Of a stretch of 64,000 nucleotides of DNA, positions 1 to 64,000 are shown one piece after another. Source of the DNA: Mobula hypostoma. Its lineage: Eukaryota. A program made the position numbers and the translations under genes. The stretch lies in NCBI RefSeq assembly GCF_963921235.1, contig NC_086097.1:16182001-16246000 (forward strand), read 5' to 3'. The notes under the pieces are model-generated. The model had not been told where the DNA came from. It did not search any database and saw nothing but the letters and a program-made list of their open reading frames with translations. Every line of letters starts with the position of its first letter. Positions within the stretch are counted from its first letter, which is position 1.

Positions 1-1840
1 AACGTCCTTAACTGCCTTGCCGACATCAACGACGAGGCCATTGCCCACCTGCCCCAGGTAGAGATCAACAAGAACCTCGACACCCTCCCCACAGTAGATG
101 AAGTCAGGAAGGCAGTGAAGCAACTCTCCTGTGGCAAAGCACCAGGACCCGATGCAATCCCTGCTGAGGTATACAAAGCAGGAGGCCCTGTCATGATGCA
201 AAAGCTGACTGTACTCTTCCAGTCCATGTGGAAAAAGGGACAGGTCCCACAACAGCTGAAAGATGCCAGCATAGTCCACATCTACAAGAGGAAAGGCAAC
301 TGCCAGTCTTGCGACAACCACCGAGGCATCTCCCTCTTGTCCATTGCGGGGAAGATTCTGGCCCGCGTCCCGCTCAACCGCCTTCTCCAACATCTTGAGC
401 AAGGTCTGCTCCCAGAAAGCCAGTGCAGCTTCTGTGCTGAACGTGGGACCGCGGACATGATTTTTGCTGAGCGCCAACTCCAGGAAAAATGCCAGGAGCA
501 ACACAGCAACCTCTTCGTGACCTTTGTCGATCTAACCAAGGCTTTTGATACGGTCAGCAGAGAAGGCTTGTGGAAGATCATGGAGAAGTTTGGCTGCCCC
601 AGCAAGTTCATCACAATCGTCCGGCAGTTCCACAACGGTATGATGGTGAAAGTTCTGGATGACGGCGACGAGTCGGAGGCCTTCCCAGTGACAAATGGCG
701 TCAAATAAGGCTGCGTTCTTGCCCTGACTCTGTTCAGTATGGTATTCTCTGCCATGCTGACAGATGCCTTCCGTAACTATGAAGAAGGAATCCACGTCAG
801 GTACAGGACTGACGACAGGCTGTTCAACCTTAGGCGCCTCCAGGCAGTTACAAAGGTGCGAGAGACTGTCATCAGAGACTTCTTGTTTGCTGATGACTGC
901 GCACTCAACGCCAGCACAGAGCAGGAGATGCAGCGTGAAATGGACTGCTTCTCACAAGCCTGCGATAACTTTGGTCTCACTATCAGCACCAAAAAGACCA
1001 AAGCTATGTACCAGCCTGCCCCAGGACAACTTCACCTACCTGGGCAGCATACTCTCTCGCGCAGTGAACATAGATGCTGAGGTCAACAACAGGATTTCCA
1101 AAGCCAGCACCACCTTTGGGAGACTCCGTGAGAACGTCTGGGAGTGGAGAGGACTCAGCCTTACCACCAAGCTGAAGGTCTACTGTGCAGTAGTCCTTAC
1201 CACCCTCCTTTACACCAGCGAGACCTGGACTGTCTACAGCAGACACGCCAAACAGCTCAACCACTTTCACCTGAGCTGTCTCTGCAGACTCCACCACATT
1301 AGGTGGCAGGACAAAGTCCCCGACATGGAAATCCTGGAATGAGCTGGGCTCTGCAGCGTCTACACCCTCCTGCTGAAAGCCCATGCCAGGTGGGCTGGAC
1401 ATGTGGTCAGAATGCTAGACAGCCGATTGCCTGAGCAGCTGCTGTACGGAGAACTGTGTCAGGGCAAGCGCTCAGTCGGGGGGGGGCAGAAGAAACGTTA
1501 TAAAGACTGCCTCAAAGCGTCCCTCAAAGGCCTGGGTGTTGACATCAACACGTGGGAGACGCTTGCCCTCGACCGTCCAGCTTGGCGCAGCAAGATCACC
1601 ACAGGAGCCCGTGTAGCTGAAGTCAGGCGCATCATCGAGATGCAACGAAAGCGTGCTGTGCGCAAGGCCCGAGCAGCATCCACTGCCACGACAGCACCCA
1701 CCCACTTGTGTCCCACATGTGGACGAGCCTTCAGGGCCCGGATTGGCGGCATCAGTCACCTCCGGACCCACAGCCACCAATCTCCCATTTGACTTTGAAG
1801 CCACGGTCATCTTCGACTACGAAGGACGAACAACAACTAC
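1..1840 (+). mobile_element. RTE-clade (BovB-like) non-LTR retrotransposon, 3' part, disrupted
   Basis: RT motifs GKAPGPD, RGISLLS, FVDLTKAFDTV, FLFADD across ORFs 115-708, 739-1080, 764-1342 and 1403-1792, broken by stops and a frameshift. C-terminal C2H2 finger CPTCGRAF..HLRTH. Short 3' UTR ending in a (CAA)n-like tail at ~1830. Confidence 0.9.
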
Positions 1841-2099
1841 TTAAAAATGACATTTTGGATGTAGTGACAATTGCATCTATTGAATGTTTGCACAAACAAT
1901 ACATTAATAAAGCACCTTGTTAAATATATAAAACATGTCTGCATCAGTGTTACTGTATCTTGTATTTCCATACAATGTTACATTAGGCTGTTACACATCT
2001 ATCGTCAGAGAAGTACTTGCATAAGTAGGTAAACCACCTCCATACAAGCAAGGACAGAAAACAGGGCAAAGTGAGTATACTTATTTATTCAGTATTCCA

Positions 2100-3345
2100 G
2101 TAAGTTTCAAATCCTTGGAGGAAGAATTCAAGGTAACAAGAGCCAGAGAAGTGCTACAGTATAGGGACTCAAGTGACCCAAAGGTGGCTAGAGCAGGGAT
2201 CCAAGTGAGGACTGGCAGGAAGTGGAGGGCAGAGGAAGCTGTTCAGGAGGCAAAGGCAAGGTGCATCACAGGAGGCTGGTGGGAGTGGTCACACGAGGTC
2301 GAGCTGGGCTAGGATCCTTTCCAACTCCCCAAATGGACACCAGAGGGAAGGAAAGGCGTCGTCTAGTTCAGGAGGAGGTGACAGCAGTAGGGGAGGAGAT
2401 GAGAGCCTGCAAGGCAATGGGAATGAAGCAACAGGGAGCTTGGACAAGATGGGAGAATGCGGTTGAGAGGAAAGTGACCTGGACTGATCTTTGGAAAGCC
2501 GAACCACACCGCATCCAATTTCTCATCCAGGCAGTGTACGATGTGCATCCAAGCCCATCAAACCTGCACACATGGGGCAAGGCAGAGTCATCTGCGTGCC
2601 CACTGTGCTCCAAGCAAGGAACCCTGGAGCACATCCTCAGCGGCTGTGCAAGGGCACTTAGTGAGGGACGGTAACGACAATGAGGAAGCAGTGTGCATGT
2701 GGCAAAATCTGCAAGAACGATCGTGGCTTGAAGGTCCACCAAGCGAGGATGAAGTGTTTGGCGGGAGCAGGAGCAGCACAACACGCAGGTGTCCAACCTA
2801 GTGAGACGAAGGAGGGGCCAGGCCCGGAGTCACCCCATAGTGCCCAGAACCTCCAAGTGTTGCAAACTAATCCCTCTAACATGAAGTCTAACAGGAGGCG
2901 GATCAAATGGCCTGCAGCTAACATGACTTCACTGTGGAAGCAGTTCGATGAAGATGTTAACCAAATTCTGGAGGCAACGGCGAAGGGAGGGGTTGATAGG
3001 AAGCTGCAAGCCATGACAACAATTATTGTCCCAGTGGAGGTTGGTTGTAGGGGATTCGTAGCCCGTTCTTTAGTTACAGCCTTCAGCATTTTGGGCATCA
3101 AGGGAGAGAGGAAGAGGAGAGCCATCCGCAGTACCACAGATGCAGCAGAGAGGGCCTCAAGATGGCTATGGCTCAAAAGAGGGGAGCCATGGAGTCATAA
3201 GTAGCTAGCCATCTGGACACAAGCTGGGGTCTGATCAGCCCTGGCTGGGTCACCTGGAGGAGGTTGTATGATGTTGAAAGACCCAAAACACCCAATGATT
3301 CCAGGAACATCACTGAAGATGTGTCCAGAAGCATCAATAGATGTA
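2100..3345 (+). mobile_element. Hero-like (RLE-type, R2 superfamily) non-LTR retrotransposon derivative, rearranged and internally deleted
   Basis: CCHC knuckle CPLCSKQGTLEHILSGC (2222-2674), N-terminal-type finger CACGKICKNDRGLKVHQARMKC, and RLE C-terminus PVEVGCRGF...AERASRWLW (2680-3204). Confidence 0.8.
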
Positions 3346-3439
3346 TGTACACAGCTTGGGTCAAAGTATTTGGTGAGTACATTTCTAACTCTTCTGGCTT
3401 CAGTCTCGTTGCCATCTGTTCTGAAATTGTTAGGTTGTG

Positions 3440-3775
3440 TGGGCGGTTGAAATTAATGTAGACAATAAACAACACACGCATGAAGCCGTCCGCCATTGTT
3501 ATTGTGGTGTTGGAGGTTGCGTTCGAAAACAATGAAATGCCGTGCTGCCGCCACCATCTGTTCCGGCACATCATGACAGCGTTTTCAAAAAGAGCCGGTT
3601 ACCCCGTACACACTACACCGACCATTAGGCGTTTTCAGATTTATTCACTCTGGAGAGCGTTTTTGAAAAGCTCCATTTTCGGGGGAGGAAAACGCCGTTT
3701 TAGTGTGGACAGAGAGTCAAAACAAAGAGAAAGAGCTTCGGTTATGGATTTATCTGGTCTGGTGGGGACGTAGCA
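3440..3775. mobile_element. Non-autonomous DNA transposon fragment, PIF/Harbinger-like terminus
   Basis: Terminal motif reading gctacgtccccaccagacc on the minus strand, with internal repeats cgtacacactac and tttagtgtggac. No ORF. Confidence 0.4.
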
Positions 3776-4149
3776 TAATAGTTTGTCAAACAGGACCTGC
3801 CTTTGCTGACTCCATGCTGCATCTGCCTAATGGTTCCAGTTGTTTCCAGATGCCTCGCTCTTCCTTCTTTAATGATGGCTGAAGCATTTTCCCAACCTAT
3901 ACCTCACTCTTCCAGCTTGGAAATCACCCAAGCCATTTTCAGATTCATTGTCAGATTTTGATACACATGTCCTTGGACAGCAGGGTCTAAAATATATCCA
4001 ATGTCGCCTTCACCCTGATAACCAGCTTCATGTGTGGTTGCATCAGGTTGTGAGTAGAATTTAAGTACTATCTGTCCCCAACGTTGCGAAGGATGGGATG
4101 GTCCAGTTGCCGTGATATGTCCCACTCAGCTGGACGTTGCTGCACTACC

Positions 4150-5090
4150 TGTCTTTGTGGAAAAGTTCTTCCGGATCAAGACATTTGACAAGTCCATCAG
4201 TCAGCGGTTAGTACGGAACATGGAGCAGATGCCACAGGAGAAGACTTGATGGACACAGTAGGGTGGTTCTCTGAGCAGAATGCCTCATTGCCAGATCTCA
4301 CCAATAGGCATCAGCACCTTGCCTGGCTGGCAATGAGAGGGGCCCTCCCAGTCAGATTCTTTCTGCATGCCTGGAGAATCACTCCCACTGTGTACTGCCC
4401 ATGGGATGATTGTAGTGAGTACAAGATGGTTGCTCAATTCACTGCAGATTGCGGATTTGCAAAGAGAGTATGGAGAAAGTTGGAAGGGCCTTTGTCACGA
4501 TCCATCTTGAGCAGGTTTGTGACTGAGGACTCTCTGATCTATGGGTTGTTCCCAGAGACACACACACATATGGATATCAGCTGCTGCTGGAAGATCACCA
4601 ACTTGGTGAAAGACACCCTTTTGTCTTCTGAAAACTTGTTGGTCTGCTTGCCCATTGAGATGTCCATAGAGCAGGGATTCCCAACCAGGCGTCCATGGAC
4701 CCTTCAGTAATGGTGGGGGTCCATACCATAAAAAATGTTGGGAACCCCTACCATAGAAGAATGCTGCTGTTTGGCACATTCTGGGCTGCAGGAGTACATC
4801 CCGAGGAACACACTGCAGCCATTGCAAAGGCTCAGTGGGGAAGGACCACAGTATACGGTTCTTCTGCTACTGAACAGAGAGTTTCTGGGTTGGGTGAGGA
4901 ATCGTTTCAATTATTTTAATAGTGTATCTCCCCAGGGGACCACATGAGTGGCAACAATCCTAGTTGTCTTAAGGTATGTTATAAAATATTCCTTTATGCT
5001 TGACAATAAATGTGAGAATGAAAAGGCATTGCACGGTTTATTCTTGTAGATATGCCTTATTATGAATAAAGTTTATTTTAGTTATAAAAA
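4150..5090 (+). mobile_element. Tx1/L1-clade LINE 3' end, degenerate
   Basis: ORF 4246-4710 carries a zf-RVT-like region (WLAMRGALPVR..CPWDDC..CGFAKRVW). Ends in aataaa plus an A-rich tail at ~5065-5090. Confidence 0.7.
4672..4750. mobile_element. 79-bp hAT-type MITE
   Basis: TIRs cagggattcccaac / gttgggaaccccta; 8-bp TSD ccatagag / ccatagaa. Interrupts the Tx1 fragment. Confidence 0.8.
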
Positions 5091-5148
5091 TTAACAATGA
5101 TTTATATTCTTTAAACAGCATGTGTAACTGCAATAATTAAACCAAGTA

Positions 5149-5302
5149 CAGGTCGACCTTCACTAATCCGGCACCATTGAGACCTGAGGAGTGCCGGATT
5201 AGTGAAAATGCCGAATTACAGAAGAATCACATTAAGCATAATCAGTGCCGGATTATCGAAGGAACCGGATTACAGGTAACCGGATTAGTGAAGGTTGACC
5301 TG
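5149..5302. mobile_element. Tc1/pogo (Tigger-like) MITE
   Basis: TA-flanked TIRs caggtcgaccttcactaatccgg / ccggattagtgaaggttgacctg; internal ccggatta repeats. Confidence 0.85.
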
Positions 5303-5824
5303 TACTTCACAAACTCTAGTTTGTCCATTCTACCTTTTATTTATACATTATTCTCACTGATGCCCAAGTAACACATAGCACAAATAATTGAAACTGATAC
5401 TCTTACATATTTAGGGAAATCTTAATCTAATTTTAACTACTTGTAATATTTTTAATATTTAATATTTGTAATCCGGGGAGTGTGAAGCGCAGAATCAAAT
5501 ATCGCTTTGATGATTGTACGTTCTAGTACCAATTGTTTGGTGACAATAAAGTATAAAGTATAAATCTCTTTACACTTCCCATCTTGCTCAAGGTGTTGGC
5601 TACATTTTATTGGATTGAGCTCCAGCATTTTATGTGTCTTGCTCTGTAAATTTTAATTTTTTTTTATTATTATTATCACAACTCTGTTTTGCATGCCATC
5701 CATATAGATTATTTCATCACATCGGTGCTTTGAGTCGGTACAGGAGAAAAGCAATAACAGAATGCAGAATAAAGTGATATAATTACAGTGAAAGTGCAGG
5801 TTGATAGCAATGTGCAAGGTTATA

Positions 5825-5945
5825 CAGTACTGTGCAAAAGACTTAGGCACCCTAGCTATATATACAGTGTATATATATACCAATTTCCCTTGGGATCAAT
5901 AAAGTATGACTATATATATGTGCCTAACAGTTTTGCACAGTACTG
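5825..5945. mobile_element. Tc1-like MITE containing a short LINE 3' tail
   Basis: TA-flanked TIRs cagtactgtgcaaaagacttaggcac / gtgcctaacagttttgcacagtactg. Related copies at ~18905-18958 and ~19336-19402. Confidence 0.8.
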
Positions 5946-6218
5946 TAACAAGGTAGATTGTGAGGCTGAGTACATTTTGTTATATTAGGAGACATTCAAT
6001 AGTGTGAGAGAAGCTGGTGCTTGAGTCTGGCGGGTCATGTTGCTAGGGTCATTCAGGGGTTATGAAATTATGCATAGCATATTTATTGATTAACTAAAGT
6101 GAGAACCAGTTTTCAGGTAAAAGAATCTGTTCATTCTTTAACTTCCAACTGGTACTTTGTGGCTAGTGAACCCAGTCATTGAAATAACACAGGGAAAAAC
6201 AATAGATGAATGTTGCTA

Positions 6219-6353
6219 AACACAAGAGATTCTGCAGATGCTGGAAATTTTGAGGAATACACAAAGTGCTGGAGGAAACCAACAGGTCAGGCAGCAGCTA
6301 CGGAGGGGAATAAACAGTTGACATTTTGGGCTGAGTCCATTCATCAGGACTGA
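6219..6353 (-). mobile_element. Penelope-like terminal repeat fragment with degenerate hammerhead motif
   Basis: Same repeat as the ends of the 10435-11581 element. Reverse complement of 6315-6352 reads cagtc-ctgatga-atggactcagccc-aaaa-tgtc-aactg. Confidence 0.7.
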
Positions 6354-7307
6354 TGAATGTTCCTGCTATTAGCACTTTATTAAATGTGTATCACAGCTCA
6401 GGTGACACACACAAAAATTCACTGCTCAGGTGAGATGTTTTGTCACTTAACCTGGTTAGTTGTAAATTCATGGAGTCATGAATATAGTCAATACTTGTAA
6501 CAAAAAGTTATCTGGCTTTTAGAATTGGTAGATAGATAGATAAATACTTTATTGGTCCCAAAGGAAATTACCGTGTCACAGTAGCATAACAAGTGCACAG
6601 ATATACAAATATTAGGAGAAAAGTAAGAAACAATAAAAAAATAAGTTACCTCAAACAGTCCAATAGGAGGAGGCCATCACTTTCCCAACTATGGGTTGAT
6701 TTATTATAGTGCCTAATGGCCAAGTGTAAAAATGACCTCCTATGGTGCTCTTTGGTACTATTGTTGAATATGCAAAGCAGTCCTGCTAGTTGGGATGTGC
6801 TACCAATGTAAATAAGTAATTCTGCAAATTTACCTGACAATTGTCCAAATTAAATTGGTGATTGTAGCAATTGAAGCTGCAGTTAATTGTTCATTGCTAT
6901 TTTGTGTTGAAGAAGTATAAAACATGCTGTCAGGAGAATGCAATTCTCTTGGATTCTCCTGAACATTCTGTCTCCTGGAGGCTCACTGTGTGAATAAACA
7001 CTTTCATATTTCCTAGTTACAGCTTCCATGTGGCTCAGTTTTAGTTCTGTCACAAGACCTGCTTTCAAGCTTTTGTATTTTTTGCCCAGTGGGAGGGGGG
7101 AGAAAAGAAAGTGAGTCCAGAGTGTGTGAAGTCTTTGAATTTGTTGGCTGCTTTAGAGGGGTAGTGCGAAGTATAGACAGAGTCCATGGAGGAGAGGCTG
7201 GCTTCTGTGATGTGCTGAGTCATGTCTAGAATTCTCAGAATCAGGTTTATTATCACTGGCATATGTTGTGAAATTTGCCATCTTTGCAGCAGTTGTACAA
7301 TGTAATA

Positions 7308-8198
7308 GTTCGATGATTCAATTTAGTATCAGAGAATGTATACAGTACACAACCTGAAATCCTTACTCTTAATAGACATCCACGAAACAGAAAAAAAACA
7401 ATGACAGAAACGTTAGAAACATTAGAATCCCAGAGCCACCCTCCCCCCTACGCACATGCGGCAGCAAAAGCATCAACCCTCCCCCCAGTTGCTCCAACAA
7501 AACCATCAACCCCTACAATCCATCATGCAAGCAATAGCAATGGCCCCAGAGACCATGATCTAGAGTCCATCAAAAATTACTGTTCATCTCAACACTTCAA
7601 CATCTCAGACAGGCTCTCTCTCTCTCTCTCTCTCACTAGTGAGGGAGAGAGAGATAGCACTCCTACCACAGTGAGAGGGGAGATCAACAGTTCGTTGTTT
7701 CGATGTTATAATCTGCTGTGTCGCTTCCATGTGCCCCTACCTCTACCTGAGGACCAACAAATTCTCACTCACCATTGAGAGAGAGAGATTGGTTGAGTGC
7801 AGAGGCCTTCTTTAGACAGCAGTGTATACCATGTGCCTCCTGTCTCGATGTTTCAATCTCCTATGATGCTTCAGTTGGCAACACTGGCAAGAAATTGGGT
7901 CATCCATGGGACTGCAGCCCAAAGGTACACATCTTCCAGGACACACCTGGTGATATTGAATGCCAGGCTGCTCAATGAGTTCTGAGAGCGAGAACCCACC
8001 TCCCCCGGCCCCCCTTGAAGAACTGTAGTTTGAGCGCAGCTGTAGATCACGGACTTCGACAAGACCCCAGCCACCTTGAAAAAGAGAGAAAAGAGATATG
8101 TGAAGAGGAGAATTAAACTGTTTCACAGACGAACTGGAAGAAGTCGCCGCCCAGGTTCGCAAAAACCTCCGGCGCCATCTTTAACTGCTCCCACTCCC
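7308..8198 (-). mobile_element. Non-autonomous LINE-derived retroelement, ~0.9 kb, no ORF
   Basis: 5' end GGGAGTGGGAGCAGTTAAAGATGGCGCCGG, LINE-like 3' tail, flanked by aata/aata, inserted into another repeat tail. Confidence 0.55.
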
Positions 8199-8229
8199 AA
8201 TACATAATAATAGATTACAGTTTTAAAAA

Positions 8230-8690
8230 CAAGTGTGCCTTCTGGGTGATGGGGGGGGGGGTCCTTAATGATGGATGCCACCTTTCTGAGGCATTGCTCC
8301 TTGAAGATATCCTGACTGCTGGAGGCTAGTGCCCAGGATTAAGCTGACTGAATACACAACTTTCTGCAGCTTCTTTTGATCCTGTGCAGTAGCCACCCCC
8401 ATATCAATCAGATCGTGACGCAGCCAGTTAGAACGCTGTCCACGTTACATATGTAGAAATATTCGAGTGTCTTTGGTAACATACCAAATCTCCTCAAACT
8501 CCCAATGAAATTATAGCTGCTGTCGTGCCTTCTTTGCAGCTGCATCGATATGTTGGGCCCAGGATAGATCCTCAGAGATATTGACACCCAGGAACTTGAA
8601 ATTATTCTCTCTTTCCACTTCAGATCCCTCTGAGGACTGGTGTGTGTTCCCTTATCTTGCCCTTTCTGAAGTCTACAACCAGTTATTTGG
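8230..8690 (-). mobile_element. Rex1/L2-like LINE fragment, degenerate
   Basis: ORF 8408-8740 ends LRRFGMLPKTLEYFYICNVDSVLTGCVT, similar to the Rex1 RT C-terminus at 34157-35149. Confidence 0.7.
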
Positions 8691-8754
8691 CTTCTGTCTC
8701 TCTCTCTATGCTGTTGGAAGATGTTACTGAAGTTCTGCAATTTATCGGCTAGAG

Positions 8755-9555
8755 TCTAACATGCCCCTGGACAAGTTCTGGATTTCTGTGAAGGAAGAGT
8801 ATCTTGCCTTTCATGGGAAGGCAGTGAACATCTTGCTGCAGTTTTCAACTTCTTACATGTGTAAGCAAGCTTTTTCTTGTTTAACAAGCATCAAGAGCAA
8901 GGATAGAGATTGTCTCATTTCAGTTGAAGGTGAAATCCGTGTGTGGTTATCTCAAGTTCAACCCAGAATTGAGTCCTTGTGCGGCAAAAACCAAGCACAG
9001 GTTTCATGAGCTAGGCCTATATTTGAGCCTGAACATGTGACTTAGTAAGAAAAAGCTTTTTCAAAGTCTTGTATAAAATTGTGTCTTAGGCTATATTTTT
9101 ATTCATATTGCTTTGGCTTATGGTTTTTAGTAACTTTACTATTCAACATTGTCAATGTTGTCATGTTGTAAATAGCATTAATTAAAATCAATTTACAACT
9201 TTAAATGTACTAAGCCTGCCTTGAGAAAAATTAGATTCCGTTTTGGCTTAAGCCAGTTATTTAACAGAAATTTATTATATTCACCTTATGAATTTTTAAA
9301 ATTTATGAAATGGAAAGAAAGATTAATTTCAAGAAAGGCAAGCTGAGCTTAAGTACCTGCTTTTTTCCAGAAAAGTTGGCTAAAAATTAGTTCTCTATTC
9401 AAAATAGCATTGACAATTATTTTTGGATTATTTGATCACGCTAATCACACTAACGTACCATGAGCTGTAGATGTAATAATTTTTACGCAAAGATTCCCTG
9501 AGACTTGAAAATTATTTCAAGGGTTCCTCCAGGGCATAAAGGTTGAGAAAGGCTG
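8755..9555 (+). mobile_element. hAT (Buster/Charlie-type) transposon 3' part
   Basis: ORF 8761-9009 is a hAT C-terminal dimerisation region (FWISVKEEY..LLQFSTSYMCKQAFS..QAQVS). Right TIR aaggttgagaaaggctg is followed by the 8-mer gattagac. Confidence 0.8.
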
Positions 9556-9639
9556 GATTAGACTGTGGACTGTGGTTTCTTCCAGTTTTAGAGTTTTTGT
9601 ATTCTGTGTTTTTCCCATTCTTTCTTGTTGCCACGATCT

Positions 9640-10070
9640 GCTTGGCGCAATTTTTTAGGTTTTTTTGTGCAAGTGTAGGGGATTTGGGGGTTGATATTTT
9701 TGTTGCCATTTGGCACGTTTTGTTAGTTTTTTTGTGCGGGGTGTTTTGGGTTTGATGCTCTTATTGCCATTTGGTGCTTTTTGTTAGTTTTTTTTCTGTG
9801 GTATGTTTTGGGTTTGATGTTCTTGTTACCATTTTGTTAGTTTGGTTTTATTGTGCAGGGTGTTTTGGGTTTGATGTCTTGTTGCCATTTGGTGCTTTTT
9901 ATTAGTTTTTTTGTGTGAGGATGTTTTGGGTTTGATGTCTTGCTGTCTGACATGTTTAGTTAGTTTTTTTGTGCGGGGTGTTTGGGTTTGATGTTCTTGT
10001 GGGGTTAGGTGCATTTTGTTCATTGTTTTGTGGGTGGGGGGTGTTTGGGGGCTAATGATCATGTTGCCGT
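9640..10070. repeat. T/G-rich ~60-bp minisatellite, about 6 degenerate copies
   Basis: Recurrent unit gtgttttgggtttgatgttcttgttgccatttggtgcttttttgttagttttttttgtgcggg, followed by a LINE-like 3' tail ending at ~10225. Confidence 0.8.
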
Positions 10071-10434
10071 TGGTTTTTTTTGTGCAGCAGGGATGAATTT
10101 GAAGTTTTTCCTTGAACGATTTCTGTTGTTTTCTTTGTTTCATGGCAATTTGGAGAAGACAAATCTCAGAGTTGTATATTGCATACATACTTTGATAATA
10201 AATTAACTTTTGAACCTTTGAACCTGACATTGAGTGCAAGGGTTGTTGGTGTGACACGATTCAATTAACTAATGTATCTCAGTCCTGCACACCTTCTCAT
10301 CATCTGAAATTCAGTCAACAATAGAAGTATTATCAGCAAATTTATAGATTACTTTTGAGCTGTGCCTAGCCACACAGTCATGGGTGTTGAGAAAGTAGAG
10401 CAGTGAACTAAGCACATATCCTTGAGGTGCAACA

Positions 10435-11581
10435 CACACAAAATGCTGAAAGAACTCAGCAAGTCAGGCAGCATCTATAGAAAGGAGTAAACAGTTGACA
10501 TTTCAGGCCAAGACCCTTCTTCAGGACTGAGAATGAAGTGGGAAGGTGCCAGAATAAAAAGTGGGGGAAGGGGAAAGAAGCTAGCTGGAAGATAATAGGT
10601 GAATCCAGGTGGGTGGGAAAGATCAAGGGCAGGAGAAGAACTGAATATGATAGATGACCCCAGCAGATTCACAGGTGGAGTGTTGCCTCACATGAAAAGA
10701 ATGTGAGGCCCTTAATGGAGGTGAGGGAAGAAGTGTGTGGGCACTTAGGCCACTTGTCAGGATAAGCACTGGAGGGAAATTAGCGAGGAGGGAAAAATGG
10801 ACAAGGAAATCGTGTAGGGAGTGATCCCTGTGAAAAACAGAGGGGGGAGGAGATATGTTTAGTGGTAGGATCCCTTTGGAGATGGCATAAGTTGCAGAGG
10901 ATATTGTATTGGATGTGGAGGCTGATGATGTGTTAGGTAAGGACAAAAGGGATTATCTCTATTACCGTGGCAGGAAGATGGGGTGAGCTCGGATATACTG
11001 GAAATGCACCTCTGTGCCATACCCCACAAACAGGATTTCTTGGTGGCCAAACATTTCAATTCCAATTCCCATTCCTGTCCAACCTGTTGATCCATGGCCT
11101 CTTGTGCCAAGATGAGGCCACCCTCAGGACGAAGGAGCAACGCCTTATACTGTATTCCATCTGGGTACCTTCCAACCTGATGGCATAAATATCGATTTCT
11201 CTGTCCAGTGAATAAATCTTCCTCCCTAACCCCCCATCCCTCCATTCCCCATTCTGACCTTTCACTTCTTGTCACCTGCCTATTACTTCCCCAGGGTCCC
11301 CTTTTCCTTCCCTTTCTCCTACTGTCCTCTCTCCTCTCCTATCAGATACTTTCTTCTCCAGCCCTTTACCTTTCCTACCCACCTGGCTTCACCTATCACC
11401 TTCCAGCTAGCCTTCTTCCCCTCGCCCCACCTTTTTATTCTGGCATCTTCCCCCTTCTTTCTCAGTTCTGATGAAGGGTCTTGACCCAAAATGTTGACTG
11501 TTTACTCTTTTCCATAGATGCTGCTTGACCTGCTGAGTTCCTCCAGCATTTTGCGTGCGTTGCTTTGGATTTCCAGCATCA
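10435..11581. mobile_element. Penelope-like element with an inverted 5' segment
   Basis: GIY-YIG C-terminal remnants (VAKHFNSNSHS, LRTKEQRLI, LGTFQPDGINIDF) at ~11040-11200. The same terminal repeat occurs on - at 10435-10640 and on + at ~11340-11581. Confidence 0.8.
10492..10529 (-). ncRNA. Minimal type I hammerhead ribozyme motif, Penelope-associated; best-preserved copy
   Basis: Reverse complement: CAGTC CTGAAGA A GGG TCTTGG CCT GAAA TGTC AACTG = stem I, CUGANGA, stem II, GAAA, UH, stem I'. Confidence 0.6.
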
Positions 11582-12093
11582 CATTTGTGATTATCATTTA
11601 GATGCACCAGTGTGGATTATCAGTGAGGTGGAGATGTTATTTGCGATCTGGACAGATTATGGTCTTCTGGTGAGGAAGTCAAGGACCCAACTGCAGAGGG
11701 AGGTACAAAGGCCCAGGTTTTGGAGCTTTTCAATCAGAACCGTAGGAATGACTGGGTTAATTGCTGAGCTGTGCTCAATAAAAAGCAGTCCAACATAAGT
11801 GTTGGCATTGTCCAGATGATCCAAGGCCACATGAAGAGCCAATGAGATCGCATCTGCTGTAGACCTATTGTGGTGATAAGCAAATTACAATGAGTCCTGG
11901 TCCTTGGTGAGACAGGAGTTAATTCTCTTCAGTCTCTTGCAGTTTTGGGCACAGCAGTTGCCCATACCAAGCTGTGAAGCAGCTGCAGGGTGAATATGTT
12001 ACAAATAAGGAATATGAAAACAGAATGTTGGAAGTACTGAGATCAGCTAGTATCTGTGGGAGGGTGACAGTGCAGATGATGATCTTTTATTGT

Positions 12094-13050
12094 TGTTAAG
12101 TACCCCGTAACTGGGTTGCCAAACCAGCAGAAATGGATCACTCAGTTGGAGTCTGGAGTACTAGAACTAAGAAAGTTTTATTAAAGAAACAAGCAACACA
12201 GTAATCGAAAGGATAATAAATGCAACAGTTCAGTGATGATAAACACACATGTGCACAGAATTAAGATAACAGCATCAATCAAGCTCTATCGTTGTCTAGG
12301 GGTAAATGACCAAATTTCAAAGTGACTCAAAGTTCAGTCCAGTTTAGTAGTTCAGTTCGCAGTAATCGTTGCCATGGCGATGGACAACGTTGGGGAAGAG
12401 AGAGATAGAACAGGAACAACTGATCATTCAGACACGGCTTCACTCACAGACCGGCGAGATGGCTCACAAGCAACTTTTTTGGGCGGGTCCTTGGTGATGT
12501 CACCTGAGGTCACCGACTGTGACCCCTCCTCCAGATGCGGTCGATCCTCTGCAGTGAACCCGGCACCCAGGCAAGGGCGGACACACACCGGGTTCCCGCT
12601 GATCGTACCTTTCCACCCTGGCCGTTGTCTGGTACTCCTCACCGACTCGTGAGAAGCGTACCGCTTCCAGGGTCTCGTTACCTCGGGTGGCGTGTGTGTC
12701 CTGCCTTAGCGAACCGGTCCCTTTTTATCCCCCTGCTGGGGTATTGCCTGTCCATCATTTCAAACAGTTCAAGGTTCAAAGGGGGAGCCGCTCTAGACAG
12801 CTCTCTCTCCTGTCCCTTCATTACACATCTCCAGATCGCCTGTCCATCACTTCAAACAGTTCAAGGTTCAAAGGGGGGAGCCGCCCCAGACAGCTCTCTC
12901 TCCCCCGTCCCTTCATTACACATCTCCAGACGCTGCTCCATTGTTCCTTATCTCTCCTTCCCCTGAGGGCAGGTGGCAGACCACTTGCTGATGTCACTGA
13001 TGCTAACCCAGGCCAGCAAACATCTTAATTTTATGTGTATTCTCGTCACA
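12094..13050 (-). mobile_element. Solo LTR, 957 bp, Gypsy/ERV-type
   Basis: TG...CA termini; 4-bp TSD ttgt (12090-93 and 13051-54); aataaa on the minus strand at ~12177; internal ~90-bp tandem duplication at ~12748-12930. Strand is inferred from the polyA signal. Confidence 0.8.
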
Positions 13051-13154
13051 TTGTAATCTCTCCTCATCTCCACTAATATTTCCAGAAACTGCAAATAAGA
13101 AGGGGAGAAGTAAGAGACTGCAGAATTTGGTCAGCTTCAGAGTAGAAGGACTTT

Positions 13155-14356
13155 CTTGGTCTTTTCACTCAAACAGTTGGGCAAGATGTACTTTATGAAG
13201 TCCTTCAGTCAGTCACAAGATTGCAAATCAGGGAGGTCAGGTAAAATTTTAATGGGTTGCAGCACATGTAGGGGTGAAGGGGAATGAGAGGGTGGATGAG
13301 TTGGCAAAGAGGGCTTTAAAGAAAGAAAATATAGAAATGCACATTAGTATCAGTAAAGCAGAGGTTAAGTGTGTAATCTGGGAAAAAATCAGATTAGATT
13401 AGATTCAACTTTATTGTCATTGTGCCGAGTACAGATACAAAGCCAATGAAATGCATTTAGCATCAGACCAGAATTGCAAAGAACAGTGTTATTTACAAAA
13501 TAACTGCAAATGAAAAAGTGCTACAGCACATAAATATAAAAGTACTGAGACAGTACAATACGGATGCAATACTGCTTAGCGCTGTGATGTGAGGTTCAGC
13601 AGTGTCACAGCCTCAGGGAAGAAGCTCTTCCTGTGCCTGCTGGTGCGGGAGCGGAGGCTGCTGTAGCGCCTACCGGATGGGAGGAGAGTAAAAAGTCCAT
13701 GGTTAGGGTGAGATGCATCCCTGATAATGCTTTTCACCCTGCCCAGGCAGCGTTTATGGTAGATCTTCTCAATGGTGGGCAATTGGGTGCCGATAATCAA
13801 CCAAATGTGGCAAGAAAGGTGGGACATGGAAGGGAAAGGGAGGCATTTATATCAAATACAAAAAAGTGTTGCAGCTACTAGGGTAGGTAGTGGATACAGA
13901 AGAGAGGAGACTATGTGGACTAGGTTAAGGCTGGGGCACTGTATGTTAAACAAAACATTGAAAATGATAGGGAAACACCAGACAGGATTGTGTGAGGAAC
14001 GTCAGGAAGAGGAGTCAGTAGAACTTGTAGTTCTGAGTTACAGGAAGTATGGCGTACAGAGAGAGATGATGATAATCAATCTAAGGGAATTGGGGGTGCA
14101 GGAATTCACATTAAAAGGGTTGCTGGGCATGGGTGAAAAAGCACAGGTCAGGTTATTTCTAGTTTTCTTAAGGGGTACAGGGTTTTTTTATAGGATATGA
14201 TGAATAAGCAGGAATAGGGTACTAGGATGGCCAAAGATGGGAGGATAAAATGTAGGTTAGGGTATGTGTGTGTGTGTATGATTGGGAGCAGAAGGTGGCG
14301 GTAATGCACCATTAAGCTGGGTGCCAACCGCCGTAAAACAAGAAGGAGAAGAAGGA
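13155..14356 (+). mobile_element. Nimb/I-clade LINE 3' fragment (RNase H end to tail)
   Basis: Closely similar to 27310-28160 (RLRLGH, CEE..ESVE, 3' motif ggtggcggtaatgcacc..caaccgcc). Interrupted by a Rex1-like insertion. Confidence 0.9.
13392..13794 (-). mobile_element. Rex1/L2-like LINE 3' end inserted in the Nimb fragment
   Basis: ORF 13576-13827 (HPNHGLFTLLPSGRRY..SFFPEAV), (TCTAA)n tail, TSD aatca (13387-91 and 13795-99). Confidence 0.85.
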
Positions 14357-14729
14357 CTTACTTTCAAACAGACAGAGGAATTTCTTTAGTCATAGATTGG
14401 TGAATCTGTGGAACTCGTTGCCACAGATGGCTGTGGAGGCCGTCATTGGGTGTATTTAAAACAGAGGTTGAGGGATTCTTGATTAGTAAGGATATCAAAG
14501 ATTACGGGAAAGAATGCAGGAGAATGGGGGTTGAGAGGGACAATAAAGCAGCCATGATGGAAAGGCAGAGCAGGCTCCATGGGCTCAGTGGTCTAATTAT
14601 GGACCTGTATCTTATGGTCTTATCAATGACCAAGGATGGTGTGCTGGATGCAGAGGCTCATGCGTGTGAGATAAGCACCAGGGGTACTCTGTCTCTATTT
14701 TGTCTCGGACAGGTGGGGTGAGAGCATAA

Positions 14730-15560
14730 GTATGGGGCACAGAGAAGGAAGCCACGCTCCTAAAAAAAAATGGAATTTCAGATGTCTTGGAACAGAAAAG
14801 CCGCATCGGGGCTGCAGTAGGACTTTGCGGACAAATCTAAAGCAGGCTTCACGCTGGGGAAAAAGAAGGAGCGGCGTACTGGAACATACGGAAAATCGGG
14901 CGAACAGGAAAATCATATATTTTCTCTAGGGTCTGCTGTCATATTGCTGACTGATAATACTGTCGTTTATTAACGGAAACAAAACACTCGAGACTAGTGG
15001 GCAAATGTGCCTGCACACTACAGGGACTAAGATTTAGTTACTGGGTAAAAATAACGCTACCGCCGCTACTGCGGTGAGCGTTATCGGGGACGTTAGTGAA
15101 ATAAATTCAACAAGCGCTGGAAGTGGCTGGCTCTTTAAGAAACCTACCAGTGCGGCCGATCAAAATGTCAGCTCCTCCCCTTCAGTCGGTTTACGACTTT
15201 CTTGGTAGGTATTGCATTTTTTAAAAATTCACAACGTTGCCGTAAATTGTGGAGGAGAAAATGTAGTGGCTCAGAGGTGGAGGCTGCGGAAGGTACTATA
15301 ATTATATGTTAAATATATGAGAAGAGGGAGGTGGGGAGGGGAGAAGGGAAAAGAAGTTACAGTAGTGGCAACGAGCGAAGGCGGCACAGTTGCTGATCGT
15401 CTTTCTTTGATACAATGTCTTCTGCTGTAACACGGCGATGGTGGGTGGTTGAGCCGAGAACCCGGCATTGCCGCTTAGCCTGAGGCCAGCTATGAGTGGG
15501 CTCCGCCGTCGGGGATTCAGGAGTAAGCAATCCGCATACGCCAACAAAAAAAATTACTTC
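14730..15560 (+). promoter_or_regulatory. Candidate CpG-rich promoter and non-coding first exon of RPS6KL1
   Basis: Non-repetitive, visibly CpG-enriched stretch in otherwise CpG-depleted DNA. Donor-like sites G|GTAGGT after 15204 and GA|GTAAGC after 15522. Confidence 0.5.
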
Positions 15561-16513
15561 TGAAAAGTCTTTGTCCACCTCCAAAATATCTAGTGAGTAG
15601 TAAATTCGCAGTAATTTTCAGTATGCTTAAGAGGCGGTGTATGTTTGTTATGTTAGATAAGTTACAGGTTGTTACTAAGCGGCATAAATAAGCAACCCAG
15701 CAGCCTGCTATGCCTCCAATACCAAAACGCACTGTATAGATGTTAATTACATAATGGTTAATATTATTAATATGAGAACGATTCCAGTCTTTCTTCTCTT
15801 CAGTACATAATTTAAATGACATGTAGCCCCGCGATCTGTTATCATCACAGTTTTAAAGTGTGAATGAAGTATGTGATAAGTTGAGAGTAACTAACAGCTG
15901 TGGGTGCCACATTAAGATTTAGCAAATTAGCACCTCTAATATTGTGACAGTATCTAAGTTGCATGATTTAGTATAGGATTTTTTAACTGTATGTTGGCTT
16001 CAAGGAAATTGGCAGTTGAATTTATCTTGGGATGGATGTTGGTGCTTCGTGTAAGGTAATGTTATTTGGTGTGACGGTGATCATTTAAATTACAATTCAA
16101 ATCAGTGAATTACAGAGTAGTTCTTAAGTCCAGAATAATTAGCATCTACAACAAAACTGTTTTTTTCTGTATTGGATGAGAACCCAGAGATTTTGGAATG
16201 AATAGATTTTCACATCTCAAAACAAAGGAGCTTGAGGGATTGACCTTATAGAGATCATAGGAGGTTGATCTTGTAGAGATTCGTGGAATCATATGGGCAG
16301 ATATGGTGTGGATGGTCACAGTCATTTTCTCAGGGTTGGTGAATCTGGGACTGAAGGGTGTGGGTTTAGAGTGATCTGAAAGAATTTGAGGGGGACGTTT
16401 GATGCAAGTTGTCCAAAGTTCCTCTATACCAAATTTTAGCCATCCAATAGTGCTCGCTCTTCTGAACTTTGCTGCTTCTCAGCCACCGTATTGGGTGAAA
16501 GATTATTTTAGAT

Positions 16514-16594
16514 CCGAGGTTTCCAACCTGGAGTCCACTGATCCCCTCAGTTAATGGTAGGTGTCCATGACATTAAAAAGGTTGGGAACCCCTG
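16514..16594. mobile_element. Second copy of the ~80-bp hAT MITE
   Basis: Aligns to 4672-4750; ends aaggttgggaacccctg. Confidence 0.7.
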
Positions 16595-18162
16595 CTTTCG
16601 AGGCATATGAAACTAGGATAGATCAGCATGTACGTTTGGCTAAAACGCCTGTTTCTGTGCTGTAATTCAGGAAGGCAGTAGGGTGGCTGAAAAAAGCCCA
16701 GAAGAGTGAGCACGACTGGATGGCTAAAATTTGGCAGAGAGCAACTTTGGACACAAGTTCACATCGTCTTGTGTGTCTGTTAGAAGAGGATATGCCAGGT
16801 GAACTTGGATAAAACCCCAACACATGACTGTAATTATAAAGGAGTTTCCCTGATGCCTACTACATAAAGGTCATTAATTGGGTCTTACATGACCACCAAT
16901 ATCTAGTGACTGAAAAAGAATAACTCTTGATGTGTTATGTGGATTCCATTCAGCTGGATATTCAATGGATTAGATCTTCATTGCCTGACAACTCCAAGAA
17001 TAAATCAAGAAACAGCATCAGCAATATACATTTTTTAATCTTCCCCTCTAACCTTCCCCTTTTCCCAAAAGGGGAGAGGGGTTGAGGAGAATACTTATCA
17101 AATTTGGCTGCCCTCAGAAATTCATTCTCCATCCTAGTTCTGCAATTTGACCATTTGTAAGCCGTGATCAGTTTGGATTATTAAATCCAAACCAAACCCA
17201 GTTCTAGTGCAGAATGACATCAGGCAAGACATATGTCAAATATCCCAATCTTTCCCTCTGAAGTTCTGTACCTCTCCAATGAGCTTTTGTTGGAGTGGAG
17301 TAGGTCAACAGAATAAACATGGGACAGTTAAACGCATATTGCCTCTCTTAAGCATTCAGTGGATCAGGCCATCATTTGTCCATCTGAAGAAAAAGTTGTT
17401 TGATGATCAAATGTGAAACAAAGCTCCGAGACCACAGGGTAAGAGACAAGGTAAATGGAACTGATGGGATTGCTTTGCTAAGAGTAGGCATGGATTCAGT
17501 GGGTTGAAAGGCATCTATGCTTAACAAGCAAGTCAACATTTCTGTAAATTTCTGAATCATGGGCTACTTACCTCAGATTTCTCAAGACTCTTGAAGGATA
17601 CCAATGTTAGCTCCACTAACAACTCCAATGTTAGACCAGTGTCAGCATCCTTTCCTGGGCCGACATACCCAGCACTGAGGCTCTGATTAGACGTAATCAC
17701 CTTTGAGCTGCAAGCCATGTCATTCACATGTCTGACACTAGACTGTCAAAGCAAGCATTTCTGAAGATAACCAGATGAACAGAGGTATGTTCTCAAAGCA
17801 TCCTTGGAAAAAGTGTAATATTCTCACTGACGTGGGAATTCCTATCTAATATGTTCAGTGGAGAAGAAGCATTTGGAGTGGCCTTAAGCATCACAAAATC
17901 CCTTGGGAACATGTAAAAGCTCTGCATAAATGGTGAAGATGTTTCAGAATCTACAGTTGCACATTGGCCTCATCAGCTACAAAACTTACAAAGCCCAGAT
18001 GGAAGTGCAGGTTTATTATCACTGGCATGTGACGTCATCCTCGATCATGGGGACTTCTTTAAGAAATACAATTACTGGTAAATATTTCTTCACTTAAGAA
18101 GATTATGCCTCTGTCATTTACATCTTGCGACGCTACTATATTAAGAATATAACTAAAATCTA

Positions 18163-18398
18163 ATAGAAACATAGAAAATAGGTGCAGGAGTAGGCCATTC
18201 GGCCCTTCGAGCCTGCACCGCCATTTATTATGATCATGGCTGATCATCCAACTCAGAACCCCGCCCCAGCCTTCCCTCCATACTCCCTGATCCCCATAGC
18301 CACAAGGGCCATATCTAACTCCCTCTTAAATATAGCCAATGAACTGGCCTCAACTGTTTCCTGTGGCAGAGAATTCCACAGATTCACCACTCTCTGTG
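18163..18398 (-). mobile_element. Young CR1 LINE 3' fragment
   Basis: Nearly identical to 21560-21793, with the same microsatellite tail. Confidence 0.9.
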
Positions 18399-21300
18399 GT
18401 GATCTGTTATATTAGTAGATACCCATTAAGAAACTAAAGGAAGGTGAGAATCATATACAAAGCGATAGACCGTACAATTGGGGAGTGATGCATGTGAGGG
18501 CTGAGATACTATCTTAACTGTCTTACTATCCACTGTCGTATTTTAACTTTGCTGTCTTATTTGTTGTGTAGTTGGATGGCATTAATAGTGATCTATTGAC
18601 TATAACATACAATGTTCCAATTCTCACAGAGGACATAATGAATGTGGGTTTTTGCCTTTGCTTTTAATGTTGAAATGTTATCACATTGTGCATAGGGTGG
18701 AGGGACAAGAAAACTAATTTTGGTTTACAGTGTTTATGTTTTCCAAAGGAATTGAAATATAAATTCAGTTCAAAAATATGAGGTAGTTTTCTGGACAATC
18801 AAAGGATATGTAGGTTCCATCGTAACTGAAGGAATTGGGTTCAAACTGTTTATTTTACCTTGGGTTGATAATGGAAATTTTTTTTCACATATTTAAAGGA
18901 AACTGAAAACTCTTAGGCATATATATCTATGGTACCTAAGACTTTTGCACAGTACTGTAGTAATTTTATGTATTGCACTGTACTGCTGCAAAAAAAAACA
19001 AATTTCATAGCATATGTGAGTGATGATAAATCTGATTCTTATTGTGGACTGAGGAGGAAGGGGTCAGGGAGAGAGGAATCACAGTTGCGAAAAGGGGAAG
19101 GGAGAGGGGAAGAAGCGGGAAGCACGAGAGACATTCTGTTATGATCAATAAACCAATTGTTTGGATTCAAATGACCTTGCCTGGTGTCTCAGAGCTGGGT
19201 GTGTCAACCTCGCTCCTGGCACTCTGCCACCTGCCCCTCGCCTCACCCGCAGCACTCTATCCTTACCATTCCCAGCATCCTTTGCTCCTGCCAGATTTAC
19301 AAACACATTCAGTGCTCAATGTTGACAAATACACTACAGTGCAAAAGTCTTACACCTTAGCTATATATACAGTATGTGCCTAAGACTTTTGCACAGTACT
19401 GTTGTTTCAAATAGGTGGGGCAGGTATACAAACTTTTTGAACGGCAATGTGTGATTAGAAGGCCATTAGTGAAGGATGGAGGGATTACTTAGTACAATTT
19501 GAAATAATGACAATATTTGTCATTAAAATAGATAGTGGAGAGAGTGACAGGGAAAAAAAAGGTACAAGTCACTTTGGAGTGAAGTAGGAATCAGCAAAAG
19601 AAAGCTTCAGAATTTCTGAATGTTAGCTATAAAGCCTTGGTTTGAATAATTACTGCAGGAGGATGTTAAATTCTCATTGAGCTGGCCTGAATTATTGATT
19701 ATGAGTCAATAATTATAGGGATAAAACATTGAAGAATAGGAGAATGCAAAAGAATAATAATGATGTTTAATCAAAGAGTATGTATTTTTGATCATGTTTG
19801 GGTGTGTATTTATGTCTGTTTGCTTGGTTCAGGCTTCCTTCTGTGTGTGCGCACAGAGTTGGATATGTTAGTAGGAAGATTTGGATGCTTGACAAGGATT
19901 TGAGTTTCCTATCTGATAACAATTATGTTGGAAATGTAAAACAATGGCAGAAATCTCCTCTACATTGAAGAAGACAAATATAGATTGAGTGACTGCTTTA
20001 CAAGACCTTTTGCAAAGGATTACCTTGAGCTTCCAGTTGTCCATTATTTTAATTCTCTGTCCAACCTGTCACTCTGACTTTGCTATCTTCTTTTCATGCA
20101 TTTCTTCAAATATGTACAAGATAAACTCAAAGGACAACACTTGATCTTCTCTCTGAACATATTGCAGCTCTAGGACAAATATAAAATTTAACAATTTCAA
20201 GTAACTGCATTTTTTCTCTTCCTCAGATGTAGCTGTATCCTTCGGTTTCAATTTGTTGCCTTTCACTTCCATCTCTAACTGTTTTTAAAGAAATTGTTCC
20301 TTTTACAGTCTGCGGTTGCAACTGCAGTTACGGTTGCGGTTCCCTCTTCTCTCCATTCCTCCCCTTCTCTCTGGCTTCTGTGAAAATTTTATGTAAATGC
20401 TAATCTGATTTTTCTAAATATAGTTTAACGAGATTTTGCTAACTTGTGCTAATGTGGTTCACTTTGCTTAAACAGAAGACTCTTGATTACTGAATTCAAC
20501 TTCTTAGAATATTCCTGACCCTAATGTTACTAATTAACCTGTCTCAATGCTATACCTGAAGGAGAACATTCCTTGGTTACTCCTTCAACATATTGCCTTA
20601 GCAAATTCTGGCAAATTCATTTCATTGACTTGTCATCCATGTTATGTTTGCCAAGTCTTACTTTTTTCCCAATCTGTATAAAGTTTAAGGAATCCCAGGG
20701 CCATAAAAATAAAAATCATTCAATACTTATCTCTCTGTGGTACTGATTCACAGGGGCAAATATGATGTAAGATTGGCCTCAATGACATTACCTAATTGCT
20801 TTGGTTGTAATCTAAATCATTTAACATTGTATTGGGCCATGCCAGAGGAATGAGGAATGTTAATAGCGGATAATTGTGTATAATACACTCCCTGAGAATT
20901 AAATTACATGTATAGTAGTCAGAAGTGTTAGAACAGAGAGTAGTGCAGCACACTAATGGCTCTTTGGCCCACGGTGTTATGCCAAACTTGTTCTATAAAC
21001 AAAAGTAAGAGGGAGAAAAGGGAAAACATCATGGTGTTTGTTTGCCAAAAATAAAAGTATATAATCAACATGCAGCTTATCAGCTGGGTTAGTGGAAGTA
21101 CTAAATTCATCTGTTGAACAATTGTGCTGCATTTGTAGACATCTCTGGCAAACTACATAATTTGTATGACATTTTTCTTTCTCCATCCCAAACCTTAAAG
21201 GATATGAACTGAGGAACAGGCTGGACACATCCCAAAGATGAAGTTTTTTAAAGAGAGGATGAGGCAACCGTGGCTGACAAGGGAAGTCAGACACTGCATA

Positions 21301-21551
21301 AAAACAAAAGAGAGGACATATGATATTGCAAAATTAGTGGGAATGTAGAGGATTGGGAAGCTTTTGAAAACCAACAGGCAATGAAAAAAGCCATAAGTAG
21401 AGAATAAATGATGTATGAAGGTAAGCTGGCCAATATAAATATAAAAGAGGATACCAAATGTTTTTTTCAGATATATAAAAAGAGAAACGAGAGTAGATAT
21501 TGGACTGCTGGAAAATTATGCTGGAGAGGCAGTAACAGGGGACAAAGAAAT

Positions 21552-23052
21552 AGAAACATAGAAACATAGAAAATAGGTGCAGGAGTAGGCCATTCGGCCC
21601 TTCGAGCCTGCACCGCCATTTATCATGATCATGGCTGATCATCCAACTCAGAACCCCGCCCCAGCCTTCCCTCCATACTCCCTGATCCCCATAGCCACAA
21701 GGGCCATATCTAACTCCCTCTTAAATATAGCCAATGAACTGGCCTCAACTGTTTCCTGTGGCAGAGAATTCCACAGATTCACCACTCTCTGTGTGAAGAA
21801 GTTTTTCCTAATCTCGGTCCTAAAAGGCTTCCCCTTTATCCTCAAACCGTGGCCCCTTGTTCTGGACTTCCCCAACATCGGGAACAATCTTCCTGCATCT
21901 AGCCTGTCCAATCCCTTTAGGATTTTATACGTTTCAATCAGATCCCCCCTCGAACTTCTAAATTCTAACGAGTACAAGCCCAGTTCATCCAGTCTTTCTT
22001 CATATGAAAGTCCTGCCATCCCAGGAATCAATCTGGTGAACCTTCTTTGTACTCCCTCTATGACAAGGATGTCTTTCCTCAGATTAGGGGACCAAAACTG
22101 CATACAATACTCCAGGTGTGGTCTCACCAAAGCCTTGTACAACTGCAGTAGTACCTCCCTGCTCCTGTACTCGAATCCTCTCACTATAAATGCCAGCATA
22201 CCATTCGCCTTTTTCACCGCCTGCTGTACCTGCATGTCCACTTTCAATGACTGGTGTATAATGACACCCAGGTCTCGTTGCACCTCCCCTTTTCCTAATC
22301 GGCCACCATTCAGATAATAATCTGTTTTCCTATTTTTGCCACCAAAGTGGATAACTTCACATTTATCCACATTAAATTGCATCTGCCATGAATTTGCCCA
22401 CTCACCCAACCTATCCAAGTCACTCTGCATCCTCTTAGCATCCTCCTCACAGCTAACACTGCCACCCAGCTTCGTGTCATCCGCAAACTTGGAGATGCTG
22501 CATTTAATTCCCTCATCCAAGTCATTAATATATATTGTAAACAACTGGGGTCCCAGCACTGAGCCTTGCGGTACCCCACTAGTCACCGCCTGCCATTCTG
22601 AAAAGGTCCCGTTTATTCCCACTCTTTGCTTCCTGTCTGACAACCAATTCTCTATCCAAATCAATACCTTACCCCCAATACCGTGTGCTTTAAGTTTGCA
22701 CACTAATCTCCCGTGTGGGACCTTGTCAAAAGCCTTTTGAAAATCCAAATATACCACATCCACTGGTTCTCCCCTATCCACTCTACTAGTTACATCCTCA
22801 AAAAATTCTATGAGATTCGTCAGACATGATTTTCCTTTCACAAATCCATGCTGACTTGTCCGATGATTTCACCGCTTTCCAAATGTGCTGTTATCACATC
22901 TTTGATAACTGACTCCAGCAGTTTCCCCACCACCGACGTTAGGCTAACCAGTCTATAATTCCCTGGTTTCTCTCTCCCTCCTTTTTTAAAAAGTGGGGTT
23001 ACATTAGCCACCCTCCAATCCTCAGGAACTAGTCCAGAATCTAACGAGTTTT
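21552..23052 (-). mobile_element. Young 5'-truncated CR1 LINE with open RT ORF (21648-22841)
   Basis: YLDFQKAFDKV, GVPQGSVLGP, KFADD motifs in a 397-aa open frame. Microsatellite tail; flanked by gaaat/gaaat. Confidence 0.95.
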
Positions 23053-23526
23053 GAAATGGTGGATGAACTTAAGACAGGTGGAGGGGAACGAAGTGTTGAG
23101 GAAGCATGGAGTCTGCAGATGAACTTGGACAGATTGGGAGAATGGGCAAAGAAGTGGCAGATGGAATATAGTGTAGAATAGTATATGGTCATGCACTTTG
23201 GTAGAAGCAATAAAGACTTAGACTATTTTCTAAACTTTAAGGTTAACTTTCAGGTTGAGTCGATGGTAAGGAAGGGAAATGCAATATTAGCATGCTTTTT
23301 GGGAGGACAAAAATATGAAAGCAAGGATGTAATGCTGGAGTATTGTGAACAGTTTTGGGCCACTTATTTAAAAAAATATATATGCTGGCATTGGAGAAGG
23401 TTTAAAGGAGGCTCATAACAATTATTGCGTGAATGAAAGGGTTAACACGAGCATTTGATGGCTCTAGGCATGTACTCACTGGAGCTTAGAAGAACGAGGG
23501 GTGATCTCATTGAAACCTGTTGAATA

Positions 23527-26500
23527 CAGTGGATTTAAGTTAATTGGACCATCAGACGCTAAACACTACACCATGCTTAGAGTGATCAGTTTTTAAATAG
23601 CATCAGTTGCTCGTGATTGTGTTCAAAAAAGACGTGATTAGCTGTTAACTAACTATGCCATTGAGGTGCTATAATTGTCAAAGGTTTGGACACGTGGCTA
23701 AAAACTGTAAAAGGCAGAGGAGATGTGCTAGATGTGGGGGTGATCATGAATATGGAAAGTGTGGAACAGGAGTTCAACCAAAATGCTGCAATTGTGGAGG
23801 AGCTCATAATGTTGCATATAGTGGGTGTGAGGTTGTGAGACGGGAGACTAAAATTCAAGAAATAAGACTGAAAAGAAAGATCACTTATGCAGAAGCTGTA
23901 AGAATGTCAAGAGAACAGAATAATGCTCCTAATGAACAGGGAGCAATAGGGATACGAGAGATGCAACAAAGAACAAATGACAGGATTTATGTAGACAAAA
24001 AGGCTCTAGTAACATTCATTGCAGGAGTGATTAATAGTACTGCTGAGGTAAAGTCAAAAAGTGACAAAATTCAGCTGGTGGTAAAAGCAGCAGTAAACCA
24101 TTTAGGGTTAGTAGGACTGACATGGGAGGAAGTGAGGGAGAACCTCAGTAATCAGTCAAGCCAGGAAGTGTCATGTGTTGGTTAATACTAATTATGGTGA
24201 TTCTTTTACAATGGAATGCAAGGAGCTTACTGGCCAATAGCCAGGAATTCAAGCACTTTATTAAAGAAATGGTTGTAAAACCGGATGTAGTGTGTATTCA
24301 GGAAACTTGGTTGAAACCAACTTTAGACTTTGTGGTATATGGGTATATAATGATAAGGAAAGATAGAAATCTAGGGGGAGGAGGGGGTTGTGCTATGTTA
24401 ATCAAGCAAGGTATACCGTATAGGGTACTGGAGAAAGGAGATGATCAGGAATACATAGTGGTGGAAGTGTGGGAGAGAGGGGAGGGAGTGGTTATAATTA
24501 ACTACTACAATCCATGTAAAAGGTTGGATTTGGACAGCCTATTAAAGATACAAGGACAAAACAGACATAAAGTAGTGTGGTGTGCAGATTTCAATGCTCA
24601 TAGCACAATATGGGGGGATCAGATTACAGATCCAAATGGAAAGGTAATTGAAGATTTGATGGAAGAAAGGGATTTGGTGTGTATGAATGATGGTAGCGGC
24701 ACAAGGATAGATATAACAACAGGAACTGAGTCAGTGTTAGATATTACGTTAGTGTCTAATACCTTGGCTGGCATTAGTAACTGGGGAGTTTGGACTGCTT
24801 CAACAGTAGGCAGTGATCACTACCCAGTTTTGTGTTCAGTGGGTGAAAGAGTTGAAGTAAGACCAGGTGGCGGAACCCCAAAGTGGGTGTTTGAAAAAGC
24901 TGATTGGGGTAAGTTCCAGAAGTTGAGTGAAGAAGGGTTGACAAAGATTGATATTTCTGGAAATGTAGATGAATTAAACAGTCAGGTGACTTCAGCAATT
25001 ATCATGGCAGCAGAAAGGTCTATACCTAGGAGTAAAAATAGGATGAATAGAAAACTGGTACCATGGTGGACAGAGGAATGTTGTCAGGCTGTAAAAAACA
25101 GAAATAGAGCATTCAGGCTAGTTAAAAGAACCCATAATATGCAGCATTTGGTTCAATATAAGAAAGCACAGGCAGTGGTGAGAAGAACTATACGTCAAGC
25201 TAAAAGGGCAAGTTGGAGGAGTTTTTGCGACAAAGTAGGAAGAACAACACCTGTGGGAGAGATATGAGGAATGATTAAGAGGATGGGAGGAGATAGAAGG
25301 GAATGGGAATATCCAGTAATGATATCTGAGGAGGAAACTGCAGTCTCCAGTAGGGATAAGGCTGAGGTCATGGCCAAGTCATTTGTGCTGATACACAGTT
25401 CAGAAAATTTGTCTGAAGAAAGGAGAAGAAGGAGGGAAAGATTAATGAGCCAACACCCAGGTGTGTTAAGCAGGAGGGAAGGAACAGATGATATAATTGA
25501 TGATCCATTTACATTAGCAGAAATGGTGAGAGCAATAAAGAGATCGAGACCAACCTCCCCAGGGAAAGATCTGATATGCTCTGTGATGCTAAAAAATCTA
25601 GGAGAAGGAGCGCTCTTGAAGTTGCTGCATTTTTATAACAGAGTGTGGGAGGAGGGAAGATTACCAAGTGCATGGAAAGAAGCCGTAGTAATTCTAATAA
25701 GGAAGCCTGGCAAGGATCTGTCAAAACCCACTAGCTACAGACCAATTGCATTAACATCAAGTATATGTAAGATAATGGAAAGGATGATAACAGAAAGGTT
25801 ATCATATGAGCTTGAGAAAAGGGGAATGCTGGCAAGTTATCAGAGTGGTTTTAGAAAGGGAAGGAATTCCATGGACTCGGTGATTATGTTAGAGACTGAA
25901 ATAAGGAAGGCCCAGGCAAATAGAGAGTCAGTAGTGGCAGTGTTCTTTGACATTGAAAAAGCCTATGATATGATGTGGAAGGAAGGATTATTAATTAAAC
26001 TGCATAAGATGGGGGTTGGTGGGAGAGTTTGTAATTGGATTAAAGATTTTTTGTTTGGTAGAAAAATTCAAGTTCGGATTGGATCAGAATTATCAAAACA
26101 GTACATAGTGGAAAATGGCACACCTCAAGGTAGTGTGATTAGCCCATTACTTTTCATGATTATGATCAATGATGTCTTCACAAAGGTACCAGTGGATATA
26201 GGTAGGTCACTGTTTGCGGATGATGGGGCCTTGTGGAAAAGAGGCAGGAACATGGACTATATAATCAGGAAACTACAAGAAGCAATTGATGAAGTGATGG
26301 AGTGGGGTTATGATTGGGGATGTAGATTTTCAGTAGATAAAACTCAAACTGTATTTTTTACCAGGAAAAGGGTTGAGGTAGGGAAGAAGTTAAGGATGTA
26401 TGGGGTTGAATTAGAAAGGGGTGCATCATTTAAATTTCTGGGAGTTATATTTGATTCACGATTAACATGGGCAGACCATATCAGGAAAGTTGAGGAGAAA

Positions 26501-28008
26501 TGTAAAAAAGTAATAAATGTGATGAGATGTTTGACTGGTAGGGAATGGGGAGCAAGTTGTTCAGCTTTGAAGAGAATGTATGTGGCTTTAGTAAGATCTG
26601 TATTGGATTATGGAAATATAGTATATGGATCAGCAGCTAGGTCTCTTATAAGGAAACTGGATGTGATTCAGGCTCAGGCCTTGAGAGTGTGCAGTGGGGC
26701 TTTTAAAACGTCACCAGTGTCAGCCCTACAGGTAGAAATGGGAATAATGCCTTTGGAACTAAGAAGGATGCAACTGATGGCAAACTACTGGGCTAACTTG
26801 CAGGGGCACAATGATTCTCACCCTACTAAAGGAGTGTTGCAGGAGTGCTGGGAAAATGGGAGGTTTCAGAGGGATACCTTTAGTCGGGTAGGGAATGATA
26901 TCGCGAAAGAATGTGGAGTGTTTGATCTGAGGATAAGTCCTTCAGTAGTTTATCCGGTTGTAGCTCCATAGAAGCTTGTATGGCCTGACATAGACTGGCA
27001 TTTGTTAGAGGTAAAAAGGAAAGAAAGATATAAAACAGATTTGGTAAATGCATTTAACTGTCATGTGATGGAAAAGTATAGTGATTATACTCACATTTAT
27101 ACAGATGGTGCGAAGGAACCTGAAACAGGAGTGACAGGGTTTGGGGTGGTAATACCAGCAAAAGAAATTGGAATCAGCAGAAGAACATCTAATAAGTTAG
27201 GGGTGTTTACAGTGGAGATGCTGGCAGTGTTAGTTGCATTGCAATGGGTGCAGAAAGCCAGACAAGCCAAAGCATTGATATGTTCAGATTCATCCTCAGT
27301 TCTAGCAAGTTTAAGGTCTTTTCACACAAACAGTCGGCAAGATGTACTTTATGAAGTCCTTCAGTTAGTTACAAGAATTGCAAATCAGGGAGGTCAGGTA
27401 AAATTTCTATGGGTTCCAGCACATGTAGGGGTGAAGGGGAATGAGAGGGTGGATGAGTTGGCAAAGAGGGCGTTAAAGAAAGAAAATATGGAAATGCACA
27501 TTAGTATCAGTAAAGCAGAGGTTAAGTGTGTAATCTGGGAAAAAGTCAACCGAATGTGGCAAGAAAGATGGGACAGGGAGGGGAAAGGGAGGCATTTATA
27601 TCAAATGCAAAAGAGTATTGCAGTTACTAGGGTAGGTAATGGAAACAGAAGAGAGGAAATTGTGTGGACTAGGTTAAGGCTGGGGCACTATGCATTAAAC
27701 AAAACATTGAAAATGATAGGGAAACACCAGACAGGATTGTGTGAGGAATGTCAGGAAGAGGAGTCAGTAGAACATGTAGTTCTGAGTTGCAGGAAGTATG
27801 GGATACAGAGAGAGATGATGAGAAATAAATTAAGGGAGTTGGGGATGCAGGAATTTACATTAAAAGGGTTGCTGGGCATGGGTGAGAGAGCACAAGTCCG
27901 GGTATTTCTAGCGTTTTTAAGGGGTACAGGGGTTTTTTTATAGAATATGACGAATAAACAGGAATAGGATACTAGGATGGTCAAAGATGGGAGGGTGAAG
28001 TGTAGGTT

Positions 28009-28039
<31 letters not shown>

Positions 28040-29198
28040 GTGTGTGTGATTGGGTGAAGGGATTTAGAATGTATGTCTAGTGCACATTCTGGAGCAGAGG
28101 GTGGCGGTAATGCACCATTAAGCTGGATGCCAACCGCCGTAAAACAAGAGACAGACAGACAGTTAACTAACTATAGTTGGTGAGAAATTAGCAGCAAGAC
28201 AAATTGGAACTGTTTTGCTCAATGTGGTTTCAAGCATTCAGGCTTCAAGTTCCCAGAAATAGTTTGGAGGAAATGTGAAACAATTTTGTTACTTCAACAA
28301 GTTGGGAACTGTGAAGAATTTGAAGGTATCGACAATTAACTTTTTAGTGCATTATGTGCATTAAGTGTCTGCAGTGATTTTATTCATTTACAGCCAATCA
28401 AACGAATATGGCAGCATACAATGGAGTGAATTTCCCTGTCGATAAATATTAGGAACTAATACACAGTTTTATAGTATTGTAGCAGTATTGGTAGTGTGCT
28501 AATTTGTTCTATATATCATTTAAATACTATGGATTCCAGTTAATTGGGCCATCAGTTAATCAGGTCAGTCACTTGTTTGGGACAACTTTTAAAGAACAAA
28601 AACTATAGGACACCCTTCCTATATTTGGGGTACATTCCTGCTTAGTTTGACAGGAGACTGTTGTCGAACAGTTTCTAACTAGCGTCAGATCTATGCATTT
28701 CCGTGGCTGTTAGACACTACACCGTGCTTAGAGTGAACAATTTTTAAATAACATCAGTTGTATGTGCTTCTGTTCAAAAAGCAGGGATTTTTGTCACATA
28801 GTTGGCGAGAAATAAGCAGTAAGATTTGCTTACTGCGGTATCAAGCATTCAGACTTGCAGATGCCAGAAGCAGCTGGGAGTGAAAATGAAACGATTTCAT
28901 TACTTCAACAAGTTAGAAACTCCAAAGAATTTGAAGGTATCAACAGTCATCTTGAATGTTAGAATGAAAGTGAAGATTTGGAGGATGCAGTCGTCAACAG
29001 CATTATATGAAGGCAGTCCATTATCTACACTAGTTGCTGACTTTGTTCATTTTGCTGCCATTAACGAATGATACTGCATAGTTTGTCTTTTTCATACACG
29101 TTTAATTATTTCCATGAAACTTTGGCTAATTGGAACAGCTGCTTAATTTGACCAAAATGTACTAGTCCTGATGTGTCCCAATTAATCGGAATCCACTT
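23527..29198. mobile_element. Tigger/pogo-like non-autonomous DNA transposon, partly duplicated, hosting the Nimb element
   Basis: TA-flanked TIRs cagtggatttaagttaattgg / cccaattaatcggaatccactt. A second left-TIR-like sequence lies at ~28530. Confidence 0.7.
23657..28161 (+). mobile_element. Nimb/I-clade LINE, 5'-truncated: ORF1 zinc knuckles plus ORF2 APE-RT-RNase H-CCHC
   Basis: ORF1 CYNCQRFGH..C and CARCGGDH..C. ORF2 from ATG 24194: LQWNARS, IQETW, SDH, LFADD, IYTDG, CSDS, WVPAHVG..GNE..D. Two in-frame stops (25265, 26969). (GACA)n tail; 13-bp TSD gttaactaactat (23644-56 and 28162-74). Confidence 0.93.
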
Positions 29199-30110
29199 TA
29201 TTGGAAGGCCAGCCAGGATAGAGGGGATGTTTCCTATGGTGAGGAAAGTCTAGGACCAGAGGGCACAGCCTCAGAATATTGGGACGTCTATTTAGAACAG
29301 GGATGAGGAGGAATTTCTTTAGCCAGAGGGTAATGAATCTGTGGAACACACAGAGCGCTGAGGATCTGTGGAATTAATTGCCACAGACAGCTGTGGAGTC
29401 CAAGTCATTGGATATATTTAATGCGGACCTCAATAGGTTCTTGATTAGTAAGAGTGTCAAAGGTTACAGGGAGAAGGAAAGAAAATGGAGTTGCGAGAGA
29501 TAATAAATCAGCCATGAGCAGAGCAGACTTGGTGGGCTGAATGGCCCTATATCTAATGCTTGGTGGTGAAGATGATGTTTTTAAGACAAATCTATAATAA
29601 TATCCTTAATTGAAAAATTTAAGAGTGGGGAAATTGAAGAGTTGTATTGTAGGTTCCTAAGTATGCATTTGGTGATATACAACAGATATATATGGTGATA
29701 TATAGCAGATGACAGCAAATATTTTAATGTGGCCCATTGTTTCATTACTAGACAGGTTCAAGTGTTAGCCCAAAAGGGGTGATTTTTTTTCCCTCACTTA
29801 TCTGCGGACATGTATAAAATTACTGTTATCCCAGGTCAAAATGTTTGTTTTAGGTTAATGCTATTTCATAGTAATGAGGGAAATTTAAGAGATAAAACAA
29901 GTATTAAGATGTGGAGAAAAGAGGAAGGGCAGAGAGAACAAAAGCTGGTATGTTAACAGCTGGCTGACAAAAGAATTTGAATGACCAAGGGAGTGATGGA
30001 ACTGAATGATAAAGTTTGAACAGAACATCAGTGGATAACAAGGTAGACTTAGAATTACTTTAAACGGATGTAATGTTGTAAGGGATTTGGCTAAATATCT
30101 GTTTCTGAAG

Positions 30111-30183
30111 ATGGTTGAAGGCAGCGTGGATAAAGATGACTGCATACTATGCAGTCATCTTTATCCACGCTGCCTTCAACCAT
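30111..30183. repeat. Perfect palindrome with 36-bp arms and a 1-nt spacer
   Basis: atggttgaaggcagcgtggataaagatgactgcata-c-tatgcagtcatctttatccacgctgccttcaaccat; the arms are exact reverse complements. Confidence 0.97.
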
Positions 30184-31199
30184 ACTATGCTCTCATTATC
30201 TCACAATTGACATTAAAACCAGATGGGCTTAACTTTGGTTGTTTTCGTGTGCTACTTGTGAATTTTAAATTGCCACAAGGGTGGTTGTTATTAAGTCAGG
30301 CATGGTACTATTGAGGACTATTCACCCCATTCCCATCAGTGAGCTCTGTAGAAGAGTTTAAGAACCAAGCAAAACAGTGTTCCCACAGGTGGGTGTTTGC
30401 CTGTGACTGTTACAAAAGGATGACATCATCAGCAACCAATCCACACTGAGCATTATTTTATTCGAGGCAATTGGTTTGGGGGTGGGAGTGGTGCTGTCAA
30501 TGCCATCAGATTTGCTGTTAACTCTTACTTTGCCAATTAAGATGCTAATGACTGCTTTCTGCAGCTGAAGTGTAAAGTAACTGATGGATCAGCCCTACTG
30601 TTTTCCTCATGCACAATCACTTCATTTTAAAGTAATTCTGCTAGCTTCTTCGGTTCACAGTTCTTCAACTCCACCATATTAAAATATGTAATGGACAAAA
30701 TACAGAGGGTGGTGAGAAATTTGGTCCACTGAATCATCAGCAAAGAAGCAACTAAACTGTGGAGTTTTAAAACACTGATGGTTTTTGTTTTTGAGTTCTG
30801 ATTTATTTGAGGACAATGATAATGAAAATGTACTTCCTGAGATCATGAAAAGATCTGATAAAGGAATATTACTACTTCATCTGTAGCAACGTGTAAGTTT
30901 TGTTTTGTGATATTTTTGTTTTGAATGTTGCTTTGTTCATAATGATTTGTCTTTTAGATGGATGGATGTTATGTTGTTACCAGGGCTGTTTGTTAGCATA
31001 TTTCTGCAAGTTAAATGTTATCCTCTTTTTAAACTTTGAACCTTTGGCTTCCTTCCCCTCATTTCCTCCTCCTCGTCTGGGAATGCCCCATTCCATTTGT
31101 AAAGTTCCACAATTTGCACCAAAGGGAATAGTGCACGTAGAAATTGTTTGTTAAAGGCAAATGTGATGGCTGAAGAAGATTAGTGCCACACTGCTGGAT

Positions 31200-32110
31200 A
31201 ACAGGCAGGATAGAAAAATGAGAGTCACTGGATGTTGTTTACTTGGTTTTTCAGAAGACCTTTGAGAAGGTGCCACCTGTGAGGCTTCTTAACAAGAGTC
31301 CGATGTATTACAGGAAAGATAATAGCATGGATAGAAGAATGGCTTACTAGCAGGAGGCAAAGAGTGAGAATAAAGGGGGACTTATGTTTGGCGTCAGTGA
31401 CAAGGGCTGTTCCACAAGGGTCGGAATTGGGACCGCTTCTTTTCACATTATATGTTAATGATTTGGATAATAAAATTGATGGCTTTGTGGCCATGTTTGT
31501 GGACAATACAAAGATAGGCGGAGGATCAAGTAGTATTGAGGAAGCAGTGAGTCTGGAAAAGGACTTGGACAGATTGGAAGAATGGGCAAAGAAGTAGCAG
31601 ATGGAATATAGTGTGCAGGGAAATATATTGTCATACTCTTTGGTAGAAAGCATAAAGGCGCAGACTATTTTCTAAACATGGAGAAATTCAAAAATTAGAG
31701 GTGCAAGGGGACTTGGGAGACCTTGTGCAGGATTCCCAAAGGCTAACTTGCTGGTTGAGTCGATGGTAAGGAAGGCAAATGGAATGTCAGTGAGGATCTC
31801 ATTGAAACATATTGACTATTGGAAGGCCTAGATAGAGTGGATATGGAGAGCATGTTTCCAGTAGTGGGTGAGTATAGGACCAGAGGGAAGTGACTCTATG
31901 GAATTCATTACCGGCCTGCTATGGAGGTCTAGTTATTGAGTATATTTAAAGTGGAGGTTGATGATGGGTTTCTGATTATTTAGAGTGTCAAAGGTTATGG
32001 GGAGAAGACAGGAGAATGGGATTGAGAGGGATAATAATAAACCATGATGGTAGACCATACTTGATGGGCTGAATGGCCTAATTCTGCTCCTGCGCTTTAG
32101 TGGTCTTATG
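31200..32110 (+). mobile_element. Degenerate CR1 LINE fragment
   Basis: VPQGSELGPLLFTLYVNDLD..FVDNTK and a CR1 3' UTR. Confidence 0.85.
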
Positions 32111-32499
32111 CTGTCAACAACAAGCAAGTTGTAGACATAGTTGCATGGTGATATTTTTTATTATTGGTTAACCAATTCCAATGCACATTTATGATTGAAA
32201 TTATATTGTCAGGCTTTTGACCTGAAACATTAACTTGTTTCTCTTCCCACTGATGTGGCCTGAGTTGTTTAGTATTCCCAATGTTTTCTGTTTTTATTTT
32301 AGATTTACAGCATTCCACTCTGTTATGTTATTCTCATGCAAATTACATTCTTCTGCTTTACAGTTGATGGGAAGGGTATTAATAACATGGAAAGGCAGAC
32401 AACATATTTAACATCAAAAAGGGGACGCAATTCACTTCACTGCCATTTATCCCCAGGTTACTAAATCCATGTCACCTGAAAATATATTTTATTGCCAGG

Positions 32500-32665
32500 C
32501 ATGTTAGTGCGACGCTATTATTGCTGGAGTTAACAGAGTTAGGAGTTTAATCCTGGAGTCCTCCATAGGGAGTTTATATGTCCTTCCCTTGGAATGCATG
32601 GGTTTTCTCTGGGTGCTCTGGTTTCCTCCCATCGTCCAAAGACGTACAAGTTAATTGGTTATTGG
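32500..32665 (+). mobile_element. V-SINE-like element
   Basis: Core gggttttctctgggtgctctggtttcctcccatcgtccaaagacgt. Related copies at ~44080-44260 (-), 52783-53060 (+), 62330-62525 (-), 63360-63605 (-). Confidence 0.65.
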
Positions 32666-33149
32666 TTACCATAAGACCATAAGATACAGGAGCAGAATTA
32701 GGCCATTTTGTCTCATCGAGTTTGCTCCACCACTTTATCATGACTGATCTATTTTCCTTCTCAGCCCCAATCTCCTGCCTTCTTCCTGTATCCCTTCATG
32801 CCCTGACCAGTCAAGAATCTATCGATCTCTGCCTTAAATATACCCAATGACTTGGGCTCCACAGACATCTGTGGCAACGAGTTCCACAAATTCACCCACT
32901 CTTTCTGTAACCTTTTCGCGGCCTTACAAATCAGGAACCTTTGGCCATCAGAAATGCCCACGCACCTCCCTTATCCCGGCACTGGAACAGTGGCTATATT
33001 CCTGTCAGACTACTAGGATTACCAGCTCAAAGGGCTGGAAGGACCTATTTTAATGCAGGGTTTTGTATGAGATTTTAATGCACGGTGACTTCTGCAATCC
33101 AGTACTAAAAGGGAAATACCCAGGTGTTCTGACCAATTTTTATTTTTAA

Positions 33150-33945
33150 TGATGGGCCCAACATATCAATGCAGCTACTGAGAAGGCACGACAGTGGCTA
33201 TATTTCATTACAAGTTTTAGGAGATCTGTTATGTCACTAAAAACACTCGCAAATTTCTACAGGTGTACCTTGGAGATGCACTGGCTGCATCACCATCGGT
33301 ATGGGGGGGGTGCAGGGTCAGTGGGCTACAGCACAACATCGAAGAAAGCTACAGAGAGTTGTAAAATTAGTCAGCTGCATCTTGGGCACTAGCCTCTGTC
33401 GTACCCAAGACATATTCAAGGAGCGATGCCTCAAAAAGACAGCATCTGTCATTGGGGACCCTCGTAACCCAGGTTATGCCTTGTTCTCTTTGCTACCATC
33501 AGGAAAGAGGTACAGAATTTTGAAGGCACACACTCAGTGATTCAGAAACAACTTCTTCCCCTTTCCATTCGATTTCTGAGCGGACATTGAAGCCATGAAC
33601 AATGCCTCACTACTTTTTTATTTCTATTTTTTGCACTACGCATTTAATTTAGCTATATAACCACCAGGCCATTTCATGACAGCTTCTTCCACCAGGCCAT
33701 CAGACTGATTAACTCATGCTGATTTGACTATATAGAACAGTCAATGTAGGTTATTATAAATTATAAATTACTATGATTGCACATTTAGATGGAGACATAA
33801 AGATTTCTACTCATGTATGTAAAGGATGTAAGAAATAAAGTCAATTCAAGATATGTATACTATAATTCAGTTTTTCCTCTATTATTACTATTATTATGAA
33901 TTGCATTGTACTGCTGCCGCAAAGTTAACAAATTTCATGACATAC
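33150..33945 (+). mobile_element. Rex1/L2-like LINE 3' fragments
   Basis: ORF 33301-33540 (HRRKLQRVVK..LFSLLPSGKRYR). The tail resumes after the Tigger-like insertion at ~37233-37258. Confidence 0.75.
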
Positions 33946-34013
33946 ACAGGTGTCCCCCGCTTTTCGAACGTTGGCTTTACGAAACCTCACTGTTACGAAA
34001 GACCTACATTAGT

Positions 34014-35742
34014 CATAGTCATACTTTATTGATCCTGGGGGAAATTGGTTTTCGTTACAGTTGCTCCATAAATAATAAGTAGTGATAGAACCATAAATAG
34101 TTCAATAGTAATATGTAAATTATTCCAGTAAATTATGAAATAAGTCCAGGACCAGCCTATTGGCTCAGGGTGTCTGACCCTCCAAGGGAGGAGTTGTAAA
34201 GTTTGATGGCCACAGGCAGGAATGACTTCCTATGATACTCTGTATTGCATCTCGGTGGAATGAGTCTCTGGCTGAATGTACTCCTGTGCCCAACCAGTAC
34301 ATTATGTAGTGGATGGGAGACATTGACCAAGATGGCATGCAATTTAGACAGCATCCTCTTTTCAGACACCACCATCAGAGAGTCCAGTTCCATCCCCACT
34401 ACATCACTGGCCTTACGAATGAGTTTGTTGATTCTGTTGGTGTCTGCTACCCTCAGCCTGCTGCCCCAGCACACAACAGCAAACATGATAGCACTGGCCA
34501 CCACAGACTCGTAGAACATCCTCAGCATCGTCCGGCAGATGTTAAAGGACCTCAGTCTCCTCAGGAGATGGAGACGGCTCTGACCCTTCTTGTAGACAGC
34601 CTCAGTGTTCTTTGACCGGTCCAGTTTATTGTCAATCCGTATCCCCAGGTATTTGTAATCCTCCACCATGTCCACACTGACCCCCTGGATGGAAACAGGG
34701 GTCACTGGTACCTTAGCTCTCCTCGGGTCTACCACCAGCTCCTTAGTCTTTTTCACATTAAGCTGCAGATAATTCTGCTCACACCATGTGACAAAGTTTC
34801 CTACCGTAGTCCTGTACTCGGCCTCATCTCCCTTGCTGATGCATCCAACTATGGCAGAGTCATCAGAAAACTTCTGACGATGACAAGACTCTGTGCAGTA
34901 GTTGAAGTCCGAGGTGTAAATGGTGAAGAGAAAGGGAGACAAGACAGTCCCCTGTCGAGCCCCAGTGCTGCTGATCATTCTGTCGGACACACAGTGTTGC
35001 AAGCACACGTACTGTGGTCTGCCAGTCAGGTAATCAAGAATCCATGACACCAGGGAAGCATCCACCTGCATCACTGTCAGCTTCTCCCCCAGCAGAGCAG
35101 GGCGGATGGTGTTGAACGCACTGGAGAAGTCAAAAAACATCACCCTCACAGTGCTCGCTGGCTTGTCCAGGTGGGCGTAGACACGGTTCAGCAGGTAGAC
35201 AATGGTATCCTCAACTCCTAGTCAGGGCTGGTAGGCGAACTGGAGGGGAGCTAAGTGTGGCCTGACCATAGGCCGGAGCAGCTCCAGAACAAGTCTCTCC
35301 AGGGTCTTCATGATGTGGGAGGTCAATGCCACCGGTCTGTAGTCATTGAGGCCGCTGGGGCGCGGCGTCTTCAGCACGGGGATGAGGCAGGATGTCTTCC
35401 ACAGTACAGGAACCCTCTGGAGCCTCAGACTCAGGTTGAATACATGGCGAAGTATTCCACATAGCTGAGGGGCACAGGCTTTGAGCACCCTGGTACTGAC
35501 ACCATCCGGTCCTGCAGCCCTGCTTGGGTTGAGACGTTTCAGCTGCCTTCTCACCTGTTCAGCTGTGAAGCCCACCGTGGTGGTTTCGTGTGGGGGAGGG
35601 GTATAGTCATGAGAGCAGGGTGGGGGACTGTGAGGAGGGGTAGGAGGGGAGAGTGGAATATGTGTTGGTTGGGGGCTGACAATAGATGGCTCATGTGGGG
35701 GATGGGCAGGGGCCACCCACAATGTCAAATCTGTTAAAGAAC
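34014..35742 (-). mobile_element. Young Rex1/Babar-clade LINE, 5'-truncated
   Basis: ORFs 35222-35728 and 34157-35149 (AAGPDG, DYRPVALTS, FFDFSSAFNTI, KFSDD) separated by a single stop. (ACTATG)n tail; short TSD agt. Confidence 0.92.
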
Positions 35743-36447
35743 AGTACCCTGTTTTCGCTTTCAGAAGGTGTTTTCACTGTTACAAAAAAAAATCAGCGCG
35801 CGAAAAAATCAGCACACGATAAAAGGCAGCGCGCGCCCCGAGCAGCTGCTGTCCCCCCGGATTCGGAACTGCATTCTCGCCGGCATTGCTTAAACACATG
35901 CCTGTGAGCAGTCATTTGCAAGATGAGTTCTATGGTATCAGAAAAGCCTAAAAGAGTTCGTAAGGCACAGCGTAAAACTAGACATAATTAAGCGTTTCGA
36001 TCGTGGTGAACGAAGTAAGGACAAAGTGAGTTTGGCTTGTGGAAGCTGACGAACATGATGTTGAAGAGGTTTTGGCATCCCATGAACAAGATCTGATAGA
36101 TGAAGAGCTGATGCAATTGGAAGAAAAAAGGATAACAATCAAAACCGAATGAGTAATGATAAAGTACAACCTTAATTTTGAAAGGGTATGTCGGTTTAGG
36201 GGATATTTGCAGGATGGTTTGAGTCCTTACAAAGAACTGTGTGATAGAAAAATGCACAAGGCTCAGCAGTCAAGCAAGCCTTCCACATCAGCCACAGCAG
36301 ACGACAAACCTTGACCTTCGACATCGAGGCGGGCAGAGATAGAAGATGACCTGCCTGCCCTAATGGAAATAGACAATGACAAGATGACACCCCAATGTCC
36401 TACCACCCCAACCCCCAGGCGACGGACAGATACCGATTCGTGGAGAA

Positions 36448-36683
36448 TGCAGCGGTAGCCGGGAGGCACACAGCACATCTTTAAGAAAAAAGCCAAAACA
36501 AACATGCTAATTAATTAGGTGCCGCCCGACACATAATTGTTGGCCCAGATCAGAGATGATGCAATCGGAAATCGGCACTGATCTGGACCGACAATTACGT
36601 GCCGGGCAGCACCTAATTAATTAGCATGTTTGTTTTGGCTTTTTTCTTAAAGATGTGCTGTGTGCCTCCCGGCTACTGCTGCA
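36448..36683. repeat. Long inverted repeat, ~100-bp arms
   Basis: gtagccgggaggcacacagcacatctttaagaaaaaagccaaaacaaacatgctaattaattaggtgc and its exact reverse complement; the inner arms are imperfect. Confidence 0.9.
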
Positions 36684-37784
36684 CCCCTGCATGCTTTGCG
36701 GCAATGTATCGGTCGGCAGCCCAGAGAGTGGGGGCCACTGCACCACCCAATCTGCGACGACTCAGTCTAACACACCATCATCAGTGTGCTCGGCGCTGTC
36801 TTCCCGATTCTGGTAAGTGATACTAAACTGTACATACATTATTTCTACTTTATATCGGCTGTGTATTTTTACGTGTTATTTGGTATGATTTGGCAGCTTC
36901 ATAGCTTAAAGGTTACTGGAGAGCGCTTGCGCCATGTTTTTGCTGACGGCGCTTGCGTGAGATTTTCGCTACGGAGAACAATGCAATAATGATTGTGGAA
37001 AAGTATTTCTACTTTATATAGGCTGTGTATTTATCATATCATTCCTGCTTTTACTATATGTTACTGTTATTTTAGGTTTTATGTGTTGTTTGGCATGATT
37101 TGGTAGGTTATTTTTGGGTCTATGAACGCTCACAAAATTTTCCCATATAAATAAATGGTAATTGCTTCTTCACTTTACGACATTTCGGCATAGGAACCTT
37201 ATCCAACCTTCGGATGGCGGGGGAAACCTGTACCTGTGATATTAAACCTGATTCTGATCATTTCTTTCTTAAAAAAAGGAAGTAGAAATTCGCCTTTAGT
37301 TACAAGTGCCAAAATAATTAGCCCACTCCCACTTATTGCCCTTCCCCATAATTATTGATTTCAGTGCTTGAGCAATAGCTCATCTATATGGACCAAAGTA
37401 GTTCAGTCACATAGAATGCATTTGTATTGTCGGCGACAAGTGGGGATATCACATAACTACAGAAGAATTAGTTCCTTGTGATAATGGTTTAAGCAGACCT
37501 GCTCAATGTGCAGAGCCTTATTTTGTAGTTTGCATTCTGTAACGTGCATTTCTGCAAATAGTTTTTGGAACATAGTAAGAAAGTTTTGTTTCCCTCACGT
37601 GATTACATGAAATAAAAATGCTTAAACATAAAGGCAATGATTACTATTTAAAGCAATAACTTTTTCTGTCTTTGTGCTTTTGTCATGTAGACTCGTCTGA
37701 TTCTTTTATTTTCCTTCCATCAATCATGGCTTGGTATTGGACTGAAAGCTGTCCACCTTATGCTCTCTGAGGAAGACACTGACC

Positions 37785-38067
37785 ATGCACAGCCTTGCTG
37801 GAGAACGGCCAACAGGGCAGGATGCTGATCCCTGTTCTCGCCCCCTTTCTCAAGCCCGAGTTTATTTGGAGCAAATTCGGAGCCGTGTGTCTTCCAGCCT
37901 CCAGGAGGGTCAGCAGCCTGCCAGAAATACAGCCTGCAAACGAGACTACTTGGTTGATGCAGCAAAGCAGATCCGCTTAGCACTGGACAGGGAGGTTAAT
38001 GAGGATTATGAAGCTGCATTTAACTATTACAAGAATGGCGTTGATCTGCTCTTGAAGGGAGTGCAAG
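37785..38067 (+). CDS. RPS6KL1: Ribosomal protein S6 kinase-like 1, first coding exon (MIT domain N-half)
   Basis: accATG with an upstream in-frame stop at 37743. [52 protein letters not shown]. Donor AAG|GTATAT, phase 1. Confidence 0.9.
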
Positions 38068-38203
38068 GTATATGTTTTGCTTAGAACTCCTAACTGTTTC
38101 ACTCCAAAATAGTTTGTGAGCCAGCTAGATTAGATAATTAATGAATAACAAGATTGGTGTATGTTGGTGGTCATACTGTAAGTTGTTTTGTCAGTGGGTG
38201 CAC

Positions 38204-38440
38204 AGACACAAGAAAGTTTGCAGATGCTGGAAATCCAAAAGCAACCCGTACAAAATGCTGGAGGAACTCAGCAAGTCAGGCAGCATCTGTGGAAAAGAGT
38301 AAACAGGCTATGTTTCAGACAGAGGCCCTTCATCATGTCCTGATGAAGGGTCTCGGCCCAAAAGATTGACTGTTTCATCTTTTCCATAGATGCTGCCTGG
38401 CCTGCTGTGTTCCTCCAGCAGTTTGTATATGTTACTTTGT
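38204..38440. mobile_element. Inverted pair of Penelope terminal repeats
   Basis: The arms mirror around cccttcatca-tgtcc-tgatgaaggg; hammerhead-like motif at 38337-38372. Confidence 0.75.
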
Positions 38441-40146
38441 CAGCAAGTGAAATGGTCCAAAATGAAAAGCACTTCAGATTCTATTATCAGCATAAGCCAT
38501 CTTCTTTAAAGTGATATGTTTGCAGCTGTTTTAAAGCAGAATCCCCTTGTATACAACGAGATTTATTTTTCACTTGTTTCATCTTCACAGTCTCATTTAT
38601 TAAAAACTTCATATATTATAGGGCTAACTGACTTCTGTCAACATAATAACTTTTGATCACCGGTCTCCAAGTTGGGCATTCTGGTTAAATTAAAAAGCTG
38701 TTAGAAGTTAGAGCCCCAGCTAAGGCCAATTGTGAACCAAGGTTTTGAAATAACTGATCCAGGATTAGGGATAGAGGGCTGGTGTGTGGTCCTTGGGTTG
38801 CAATAATTGAGCATCATACTTATCTAAGGGTTGTTTTATTCCCTTGTAGGAGTAATATAAATGAGTTTAGAGTCCAGCTGAAGTGTCTTGACCAAAATCT
38901 TAACTGTCCATTTCCTTCCATAGATGCTATCTGGCACACACGGTTCCTGAAGTGTGTTGATCCAGATTTCTGGATCTGCGGTCTCGTGTGTTTCCACTGG
39001 GTTAGTTCTGATAGTTTTCATAGTGAGCAGCTTGATAACATCTTTGTAAATTTGTGTATTTAAAAATGGCTTCTTCTCGTCTTTCTTACGATTCCTAAAT
39101 GGTCATTGAACCCATGAACACTACCTCACTTTTTAAAAAAATATATATATCATTTCTGGTTTTGCACTTAAATCTATTCAATATAATATATATACCTAAT
39201 TGATTTACTGATTTTTTTTCCCCCTTTTCTATATATCATGTATTGCATGGAACTGCTGCTGCTAAGTTAACAAATTTCATGGCACAGTGTTCAGTAAATT
39301 GCCATGAAGTAGATGCACGTAGGACTGAAGGATATTAATGAACAAACACCACTCAGTATTTTAATATAAGGAGATTTGGTTTATGGTGGAGATAAGAACT
39401 GTAGAATGAAAAATATCCAGAATGGTTGTTTAGAAAAAATGAAGCATTTTGACAACAGATGTTCACAATGTAGAGTCATAGATTTGTACTGCATAGAAAC
39501 AGATCCTTCAGCCCAGCATATCTCAGCTCAGCCATCATCCTATCCATATTTATCTGTACTAATCCCACATGCCTGCAGTTATTCATACTCTTACTTGGTG
39601 AAATAGCTGTACAGATACCTTTTAAATGTTGTTACTCTTCCTACTTCCACCATCTCTCCTGTGGTTCATTCCAGATACCAACTAGAAAACGAATCTCTCC
39701 AGGGTAGTACTTGGTGACAGATACGCACTTCAATAATAAATTTATTTTGAACGTTGAACTTTGAACTACTCATTATTTGGTTGAATCCTGAATCTAGATA
39801 GAAAATTTGTACAGTTTCACTTCTGGTGATTGAGTTCTTTCAAGGTACCTGGCTGTGTCATCTTGGAAGTTGGAGGACCATTATGGCAAGCTGATTAGGA
39901 CTGACATTTCTCTATTTTGTCTTGGAAATGAAGCAGGAAGAACATTATTAATTTCTCGTATTCTCTGTGTTGAGGGCTTTGTTGGTTTTGAATAATGGAT
40001 ATTGGTACTGGAGAATTTCAGGTTTGCAACGTTTTATACCTAAAGCCAAGTGAGCTCATGAGAAATGAGCTTAAAAGCCCAACCCTCACACTTCATTCAT
40101 GTACTTTGAGTTAACTTTCCCTAGATTGTACAGTAAAGAAAAAACA

Positions 40147-40705
40147 TAAACATGAGAACGTCTGCAAATGTTGGAAGTCCAAAGCAACAAATACAAAATG
40201 CTGGCAGAACTCAGCAGCTCAGGCAGCATCTATGGAAGTGAGTAAACAGTTGACACTTCGAGCTGAGACAAGCCTTCATCAGGACTGGAAAGGAAGGGGA
40301 AAGTAAGGGGGAAGAGAAGTAGGACAGCTAGAAGGTGATAGATGAAGGCAGGTGGGAAGTTAAGGTAAAGGGCTGGAGAGGAAGGTATCTGGTCGGCAAG
40401 GAGAAAGGGAAGGAAGAGGAGACCCAAGCAGAGGAGATAGGCAGGTTGGAATGGGAATCAGAATTAAAATGTTTGGCCATTGAGAAGTTCCACTTTTGGA
40501 GGATGGAGTGGAGGTACTCGATGATGCAGTCCCCAATTGATGATGGGTCTCCCAATTTAAGATGGGTCTCAATTGGTGAGACGGGTCTCTCCAATGTAGA
40601 GGAGGCTACGTCGGACACAATAGACAACCTCAGCAGATTTGCAGGTGAAGTGTTGCCTCACCTAGAAGGACTATTTGGGGCCCTGAATGGAGGTGATAGA
40701 GGAGG
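40147..40705 (-). mobile_element. Penelope-like element 3' fragment
   Basis: ORF 40328-40627 with GIY-YIG remnants (IETHLKLGD..EYLHSI..MAKHFNSDSHS) and terminal repeat with hammerhead-like motif at 40247-40287. Confidence 0.75.
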
Positions 40706-41746
40706 TGATTGGGAATAAAGGAGGCCTTTTCTGGTTGGCTGCCAGTGACTAGTGGTGTTCCTCAGGGGTCAGTATTGGGACTGCTACATGTCACATTGTT
40801 TGTCAATAATTTAAATAATGGAGTTGATGGCTTTGTGGCAAGGTTTGCAGATGATACGAAGATAGGTGGAGGGGTAGGTAGTGCTGAGGAAGCAATGCAA
40901 TTGCAGTAGGACTTAGACAAATTAGAAGAATGGGCAAATAAGTGGCAGATAGACTGCAATGTTGGGAAATGTATGATAATGCATTTTGTTAAAAGGAACA
41001 ATAGTGCAGACTATTATTTAAATGGGGAGAAAATTCAAACATCAGAGGTGCAAAGGGACTTAGGAGTCCTCGTGCAAGATTCCCAGAAGGTTAATTTACA
41101 GGTTGAGTCTGCGGTAAAGAAGGCAAATGCAATGTTGGCATTAATTTCGAGGGGAATAGAATATAAAAGCAAAGAGATAATGCTGAGACTTTATAAGGCA
41201 CTAGTCAGGCCACTCTTGAACTATTGTCGATAGTTTTGGGCCCCATATCTCAGAAAGGATGTGTTGGAGAGAGTCCAGAGGAGGTTCATGAGGATGATTC
41301 CGGGAATAATCCGGTTAACGTATGAGGAGCATTTGGCAGCTTTGGGCCTGTACTCACTAGAATTTAGAAGAATGCGGGGGCATGTCATTGAACCCTACTG
41401 AATCTTGAGAGAACTAGATAAGGTGGATGTGGAGAGATGTTTCCTATGGTGGGGCTATCCAGAACCAGAGGGTGCAGCTTCAAAATTGAGGGTGACCTTT
41501 AAGAACAGAGGTGAGGAGGAATATTTTTAGCCAGTGAGTAGTGAATCTGTGGAATGCTTTGCCACTGACTGCATTGGAGGCTACGTTCGTGGGTATATTT
41601 AAAGCAGAGATTGATGGTTTTCTGATTGGTCAGGGCATCAAAGGAGGCAGGTGTATGGGGTTGAGTGGGATCCAGCTATATTGGAATGGCAGAGCAGACT
41701 CGATGGGCTGAATGACCTATTTCTGCCCCTATGTCTTATGGTCTTG
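40706..41746 (+). mobile_element. CR1 LINE fragment
   Basis: SGVPQGSVLG, RFADDTK, RLYKALVRP and a CR1 3' tail. Confidence 0.9.
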
Positions 41747-41918
41747 TAGCACTTTGGCCACTTTCAGGGAAAACCGTTCTGTCCATTGCACTTCTTAAAG
41801 CATTAGCAGAGAATTGAACGATTGATGCAACTGCGGAAGCATATGGGCCGTTCAACCTAATTCATTTACTATTCTAGCTTGACCAACTTTTATTATTCTG
41901 CCTTTTTTTTAATTGCAG

Positions 41919-42043
41919 TTGATCCAAACAAAGAGCGTCGTGAAGCTGTGAAACGAAAAACGACCCAGTATTTGAAAAGAGCTGAGGAAATATTCGACTC
42001 TCACTTACAGGGAAGCTTAGGAAACGGTACCGACGATTCTGGG
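41919..42043 (+). CDS. RPS6KL1: RPS6KL1 coding exon 2 (MIT domain C-half)
   Basis: Polypyrimidine tract-CAG acceptor; (V)[41 protein letters not shown]; donor GGG|GTATGA; phase 1 to 0. Confidence 0.92.
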
Positions 42044-43055
42044 GTATGAAGAGCTGCATAGAATCTGGCAGTGCACGGCATGTTTTGAGTCTTGTGGGAC
42101 TAAATTCATGTGGGGATGGATTCTAGACTAAGCTCCCGTGGGGGCGGAAAAAGTCGGTCCTTTTTCCTGAGATTTCTCATTTTCCTACACAAAGCTACAT
42201 CCATTCTTTTCTCATTTTCCTTTCTTAACTTGTCATGACTGCTGCAATGAAAATGTCTGATGTTATGTCTGATTTTGTAGGGTTGTATTTAATGTATCCT
42301 CTGTTTACAAGGCATAGGCAAGACTAACCCTGGAAAGCATACTGTTTACTGTTTATGTTCAATGAACAAAGCTTTAGTTGCATATTCCAAAAGAATGAAA
42401 TGCAGACATCTAGCATAGATGGGTCAACAATACAATTTAAACATATTATTTTACCAATGTGTATATCTAGTTTTGAATTAAATAAGAATTGAGAAACATC
42501 ATGTCATCCAGTCACCTCTTTGAGCAACTATGTCAATACACCAACTGCGCGTAGATTAAAATGTGGTACTTTGTTTCTTGTCCTTCCCTAAATAAAAGTA
42601 CAAAGTTCACTGAACAATTGTTCATGATGCCTCTTTTTCTCTCAAGATAAATTGTCTATCCTCAGATTATGTTAATTAGATGAAATTAGAAAAATGTTAC
42701 TATCATGTTAATGTTCATTCTGATTTCTGGTGTCAGGCATAGGTCATTTGGATTTGTCTGTCATGACACAGTGCCATTTCAAGGCTGGATCATTGGTTAC
42801 AGCAGTAGTAATGTACAGTAATCTGCCCTCTTTATCAGTGAAATAATGGTCAGAATTGGTGAATAAAATATTTTTTTCCACTTTGCCCCATTATCAGCCA
42901 CTTGCCCTGAATGGAGAGGATACAGACTCTCTTTTGTACTGTCATTTCAAAGTCTGTTTAGTCTAGTTGAGTTGTTTCTTTTTGGGCATGTTGTATTCTG
43001 AGATAATATCAGTCTTCATTGTCAACTTGCTTGCCTTTCTTCGTTTTGTTTGCAG

Positions 43056-43148
43056 GGTTTCAGCAGCCTGAGGTTTCGGCCAAATAGAATTCTCAGTTCC
43101 CCAGTAGAGGATTTGAAAATGTCAAAGGTCATTGCAATCATTGACAAG
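43056..43148 (+). CDS. RPS6KL1: RPS6KL1 coding exon 3
   Basis: tttgcag|GFSSLRFRPNRILSSPVEDLKMSKVIAIIDK|gtaatt; 93 nt, phase 0 to 0. Confidence 0.92.
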
Positions 43149-43177
43149 GTAATTATTCCCACCCTTTGTCCACAACC

Positions 43178-43482
43178 GTGTTGGCGCGTGGCCAAATGGT
43201 TAAGGCATTCGTCTAGTGATCTGAAGGGTGCTAGTTCGAGCCTTGGCTGAGGCAGCATGTGTGTCCTTGAGCAAGGCACTTAACCACACATTGCTCTGCA
43301 ACGACACCAGTGCCAAGCTGTATGGGTCCTAATGCCCTTTCCTTGGACAATATCAGTGGCGTGGAGAGGGGAGACTTACAGCATGGGCAACTGCTGGTCT
43401 TCCATACAACCTTGCCCAGGCCTGCGCCCTGGAAACCTTCCAAGGTGCAAATCCATGGTCTCATGAGACTAACCGATGCCTA
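43178..43482 (+). mobile_element. tRNA-derived SINE
   Basis: Box A tggccaaatgg, box B agttcgagcc, core gtgtccttgagcaaggcacttaacc; TSD tgtccacaacc / tgttcacaacc. Confidence 0.85.
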
Positions 43483-44519
43483 TGTTCACAACCAACCATG
43501 CCCAGTGACCACAATGTCAATGCTACTGTTGGGTTAACATGCAATTGATTCGTAAGACTCTTGTAATTAAACTGAAAGTTTTAGTGCAATTTCATTGTCT
43601 CTCAAGTGAAATCCGTTGAGTTGTTTATTGACTTTCACACAGCTATTGCTAATTTTCAAAAACTCCTTAGACATTTTCCATGCTAATTTGATTTGAGTTG
43701 GATGGTTATGTTGCAAGTGGAATGTATGCTAGATTTTTGTTACTATTTAGACTTGAAACTTTTCAGTCAGTAAAAGCTGTTCGTTCTTTCCCTTTAACTA
43801 TAAAACCATTTATTAAGTTTCTGTGCAAATTTAAAGAAATGTTTCCTCTGACTTTCCCTTATAGATTGCTGTAGTCTGTTTCCATTTATTACCATAACAG
43901 AATTTGTGATCTACCCACAAGTTCTGCTTTCCCAGAGCATTTTTAGCTGAGTGGTGCAGTCATGTAGCACAGAAAAATGCTCTTCTGCCCACCATCAAGC
44001 ACCCATTTGCATCAATCTTCTTTTATCTATTCTTATCACCTCCCCCCCCCCAAAGATTTACCACTCACCTACAAGTGTTTACTGTGGTCACTTCACCTAC
44101 TGACCCATGTGTCTTTTGGAGGTGGAAGGAGACTGGAGCACCTGGAGGAAATGATGCAGTTACAAATAACGTGCAAAGTCACCAAGATAGCACCAAAGGC
44201 TGAATGAGACTGAGCTCTCAGGAGCTGCAAGCCAGCAGCTTTCCCAGCTGTATCACTGTCAGAGTCTATTCCCAGAATATCCTTATTTCAAAATTCCACT
44301 GTATCTTCATTTTTGCTCCGTCATTTAGTGGACACTTCTCAAAACCCTTCATGGAGTAGATGTGGGAGAGGAAAGAGCTCTTTTTGCTTTCCAAAGTACT
44401 CGGCTTAGAAATTGAAAATTGGATCATATTAAACGGTAGAATAAGGGATATAAATGGCCCACTTCTGTTCATATATTCCCCTAGGTCATGTGCATCTAAC
44501 CATTGCTTGTAATAGTAAA

Positions 44520-44831
44520 GTAAAGGTATCCGTTAGTCTTGCGAGACCATGGATCTGCGCCTGGAAAGTCTTCACTCTCCAGGGCGCAGGCCTGGGCAAG
44601 GTTGTATGGCAGACCGGCAGTTGCCCATGCTGCAAGCCTCCCCTCTCCACGACACCAATATTGTCCAAGGGAAGGGCATTAGGACCCATACAGCTTGGCA
44701 CCAGTGTCGTCGCAGAGCAATGTGTGATTAAGTGCCTTGTTCAAGGACACAACACGTTCCCTCGGCTGGGGCTCGAACTCACGACCTTCAGGTCGCTAGT
44801 CCAATGCCTTAACCACTTGACCACGTGCCCA
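44520..44831 (-). mobile_element. tRNA-derived SINE, same family
   Basis: Reverse-complement match to 43178-43482; perfect 15-bp TSD gcttgtaatagtaaa (44505-19 and 44832-46). Confidence 0.9.
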
Positions 44832-45239
44832 GCTTGTAATAGTAAAACTCTGGTAATCCACCATACATTTGGATTTCCCTGTGGTTTGGCATTTGGTTCA
44901 CCAGGAGATGTTTGCCACACTACTTAACAGGCCCCTGGTTGCTGTGATCCATCCAATCACTGGGGCCCAGGGCCCAGATCCCAAGGTTATGGAATCTGCT
45001 GTAAACTTTATTGTTCTATCATATAACATCTTAAAGAATTAAGTAATTTGGAGTAACTATGGAACGTCCATTGGTGCACAGAATACCTGCTGTGGCTGTG
45101 GCTTCAGCACACCCAAGAATGCTGGGTTAACAGAGTTTACTATAGTTAGAAGGCTCTTTTGCCTGAATCAGCTTGCACGAGTATATTCATTTACTGTCAG
45201 AATTAAGTAATATAGTTATTCTTTTCCACTTTTGTCAAG

Positions 45240-45287
45240 GTGCTGTTAGTGCAGAATCCATCCACAAAGGAGCCTTTCATAGTTAAA
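45240..45287 (+). CDS. RPS6KL1: RPS6KL1 coding exon 4
   Basis: ttttgtcaag|VLLVQNPSTKEPFIVK|gtaagt; 48 nt, phase 0 to 0; ends at the VAIK-equivalent lysine. Confidence 0.9.
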
Positions 45288-46069
45288 GTAAGTATCTGAA
45301 TTTCAAACTGGCCCGAAACCACAGTCACTCAGAACAGATTTGCTGCGTCCCTGACAGTTTTGGCTTTAATAAAAACCTGCTGTGACTGTGGTTTCAGCTG
45401 CCAAACCCCAAACTTTGGAATTTCCTCTGTAGCAGGTCCCATAGCTGCCTCTTTTTCCTCCATTTTATGAATTGGTATTGGTTTATTATTGTCACATGTA
45501 CTGAGATACAGTGGAAAAACTTGTCTTGCGTATTGTTCATATGAAAAAAAAACATTATACAGTGCATTGAGACAGGACAACGCAAAGCAATTACAGAATG
45601 CAAAGTAAAATGTAAAAGCTACAAAGTGCAGGTGTTATAGATATTACAAGTCAATTTTGTCCTTAAGTTGAAAATCACACAGAAATCACTTTGTGTTAAC
45701 CGGACCTCTGTAGTATTATAATGAATGGGATAAAAATCACTTAAGACTGATAAATAATTTCTGAAAATGAGGGTTGGGAGTAGAGAGAGAAAATTTGTTC
45801 TGCTGTCCATAGGAGCGAACATGTGTATGTACATCAGACTTGTTAAGTTAGTTTAATTTTTATGGTACATGATTCAAGCATTCATAATCTGAGGACAGTC
45901 TGTAATATAGTGCATTGAAGTTCTGTGCTCACTATCTTGCAACCCAAGGTATAGATAACACTGTGCCACAGACTGTAAAAATGAAATCAAAAGACAGCTT
46001 TAAAATTAATACAACAGCAAGTGCCTGCACGAGTAATACAGAAACTGCTTTGACTTTTTAAATTATTTC

Positions 46070-48060
46070 ATTTATTTAGGAAGCAGGAGCAGGAATAGAC
46101 CATCTTACCCTTGAGCCAACCTGATCCTCTACCTCTGCTATTTTCCTGCAATATTCCCATATTGCTTGATTCCCTAAATAACCATAAATCTTCCGATCTC
46201 TGTTTTGAATGAACTGAATGACTGAGCCTCCACAACCCAACTTCTTATCCCAAGTGCATAGAGAATTCCAAAGGTCTGCCATCTCTATAAAAAGATTACT
46301 CTTCACATCAGTCCTAAATAGCACAAGACTGTCCCATTAAGTTAAGGAAACAAATATGCTTGCTACATGTTGAGCATTGTAAAATATGTTTAAGTTTCAA
46401 TGAGATCTCTTCTTATTCTTATAAGCTCAACTACTCTACTTAATGTCTCTTTATGGCAGGCCTATCATCATCGGAATCAGTTTAATGATTTTTTTTTTGT
46501 TTTCTGTCCATGATAGGTATATCCGATTTTAGGTAAGGAGACTAATATTGTCGGAGTCAGGAACCATAGAGCACAGAAATGCCCAACCCATCCATGCTAA
46601 TCAAATTGCCTACCTGAGCTAGTCCTATTTGCCTGTGTTTGGCCATTATCCCTCTAAACCTTTCCAAGCCATCTGCCTGTCTAAATATCTTTTAAATGTT
46701 GTAAATGTACTTCCTCTGGCAGCTGATTCCATTTCTCCACCGCTTTTTGTGTGAAACAGTTGTCTCTGAGGTCCCCTTTAAATCTTTCCCCTCTCACATT
46801 AAGGCTATTTTTAGTTTCCTGTACCCTAGGACAAAGATTGTGACCACTTCACCTCATCCATGCCCCTCATCTATAAAGATCACCCCTCAGCCTCTTACTC
46901 CGTGGTAGGAAGCCCCAGTCTCTCTGGTCTTGTAACTCAAGCCCTTCAGTCACAGCATCATTGTTGCAATTCTTTCCTGTACCCTTTCCAGTTCTCACCA
47001 ACATTTTATACAGTTGTAACATGTCATTCCAACCCTTGTACTCATTGCTTATCAGCAAGTGAATCAAATCCCGCCTTCACCACCCTGTCAATCTGTGGTT
47101 ACTACTTTCAGGAAATCAAGTACTCATACCCCAAGCTCTCTCTATTTTATAACATTCCTCAGGGCTCTGCCATTTACTGTGCAAGCCCTGTCCTGATTTA
47201 ACTTGCCAAAATGTAATACTTTGCACTTGTCTGTATTAAATTCTTGGATAGATACATGGAGCTTAGAAAAGTAGAGGGCTATGGGTGACACTAGGTAATT
47301 TCTAAAATAAGTACATGTTCAGTACAGCATCGTGGGCTTAAGGGCCTGTATTGTGCTGTATTGTAGGTTTTCTATGTTTCTAAATTCCATTTTGCCATTT
47401 CTTCGTCCACATATCCAGTTGATCTAAATCCTGTTGTAATCATAAACAACCTTAATTGTTCACTGTGCCATCATCAATTGTAATGTCAACACAGACTTAC
47501 TAACTACATTATCATTCTTCAGTACATACAACAAACAGCAGTGGATTCAGCACTGATTCCTGCACAATCATTTGTCACAGGTCCTCAATCTGAAAATTGA
47601 CTGTCCACTACCACCATCCTTCCACCATTTGGCTAGTTCGCCGTGGATCCCATCTGATCTAACCTTCCAGTCCAAACTACCATGCAGGATCTTGTCAAAA
47701 GGCCTTGATAAAGTTCACATCGATGACATCTAATGCCCTGCCCTCATCAATCCTCTTGGTCGCCCCTTCAAAAAAGGTGGGGAGGGAGGGAATGTCGACT
47801 TAGACCATGCAAGGCCTGCGTCGGGCATTTTCATGCCTTACAAGGGGCAAGTTGGAAGTTTGTGTGGGGCGCCACTCCTTGCACAGACACTAGAGCAATG
47901 TGTGGTTAAGTGCCTTGCTCAAGGACACAAACACGCTGCCGCAGCTGAGGCTCAAACTAGCGACCTTCAGATCATTAGACGAATGCCTTAACCACTTGGC
48001 CACGTGCCCAGCACAAAAAAACTCTAATCAAATCTGTGAGATATGATTTCTCACACTTTC
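46070..48060 (-). mobile_element. Degenerate CR1 fragments
   Basis: ORFs 46076-46324 and 46867-47067 (DLWNSL, MLQLYKMLVR, KRLRGDL). Confidence 0.75.
47775..48013 (-). mobile_element. tRNA-derived SINE with the same head and core but a different 3' tail
   Basis: 47890-48013 matches the head/core of the 43178 and 44520 SINEs; 47795-47885 does not match their tails. Inserted in CR1, flanked by caaaaaa. Confidence 0.75.
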
Positions 48061-49299
48061 TTCCAGCTTTTTCTGTTTAATTCTAGTATCTACAGTTTCA
48101 TTTGTATCCCATCTTGTATCTGAATTAGAGCTTTTTTAGAAGGCATGAACCACAGTTATAATTTTGAATTAGAATGACGACTGAGAAAGACAAGCCAGTA
48201 AATTCCATTTCAGTCACGTTTTCTTATTGCTTTGGCAGTAGGGGAGCACTGGGGCTTGGCAAAGGCAGGACTGCTGATGACATTAGTTTTCATTGTGGTA
48301 ATCCTTAAATACTTATTTCCCAAAATAAAATGCCCAGTGTAAAATCCAAGAACCTAAGCTGACTTAGTCCTATGGTTCATGTGAGGACATGCGCACAAAG
48401 CTTCATCTGATATTAATTACTACTTTAGAAATAGCTTCACCTATTTAACTCTTCTAGAATCAAATGTATTATTTATACTGTCACTATGAAAGTAAGTGGT
48501 AGTTGGATGAGGACATTAGTAGTGTTTTCAGTGATAAGCGATATTTCAAGGATATTGTATTTTGTTCAATAGATGTATGATTGTGAAAGTTTGAAACCTG
48601 ACGCAGATTCCACTCAGTACAGATAGGGTGACAGGTGCTATCAGAGTTGCTAAATCTTCCAGATTAGTGTAGGAAGGTCTAGAAATTGTAGAATAATCTT
48701 GGCGTGGTCATGACTAACCAGTAGAAAACTTTCTCTGCACAGATCTTGCTAAAAGCATGTTTGATTCTGCAAGGTTGTTGGAGGCAGGTATCTTGTGGTG
48801 AAATCTCCCAGAATATGACCTTCCACACAGGCTTGTGGGATTTTTTCTTGGGACAGGATAGTCTGAGGAAATTCAGACCCTCACATTGCAGGTAATTTGG
48901 GTAGCCAGGTAGTGGTAATCTCTGTGGTCAAAGTTCCTCACCTTGCAAAATTTCCAAAACTGGTTACAGTGGAAATACTTGGTTTATTACACAAGAATTA
49001 AATATTTAGTTGATAAATAGTTACCAAGCAGTTAATCAACTAAGATTGATAGTAATGCATTGCTTGATAGATCGATAGAAGAAATTGGATATCAGGTCTG
49101 AAAGTATCAGCTTCGATTCCAATCCAGCAGTGGGAATGGAATTTAATAGCATTGAGCCCAATACCTTGAGTGCTATGATTGAATTGTTCTAGTAGAGAAT
49201 GAGTAGATAATTAGATGAACCCCCTGAACTACCTGTTAGACATTATCATTTAAACCATTTAATGGACGTTGCTCATCTCATTTCAGTATTCACCTCATC

Positions 49300-50680
49300 C
49301 CTGTGCTGATCAACTGGCTGGAATGTTAACTGAGATCTTTAACCTCTCACTTCGGGGCCTGAGATACCCACCTGCTTCAAGCAGGCTTCATTTAAACTGG
49401 TGCCTAGGAAAAATGTGGTGACCTGCCTCATTACTATCATCCAGTAACCTTTACATCCACAGTGATGAAGTGTTTTGAAACATATCAACTCCTGTCTGAG
49501 AAGTGACTTGGATCTGCTCCAATTTGCCTACCAGCACAACAGGCCATCTCATTGGCATTTTTGCTCAACCCTGGGACATCTGGACAGCAAAGATGTAAAC
49601 ATCAGGGTGCCCTTGATCGACCACAACTCGAGACTCAATACCATCATCCCCTCGATACTAATCAATAAGTTTCAAGACTTTGACCTCAATACCTCCCTGT
49701 GCAATTGGACTCTTGATTCTCTCACTTGCAGACCCCAGTCAGTTTGGATTGGCAACAATATCTCCTTCACAAACTCCATCAGCACAGGTGCACTACAAAG
49801 CTCTGTGCTTAGCTCCCTGCTCTACTCACTTTACACTTATTCCTATGCACAGCTCCAGTGCCATATTCAAGTTTGCTGAAGATACCAATGTCATAGGTGG
49901 AATCAAAGGTGGTGATGAATCAGCATATAGGATGGAGCTTGAAAATCTGGCAGAGTTGTACCACAACAACCACCTTTTACTCAATGTTAGCAAGACCAAG
50001 GACCTGATTATTGACCAGGAGAAGAAAACTAGAGCTTCACGAGCCAGCCCTCATCAGAGGTGGAGAGGATCAGCAGCTTTAAACTCCTCGGTGTTTCAGA
50101 GGACCTGTCCTGGGCCTAGCATGTAAATACAATTACAAAGAAAGCATGGCAGTGCCTCTGCTTTCCTACAGACAAACGTCTGTAGATGTGTGGGTGAGAG
50201 TACATTGACTGGCTGCATCACAGCCTGGTATGGACACACCAATCTCTTGAATGGAACATCCCCATAGTGGATATGGCCCAGTCCATCAAGCCCTCCCCAC
50301 TGTTGAACACATCTACAAGGAGTGTTACCAAAGGAAAGTAGCATCCATCATCATGGAGCCTCCCCACCACCCCGGTCATGTTTTCTCTCTGCTGTCATCA
50401 AGAAGATGATACAGGAGCATCAGGACTCACACCACCAGGCTCTTGAACCAAAGGAAATAACTTCACTCAGCTTCATTTGCCCCACCAATAAAATGTTTCC
50501 ACAACCTATGGGCTCACTTTCAAGGACTCCATGTCATGTTCTCAATATCTATTGTTTGTTTATTTATTGTAATTTTTTTTTTCTCTTTTGTATTTGCACA
50601 GTGTGTTGTCTTTTTGCACACTGGTTAAACACCCAAGCTGGTGAGGTCTTTCATTGATTCTTTTACAGTTATTATTAACT
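49300..50680 (+). mobile_element. Degenerate Rex1-like LINE
   Basis: LDLLQFAYQHNR, LCNWTLDSLTCRPQSV, FKFAEDT, LLNVSKTKDLIID. Confidence 0.8.
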
Positions 50681-50696
50681 GTATAATATGAATATC

Positions 50697-51290
50697 TGGA
50701 GAAGATGGCAGCGCGCCTGCGCGTGCACAGCTCTCCGGTGAAAAATTATATCATACCTGTTAAATAGAGGCCGTGGACGATTCTGATTTGATGGAGAATG
50801 GACGTGAAAGCACAGAGGAACATCTGGAGAAATTTCTGAAATGCCTGTCCGCTGCTGTCGTTACTGTGTGGTCGGGAATCTTTCGGAGGGTAGGCCTCAA
50901 AATCTCCGGCCTTGCCTGCTTTTGGCGACCGAGAAGGAGGTCGAATCGTTCGGACAGAGATGGTGCTCAGTACTCGGTGTCAGAGAGCTGATCAGAACTC
51001 GAAGTTTTCGGATGACTCAGAGTTGGATTGTCGTCGGCATGGCAGGGAGAGTTTTTCTTCCTTCTCCCGTCGAGAAACTTTGAACTTTACTGTGCTCACG
51101 GACTTCTTCAAGTTATGGTACTGTTACACTGTTTGTAACTATATGTTATAATTATGTGGTTTTGTCAGTTTTTTCAGTCTTGATTTGTCCTCTGTTTTGT
51201 GATATCACACCAGAGGAAAAAATGTATCATTTCTTAATGCATGCATTACTAAATGACAATAAAAGAGGACTACGTGTCTTCATAATCATA
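50697..51290 (+). mobile_element. Non-autonomous LINE-derived retroelement, CpG-rich and young-looking
   Basis: Starts gagaagatggcagcgcgcc and ends aataaaagaggactacgtgtcttcataatc; no meaningful ORF. Confidence 0.55.
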
Positions 51291-51802
51291 TGTGTATTAA
51301 CCATATATTACGAATAATACGGTTATTATTCTATGGATTTGAGTATGCCTGCAAGATCGTATACAATGAAATATGTACTTGGACAATAAACTTACTTTAA
51401 CTTATTTGTCTTATTTATGAATTGCAAATTATTCATTGCTGTTTAGTGTACTGGTCAACGCTTAACATGCTTAAGTAATCAATGGGAAGCAGTGAAAGCT
51501 CTGAGTAAGTATGTGTAAGACAAGGTTGGATAGAGTTTTGCATAGTAGGGGAATTAAGGGTTATGGGGAAAAGGCAAATAGGTGGAGATGAGTCCATGGC
51601 CAGATCAGCCATGATCTTATTGAGTGGCGGAGCAGGGTCAACAGGTCAGATGGCCTACTCCTGCTCCTATTTCTTATGTTATTATGTTCTTATAGGGAGA
51701 GAATACTGATGAGGTCTTGTCCATCTCTGACTGCTTGTTTAACAATTTACCAATGGGTCGTGTCTGTGCTGAAGACTTACATCATTTTTCTCCTCTTTGT
51801 AG

Positions 51803-51935
51803 AGCCTGCCTAAATGTAGCCTGATAAATCGTGAGCGGCAGACAATAATACCACAGGGCGTTCCATTCATGGTTCGACTCCTGCAGTATTACGTCAGTGA
51901 TGATGCAGTCTTTCTTCATCTGGAACACGTACCTG
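51803..51935 (+). CDS. RPS6KL1: RPS6KL1 coding exon 5 (kinase N-lobe)
   Basis: ctttgtag|[44 protein letters not shown](G)|gtaagg; phase 0 to 1. Confidence 0.93.
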
Positions 51936-52782
51936 GTAAGGTACTCCTGAAGAGCTTTGTAGCAAGGGAACCATGGTGAAATGAAGTTTATGGACTTACA
52001 TTAAGTGAACCTAAAATATTTTGAGTGGAAAATACAAAAAGATTGGGAAGAGTTTAGAAGTTGCTAACACAGAGGGTGGTTCTTTGGCCCCCATTTTGGC
52101 ATTTACTTAGTTCTTGGGTGCAGCTAATGTGGAAAGGAGTAATTATCTGATGCTGTTTTCTCATGTTCATGAGCATTGGCTACAGAAATGCTTCTGAGAA
52201 TAAAACCTTGGACTTGGATAAAAGGGGAATGATTCCTGAAACTGTGTTATATGGATGTAATAACACAGCTGTACTTGGCTTTGCATTCAACTCCCCAATC
52301 CACCTTCGTGTATAGACAACAAATAAAATGTCATCATATCCATTTACTATAGTTTATTTTTGAGGAATCTGAATTTAGATTTTGAGCCAAAGTATGCATA
52401 AGACAACATGCAACTATTTCAGAACTAAAAGGCAGTTCCCATAGGCTAATCAGTGTTTATTTTAATAAAGTCATAATTTTCCATACCTTTGATAAGAATG
52501 ATCTAATTTACACTCCTTGAGAATGAATTGCTCCTTTATGTAATTCCTTTCATAAGCTTCAAATGGCCCAAACAAAGCACAGACCTAAGATTTTTTTTTT
52601 AATGTAGAAAATGCAACAGCCAATTTGGATACAACATGATCTAGAAAACAGAAATCTGAATCTGTTTTTAGCAATGTTATATGTGGAATGAAATGTTACT
52701 GGGGAAACACTCTTCAAAGTACATTTAATTATCAAAGTATGTAAACCGTGCACATCCTTGAGATTTGTCTTCTTTCAGGCAG

Positions 52783-53060
52783 CTGGGGTGGCACTGTAGA
52801 GTAGTGCTTGGCAGAATGCTTTACAGTGCAGGCGTCCCAGGGTTCAATGCCCGACACTGCCTATAAGGATTTTGTACGTTCACCCCGTGACTGCATGGGT
52901 TTCCTCTGAGAGCTCCCGTTTCGTCCCACAGCCCAAAGGTGTACCATTTGGTAGGTTAGTTAGTCATTGTGAACTGTTGCGTGATTAAGCTAGGGTTACA
53001 TCAGTGGGTTGCTGTGTGGCACAGCTCGAAGGGCTCATTCTACGCTGTATCTCAATAAAA
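52783..53060 (+). mobile_element. V-SINE-like element
   Basis: tRNA-like head (gggttcaatgccc) plus core tgcatgggtttcctctgagagctcccgtttcgtcccacagcccaaag; ends aataaaa. Confidence 0.65.
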
Positions 53061-53439
53061 CAGAAACACAATAGAACACATAAAAAAACAACATAGCAGA
53101 CTCCTATCAAACACCCAGTATGCAAAAAAAATCATGCAAACAATTTTATAAAGTAAACAAATAAACACGACATTAACTCCAGAGTCCCCAGACCTGAGTC
53201 CTCAGCCACAGAGCCTGCTCAGCATGGAACCACACATCTTGAGAATAGAACCAGAAAACCTGAGCAGTGACATCTACTTGGCTTAATGATGGTCAGTGCA
53301 GCACTTCCTCATTACATTTTCACCTTTAATTTTCATCCTTTTGCGTTCTTTATTGTTGTATTTGCATTGTGGTGTAGCTGCAAGTTCGCCTATGTCTAAT
53401 GTAGCATGTGGTCTCATTGTTTCCCTCCCCTGCCTCCAG

Positions 53440-54948
53440 GTGGGAAACTCTGGTCTCAGCTGCATCATTACCGGCCAGCCGTCACGGGAAAAGGGATGGA
53501 ATTCCCGGAATGCTCTAGTCCGCATCACAAGACCATTAAACTAAAGAACAGCTACACTGCACCCTCTCTTGCACTAACATGTAACGATGCTTCCACGCTT
53601 GCACCAGTCAGCAAGGGGTGCCGGCAAAGAGAAGACAAGAATAAAGTGTGCAAAGAGTTCACCAGGGAGCACAGTTACAACACTGATAGATTCGGAAACA
53701 CACAGACAAGGACAGATCTGGGTGTAAGTGACAAGCCACCTTGTCACATGAATGGTGCAAATCAACAAAATGCACAGAATGAGTGTGCAAACAGGACAAG
53801 GACTTGGCAGGGAAATAACAAAGCTTCAAAAACTAGCCCACCACTGATTGGCTTGAAGCAAAGTCCTGAGAGGATAAGTTTGCAGGCTGCAAATGTGGAA
53901 TACAGTGCTGGTGTAACCTTTGACCTTGCATTCCTTTCAGAAGAGGGCAGAGACTTAACTCAAAGTTGTAAAATTATGAATCACATTATGAGCAGCAGTG
54001 TGGACAGTTTGATGCAAAAAGACCTGCGGCATGGAAAGATTCAGCTTCACTCACAGGGTGAAGTCTTACACTCCCCTGATCATTTTTCAAAGACCAAAGA
54101 CTCCAATAAGTCACCAAGCCCAAAGTCATCAAGAACTTACCAAAACCAAGCCACTCCAGATTTGTTGAAAGGAAAGTTCTCATTGGTTAATGAGAAATCC
54201 CAACATGGATCTAGCCCAATTAGAAGTCCTGTTAGAGCCACCAATTTGAATTTGAAGGCTGGCACAAGGCAAGGAAGGAGGGGTTCCTACCAAATAACAA
54301 TCAATCCTCTGGATACAATCGATAGTAAAGTTAGTAGTGTTATGGATAGCTCCAACCTGGTCATTATAGGGTCGTCAGCTGTCTTGCCTGCAAGGAATAC
54401 AACTGTCACTGTCTTGGAGAAAGGACAGTCAGAGCAGAAGACTTCAGTCAGTGTACTCAGCTCTGTACAACAAAGTAATGGGCATCTGTCATCACTAAGT
54501 GTAATTGAATCACCATTAAAATTATTATCATTGAAAGACAAAACACCTGAAGAAATGTTGAACGACAAAGATAAGAGTTCTGCAAATCTAGATTATCAAC
54601 TTAAACTTCCAGACCAGTTTCTGGTCTCTGAAACCTGCTGTGATCATGAGGATCACAGTTCCAGAATAGTTGCAGGCAAAAGCACATTTTGCAGAGTTGA
54701 CAGTGCAAGATCCTTGAATAGGACATCAGATTCCTCAGCTCCCTCCAAAACAGAAGGCCATTTCTTAGCCCCTCCACCAATCCATCCAAATGCCGAACAG
54801 TCCATCTCAAGCCAGGTTTTCTCAGGCCTGTCAGAGGATCAGATCAGAATCTGGGTGGCCGAGATAGTTCTTGCCTTAGAGAGTCTACATCAACAAGGAA
54901 TTGTCTGTCAGGATCTAAACCCTAGAAATATACTTGTGGATAATGCAG
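53440..54948 (+). CDS. RPS6KL1: RPS6KL1 coding exon 6 (large kinase insert plus catalytic loop)
   Basis: cctccag|(G)GKLWSQL...EDQIRIWVAEIVLALESLHQQGIVCQDLNPRNILVDNA|gtgagt; 1509 nt open, phase 1 to 1; lies inside ORF 53406-55043. Confidence 0.93.
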
Positions 54949-55075
54949 GTGAGTTCAGAGAAAAATGCATAGAGGATTTTAAAATGGTATTTCCTGGTTG
55001 TTGCTTCTGTTATACAGCAATGAAGTGCTGTTCAAATTCATAGACTAGAACTTCTAATTCTGTTTTATTTTACAG

Positions 55076-55165
55076 GCCACATTTGCCTCACCTATTTTGG
55101 CCAGTGGAGTGAAGTTGAAGTTCAATGTAACACAAGAGCCATAGAGGACATGTACTGTGCACCAG
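55076..55165 (+). CDS. RPS6KL1: RPS6KL1 coding exon 7
   Basis: ttttacag|(G)[29 protein letters not shown](E)|gtaatg; 90 nt. Confidence 0.93.
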
Positions 55166-55384
55166 GTAATGGGGTTTGACAGTACAAGACTGAACCTGGG
55201 TGGTGTATAAGCTTTCGTGGTGAAGCATTAGGATGTTCTGCCATCTTAATAGTTGTTAATTAATTCACTAATAATTGCAATACATTTATCATGGGGCACT
55301 GACATCAAAGGTTCTTGAATTTTCATCGGACCAAGTTTGGCAGATATGAGCACTGTGAAAATTAAATTCGTGCACCTTCACTCT

Positions 55385-55574
55385 TAAACTCTTCTTGGGC
55401 TTCAAGCCTGCTATGAATTATAACCGATGTTTCGATGACAAACTCGGCCACCTTATTCAAAGGTGAAGATGGCAGAGTTTGTCATCGAAATGTCAGTTAT
55501 AATCGATACCTGTGCCTGGTTTGAAGCCCGAGAAGAGTTTATTCGTCCTACTCGCCAGGAAAGCACCAGATCCT
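55385..55574. mobile_element. Second Penelope-type terminal repeat family, inverted pair
   Basis: Arms taaactcttcttgggcttcaa..tttcgatgacaaactc / gagtttgtcatcgaaa..ttgaagcccgagaagagttta; ends cgccaggaaagcaccagatcct, resembling Penelope 3' ends. Confidence 0.6.
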
Positions 55575-55687
55575 TTTTCACCTTTGCTCCTGTTTATTAT
55601 GTGATTGCTAGTGACAGATACCATAGTGAATCCATACCACTTAGTGAGTGACTTGGTTAAAAGACTTGCCAGTGTTTTCACGACAAA

Positions 55688-58650
55688 CCATAAGATATAG
55701 CAGCAGAATTCCGCCATCTGGCCAATCGAGTCTGCTCCGCCATTCAATCATGACTAATCCTTTTTTTCTGTCTCCTCCTCACCCCCAGTTCTTGGCCTTC
55801 TCCCAGTAACATTTGATGCCATGTCCAATCAAGAACCTGTCAAACTCTGCCTTAAATACACCCAATAACCTGGCCTTCACAGCTGCATGTGGCAACAGAT
55901 TCCACAAATTCACCACCCTTTGGCTAAAGAAATTTCTCCGTATCTCTGTTTTGAAAGGGCACCCCTCTATCCTGAGGCTGTGTCCTCTTGTCCTAGACTC
56001 TCCCACCATGGGAAACGTCCTTTCCACATCTACTCTGCCTAGACCTTTCAGCTTTCAAAAGGTTTCAATGAGATCCGCCCCCATCCTTCTTAATTCCAGC
56101 GAGTGCAGACCCAGAGCCATCAAACGTTTCTCGTATGATAACCCTTTCATTCCTGGAATCATCCTTGTGTACCTCCTCTGGACCCTCTCCAATGCCAGCA
56201 CATCTTTTCTAAGACAAGGGGCCCAAAGATGTTCACAATACTCAAGGCCTCACCAGTGCCCTGTAAAGCATCAGCATCACATCCTTGCTCTTGTGTTCTA
56301 GACCTCTTGAAATGGATGCTCTCGTGGTATTTGCCGTCCTCACTACTGGCTCAACCTACAAGTTAACCTTTAGGGTGTTCTGTACAAGGACTCCGAAGTC
56401 CCTCTGAATCTCAGATTCCTGGATTTTCTTCCCGTTTAGAAAATAGTCCACACATTTATTTCTACTACTAAAGTGCATGACCATGCATTTTCCAACATTG
56501 TATTTCATTTGCCACTTTCTTGCCCATTCTCCTAATCTGTCTAAGTTCTTCTGTATCCTACCTGTTTCCTCAGCCCCTCCACCAGTCTTCATATCATCTG
56601 CAAACTTGGCAACAAAGCCATCTCTTCCATCATCTAAATCATTTATATACAGCATAAAGAGAAATGGTTCCAACACCAACCCATGCAGAACACCTCTAGT
56701 CATTTGCAGCCAACCAAAAAAGGATCCTTTTATTCTGACTCATTGCCTCCAACCAATCAGCCAATGCTCTAACCCTGTTAGTAACTTTCCTGTAATACCA
56801 TGGGCTCTTAACTTGGTAAGCAGCCTCATGTGGCATCTTGTCAAAGGCCTTCTGAAAGTCCAGATATACAACATGCACTGCATCTCCTTTATCTATCCTA
56901 CTTGCAATCTCCTCAAAGAATTCCAGCAGGTTCCAGGCAGGATTTTCGCTGAAGGAAACCATGCTGACTTTGTCCTATCTTTTCCTGTGTCACCAAGTAC
57001 TCCATCACCTCATCCTTAACAATTGACTCCAACATCTCCCCAACCACTGAGGTCAGCTAACTGGTCTATAATTTCCTTTCTGCTGCCCTCCTCCTCTCTT
57101 AAAGAGTAGAGTGACATTTGCAATGTTCCAGTCCTCTGGCACAATGCCAGAGTCCAATGATTTTTTGAGATAATTTCTAATGCCACCCCAATCTCTATAA
57201 TGTTATCTCTTTCAGAACCCTAGTGTGCAGTTCCTCTGGTCCAGGTGACGTGTGTACCTTTAGGTCTTTCGCTTTTTGAGCACCTTCTCTCTTCCTTCAC
57301 ACACTACAACATCAGCATACTGCTAGTGTCTTCCACAGTGAAGAGTGATGCAAAATACTCATTTAGTTCAACAGCCATCCCCTTGTCAACCGATATTATT
57401 TCTCCTGCCTCATTTTCTAGCGGTTCTATATCCACTCTCATTTCTCTTTTATTTTTAACATACTGGAAAAAAACTGTTACTATCCACTTTGATATTATTT
57501 GCTAGCTTGCTTTCATACTTCCTCTTTTCCCTTCTAATGGTTTTTTTAGTCGCTCTCTGTAGGTTTTTAAAAACTTCCCAATCCTGTATCTTCCCACTAA
57601 TTTTTTGCTTTGTTGTATGCCCTTTCTTTTGCTTTTACAATAGCTTTGACTTCCCTTGTCAGCCATGGTTGTGCTATTTTACCATCTGAGTATTTCTTCA
57701 CTTTTGGACTACACATTTCCTGCACCTTTCTCATTTTTCCCAGAAACACATGCCATTGCTACTCTGCTGACATCCCTGCCAGCAGCTGCTTCCAATTTAC
57801 TTTGACCATCTCCTGTCTCATACCATTGCAAAATCCCTTACTCCACTGAAATTTTACTAAATCAGACTTTACTTTCTCCCTATCAGATTTCAAGTTGAAC
57901 ACAATCATATTGTGATCACTGGTTCCCAAGGATATTTTTTACCTTCAGCTTCCTAATTGCCTCTGATTCATTACATAACACCCAATCCAGTATAGCTGAT
58001 CCCCTAGTAGGCTCAATGACAAACTGCTCTAAAGAGCTATCTCTAAGGTATTTAACAAACTCACTCTCTTGAGATCCATTACCAACCTGATTTCCCAATT
58101 GACCTGCATGTTAAAATCTCCTGTGACTACCATAATATTGCCCTTCTGACTATTTCCCGTTGTAACCTGTGGTACACCTCCCAGCCACTGTTGGGAGGCC
58201 TGTATGTAACTGCCATCAATATCCTTTTATCCTTGCAGTTTCTTAACTCAACCCACAAGGATTCAACATCTTCCAATCCTTTGTCACATCTTTTTACTGA
58301 TTTGATGCCATTCTTTACCAGTAGTGCCACACCACCCCCTCTGCCTACCTTCCTATCCCTCTGATATAACGTGTAACCTTGGACATTCAGCTACCAACTC
58401 CAAACATCCTTCAGCCACGATTCAGTGATGGTCACAACATCATACCTGGCAATCTGTAATGCTGTAACAAGATCATCCACCTTATTTCTTATACTATGTG
58501 CATTTAGATACAACACCTTGAGTACTGTATTTGCTGTCCTTTCTGAGTCTATATCCCTAATGATTTGATACTCAGCCTGTTGGCTGCAACTAAGTCCCAT
58601 CACTTGCCTGCCCTTCCTGACAATCTGACTGCACGCTATCTTTACTCTTT
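55688..58650 (-). mobile_element. CR1 LINE ORF2 (APE plus RT), degenerate and internally deleted
   Basis: LKVLYLNAHSIRNK..ITESWL, YRPPNS, EPTRGSAILD, YLDFQKAFDK, KFADD, LWNLLP. Confidence 0.9.
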
Positions 58651-60559
58651 TTTTTTACCAAACTGCCTGACATGAAGACAAGTAGGCAGGAAAACTGGAG
58701 AATTTGCATTGAGATTCCTAATTTACTTGCAACAAATGTGGAGAGAGAAATTTTTGCTATAGATTCTGACTGGTGTCCATTTATTGGAAGCTAAGAGAAT
58801 GAATCGTGATGTTTGACTAAATCACACTTCTCTGGGCAATTTCCATTGATAAAATACTTCAGGGGTATTGTTTTAATATTACTGTAATATTTCAAGAGGA
58901 ACTACAGGTTACGCGAAATTGACCTTCAGATCTAATGTAGGTAAACATCTGTACAGAATCATACTTGGTGGTTCATTCACTTGGTACTAAATTCCACTGC
59001 CTGATCCTTTCCCATGGCGCTATATATGAAACTGTAACTAAACATTAAAATTGTCAGTATACAGGTGAATCCACTGATGTACATTCATACACATGCAAAA
59101 GTAAGCAAGAAACTTGAGGTAATAAAATGTCAGATATTACAGTTTCAATTTCATCACCGATTCTTTGATCAGGACTTTGAACTTAGATCATTAGTCTAAA
59201 ATCCAGGCTGCTGTTCAGTGCTATATGCAGTAAGTGCTGCATTTGTTTTGGATAAAGTGTTAAACCATGGCTGTATTCAGATGAACCTGGAAAATTCCAT
59301 GGCATGATATGAAATGAGACAAGAATGGCTCTACCATATCTTCTGAAATTGATTTGGAGGGGGAAAACAAATCATCAACTTGTGCACCATCTTACTCTGG
59401 GATTCCTGGGCTTAATTACTTTTGAAGTGGCGTGTCTGACAAACATTACACTCACTAAGATCCACCAAAGTAAACTAAATATGATTTTAATCTTGAAGAT
59501 TTAATTCAGATGCCAGAAGGTTTCTCTAAAGCTTTTCAAGTAGTGCCATGACATCTCTTAAATCCATTTGAAAGTACTGATTATCAGCTTGCTACCTTCA
59601 TTTTCAGACTCTAGGTAGGCCCCTCTTCCCTGTAAGGAGAGTGTGGTAACGTTAGAAATAGATATGCAGCTAAAAGCATCCGATAATTATTGCATTTTGG
59701 ATCAAGGAGTTGGCTCCAAAATAAACAAATTCTCCAAGTGGACAAGTGAAAATAAGATCTGAAGCCCCTTTTTACTGGGCATTTCTAGAAACATGGCTCA
59801 ATAGCCCCTCGCTAACAGCCACTGGACTCAACAGTGAGAAAACCACCTTTCTCAGACTCTGTACATCTTGGGTCAGTATGACTTGGGTCCCACCAAAACC
59901 AGGAAGTTGGTATGTTTCACCCACCCAAACCCCAGTCTGTGTGAATACTGTGTAAACATTGCCACTATGCAATTGGCCATCGGCAAGAAATAACAGATCA
60001 TACACTGCATACAATTATAAAGTAGGTATATTCAGAAGTGTCAGCTTTATCAAACAGTAGGGGGAAAAAAGGCCCATTACAGTTAACCTAGTCCAAATGT
60101 GCATACAATCTTGAAGTTGTCTTTAACTCACACACTGGACCCTCGGTCTGTGTGAAAGCACACACTGCCTTAAGAATGTCACTCGAAATCCATCTCGAAT
60201 AAATGGGCTCCCCCACTAGAGTATTGGTCCTTGCTCCTTGAAGCCATTCATCTACACAAAGCACCTGTGTAACAGGGACATTATCCTCAGCCATCTTCCC
60301 TCCTGTCTTCTCTCATATTCCGCCAAAATGACCTCAACCCACACTAGTGTCCGTCACAAAAACCTCTCCGCTGGGTGTTCTCTAGAACCTCTCCCAATCC
60401 CACCATCCCAATTGAATGACACTACATTCCTAAGTATGAACATCACAACCCTGTATCTTTAACTCAGACTGCTCTTACAGAACTGCTAAAGTGAAATACC
60501 TATAGCATAGCAGTAAAAACCAGGGCATTACAGATCTTTTTTATTTCAGCAGTATATAT

Positions 60560-60682
60560 CAAGGATAGAAATTCCAGCAGAGCACTTGTATTCACTGAGC
60601 CAGCCTGGATTATGGGCAGCAAGGATAGAAATTCCAGCAGAGCATTTGTGTTCACTGAGCCAGCCTGGATTATGGGCAACAA
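60560..60682. repeat. Two-copy 60-bp tandem repeat, possibly in a degenerate L1/Tx1-like 5' region (~59700-60700, minus strand)
   Basis: caaggatagaaattccagcagagcacttgtattcactgagccagcctggattatgggcag repeated twice with few mismatches. Confidence 0.8.
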
Positions 60683-61743
60683 GCTGCTTGAACCAATGAA
60701 TTTTCTGATTTGCTGAAGACATAGACAGGAAGTCAGTTGGGAGTTTAAACGAATGAGGTTGGTTAATTGGCAGAAAGTGAAGAATACTCAAAGGATTAAT
60801 GTCCGGATTTGGAAATGGTAAAGAATATGGGAATTCAATGAGGTTCTCCGAAGTACAGAGCTAAATCGACTATTAAGTATTAAGAGCACAGCAAACAGAA
60901 GTGAATTTGCTGTACGATAATGTCAGTGGAGACAAAGGTGAATCAATCAAACTGAAGCATGGTGGGGGAAATGGTTGAAGTCTTGGGAAACTAAACATTT
61001 GGAGTGCCCGGCAAAAGGCAAACTCCACCACTCTCACAGGTTCAATTTGAGATAAGCAAATCCTTAGATCTGTAAAATAAAAGTCAACATTTTAAAAAAA
61101 ACGAAGTCAACAAAGATCAGACTGTTGAATTTGATCAGCAAATTACAATGAAGCAAATTGAAGGATGTTTTGTTTGCTAGTCTCTAAGGAGACTGCATCT
61201 TGAATACTTTGTTCCGTTTTGGACTCTTAAGAAATGGGGCTGTTTGATACGGGAGGTAGTGTAGAGGTCAGTTGTGAGGCTGTTCCTTCATCATTCAGTT
61301 ACTGAGTGAATGGTACAATTGGTAGAAGAATAAAACATACTTGATCTCGGAGCAAGACAAGGCAATACAGACATGAAAAGTACTATATCTATTTTGCTAA
61401 TCCTGCCAAGTACAAACGTATTTCCAGCATCTTTTGTTTTTGTTCAACACAGATTCAAACTAGTTGGTTAATTTTGGACGTCTTAAATCTCAGTGATCCA
61501 AAATTATAACAGACCTCAAAACAGAGAGTTGAAGATAAAATGTCAGACTCTTAAGGACGTAGCAGTGGGAAAGTGCAAGATTTGATAGTCAACATCCTAA
61601 TTAGATAGCGGACTATATTCTTCCCAGCCAAGTATTCTGTCCAGTGAAGATAAGCTGAAAGAAGAATTCTCCAAAAACTAAAATTGTAATATAGCTTTCT
61701 TTTGCTCTATGATTCTAATTTCTAAACAATTTGATTTTGACAG

Positions 61744-61826
61744 AAGTCGGTGGGGTTGGAGAAGTAACAGAAGCCTGTGACTGGTGGAGCCTTGGCGCAT
61801 TGTTATTCGAGCTTCTAACTGGGATG
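61744..61826 (+). CDS. RPS6KL1: RPS6KL1 coding exon 8; gene continues beyond the window
   Basis: tttgacag|(E)[27 protein letters not shown]|gtaagg; kinase subdomain IX; phase 1 to 0. Confidence 0.93.
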
Positions 61827-63750
61827 GTAAGGTTTTCATTGATGTTTTAACTTTTGTAAACATCTGCTTTATTAATTTGAAAGAAAATTACTTTAATGTC
61901 AGCAAATATCTCTCTTCAAGCATCTCAAAGAACTTCACTTTTGAAATGCCATTTTCTGGAGGAAATGGAGCAGTTGATTTATGCACAGTGTAATCTGCTT
62001 TTGTGATGTTCGTTGAGCAGCAGATATTAACCGAAGCACATAGTCTTCAGTGCCATGGAATCTGAAAGAGCAGACAATATCTTTAAGAGACAGCAGCTCT
62101 GTCAATTCAACTCCTCCTCAACCCACGGTCAGGTTAGATTTTTGTTTACATTTCTAGAGTGGGCCTTAAATCCATAATCTTCTGACTCCAAGGTGAGTCA
62201 GAGAAAGATTCAGCATAGAAATCAGCTCTTCAGCCCACCAAGTCAGGAAAGAACATCAACCACCAATTTACATTTGATATTAATTCCTTTTCTTTTGTAA
62301 TCCCAATCCCTATTAAACCACTCACCTGCACCCAATGGGCAATTTATCGTTGCAAATTACCCTGCAAACCTGTAGATCATTCAGATGTGGGAGGAAACTG
62401 GAGCACCCAGGGGAAGCACATGTGGTCAGTGTGCAAATTCCACACTGAGAGCACGAGGACAGGACTGAAACCTGGTGTCTGCTTTTGTGAGGTTGTGAAG
62501 CGATGAGCTATACCACGCCACTGCCTAAAGGACGCCAACAACTGGACTACATCCATTTACGTGGATAGATGTATTGATGAGGATAAATTATTACATGAGG
62601 TTGAGGCATTTGGTACAATTTCTGTTTAGCTGGTGAGATATTTAATTCTGAAGTGGAACAAAGATTAAACCAAATGCTTCATGAATTTTAACTCTATCTC
62701 TCATTTATAATTTTCTGTTTTCTCTGGTGTCTTGGGGCCTACAGCATTTCCATTTGAGGACAACTTTTACCTAAAATGTTAATTCATTCTTTGAATGCTG
62801 GGGGGGAGGGGTTGGTATTTTCAATATTTTTCTATTTCCATTTCAGATTTAAAATAGTTTTTCTTCAGTATATTTGTGGATATTACAGGGTATTTGATCA
62901 CAAACATTCAGGTATTTCTTTCACTCCTTCACTTGGGGATGTATGCAGGTGTTTGAATTTTGGTTAGTCACCAAACAGTTACACTGTGTGTGTGCGTGTG
63001 TATAAAAATCATAATCCATACATACACACAGTACTTTTGATATACGTAATGACCATAGGGGTGGTGAGTACCATTTCTGAACACCCACCCCCCACTTGAT
63101 AGATGCTTCTGTTGTCATTCCTCTGCTACTTCCACCCTAGTGCCAAACCCTCCAGACTACTGTTGTAACAGATTATTCCAGTATTTTCATTCCTTCAGTA
63201 TCGAGTTCATTCAATTTGTCCATTCTATCCAAAGAGCATCCTGACATCAGTCCTTAATTTCTTATTTACTAATTAAATTCAATTTTCCTGTTCGATCACA
63301 ATATCTACTATTCCTGATTATATTTTATTTACTTTTGAAAATGTATTTTATTTAGAGATCTTCCAGCACAACGAGCTGCACTGCCCAGCAACCCACTTAT
63401 TTAACAATAGCCTAATCAGAGCAATTTACAATTATCAATTAACCTACTAAGCAGTACGTCTTGGACTATGGAAGGAAACTGGAACACCCAGAGGAAACAC
63501 ACATAATTACAAGTGAAGAACGTTACAAGCTCCCTATCGATGCTGCTGGAATTGAACCCCCATTCCAGAAACACCTTGAGCTGTAATAGTGTCACACTAA
63601 CCATTTCCTTAAATCTTTTATGTCGAAGATATCCAAGATCTGTTTACTGATACTCCTTGGTCTCTTCCATCTTCTGCATATTCAAATGCCACTTATAGAG
63701 AGTGTGATCCTATTCATCCCTAATGTGCTGGGCTTTGTATCTTGCAAGTA

Positions 63751-64000
63751 CAAGGGGTGATTGATAAGTTCGTGGCCTAAGGTAGAAGGAGTCATTTATT
63801 TTTCAACATAGTCCCCTCCTACATTTACACACTTAGTCCAGCGGTCGTGGAGCATACGGATCTTGGACCTCTAGAAAGTGTCCACAGCAGGGGTGATTGA
63901 TAAGTTCGTGGCCTAAGGTAGAAGGAGATGAGTTATACAACTCTCGTTACATGCACATGCAGGTCAACTCTTTGATCATGCAGAAAGTTTGAAGTTAATA
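63751..64000. mobile_element. Mariner-type non-autonomous element, left part
   Basis: TA followed by caaggggtgattgataagttcgtggcc (mariner-like TIR); a 39-bp perfect direct repeat recurs at 63889-63927. Confidence 0.7.

Follow-up and report, generated by a model that had tools for sequence, protein, structure and literature searches.

The seven hammerhead-like motifs present in the 64-kb window (the whole stretch of ray DNA analysed here) are, with good confidence, decayed minimal hammerhead ribozymes derived from the end repeat (pLTR) of a likely Penelope-like retrotransposon (PLE) of rays, each copy here carrying changes predicted to silence it. Judged from their letters, they are most likely dead leftovers, every copy being mutated and likely disabled, rather than working ribozymes. 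The original prediction had described five such stretches, and their positions and strands were all found to be correct when checked against the sequence. Its count has to be raised to seven, given that two copies had been missed (38298-38340 on the minus strand and 38871-38907 on the plus strand), and its layout running from CAGTC to ACTG holds as a consensus but is matched letter for letter by none of the five copies. The seven copies fall into five insertions (Table 1).

Table 1. Positions of the hammerhead relics, the repeats carrying them and the host intron within the window
Positions	Strand	Feature	Details
6217..6352	-	Short solo pLTR copy with tail, beginning at stem I	13-nt TSD-like pair with one mismatch
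6315..6352	-	Minimal hammerhead relic at the 5' end of the short solo copy	G12>A, 10.1 G>T, 1.1 mismatch
10429..11005	-	Inverted arm of an insertion: linker and GIY-like coding remnant, internal deletion, 3' UTR, tail-less pLTR	Coding remnant read by eye
10492..10529	-	Best-preserved relic, with all 11 invariant core bases	15.2 U (AUGU), G-U at 10.1-11.1, C-A mismatch at 2.1-1.1
11006..11580	+	Direct arm of the 10429 insertion: endonuclease-like C-terminal remnant, 3' UTR rich in pyrimidines, pLTR, part of a tail	
11463..11500	+	Relic	G12>A, 15.2 U, 17 U; ancestor predicted to be cut at 11495/11496
32217..32312	+	Weak pLTR-like relic, older and more divergent, with no CUGANGA box	Profile E 4e-4
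38068..41918	+	GT-AG intron splitting the MIT domain	RPS6KL1
38194..38340	-	Sixth copy, tailed and antisense in the RPS6KL1 intron: left half of a head-to-head palindrome	Profile match 38238-38340
38335..38439	+	Right palindrome arm, no tail, sense in the RPS6KL1 intron	
38871..38999	+	Seventh copy: short, older or of another subfamily, beginning at stem I, sense in the RPS6KL1 intron	
40141..40713	-	5'-truncated long copy with tail: GIY-YIG-like remnant, pLTR bearing the motif, internal deletions	Borders on a LINE RT remnant

Census of the family in the window

A profile search of the window recovered five copies of a single repeat family at E-values of 1e-35 to 3e-41, figures that are circular since the profile was built from the same copies; the best match in the reversed window reached an E-value of 2.9. 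The two missed copies and the weak relic at 32217-32312 came out of this search as well. A family-independent descriptor of the minimal hammerhead, a kind of search that the original prediction had named as a check, yielded one strict match (the 10492 copy) and two decay-tolerant matches (10492 and 11463), against a mean background of 0.005 and 0.01 matches, respectively, in 200 dinucleotide shuffles. Rfam covariance models gave no match over the window at the gathering threshold, and the two matches obtained between 10300 and 11700 at E-values up to 10 do not correspond to hammerheads. Pattern scans of metagenome contigs, viral contigs and prokaryote genomes returned no loci with the motif, as expected for a vertebrate repeat. 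The copies of the family are spaced 1.9-28 kb apart and no direct tandem copies appear among the repeats listed for the window, whose composition is 42% GC with a CpG observed/expected ratio of 0.32. A weaker trace of the family lies at 12018-12071 on the minus strand (E 0.35).

Four of the seven copies reside in one intron of RPS6KL1 (38068-41918), the 38337 and 38871 copies in sense and the 38238 arm and the 40247 copy in antisense orientation. The identification of this gene, and the sense orientation proposed for the 38337 copy, were borne out by the exon at 37746-38067, which is 97% identical to stingray RPS6KL1 and 93% identical to sawfish RPS6KL1, and by eight exon blocks of the RPS6KL1 protein that map to the plus strand from 37749 to 61829.

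Several other repeats share the window. A MITE-like palindrome at 36448-36683 consists of 113-nt arms that are 92% complementary and separated by a 10-nt spacer, with no visible likeness to the hammerhead family. Identical 236-nt LINE-like ends occur at 18163-18398 and 21558-21793, 3395 nt apart, reflecting either a very recent duplication or an assembly repeat. Tandem GT-rich units of about 56-62 nt each occupy 9666-10109, a 174-nt inverted pair (93% complementary, 1144 nt apart) spans 43260-44751 with related arms at 43183 and 47927, and a 179-codon open frame on the plus strand (2665-3201) that starts with a zinc-knuckle-like CxCxxxCxxxxxxxxH pattern adjoins LINE-like pieces.

Ancestral motif and CpG decay

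The ancestor proposed originally, with GAAACGUC and stem I, was recovered as an identical 38-mer when a CpG-aware consensus was built from the seven copies. This consensus displays the traits of the minimal hammerhead, namely an extra base between positions 9 and 10.1, a G10.1-C11.1 pair and a palindromic 15.2-16.2, and it carries the G12-A13-A14-A15.1 box together with U16.1. Its stems I and II form with pair probabilities of 0.89-0.99. Across the seven copies, 80.6% of the paired cells are compatible with pairing versus 16-45% in slid controls. No compensatory change was detected at any of the nine pairs in the seven copies, and pairing was no better than in column shuffles (226/500), a result that has to be weighed with the fact that all copies descend from one or few masters.

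Both TG and CA are seen among the seven copies at four dinucleotides of the motif (loop II, 11.1-12, 15.2-16.2 and 17-1.1). The CpG decay that had been suspected is apparent in the five copies first described, in which 19 of the 40 positions at CpG sites depart from the consensus, 18 of them as C>T or G>A, versus 9 of 150 elsewhere, although this enrichment is partly circular in that the sites were defined by the same TG/CA pattern. The CpG-calling rule also fired on weak patterns at four sites outside the motif, which were dropped before the consensus was folded.

An independent check was obtained by comparing 361 nt around the 11463 copy with the contigs of four public runs from three organisms at a likeness of at least 80%. 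This stretch was matched by 143,234 of 25,044,394 contigs in X1, which may be the source sample, 117,208 of 20.9 million in X9, 141,292 of 23.8 million in X15 and 14,701 of 1.7 million in X10; contigs do not equal copy numbers, and X10 is an RNA run by guess, hence no evidence of expression. The first of these figures, from a ray, agrees with the claim that many ribozyme relics exist in the genome, within the same limit on what contigs count. At the sites where the reference holds the decayed letter, the ancestral letters were present in all four runs, with shares, depth-weighted and biased towards the reference, of 24-39% for C15.2, 27-43% for C17, 35-52% for the loop II C and 26-35% for G12; the share of C2.1 was 81-93%. 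All four predicted CpG sites are among the best-supported alternative letters in the contigs. Upstream of 11511 the majority letters of loose ends include C15.2 in all four runs, three rows at 11509 being without it, and G12 is found in four of the seven loose-end majority rows.

State of the individual copies

No copy of the motif is intact. At least one invariant base is broken in six of the seven, the exception being the 10492 copy, which keeps all 11 and carries three weakened pairs. The box C3-U4-G5-A6-N7-G8-A9 is complete in five copies, the same five recognized at first reading, and the G12-A-A-A box occurs together with U16.1 in two, U16.1 itself being kept in all seven. The ACGU palindrome has not been kept by any copy, the 15.2-16.2 dinucleotide reading TG in four, CA in one and something else in two, and the 2.1-1.1 pair is lost in four of the seven. 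An extra A between positions 9 and 10.1 is common to all, and the 10.1-11.1 pair is G-C in four, G-U in two and broken in one. Among the individual lesions not given in Table 1, the sixth copy (motif 38298-38340, minus strand) has C3>A, a change that overlaps the palindrome junction; the motif at 38337-38372 (plus strand) has G12>A and GA at 15.2-16.2; the 38871 copy has lost three core bases (G12>A, U4 and A6); and the motif at 40247-40287 (minus strand) has A15.1>G and a 3-nt insert in stem II. The damaged GAAA box ascribed to the 38337 copy is real but not peculiar to it, since G12 is replaced by A in four of the seven copies and A15.1 by G in the 40247 copy. G12 has been described as the general base of the hammerhead (PMC6155905).

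The 38337 copy constitutes one half of a palindrome of about 100 bp (a 98-nt inverted repeat) with a folding energy of -136 kcal/mol and a z-score of -13.7. The pair probability of its ribozyme stems is 0.0 within the palindrome versus 0.87-0.97 when folded alone, and a transcript through this region is predicted to form a long hairpin in which the ribozyme would be buried.

Element anatomy and relation to Penelope-like elements

In three copies the repeat adjoins coding remnants. The long copy at 40141-40713 reads VVY..LLYIGET at 40572-40661 together with an AKHFNS..HS run, both identified by eye, so that endonuclease-like sequences (VVY..LLYIGET and HFNS..HS) lie just upstream of the repeat. 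These peptides appear similar to the GIY-YIG endonuclease of PLEs. Searches of the coding remnants with word-index protein searches, phmmer (1.84 billion proteins), the ESM Atlas and the PDB returned nothing relevant, and the same was true of Pfam whether or not stops were read as X, seven fragments giving one unrelated match at an E-value of 0.23; as the protein queries are short and frameshifted, these blank library results are weak. With the libraries blank, the PLE label rests on the architecture and the motif.

In every copy the point of truncation lies 3' of the RT core. The remnant of the RT-EN linker is decayed, with a single Cys visible; an extra zinc finger in this linker separates Neptune from the Penelope/Poseidon clade (10.1101/2021.04.23.441226). 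The region 10429-11580 forms one unit in which the inverted and direct arms are joined head to head, and in both inverted pairs of the window the tail is found on one arm only, the tails of PLEs being 30-40 nt long. The 3' loose ends of the contigs fall into two groups about 35 nt apart. Candidate TSDs flank two of the five loci and were not found at the other three: a 13-nt pair with one mismatch at 6205-6217 and 6352-6364 around the 6217-6352 copy, and an exact 8-nt word at 38187 and 38436 flanking the palindrome. The Penelope context originally assumed is upheld to the extent that truncated, inverted, one-tailed units match described PLE insertions, the label being architectural and the motifs read by eye; a Penelope-like retrotransposon of rays is the likely parent on these sequence grounds.

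Some further observations concern the surroundings of the copies. A LINE RT remnant at 10330-10428 and 11600-11884 apparently hosts the inverted-pair insertion (RT-like frame at 11660-11884 on the minus strand, read by eye). A 10-bp inverted repeat at 6343-6364 is centred on stem I of the 6315 copy; it was considered as a fold-back and set aside because it overlaps the probable TSD and may derive from the target site. Within the repeat, the contigs are best conserved not at the ribozyme but at a predicted stem-loop downstream of it (11511-11553), which is a candidate signal for protein binding and for the start of reverse transcription. The rise in depth at 11513-11551 was rejected as a truncation point, given that the loose ends there run on into hammerhead sequence of other subfamilies.

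Copy starts at stem I

At three of the five loci (6315, both 38337 arms and 38871) homology to the long copies is lost at stem I, within 6 nt. Under uniform truncation such clustering has a rough P of 6e-4 to 1e-5, for a window chosen after the fact. All seven clear copies retain sequence upstream of the cut site and none begins there. As the part of the motif upstream of the cut site is retained whole in each of them, the RNA templates had probably not been cleaved, and the starts at stem I together with the lack of any at the cut site suggest an origin of the copies from uncleaved RNA, with stem I as its possible beginning. The sole opposite-strand joint among the 15 contig joints listed, beyond which there are at least 1599 more, sits at C3 and was seen in at least 16 contigs (5, 2, 9 and 0 by run), and at least 139 contigs of X10 have loose ends at C3 that read CAGTC after unrelated AT-rich letters. 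An inverted CAG/CTG microhomology opens the motif, and a CCCUUC run in the native sequence upstream is able to pair with GAAGGG. When native upstream sequence is included, stem probability falls from 0.9 to 0.08-0.88 depending on the copy and on the length, a drop that any pyrimidine tract might produce. The 5' strand of stem I conforms to YYANWYY, an initiator-like pattern.

A joint reading of these observations is put forward as a tentative and somewhat doubtful one. The 5' strand of stem I would be the 5' end of the RNA, and the short copies would be strong-stop cDNAs, made by reverse transcription from the first tail and run-off on an uncleaved transcript. Palindromes would be products of sense RNA, formed through joining or fold-back at CAG/CTG, and not of antisense templates. 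The CCCUUC-GAAGGG pairing would keep the downstream ribozyme off, leaving the promoter-proximal copy as the only one to fold. For D. virilis, an internal promoter has been described from which the transcript begins within the upstream pLTR (PMC2377424). This precedent makes an RNA start within the pLTR plausible by analogy, its position not being fixed thereby.

Proposed mechanism and alternative explanations

The mechanism favoured here begins with a parent motif that would cut its RNA after GUC, either as a dimer or with the help of protein. The element protein would prime reverse transcription at two internal starts about 35 nt apart, giving rise to copies with or without a tail; priming at both ends of a DNA break would generate head-to-head inverted pairs with one tail each, and early termination would leave 5'-truncated copies. 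These insertion and tail steps are drawn by analogy with the findings on the anole PLE. Methyl-CpG deamination would then hit the four CpGs of the motif. As three of these (11.1-G12, the central CG of ACGU and 17-1.1) occupy critical positions, this decay would disable the motif and silence most copies with time.

An unlikely alternative is that the amplifying masters were already non-catalytic, for instance through G12A, the motif having been kept as a promoter, an RNA start or a protein-binding site. Four of the seven copies carry A12, as does some two-thirds of the contig depth, where A is the reference letter, and G12, at the share given above and as G in four of seven loose-end rows, leaves room for some G12A masters that may have amplified. 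In addition, insertion in vitro does not require the anole ribozyme (PMC11167929), and the Naiad group of PLEs thrives although it has no hammerhead (10.1101/2021.04.23.441226). However, the dinucleotide at position 12 also reads TG in two copies and CG in one, the signature of an ancestral CG, and the share of G is depressed by reference bias, with the other three CpGs behaving alike.

The opposite possibility, that one copy is still active or exapted, be it the 10492 copy or a sense copy cutting the RPS6KL1 pre-mRNA, is regarded as extremely unlikely. The 10492 copy owes its candidacy to its full set of 11 invariant bases and to being the sole strict descriptor match, and two sense copies do lie in the intron; but 10492 is weakened by AUGU, by G-U at 10.1-11.1 and by C-A at 2.1-1.1, and its partner at 11463 is on the opposite strand, so that no single transcript would hold both. 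Both sense copies of the intron are without G12, that at 38871 lacks three core bases and that at 38337 would, by prediction, be trapped in a hairpin; conservation of the motifs is no better than expected from neutral decay. It is also very improbable that the short copies represent a separate self-spreading non-autonomous family (SINE, MITE or retrozyme-like) instead of by-products of the full element. Three of the five loci are indeed short with a common start, and animal retrozymes have been reported as pLTR-derived (10.64898/2026.07.22.740005). Against such a family, no direct tandem array appears among the repeats listed for the window, the copies being 1.9-28 kb apart, the short copies vary in tail use and subfamily, and the same repeat continues into coding remnants in three copies.

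Comparison with known elements

That PLEs carry minimal hammerheads has been known since 2014 (Cervera and De la Pena, PMC4209133). In that work two minimal hammerheads pair through the palindromic core, monomers remain uncut and dimers are cut weakly; the statement that these motifs cleave as dimers is thus correct as regards a low activity of dimers and trimers, and too strong as regards its extent, the monomer showing none. Cleavage of dimers is also attributed to Lunse et al. 2017, as summarised in PMC6765202. The ray family shares with the metazoan motifs of PMC4209133 the type I topology, a 5-bp stem I, the extra base between 9 and 10.1, the G10.1-C11.1 pair, a palindromic 15.2-16.2 without a real stem III and high variability, as well as an organization mostly in solo truncated copies and in opposite-strand pairs a few hundred bases apart. 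It differs in stem II, of 4 bp in the ray versus 7-8 bp in Schistosoma, and CpG decay of the DNA copies accounts for its variability without invoking the RNA-to-RNA steps floated in that paper.

Another close likeness is provided by Poseidon_Ac of Anolis (Frangieh et al. 2024, PMC11167929), whose protein nicks both strands and extends them, initiates reverse transcription at a pair of internal sites delimiting the tail and is required for its ribozyme to cut, the latter being dispensable for insertion in vitro. As is likely in the ray family, its pLTR hammerhead lies about 100 nt upstream of the two RT starts and uncleaved RNA is the main template, and the two groups of ray 3' ends about 35 nt apart resemble those two starts. 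Poseidon_Ac is intact and assayed, whereas the ray copies are fragments; in the ray consensus, unlike Poseidon_Ac, the frame from the in-core AUG stops after 22 codons and a longer open frame begins further downstream. The insertion units described by Arkhipova et al. 2013 (PMC3846280) likewise comprise a head-to-head inverted arm and a tail on one arm, with a short TSD of the kind for which candidates flank two ray loci, and one-armed tails are also given as PLE insertions in 10.1101/2021.04.23.441226. The junction of the short ray palindrome is at the 5' strand of the hammerhead stem I, whereas the available text of PMC3846280 favours self-priming on an antisense template and makes no mention of the hammerhead. 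Non-LTR retrozymes (10.64898/2026.07.22.740005) resemble the ray family in their type I hammerhead and pLTR origin and include one chondrichthyan positive; they are defined by at least two tandem units with complete ribozymes, while the ray window has no array and no intact motif.

None of shark, Callorhinchus, Leucoraja or Squalus is entered in supplementary file 2 of PMC4209133, and a search of the openly accessible literature found nothing on hammerheads in the PLEs of chondrichthyans or on copies whose 5' ends lie at stem I. The ray family is an ordinary member of a known PLE kind and extends a known PLE feature to a ray. Most genomic copies would be harmless, as catalytic positions are struck by CpG decay and the motif is buried wherever copies form palindromes. 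If 5' ends were to pile up genome-wide at stem I and not at the cut site, the ribozyme would play little part in template making, and both the RNA start and the origin of the inverted junctions could be read straight from the genome. Rays offer a very large natural data set for the question of what purpose the hammerhead serves in PLEs.
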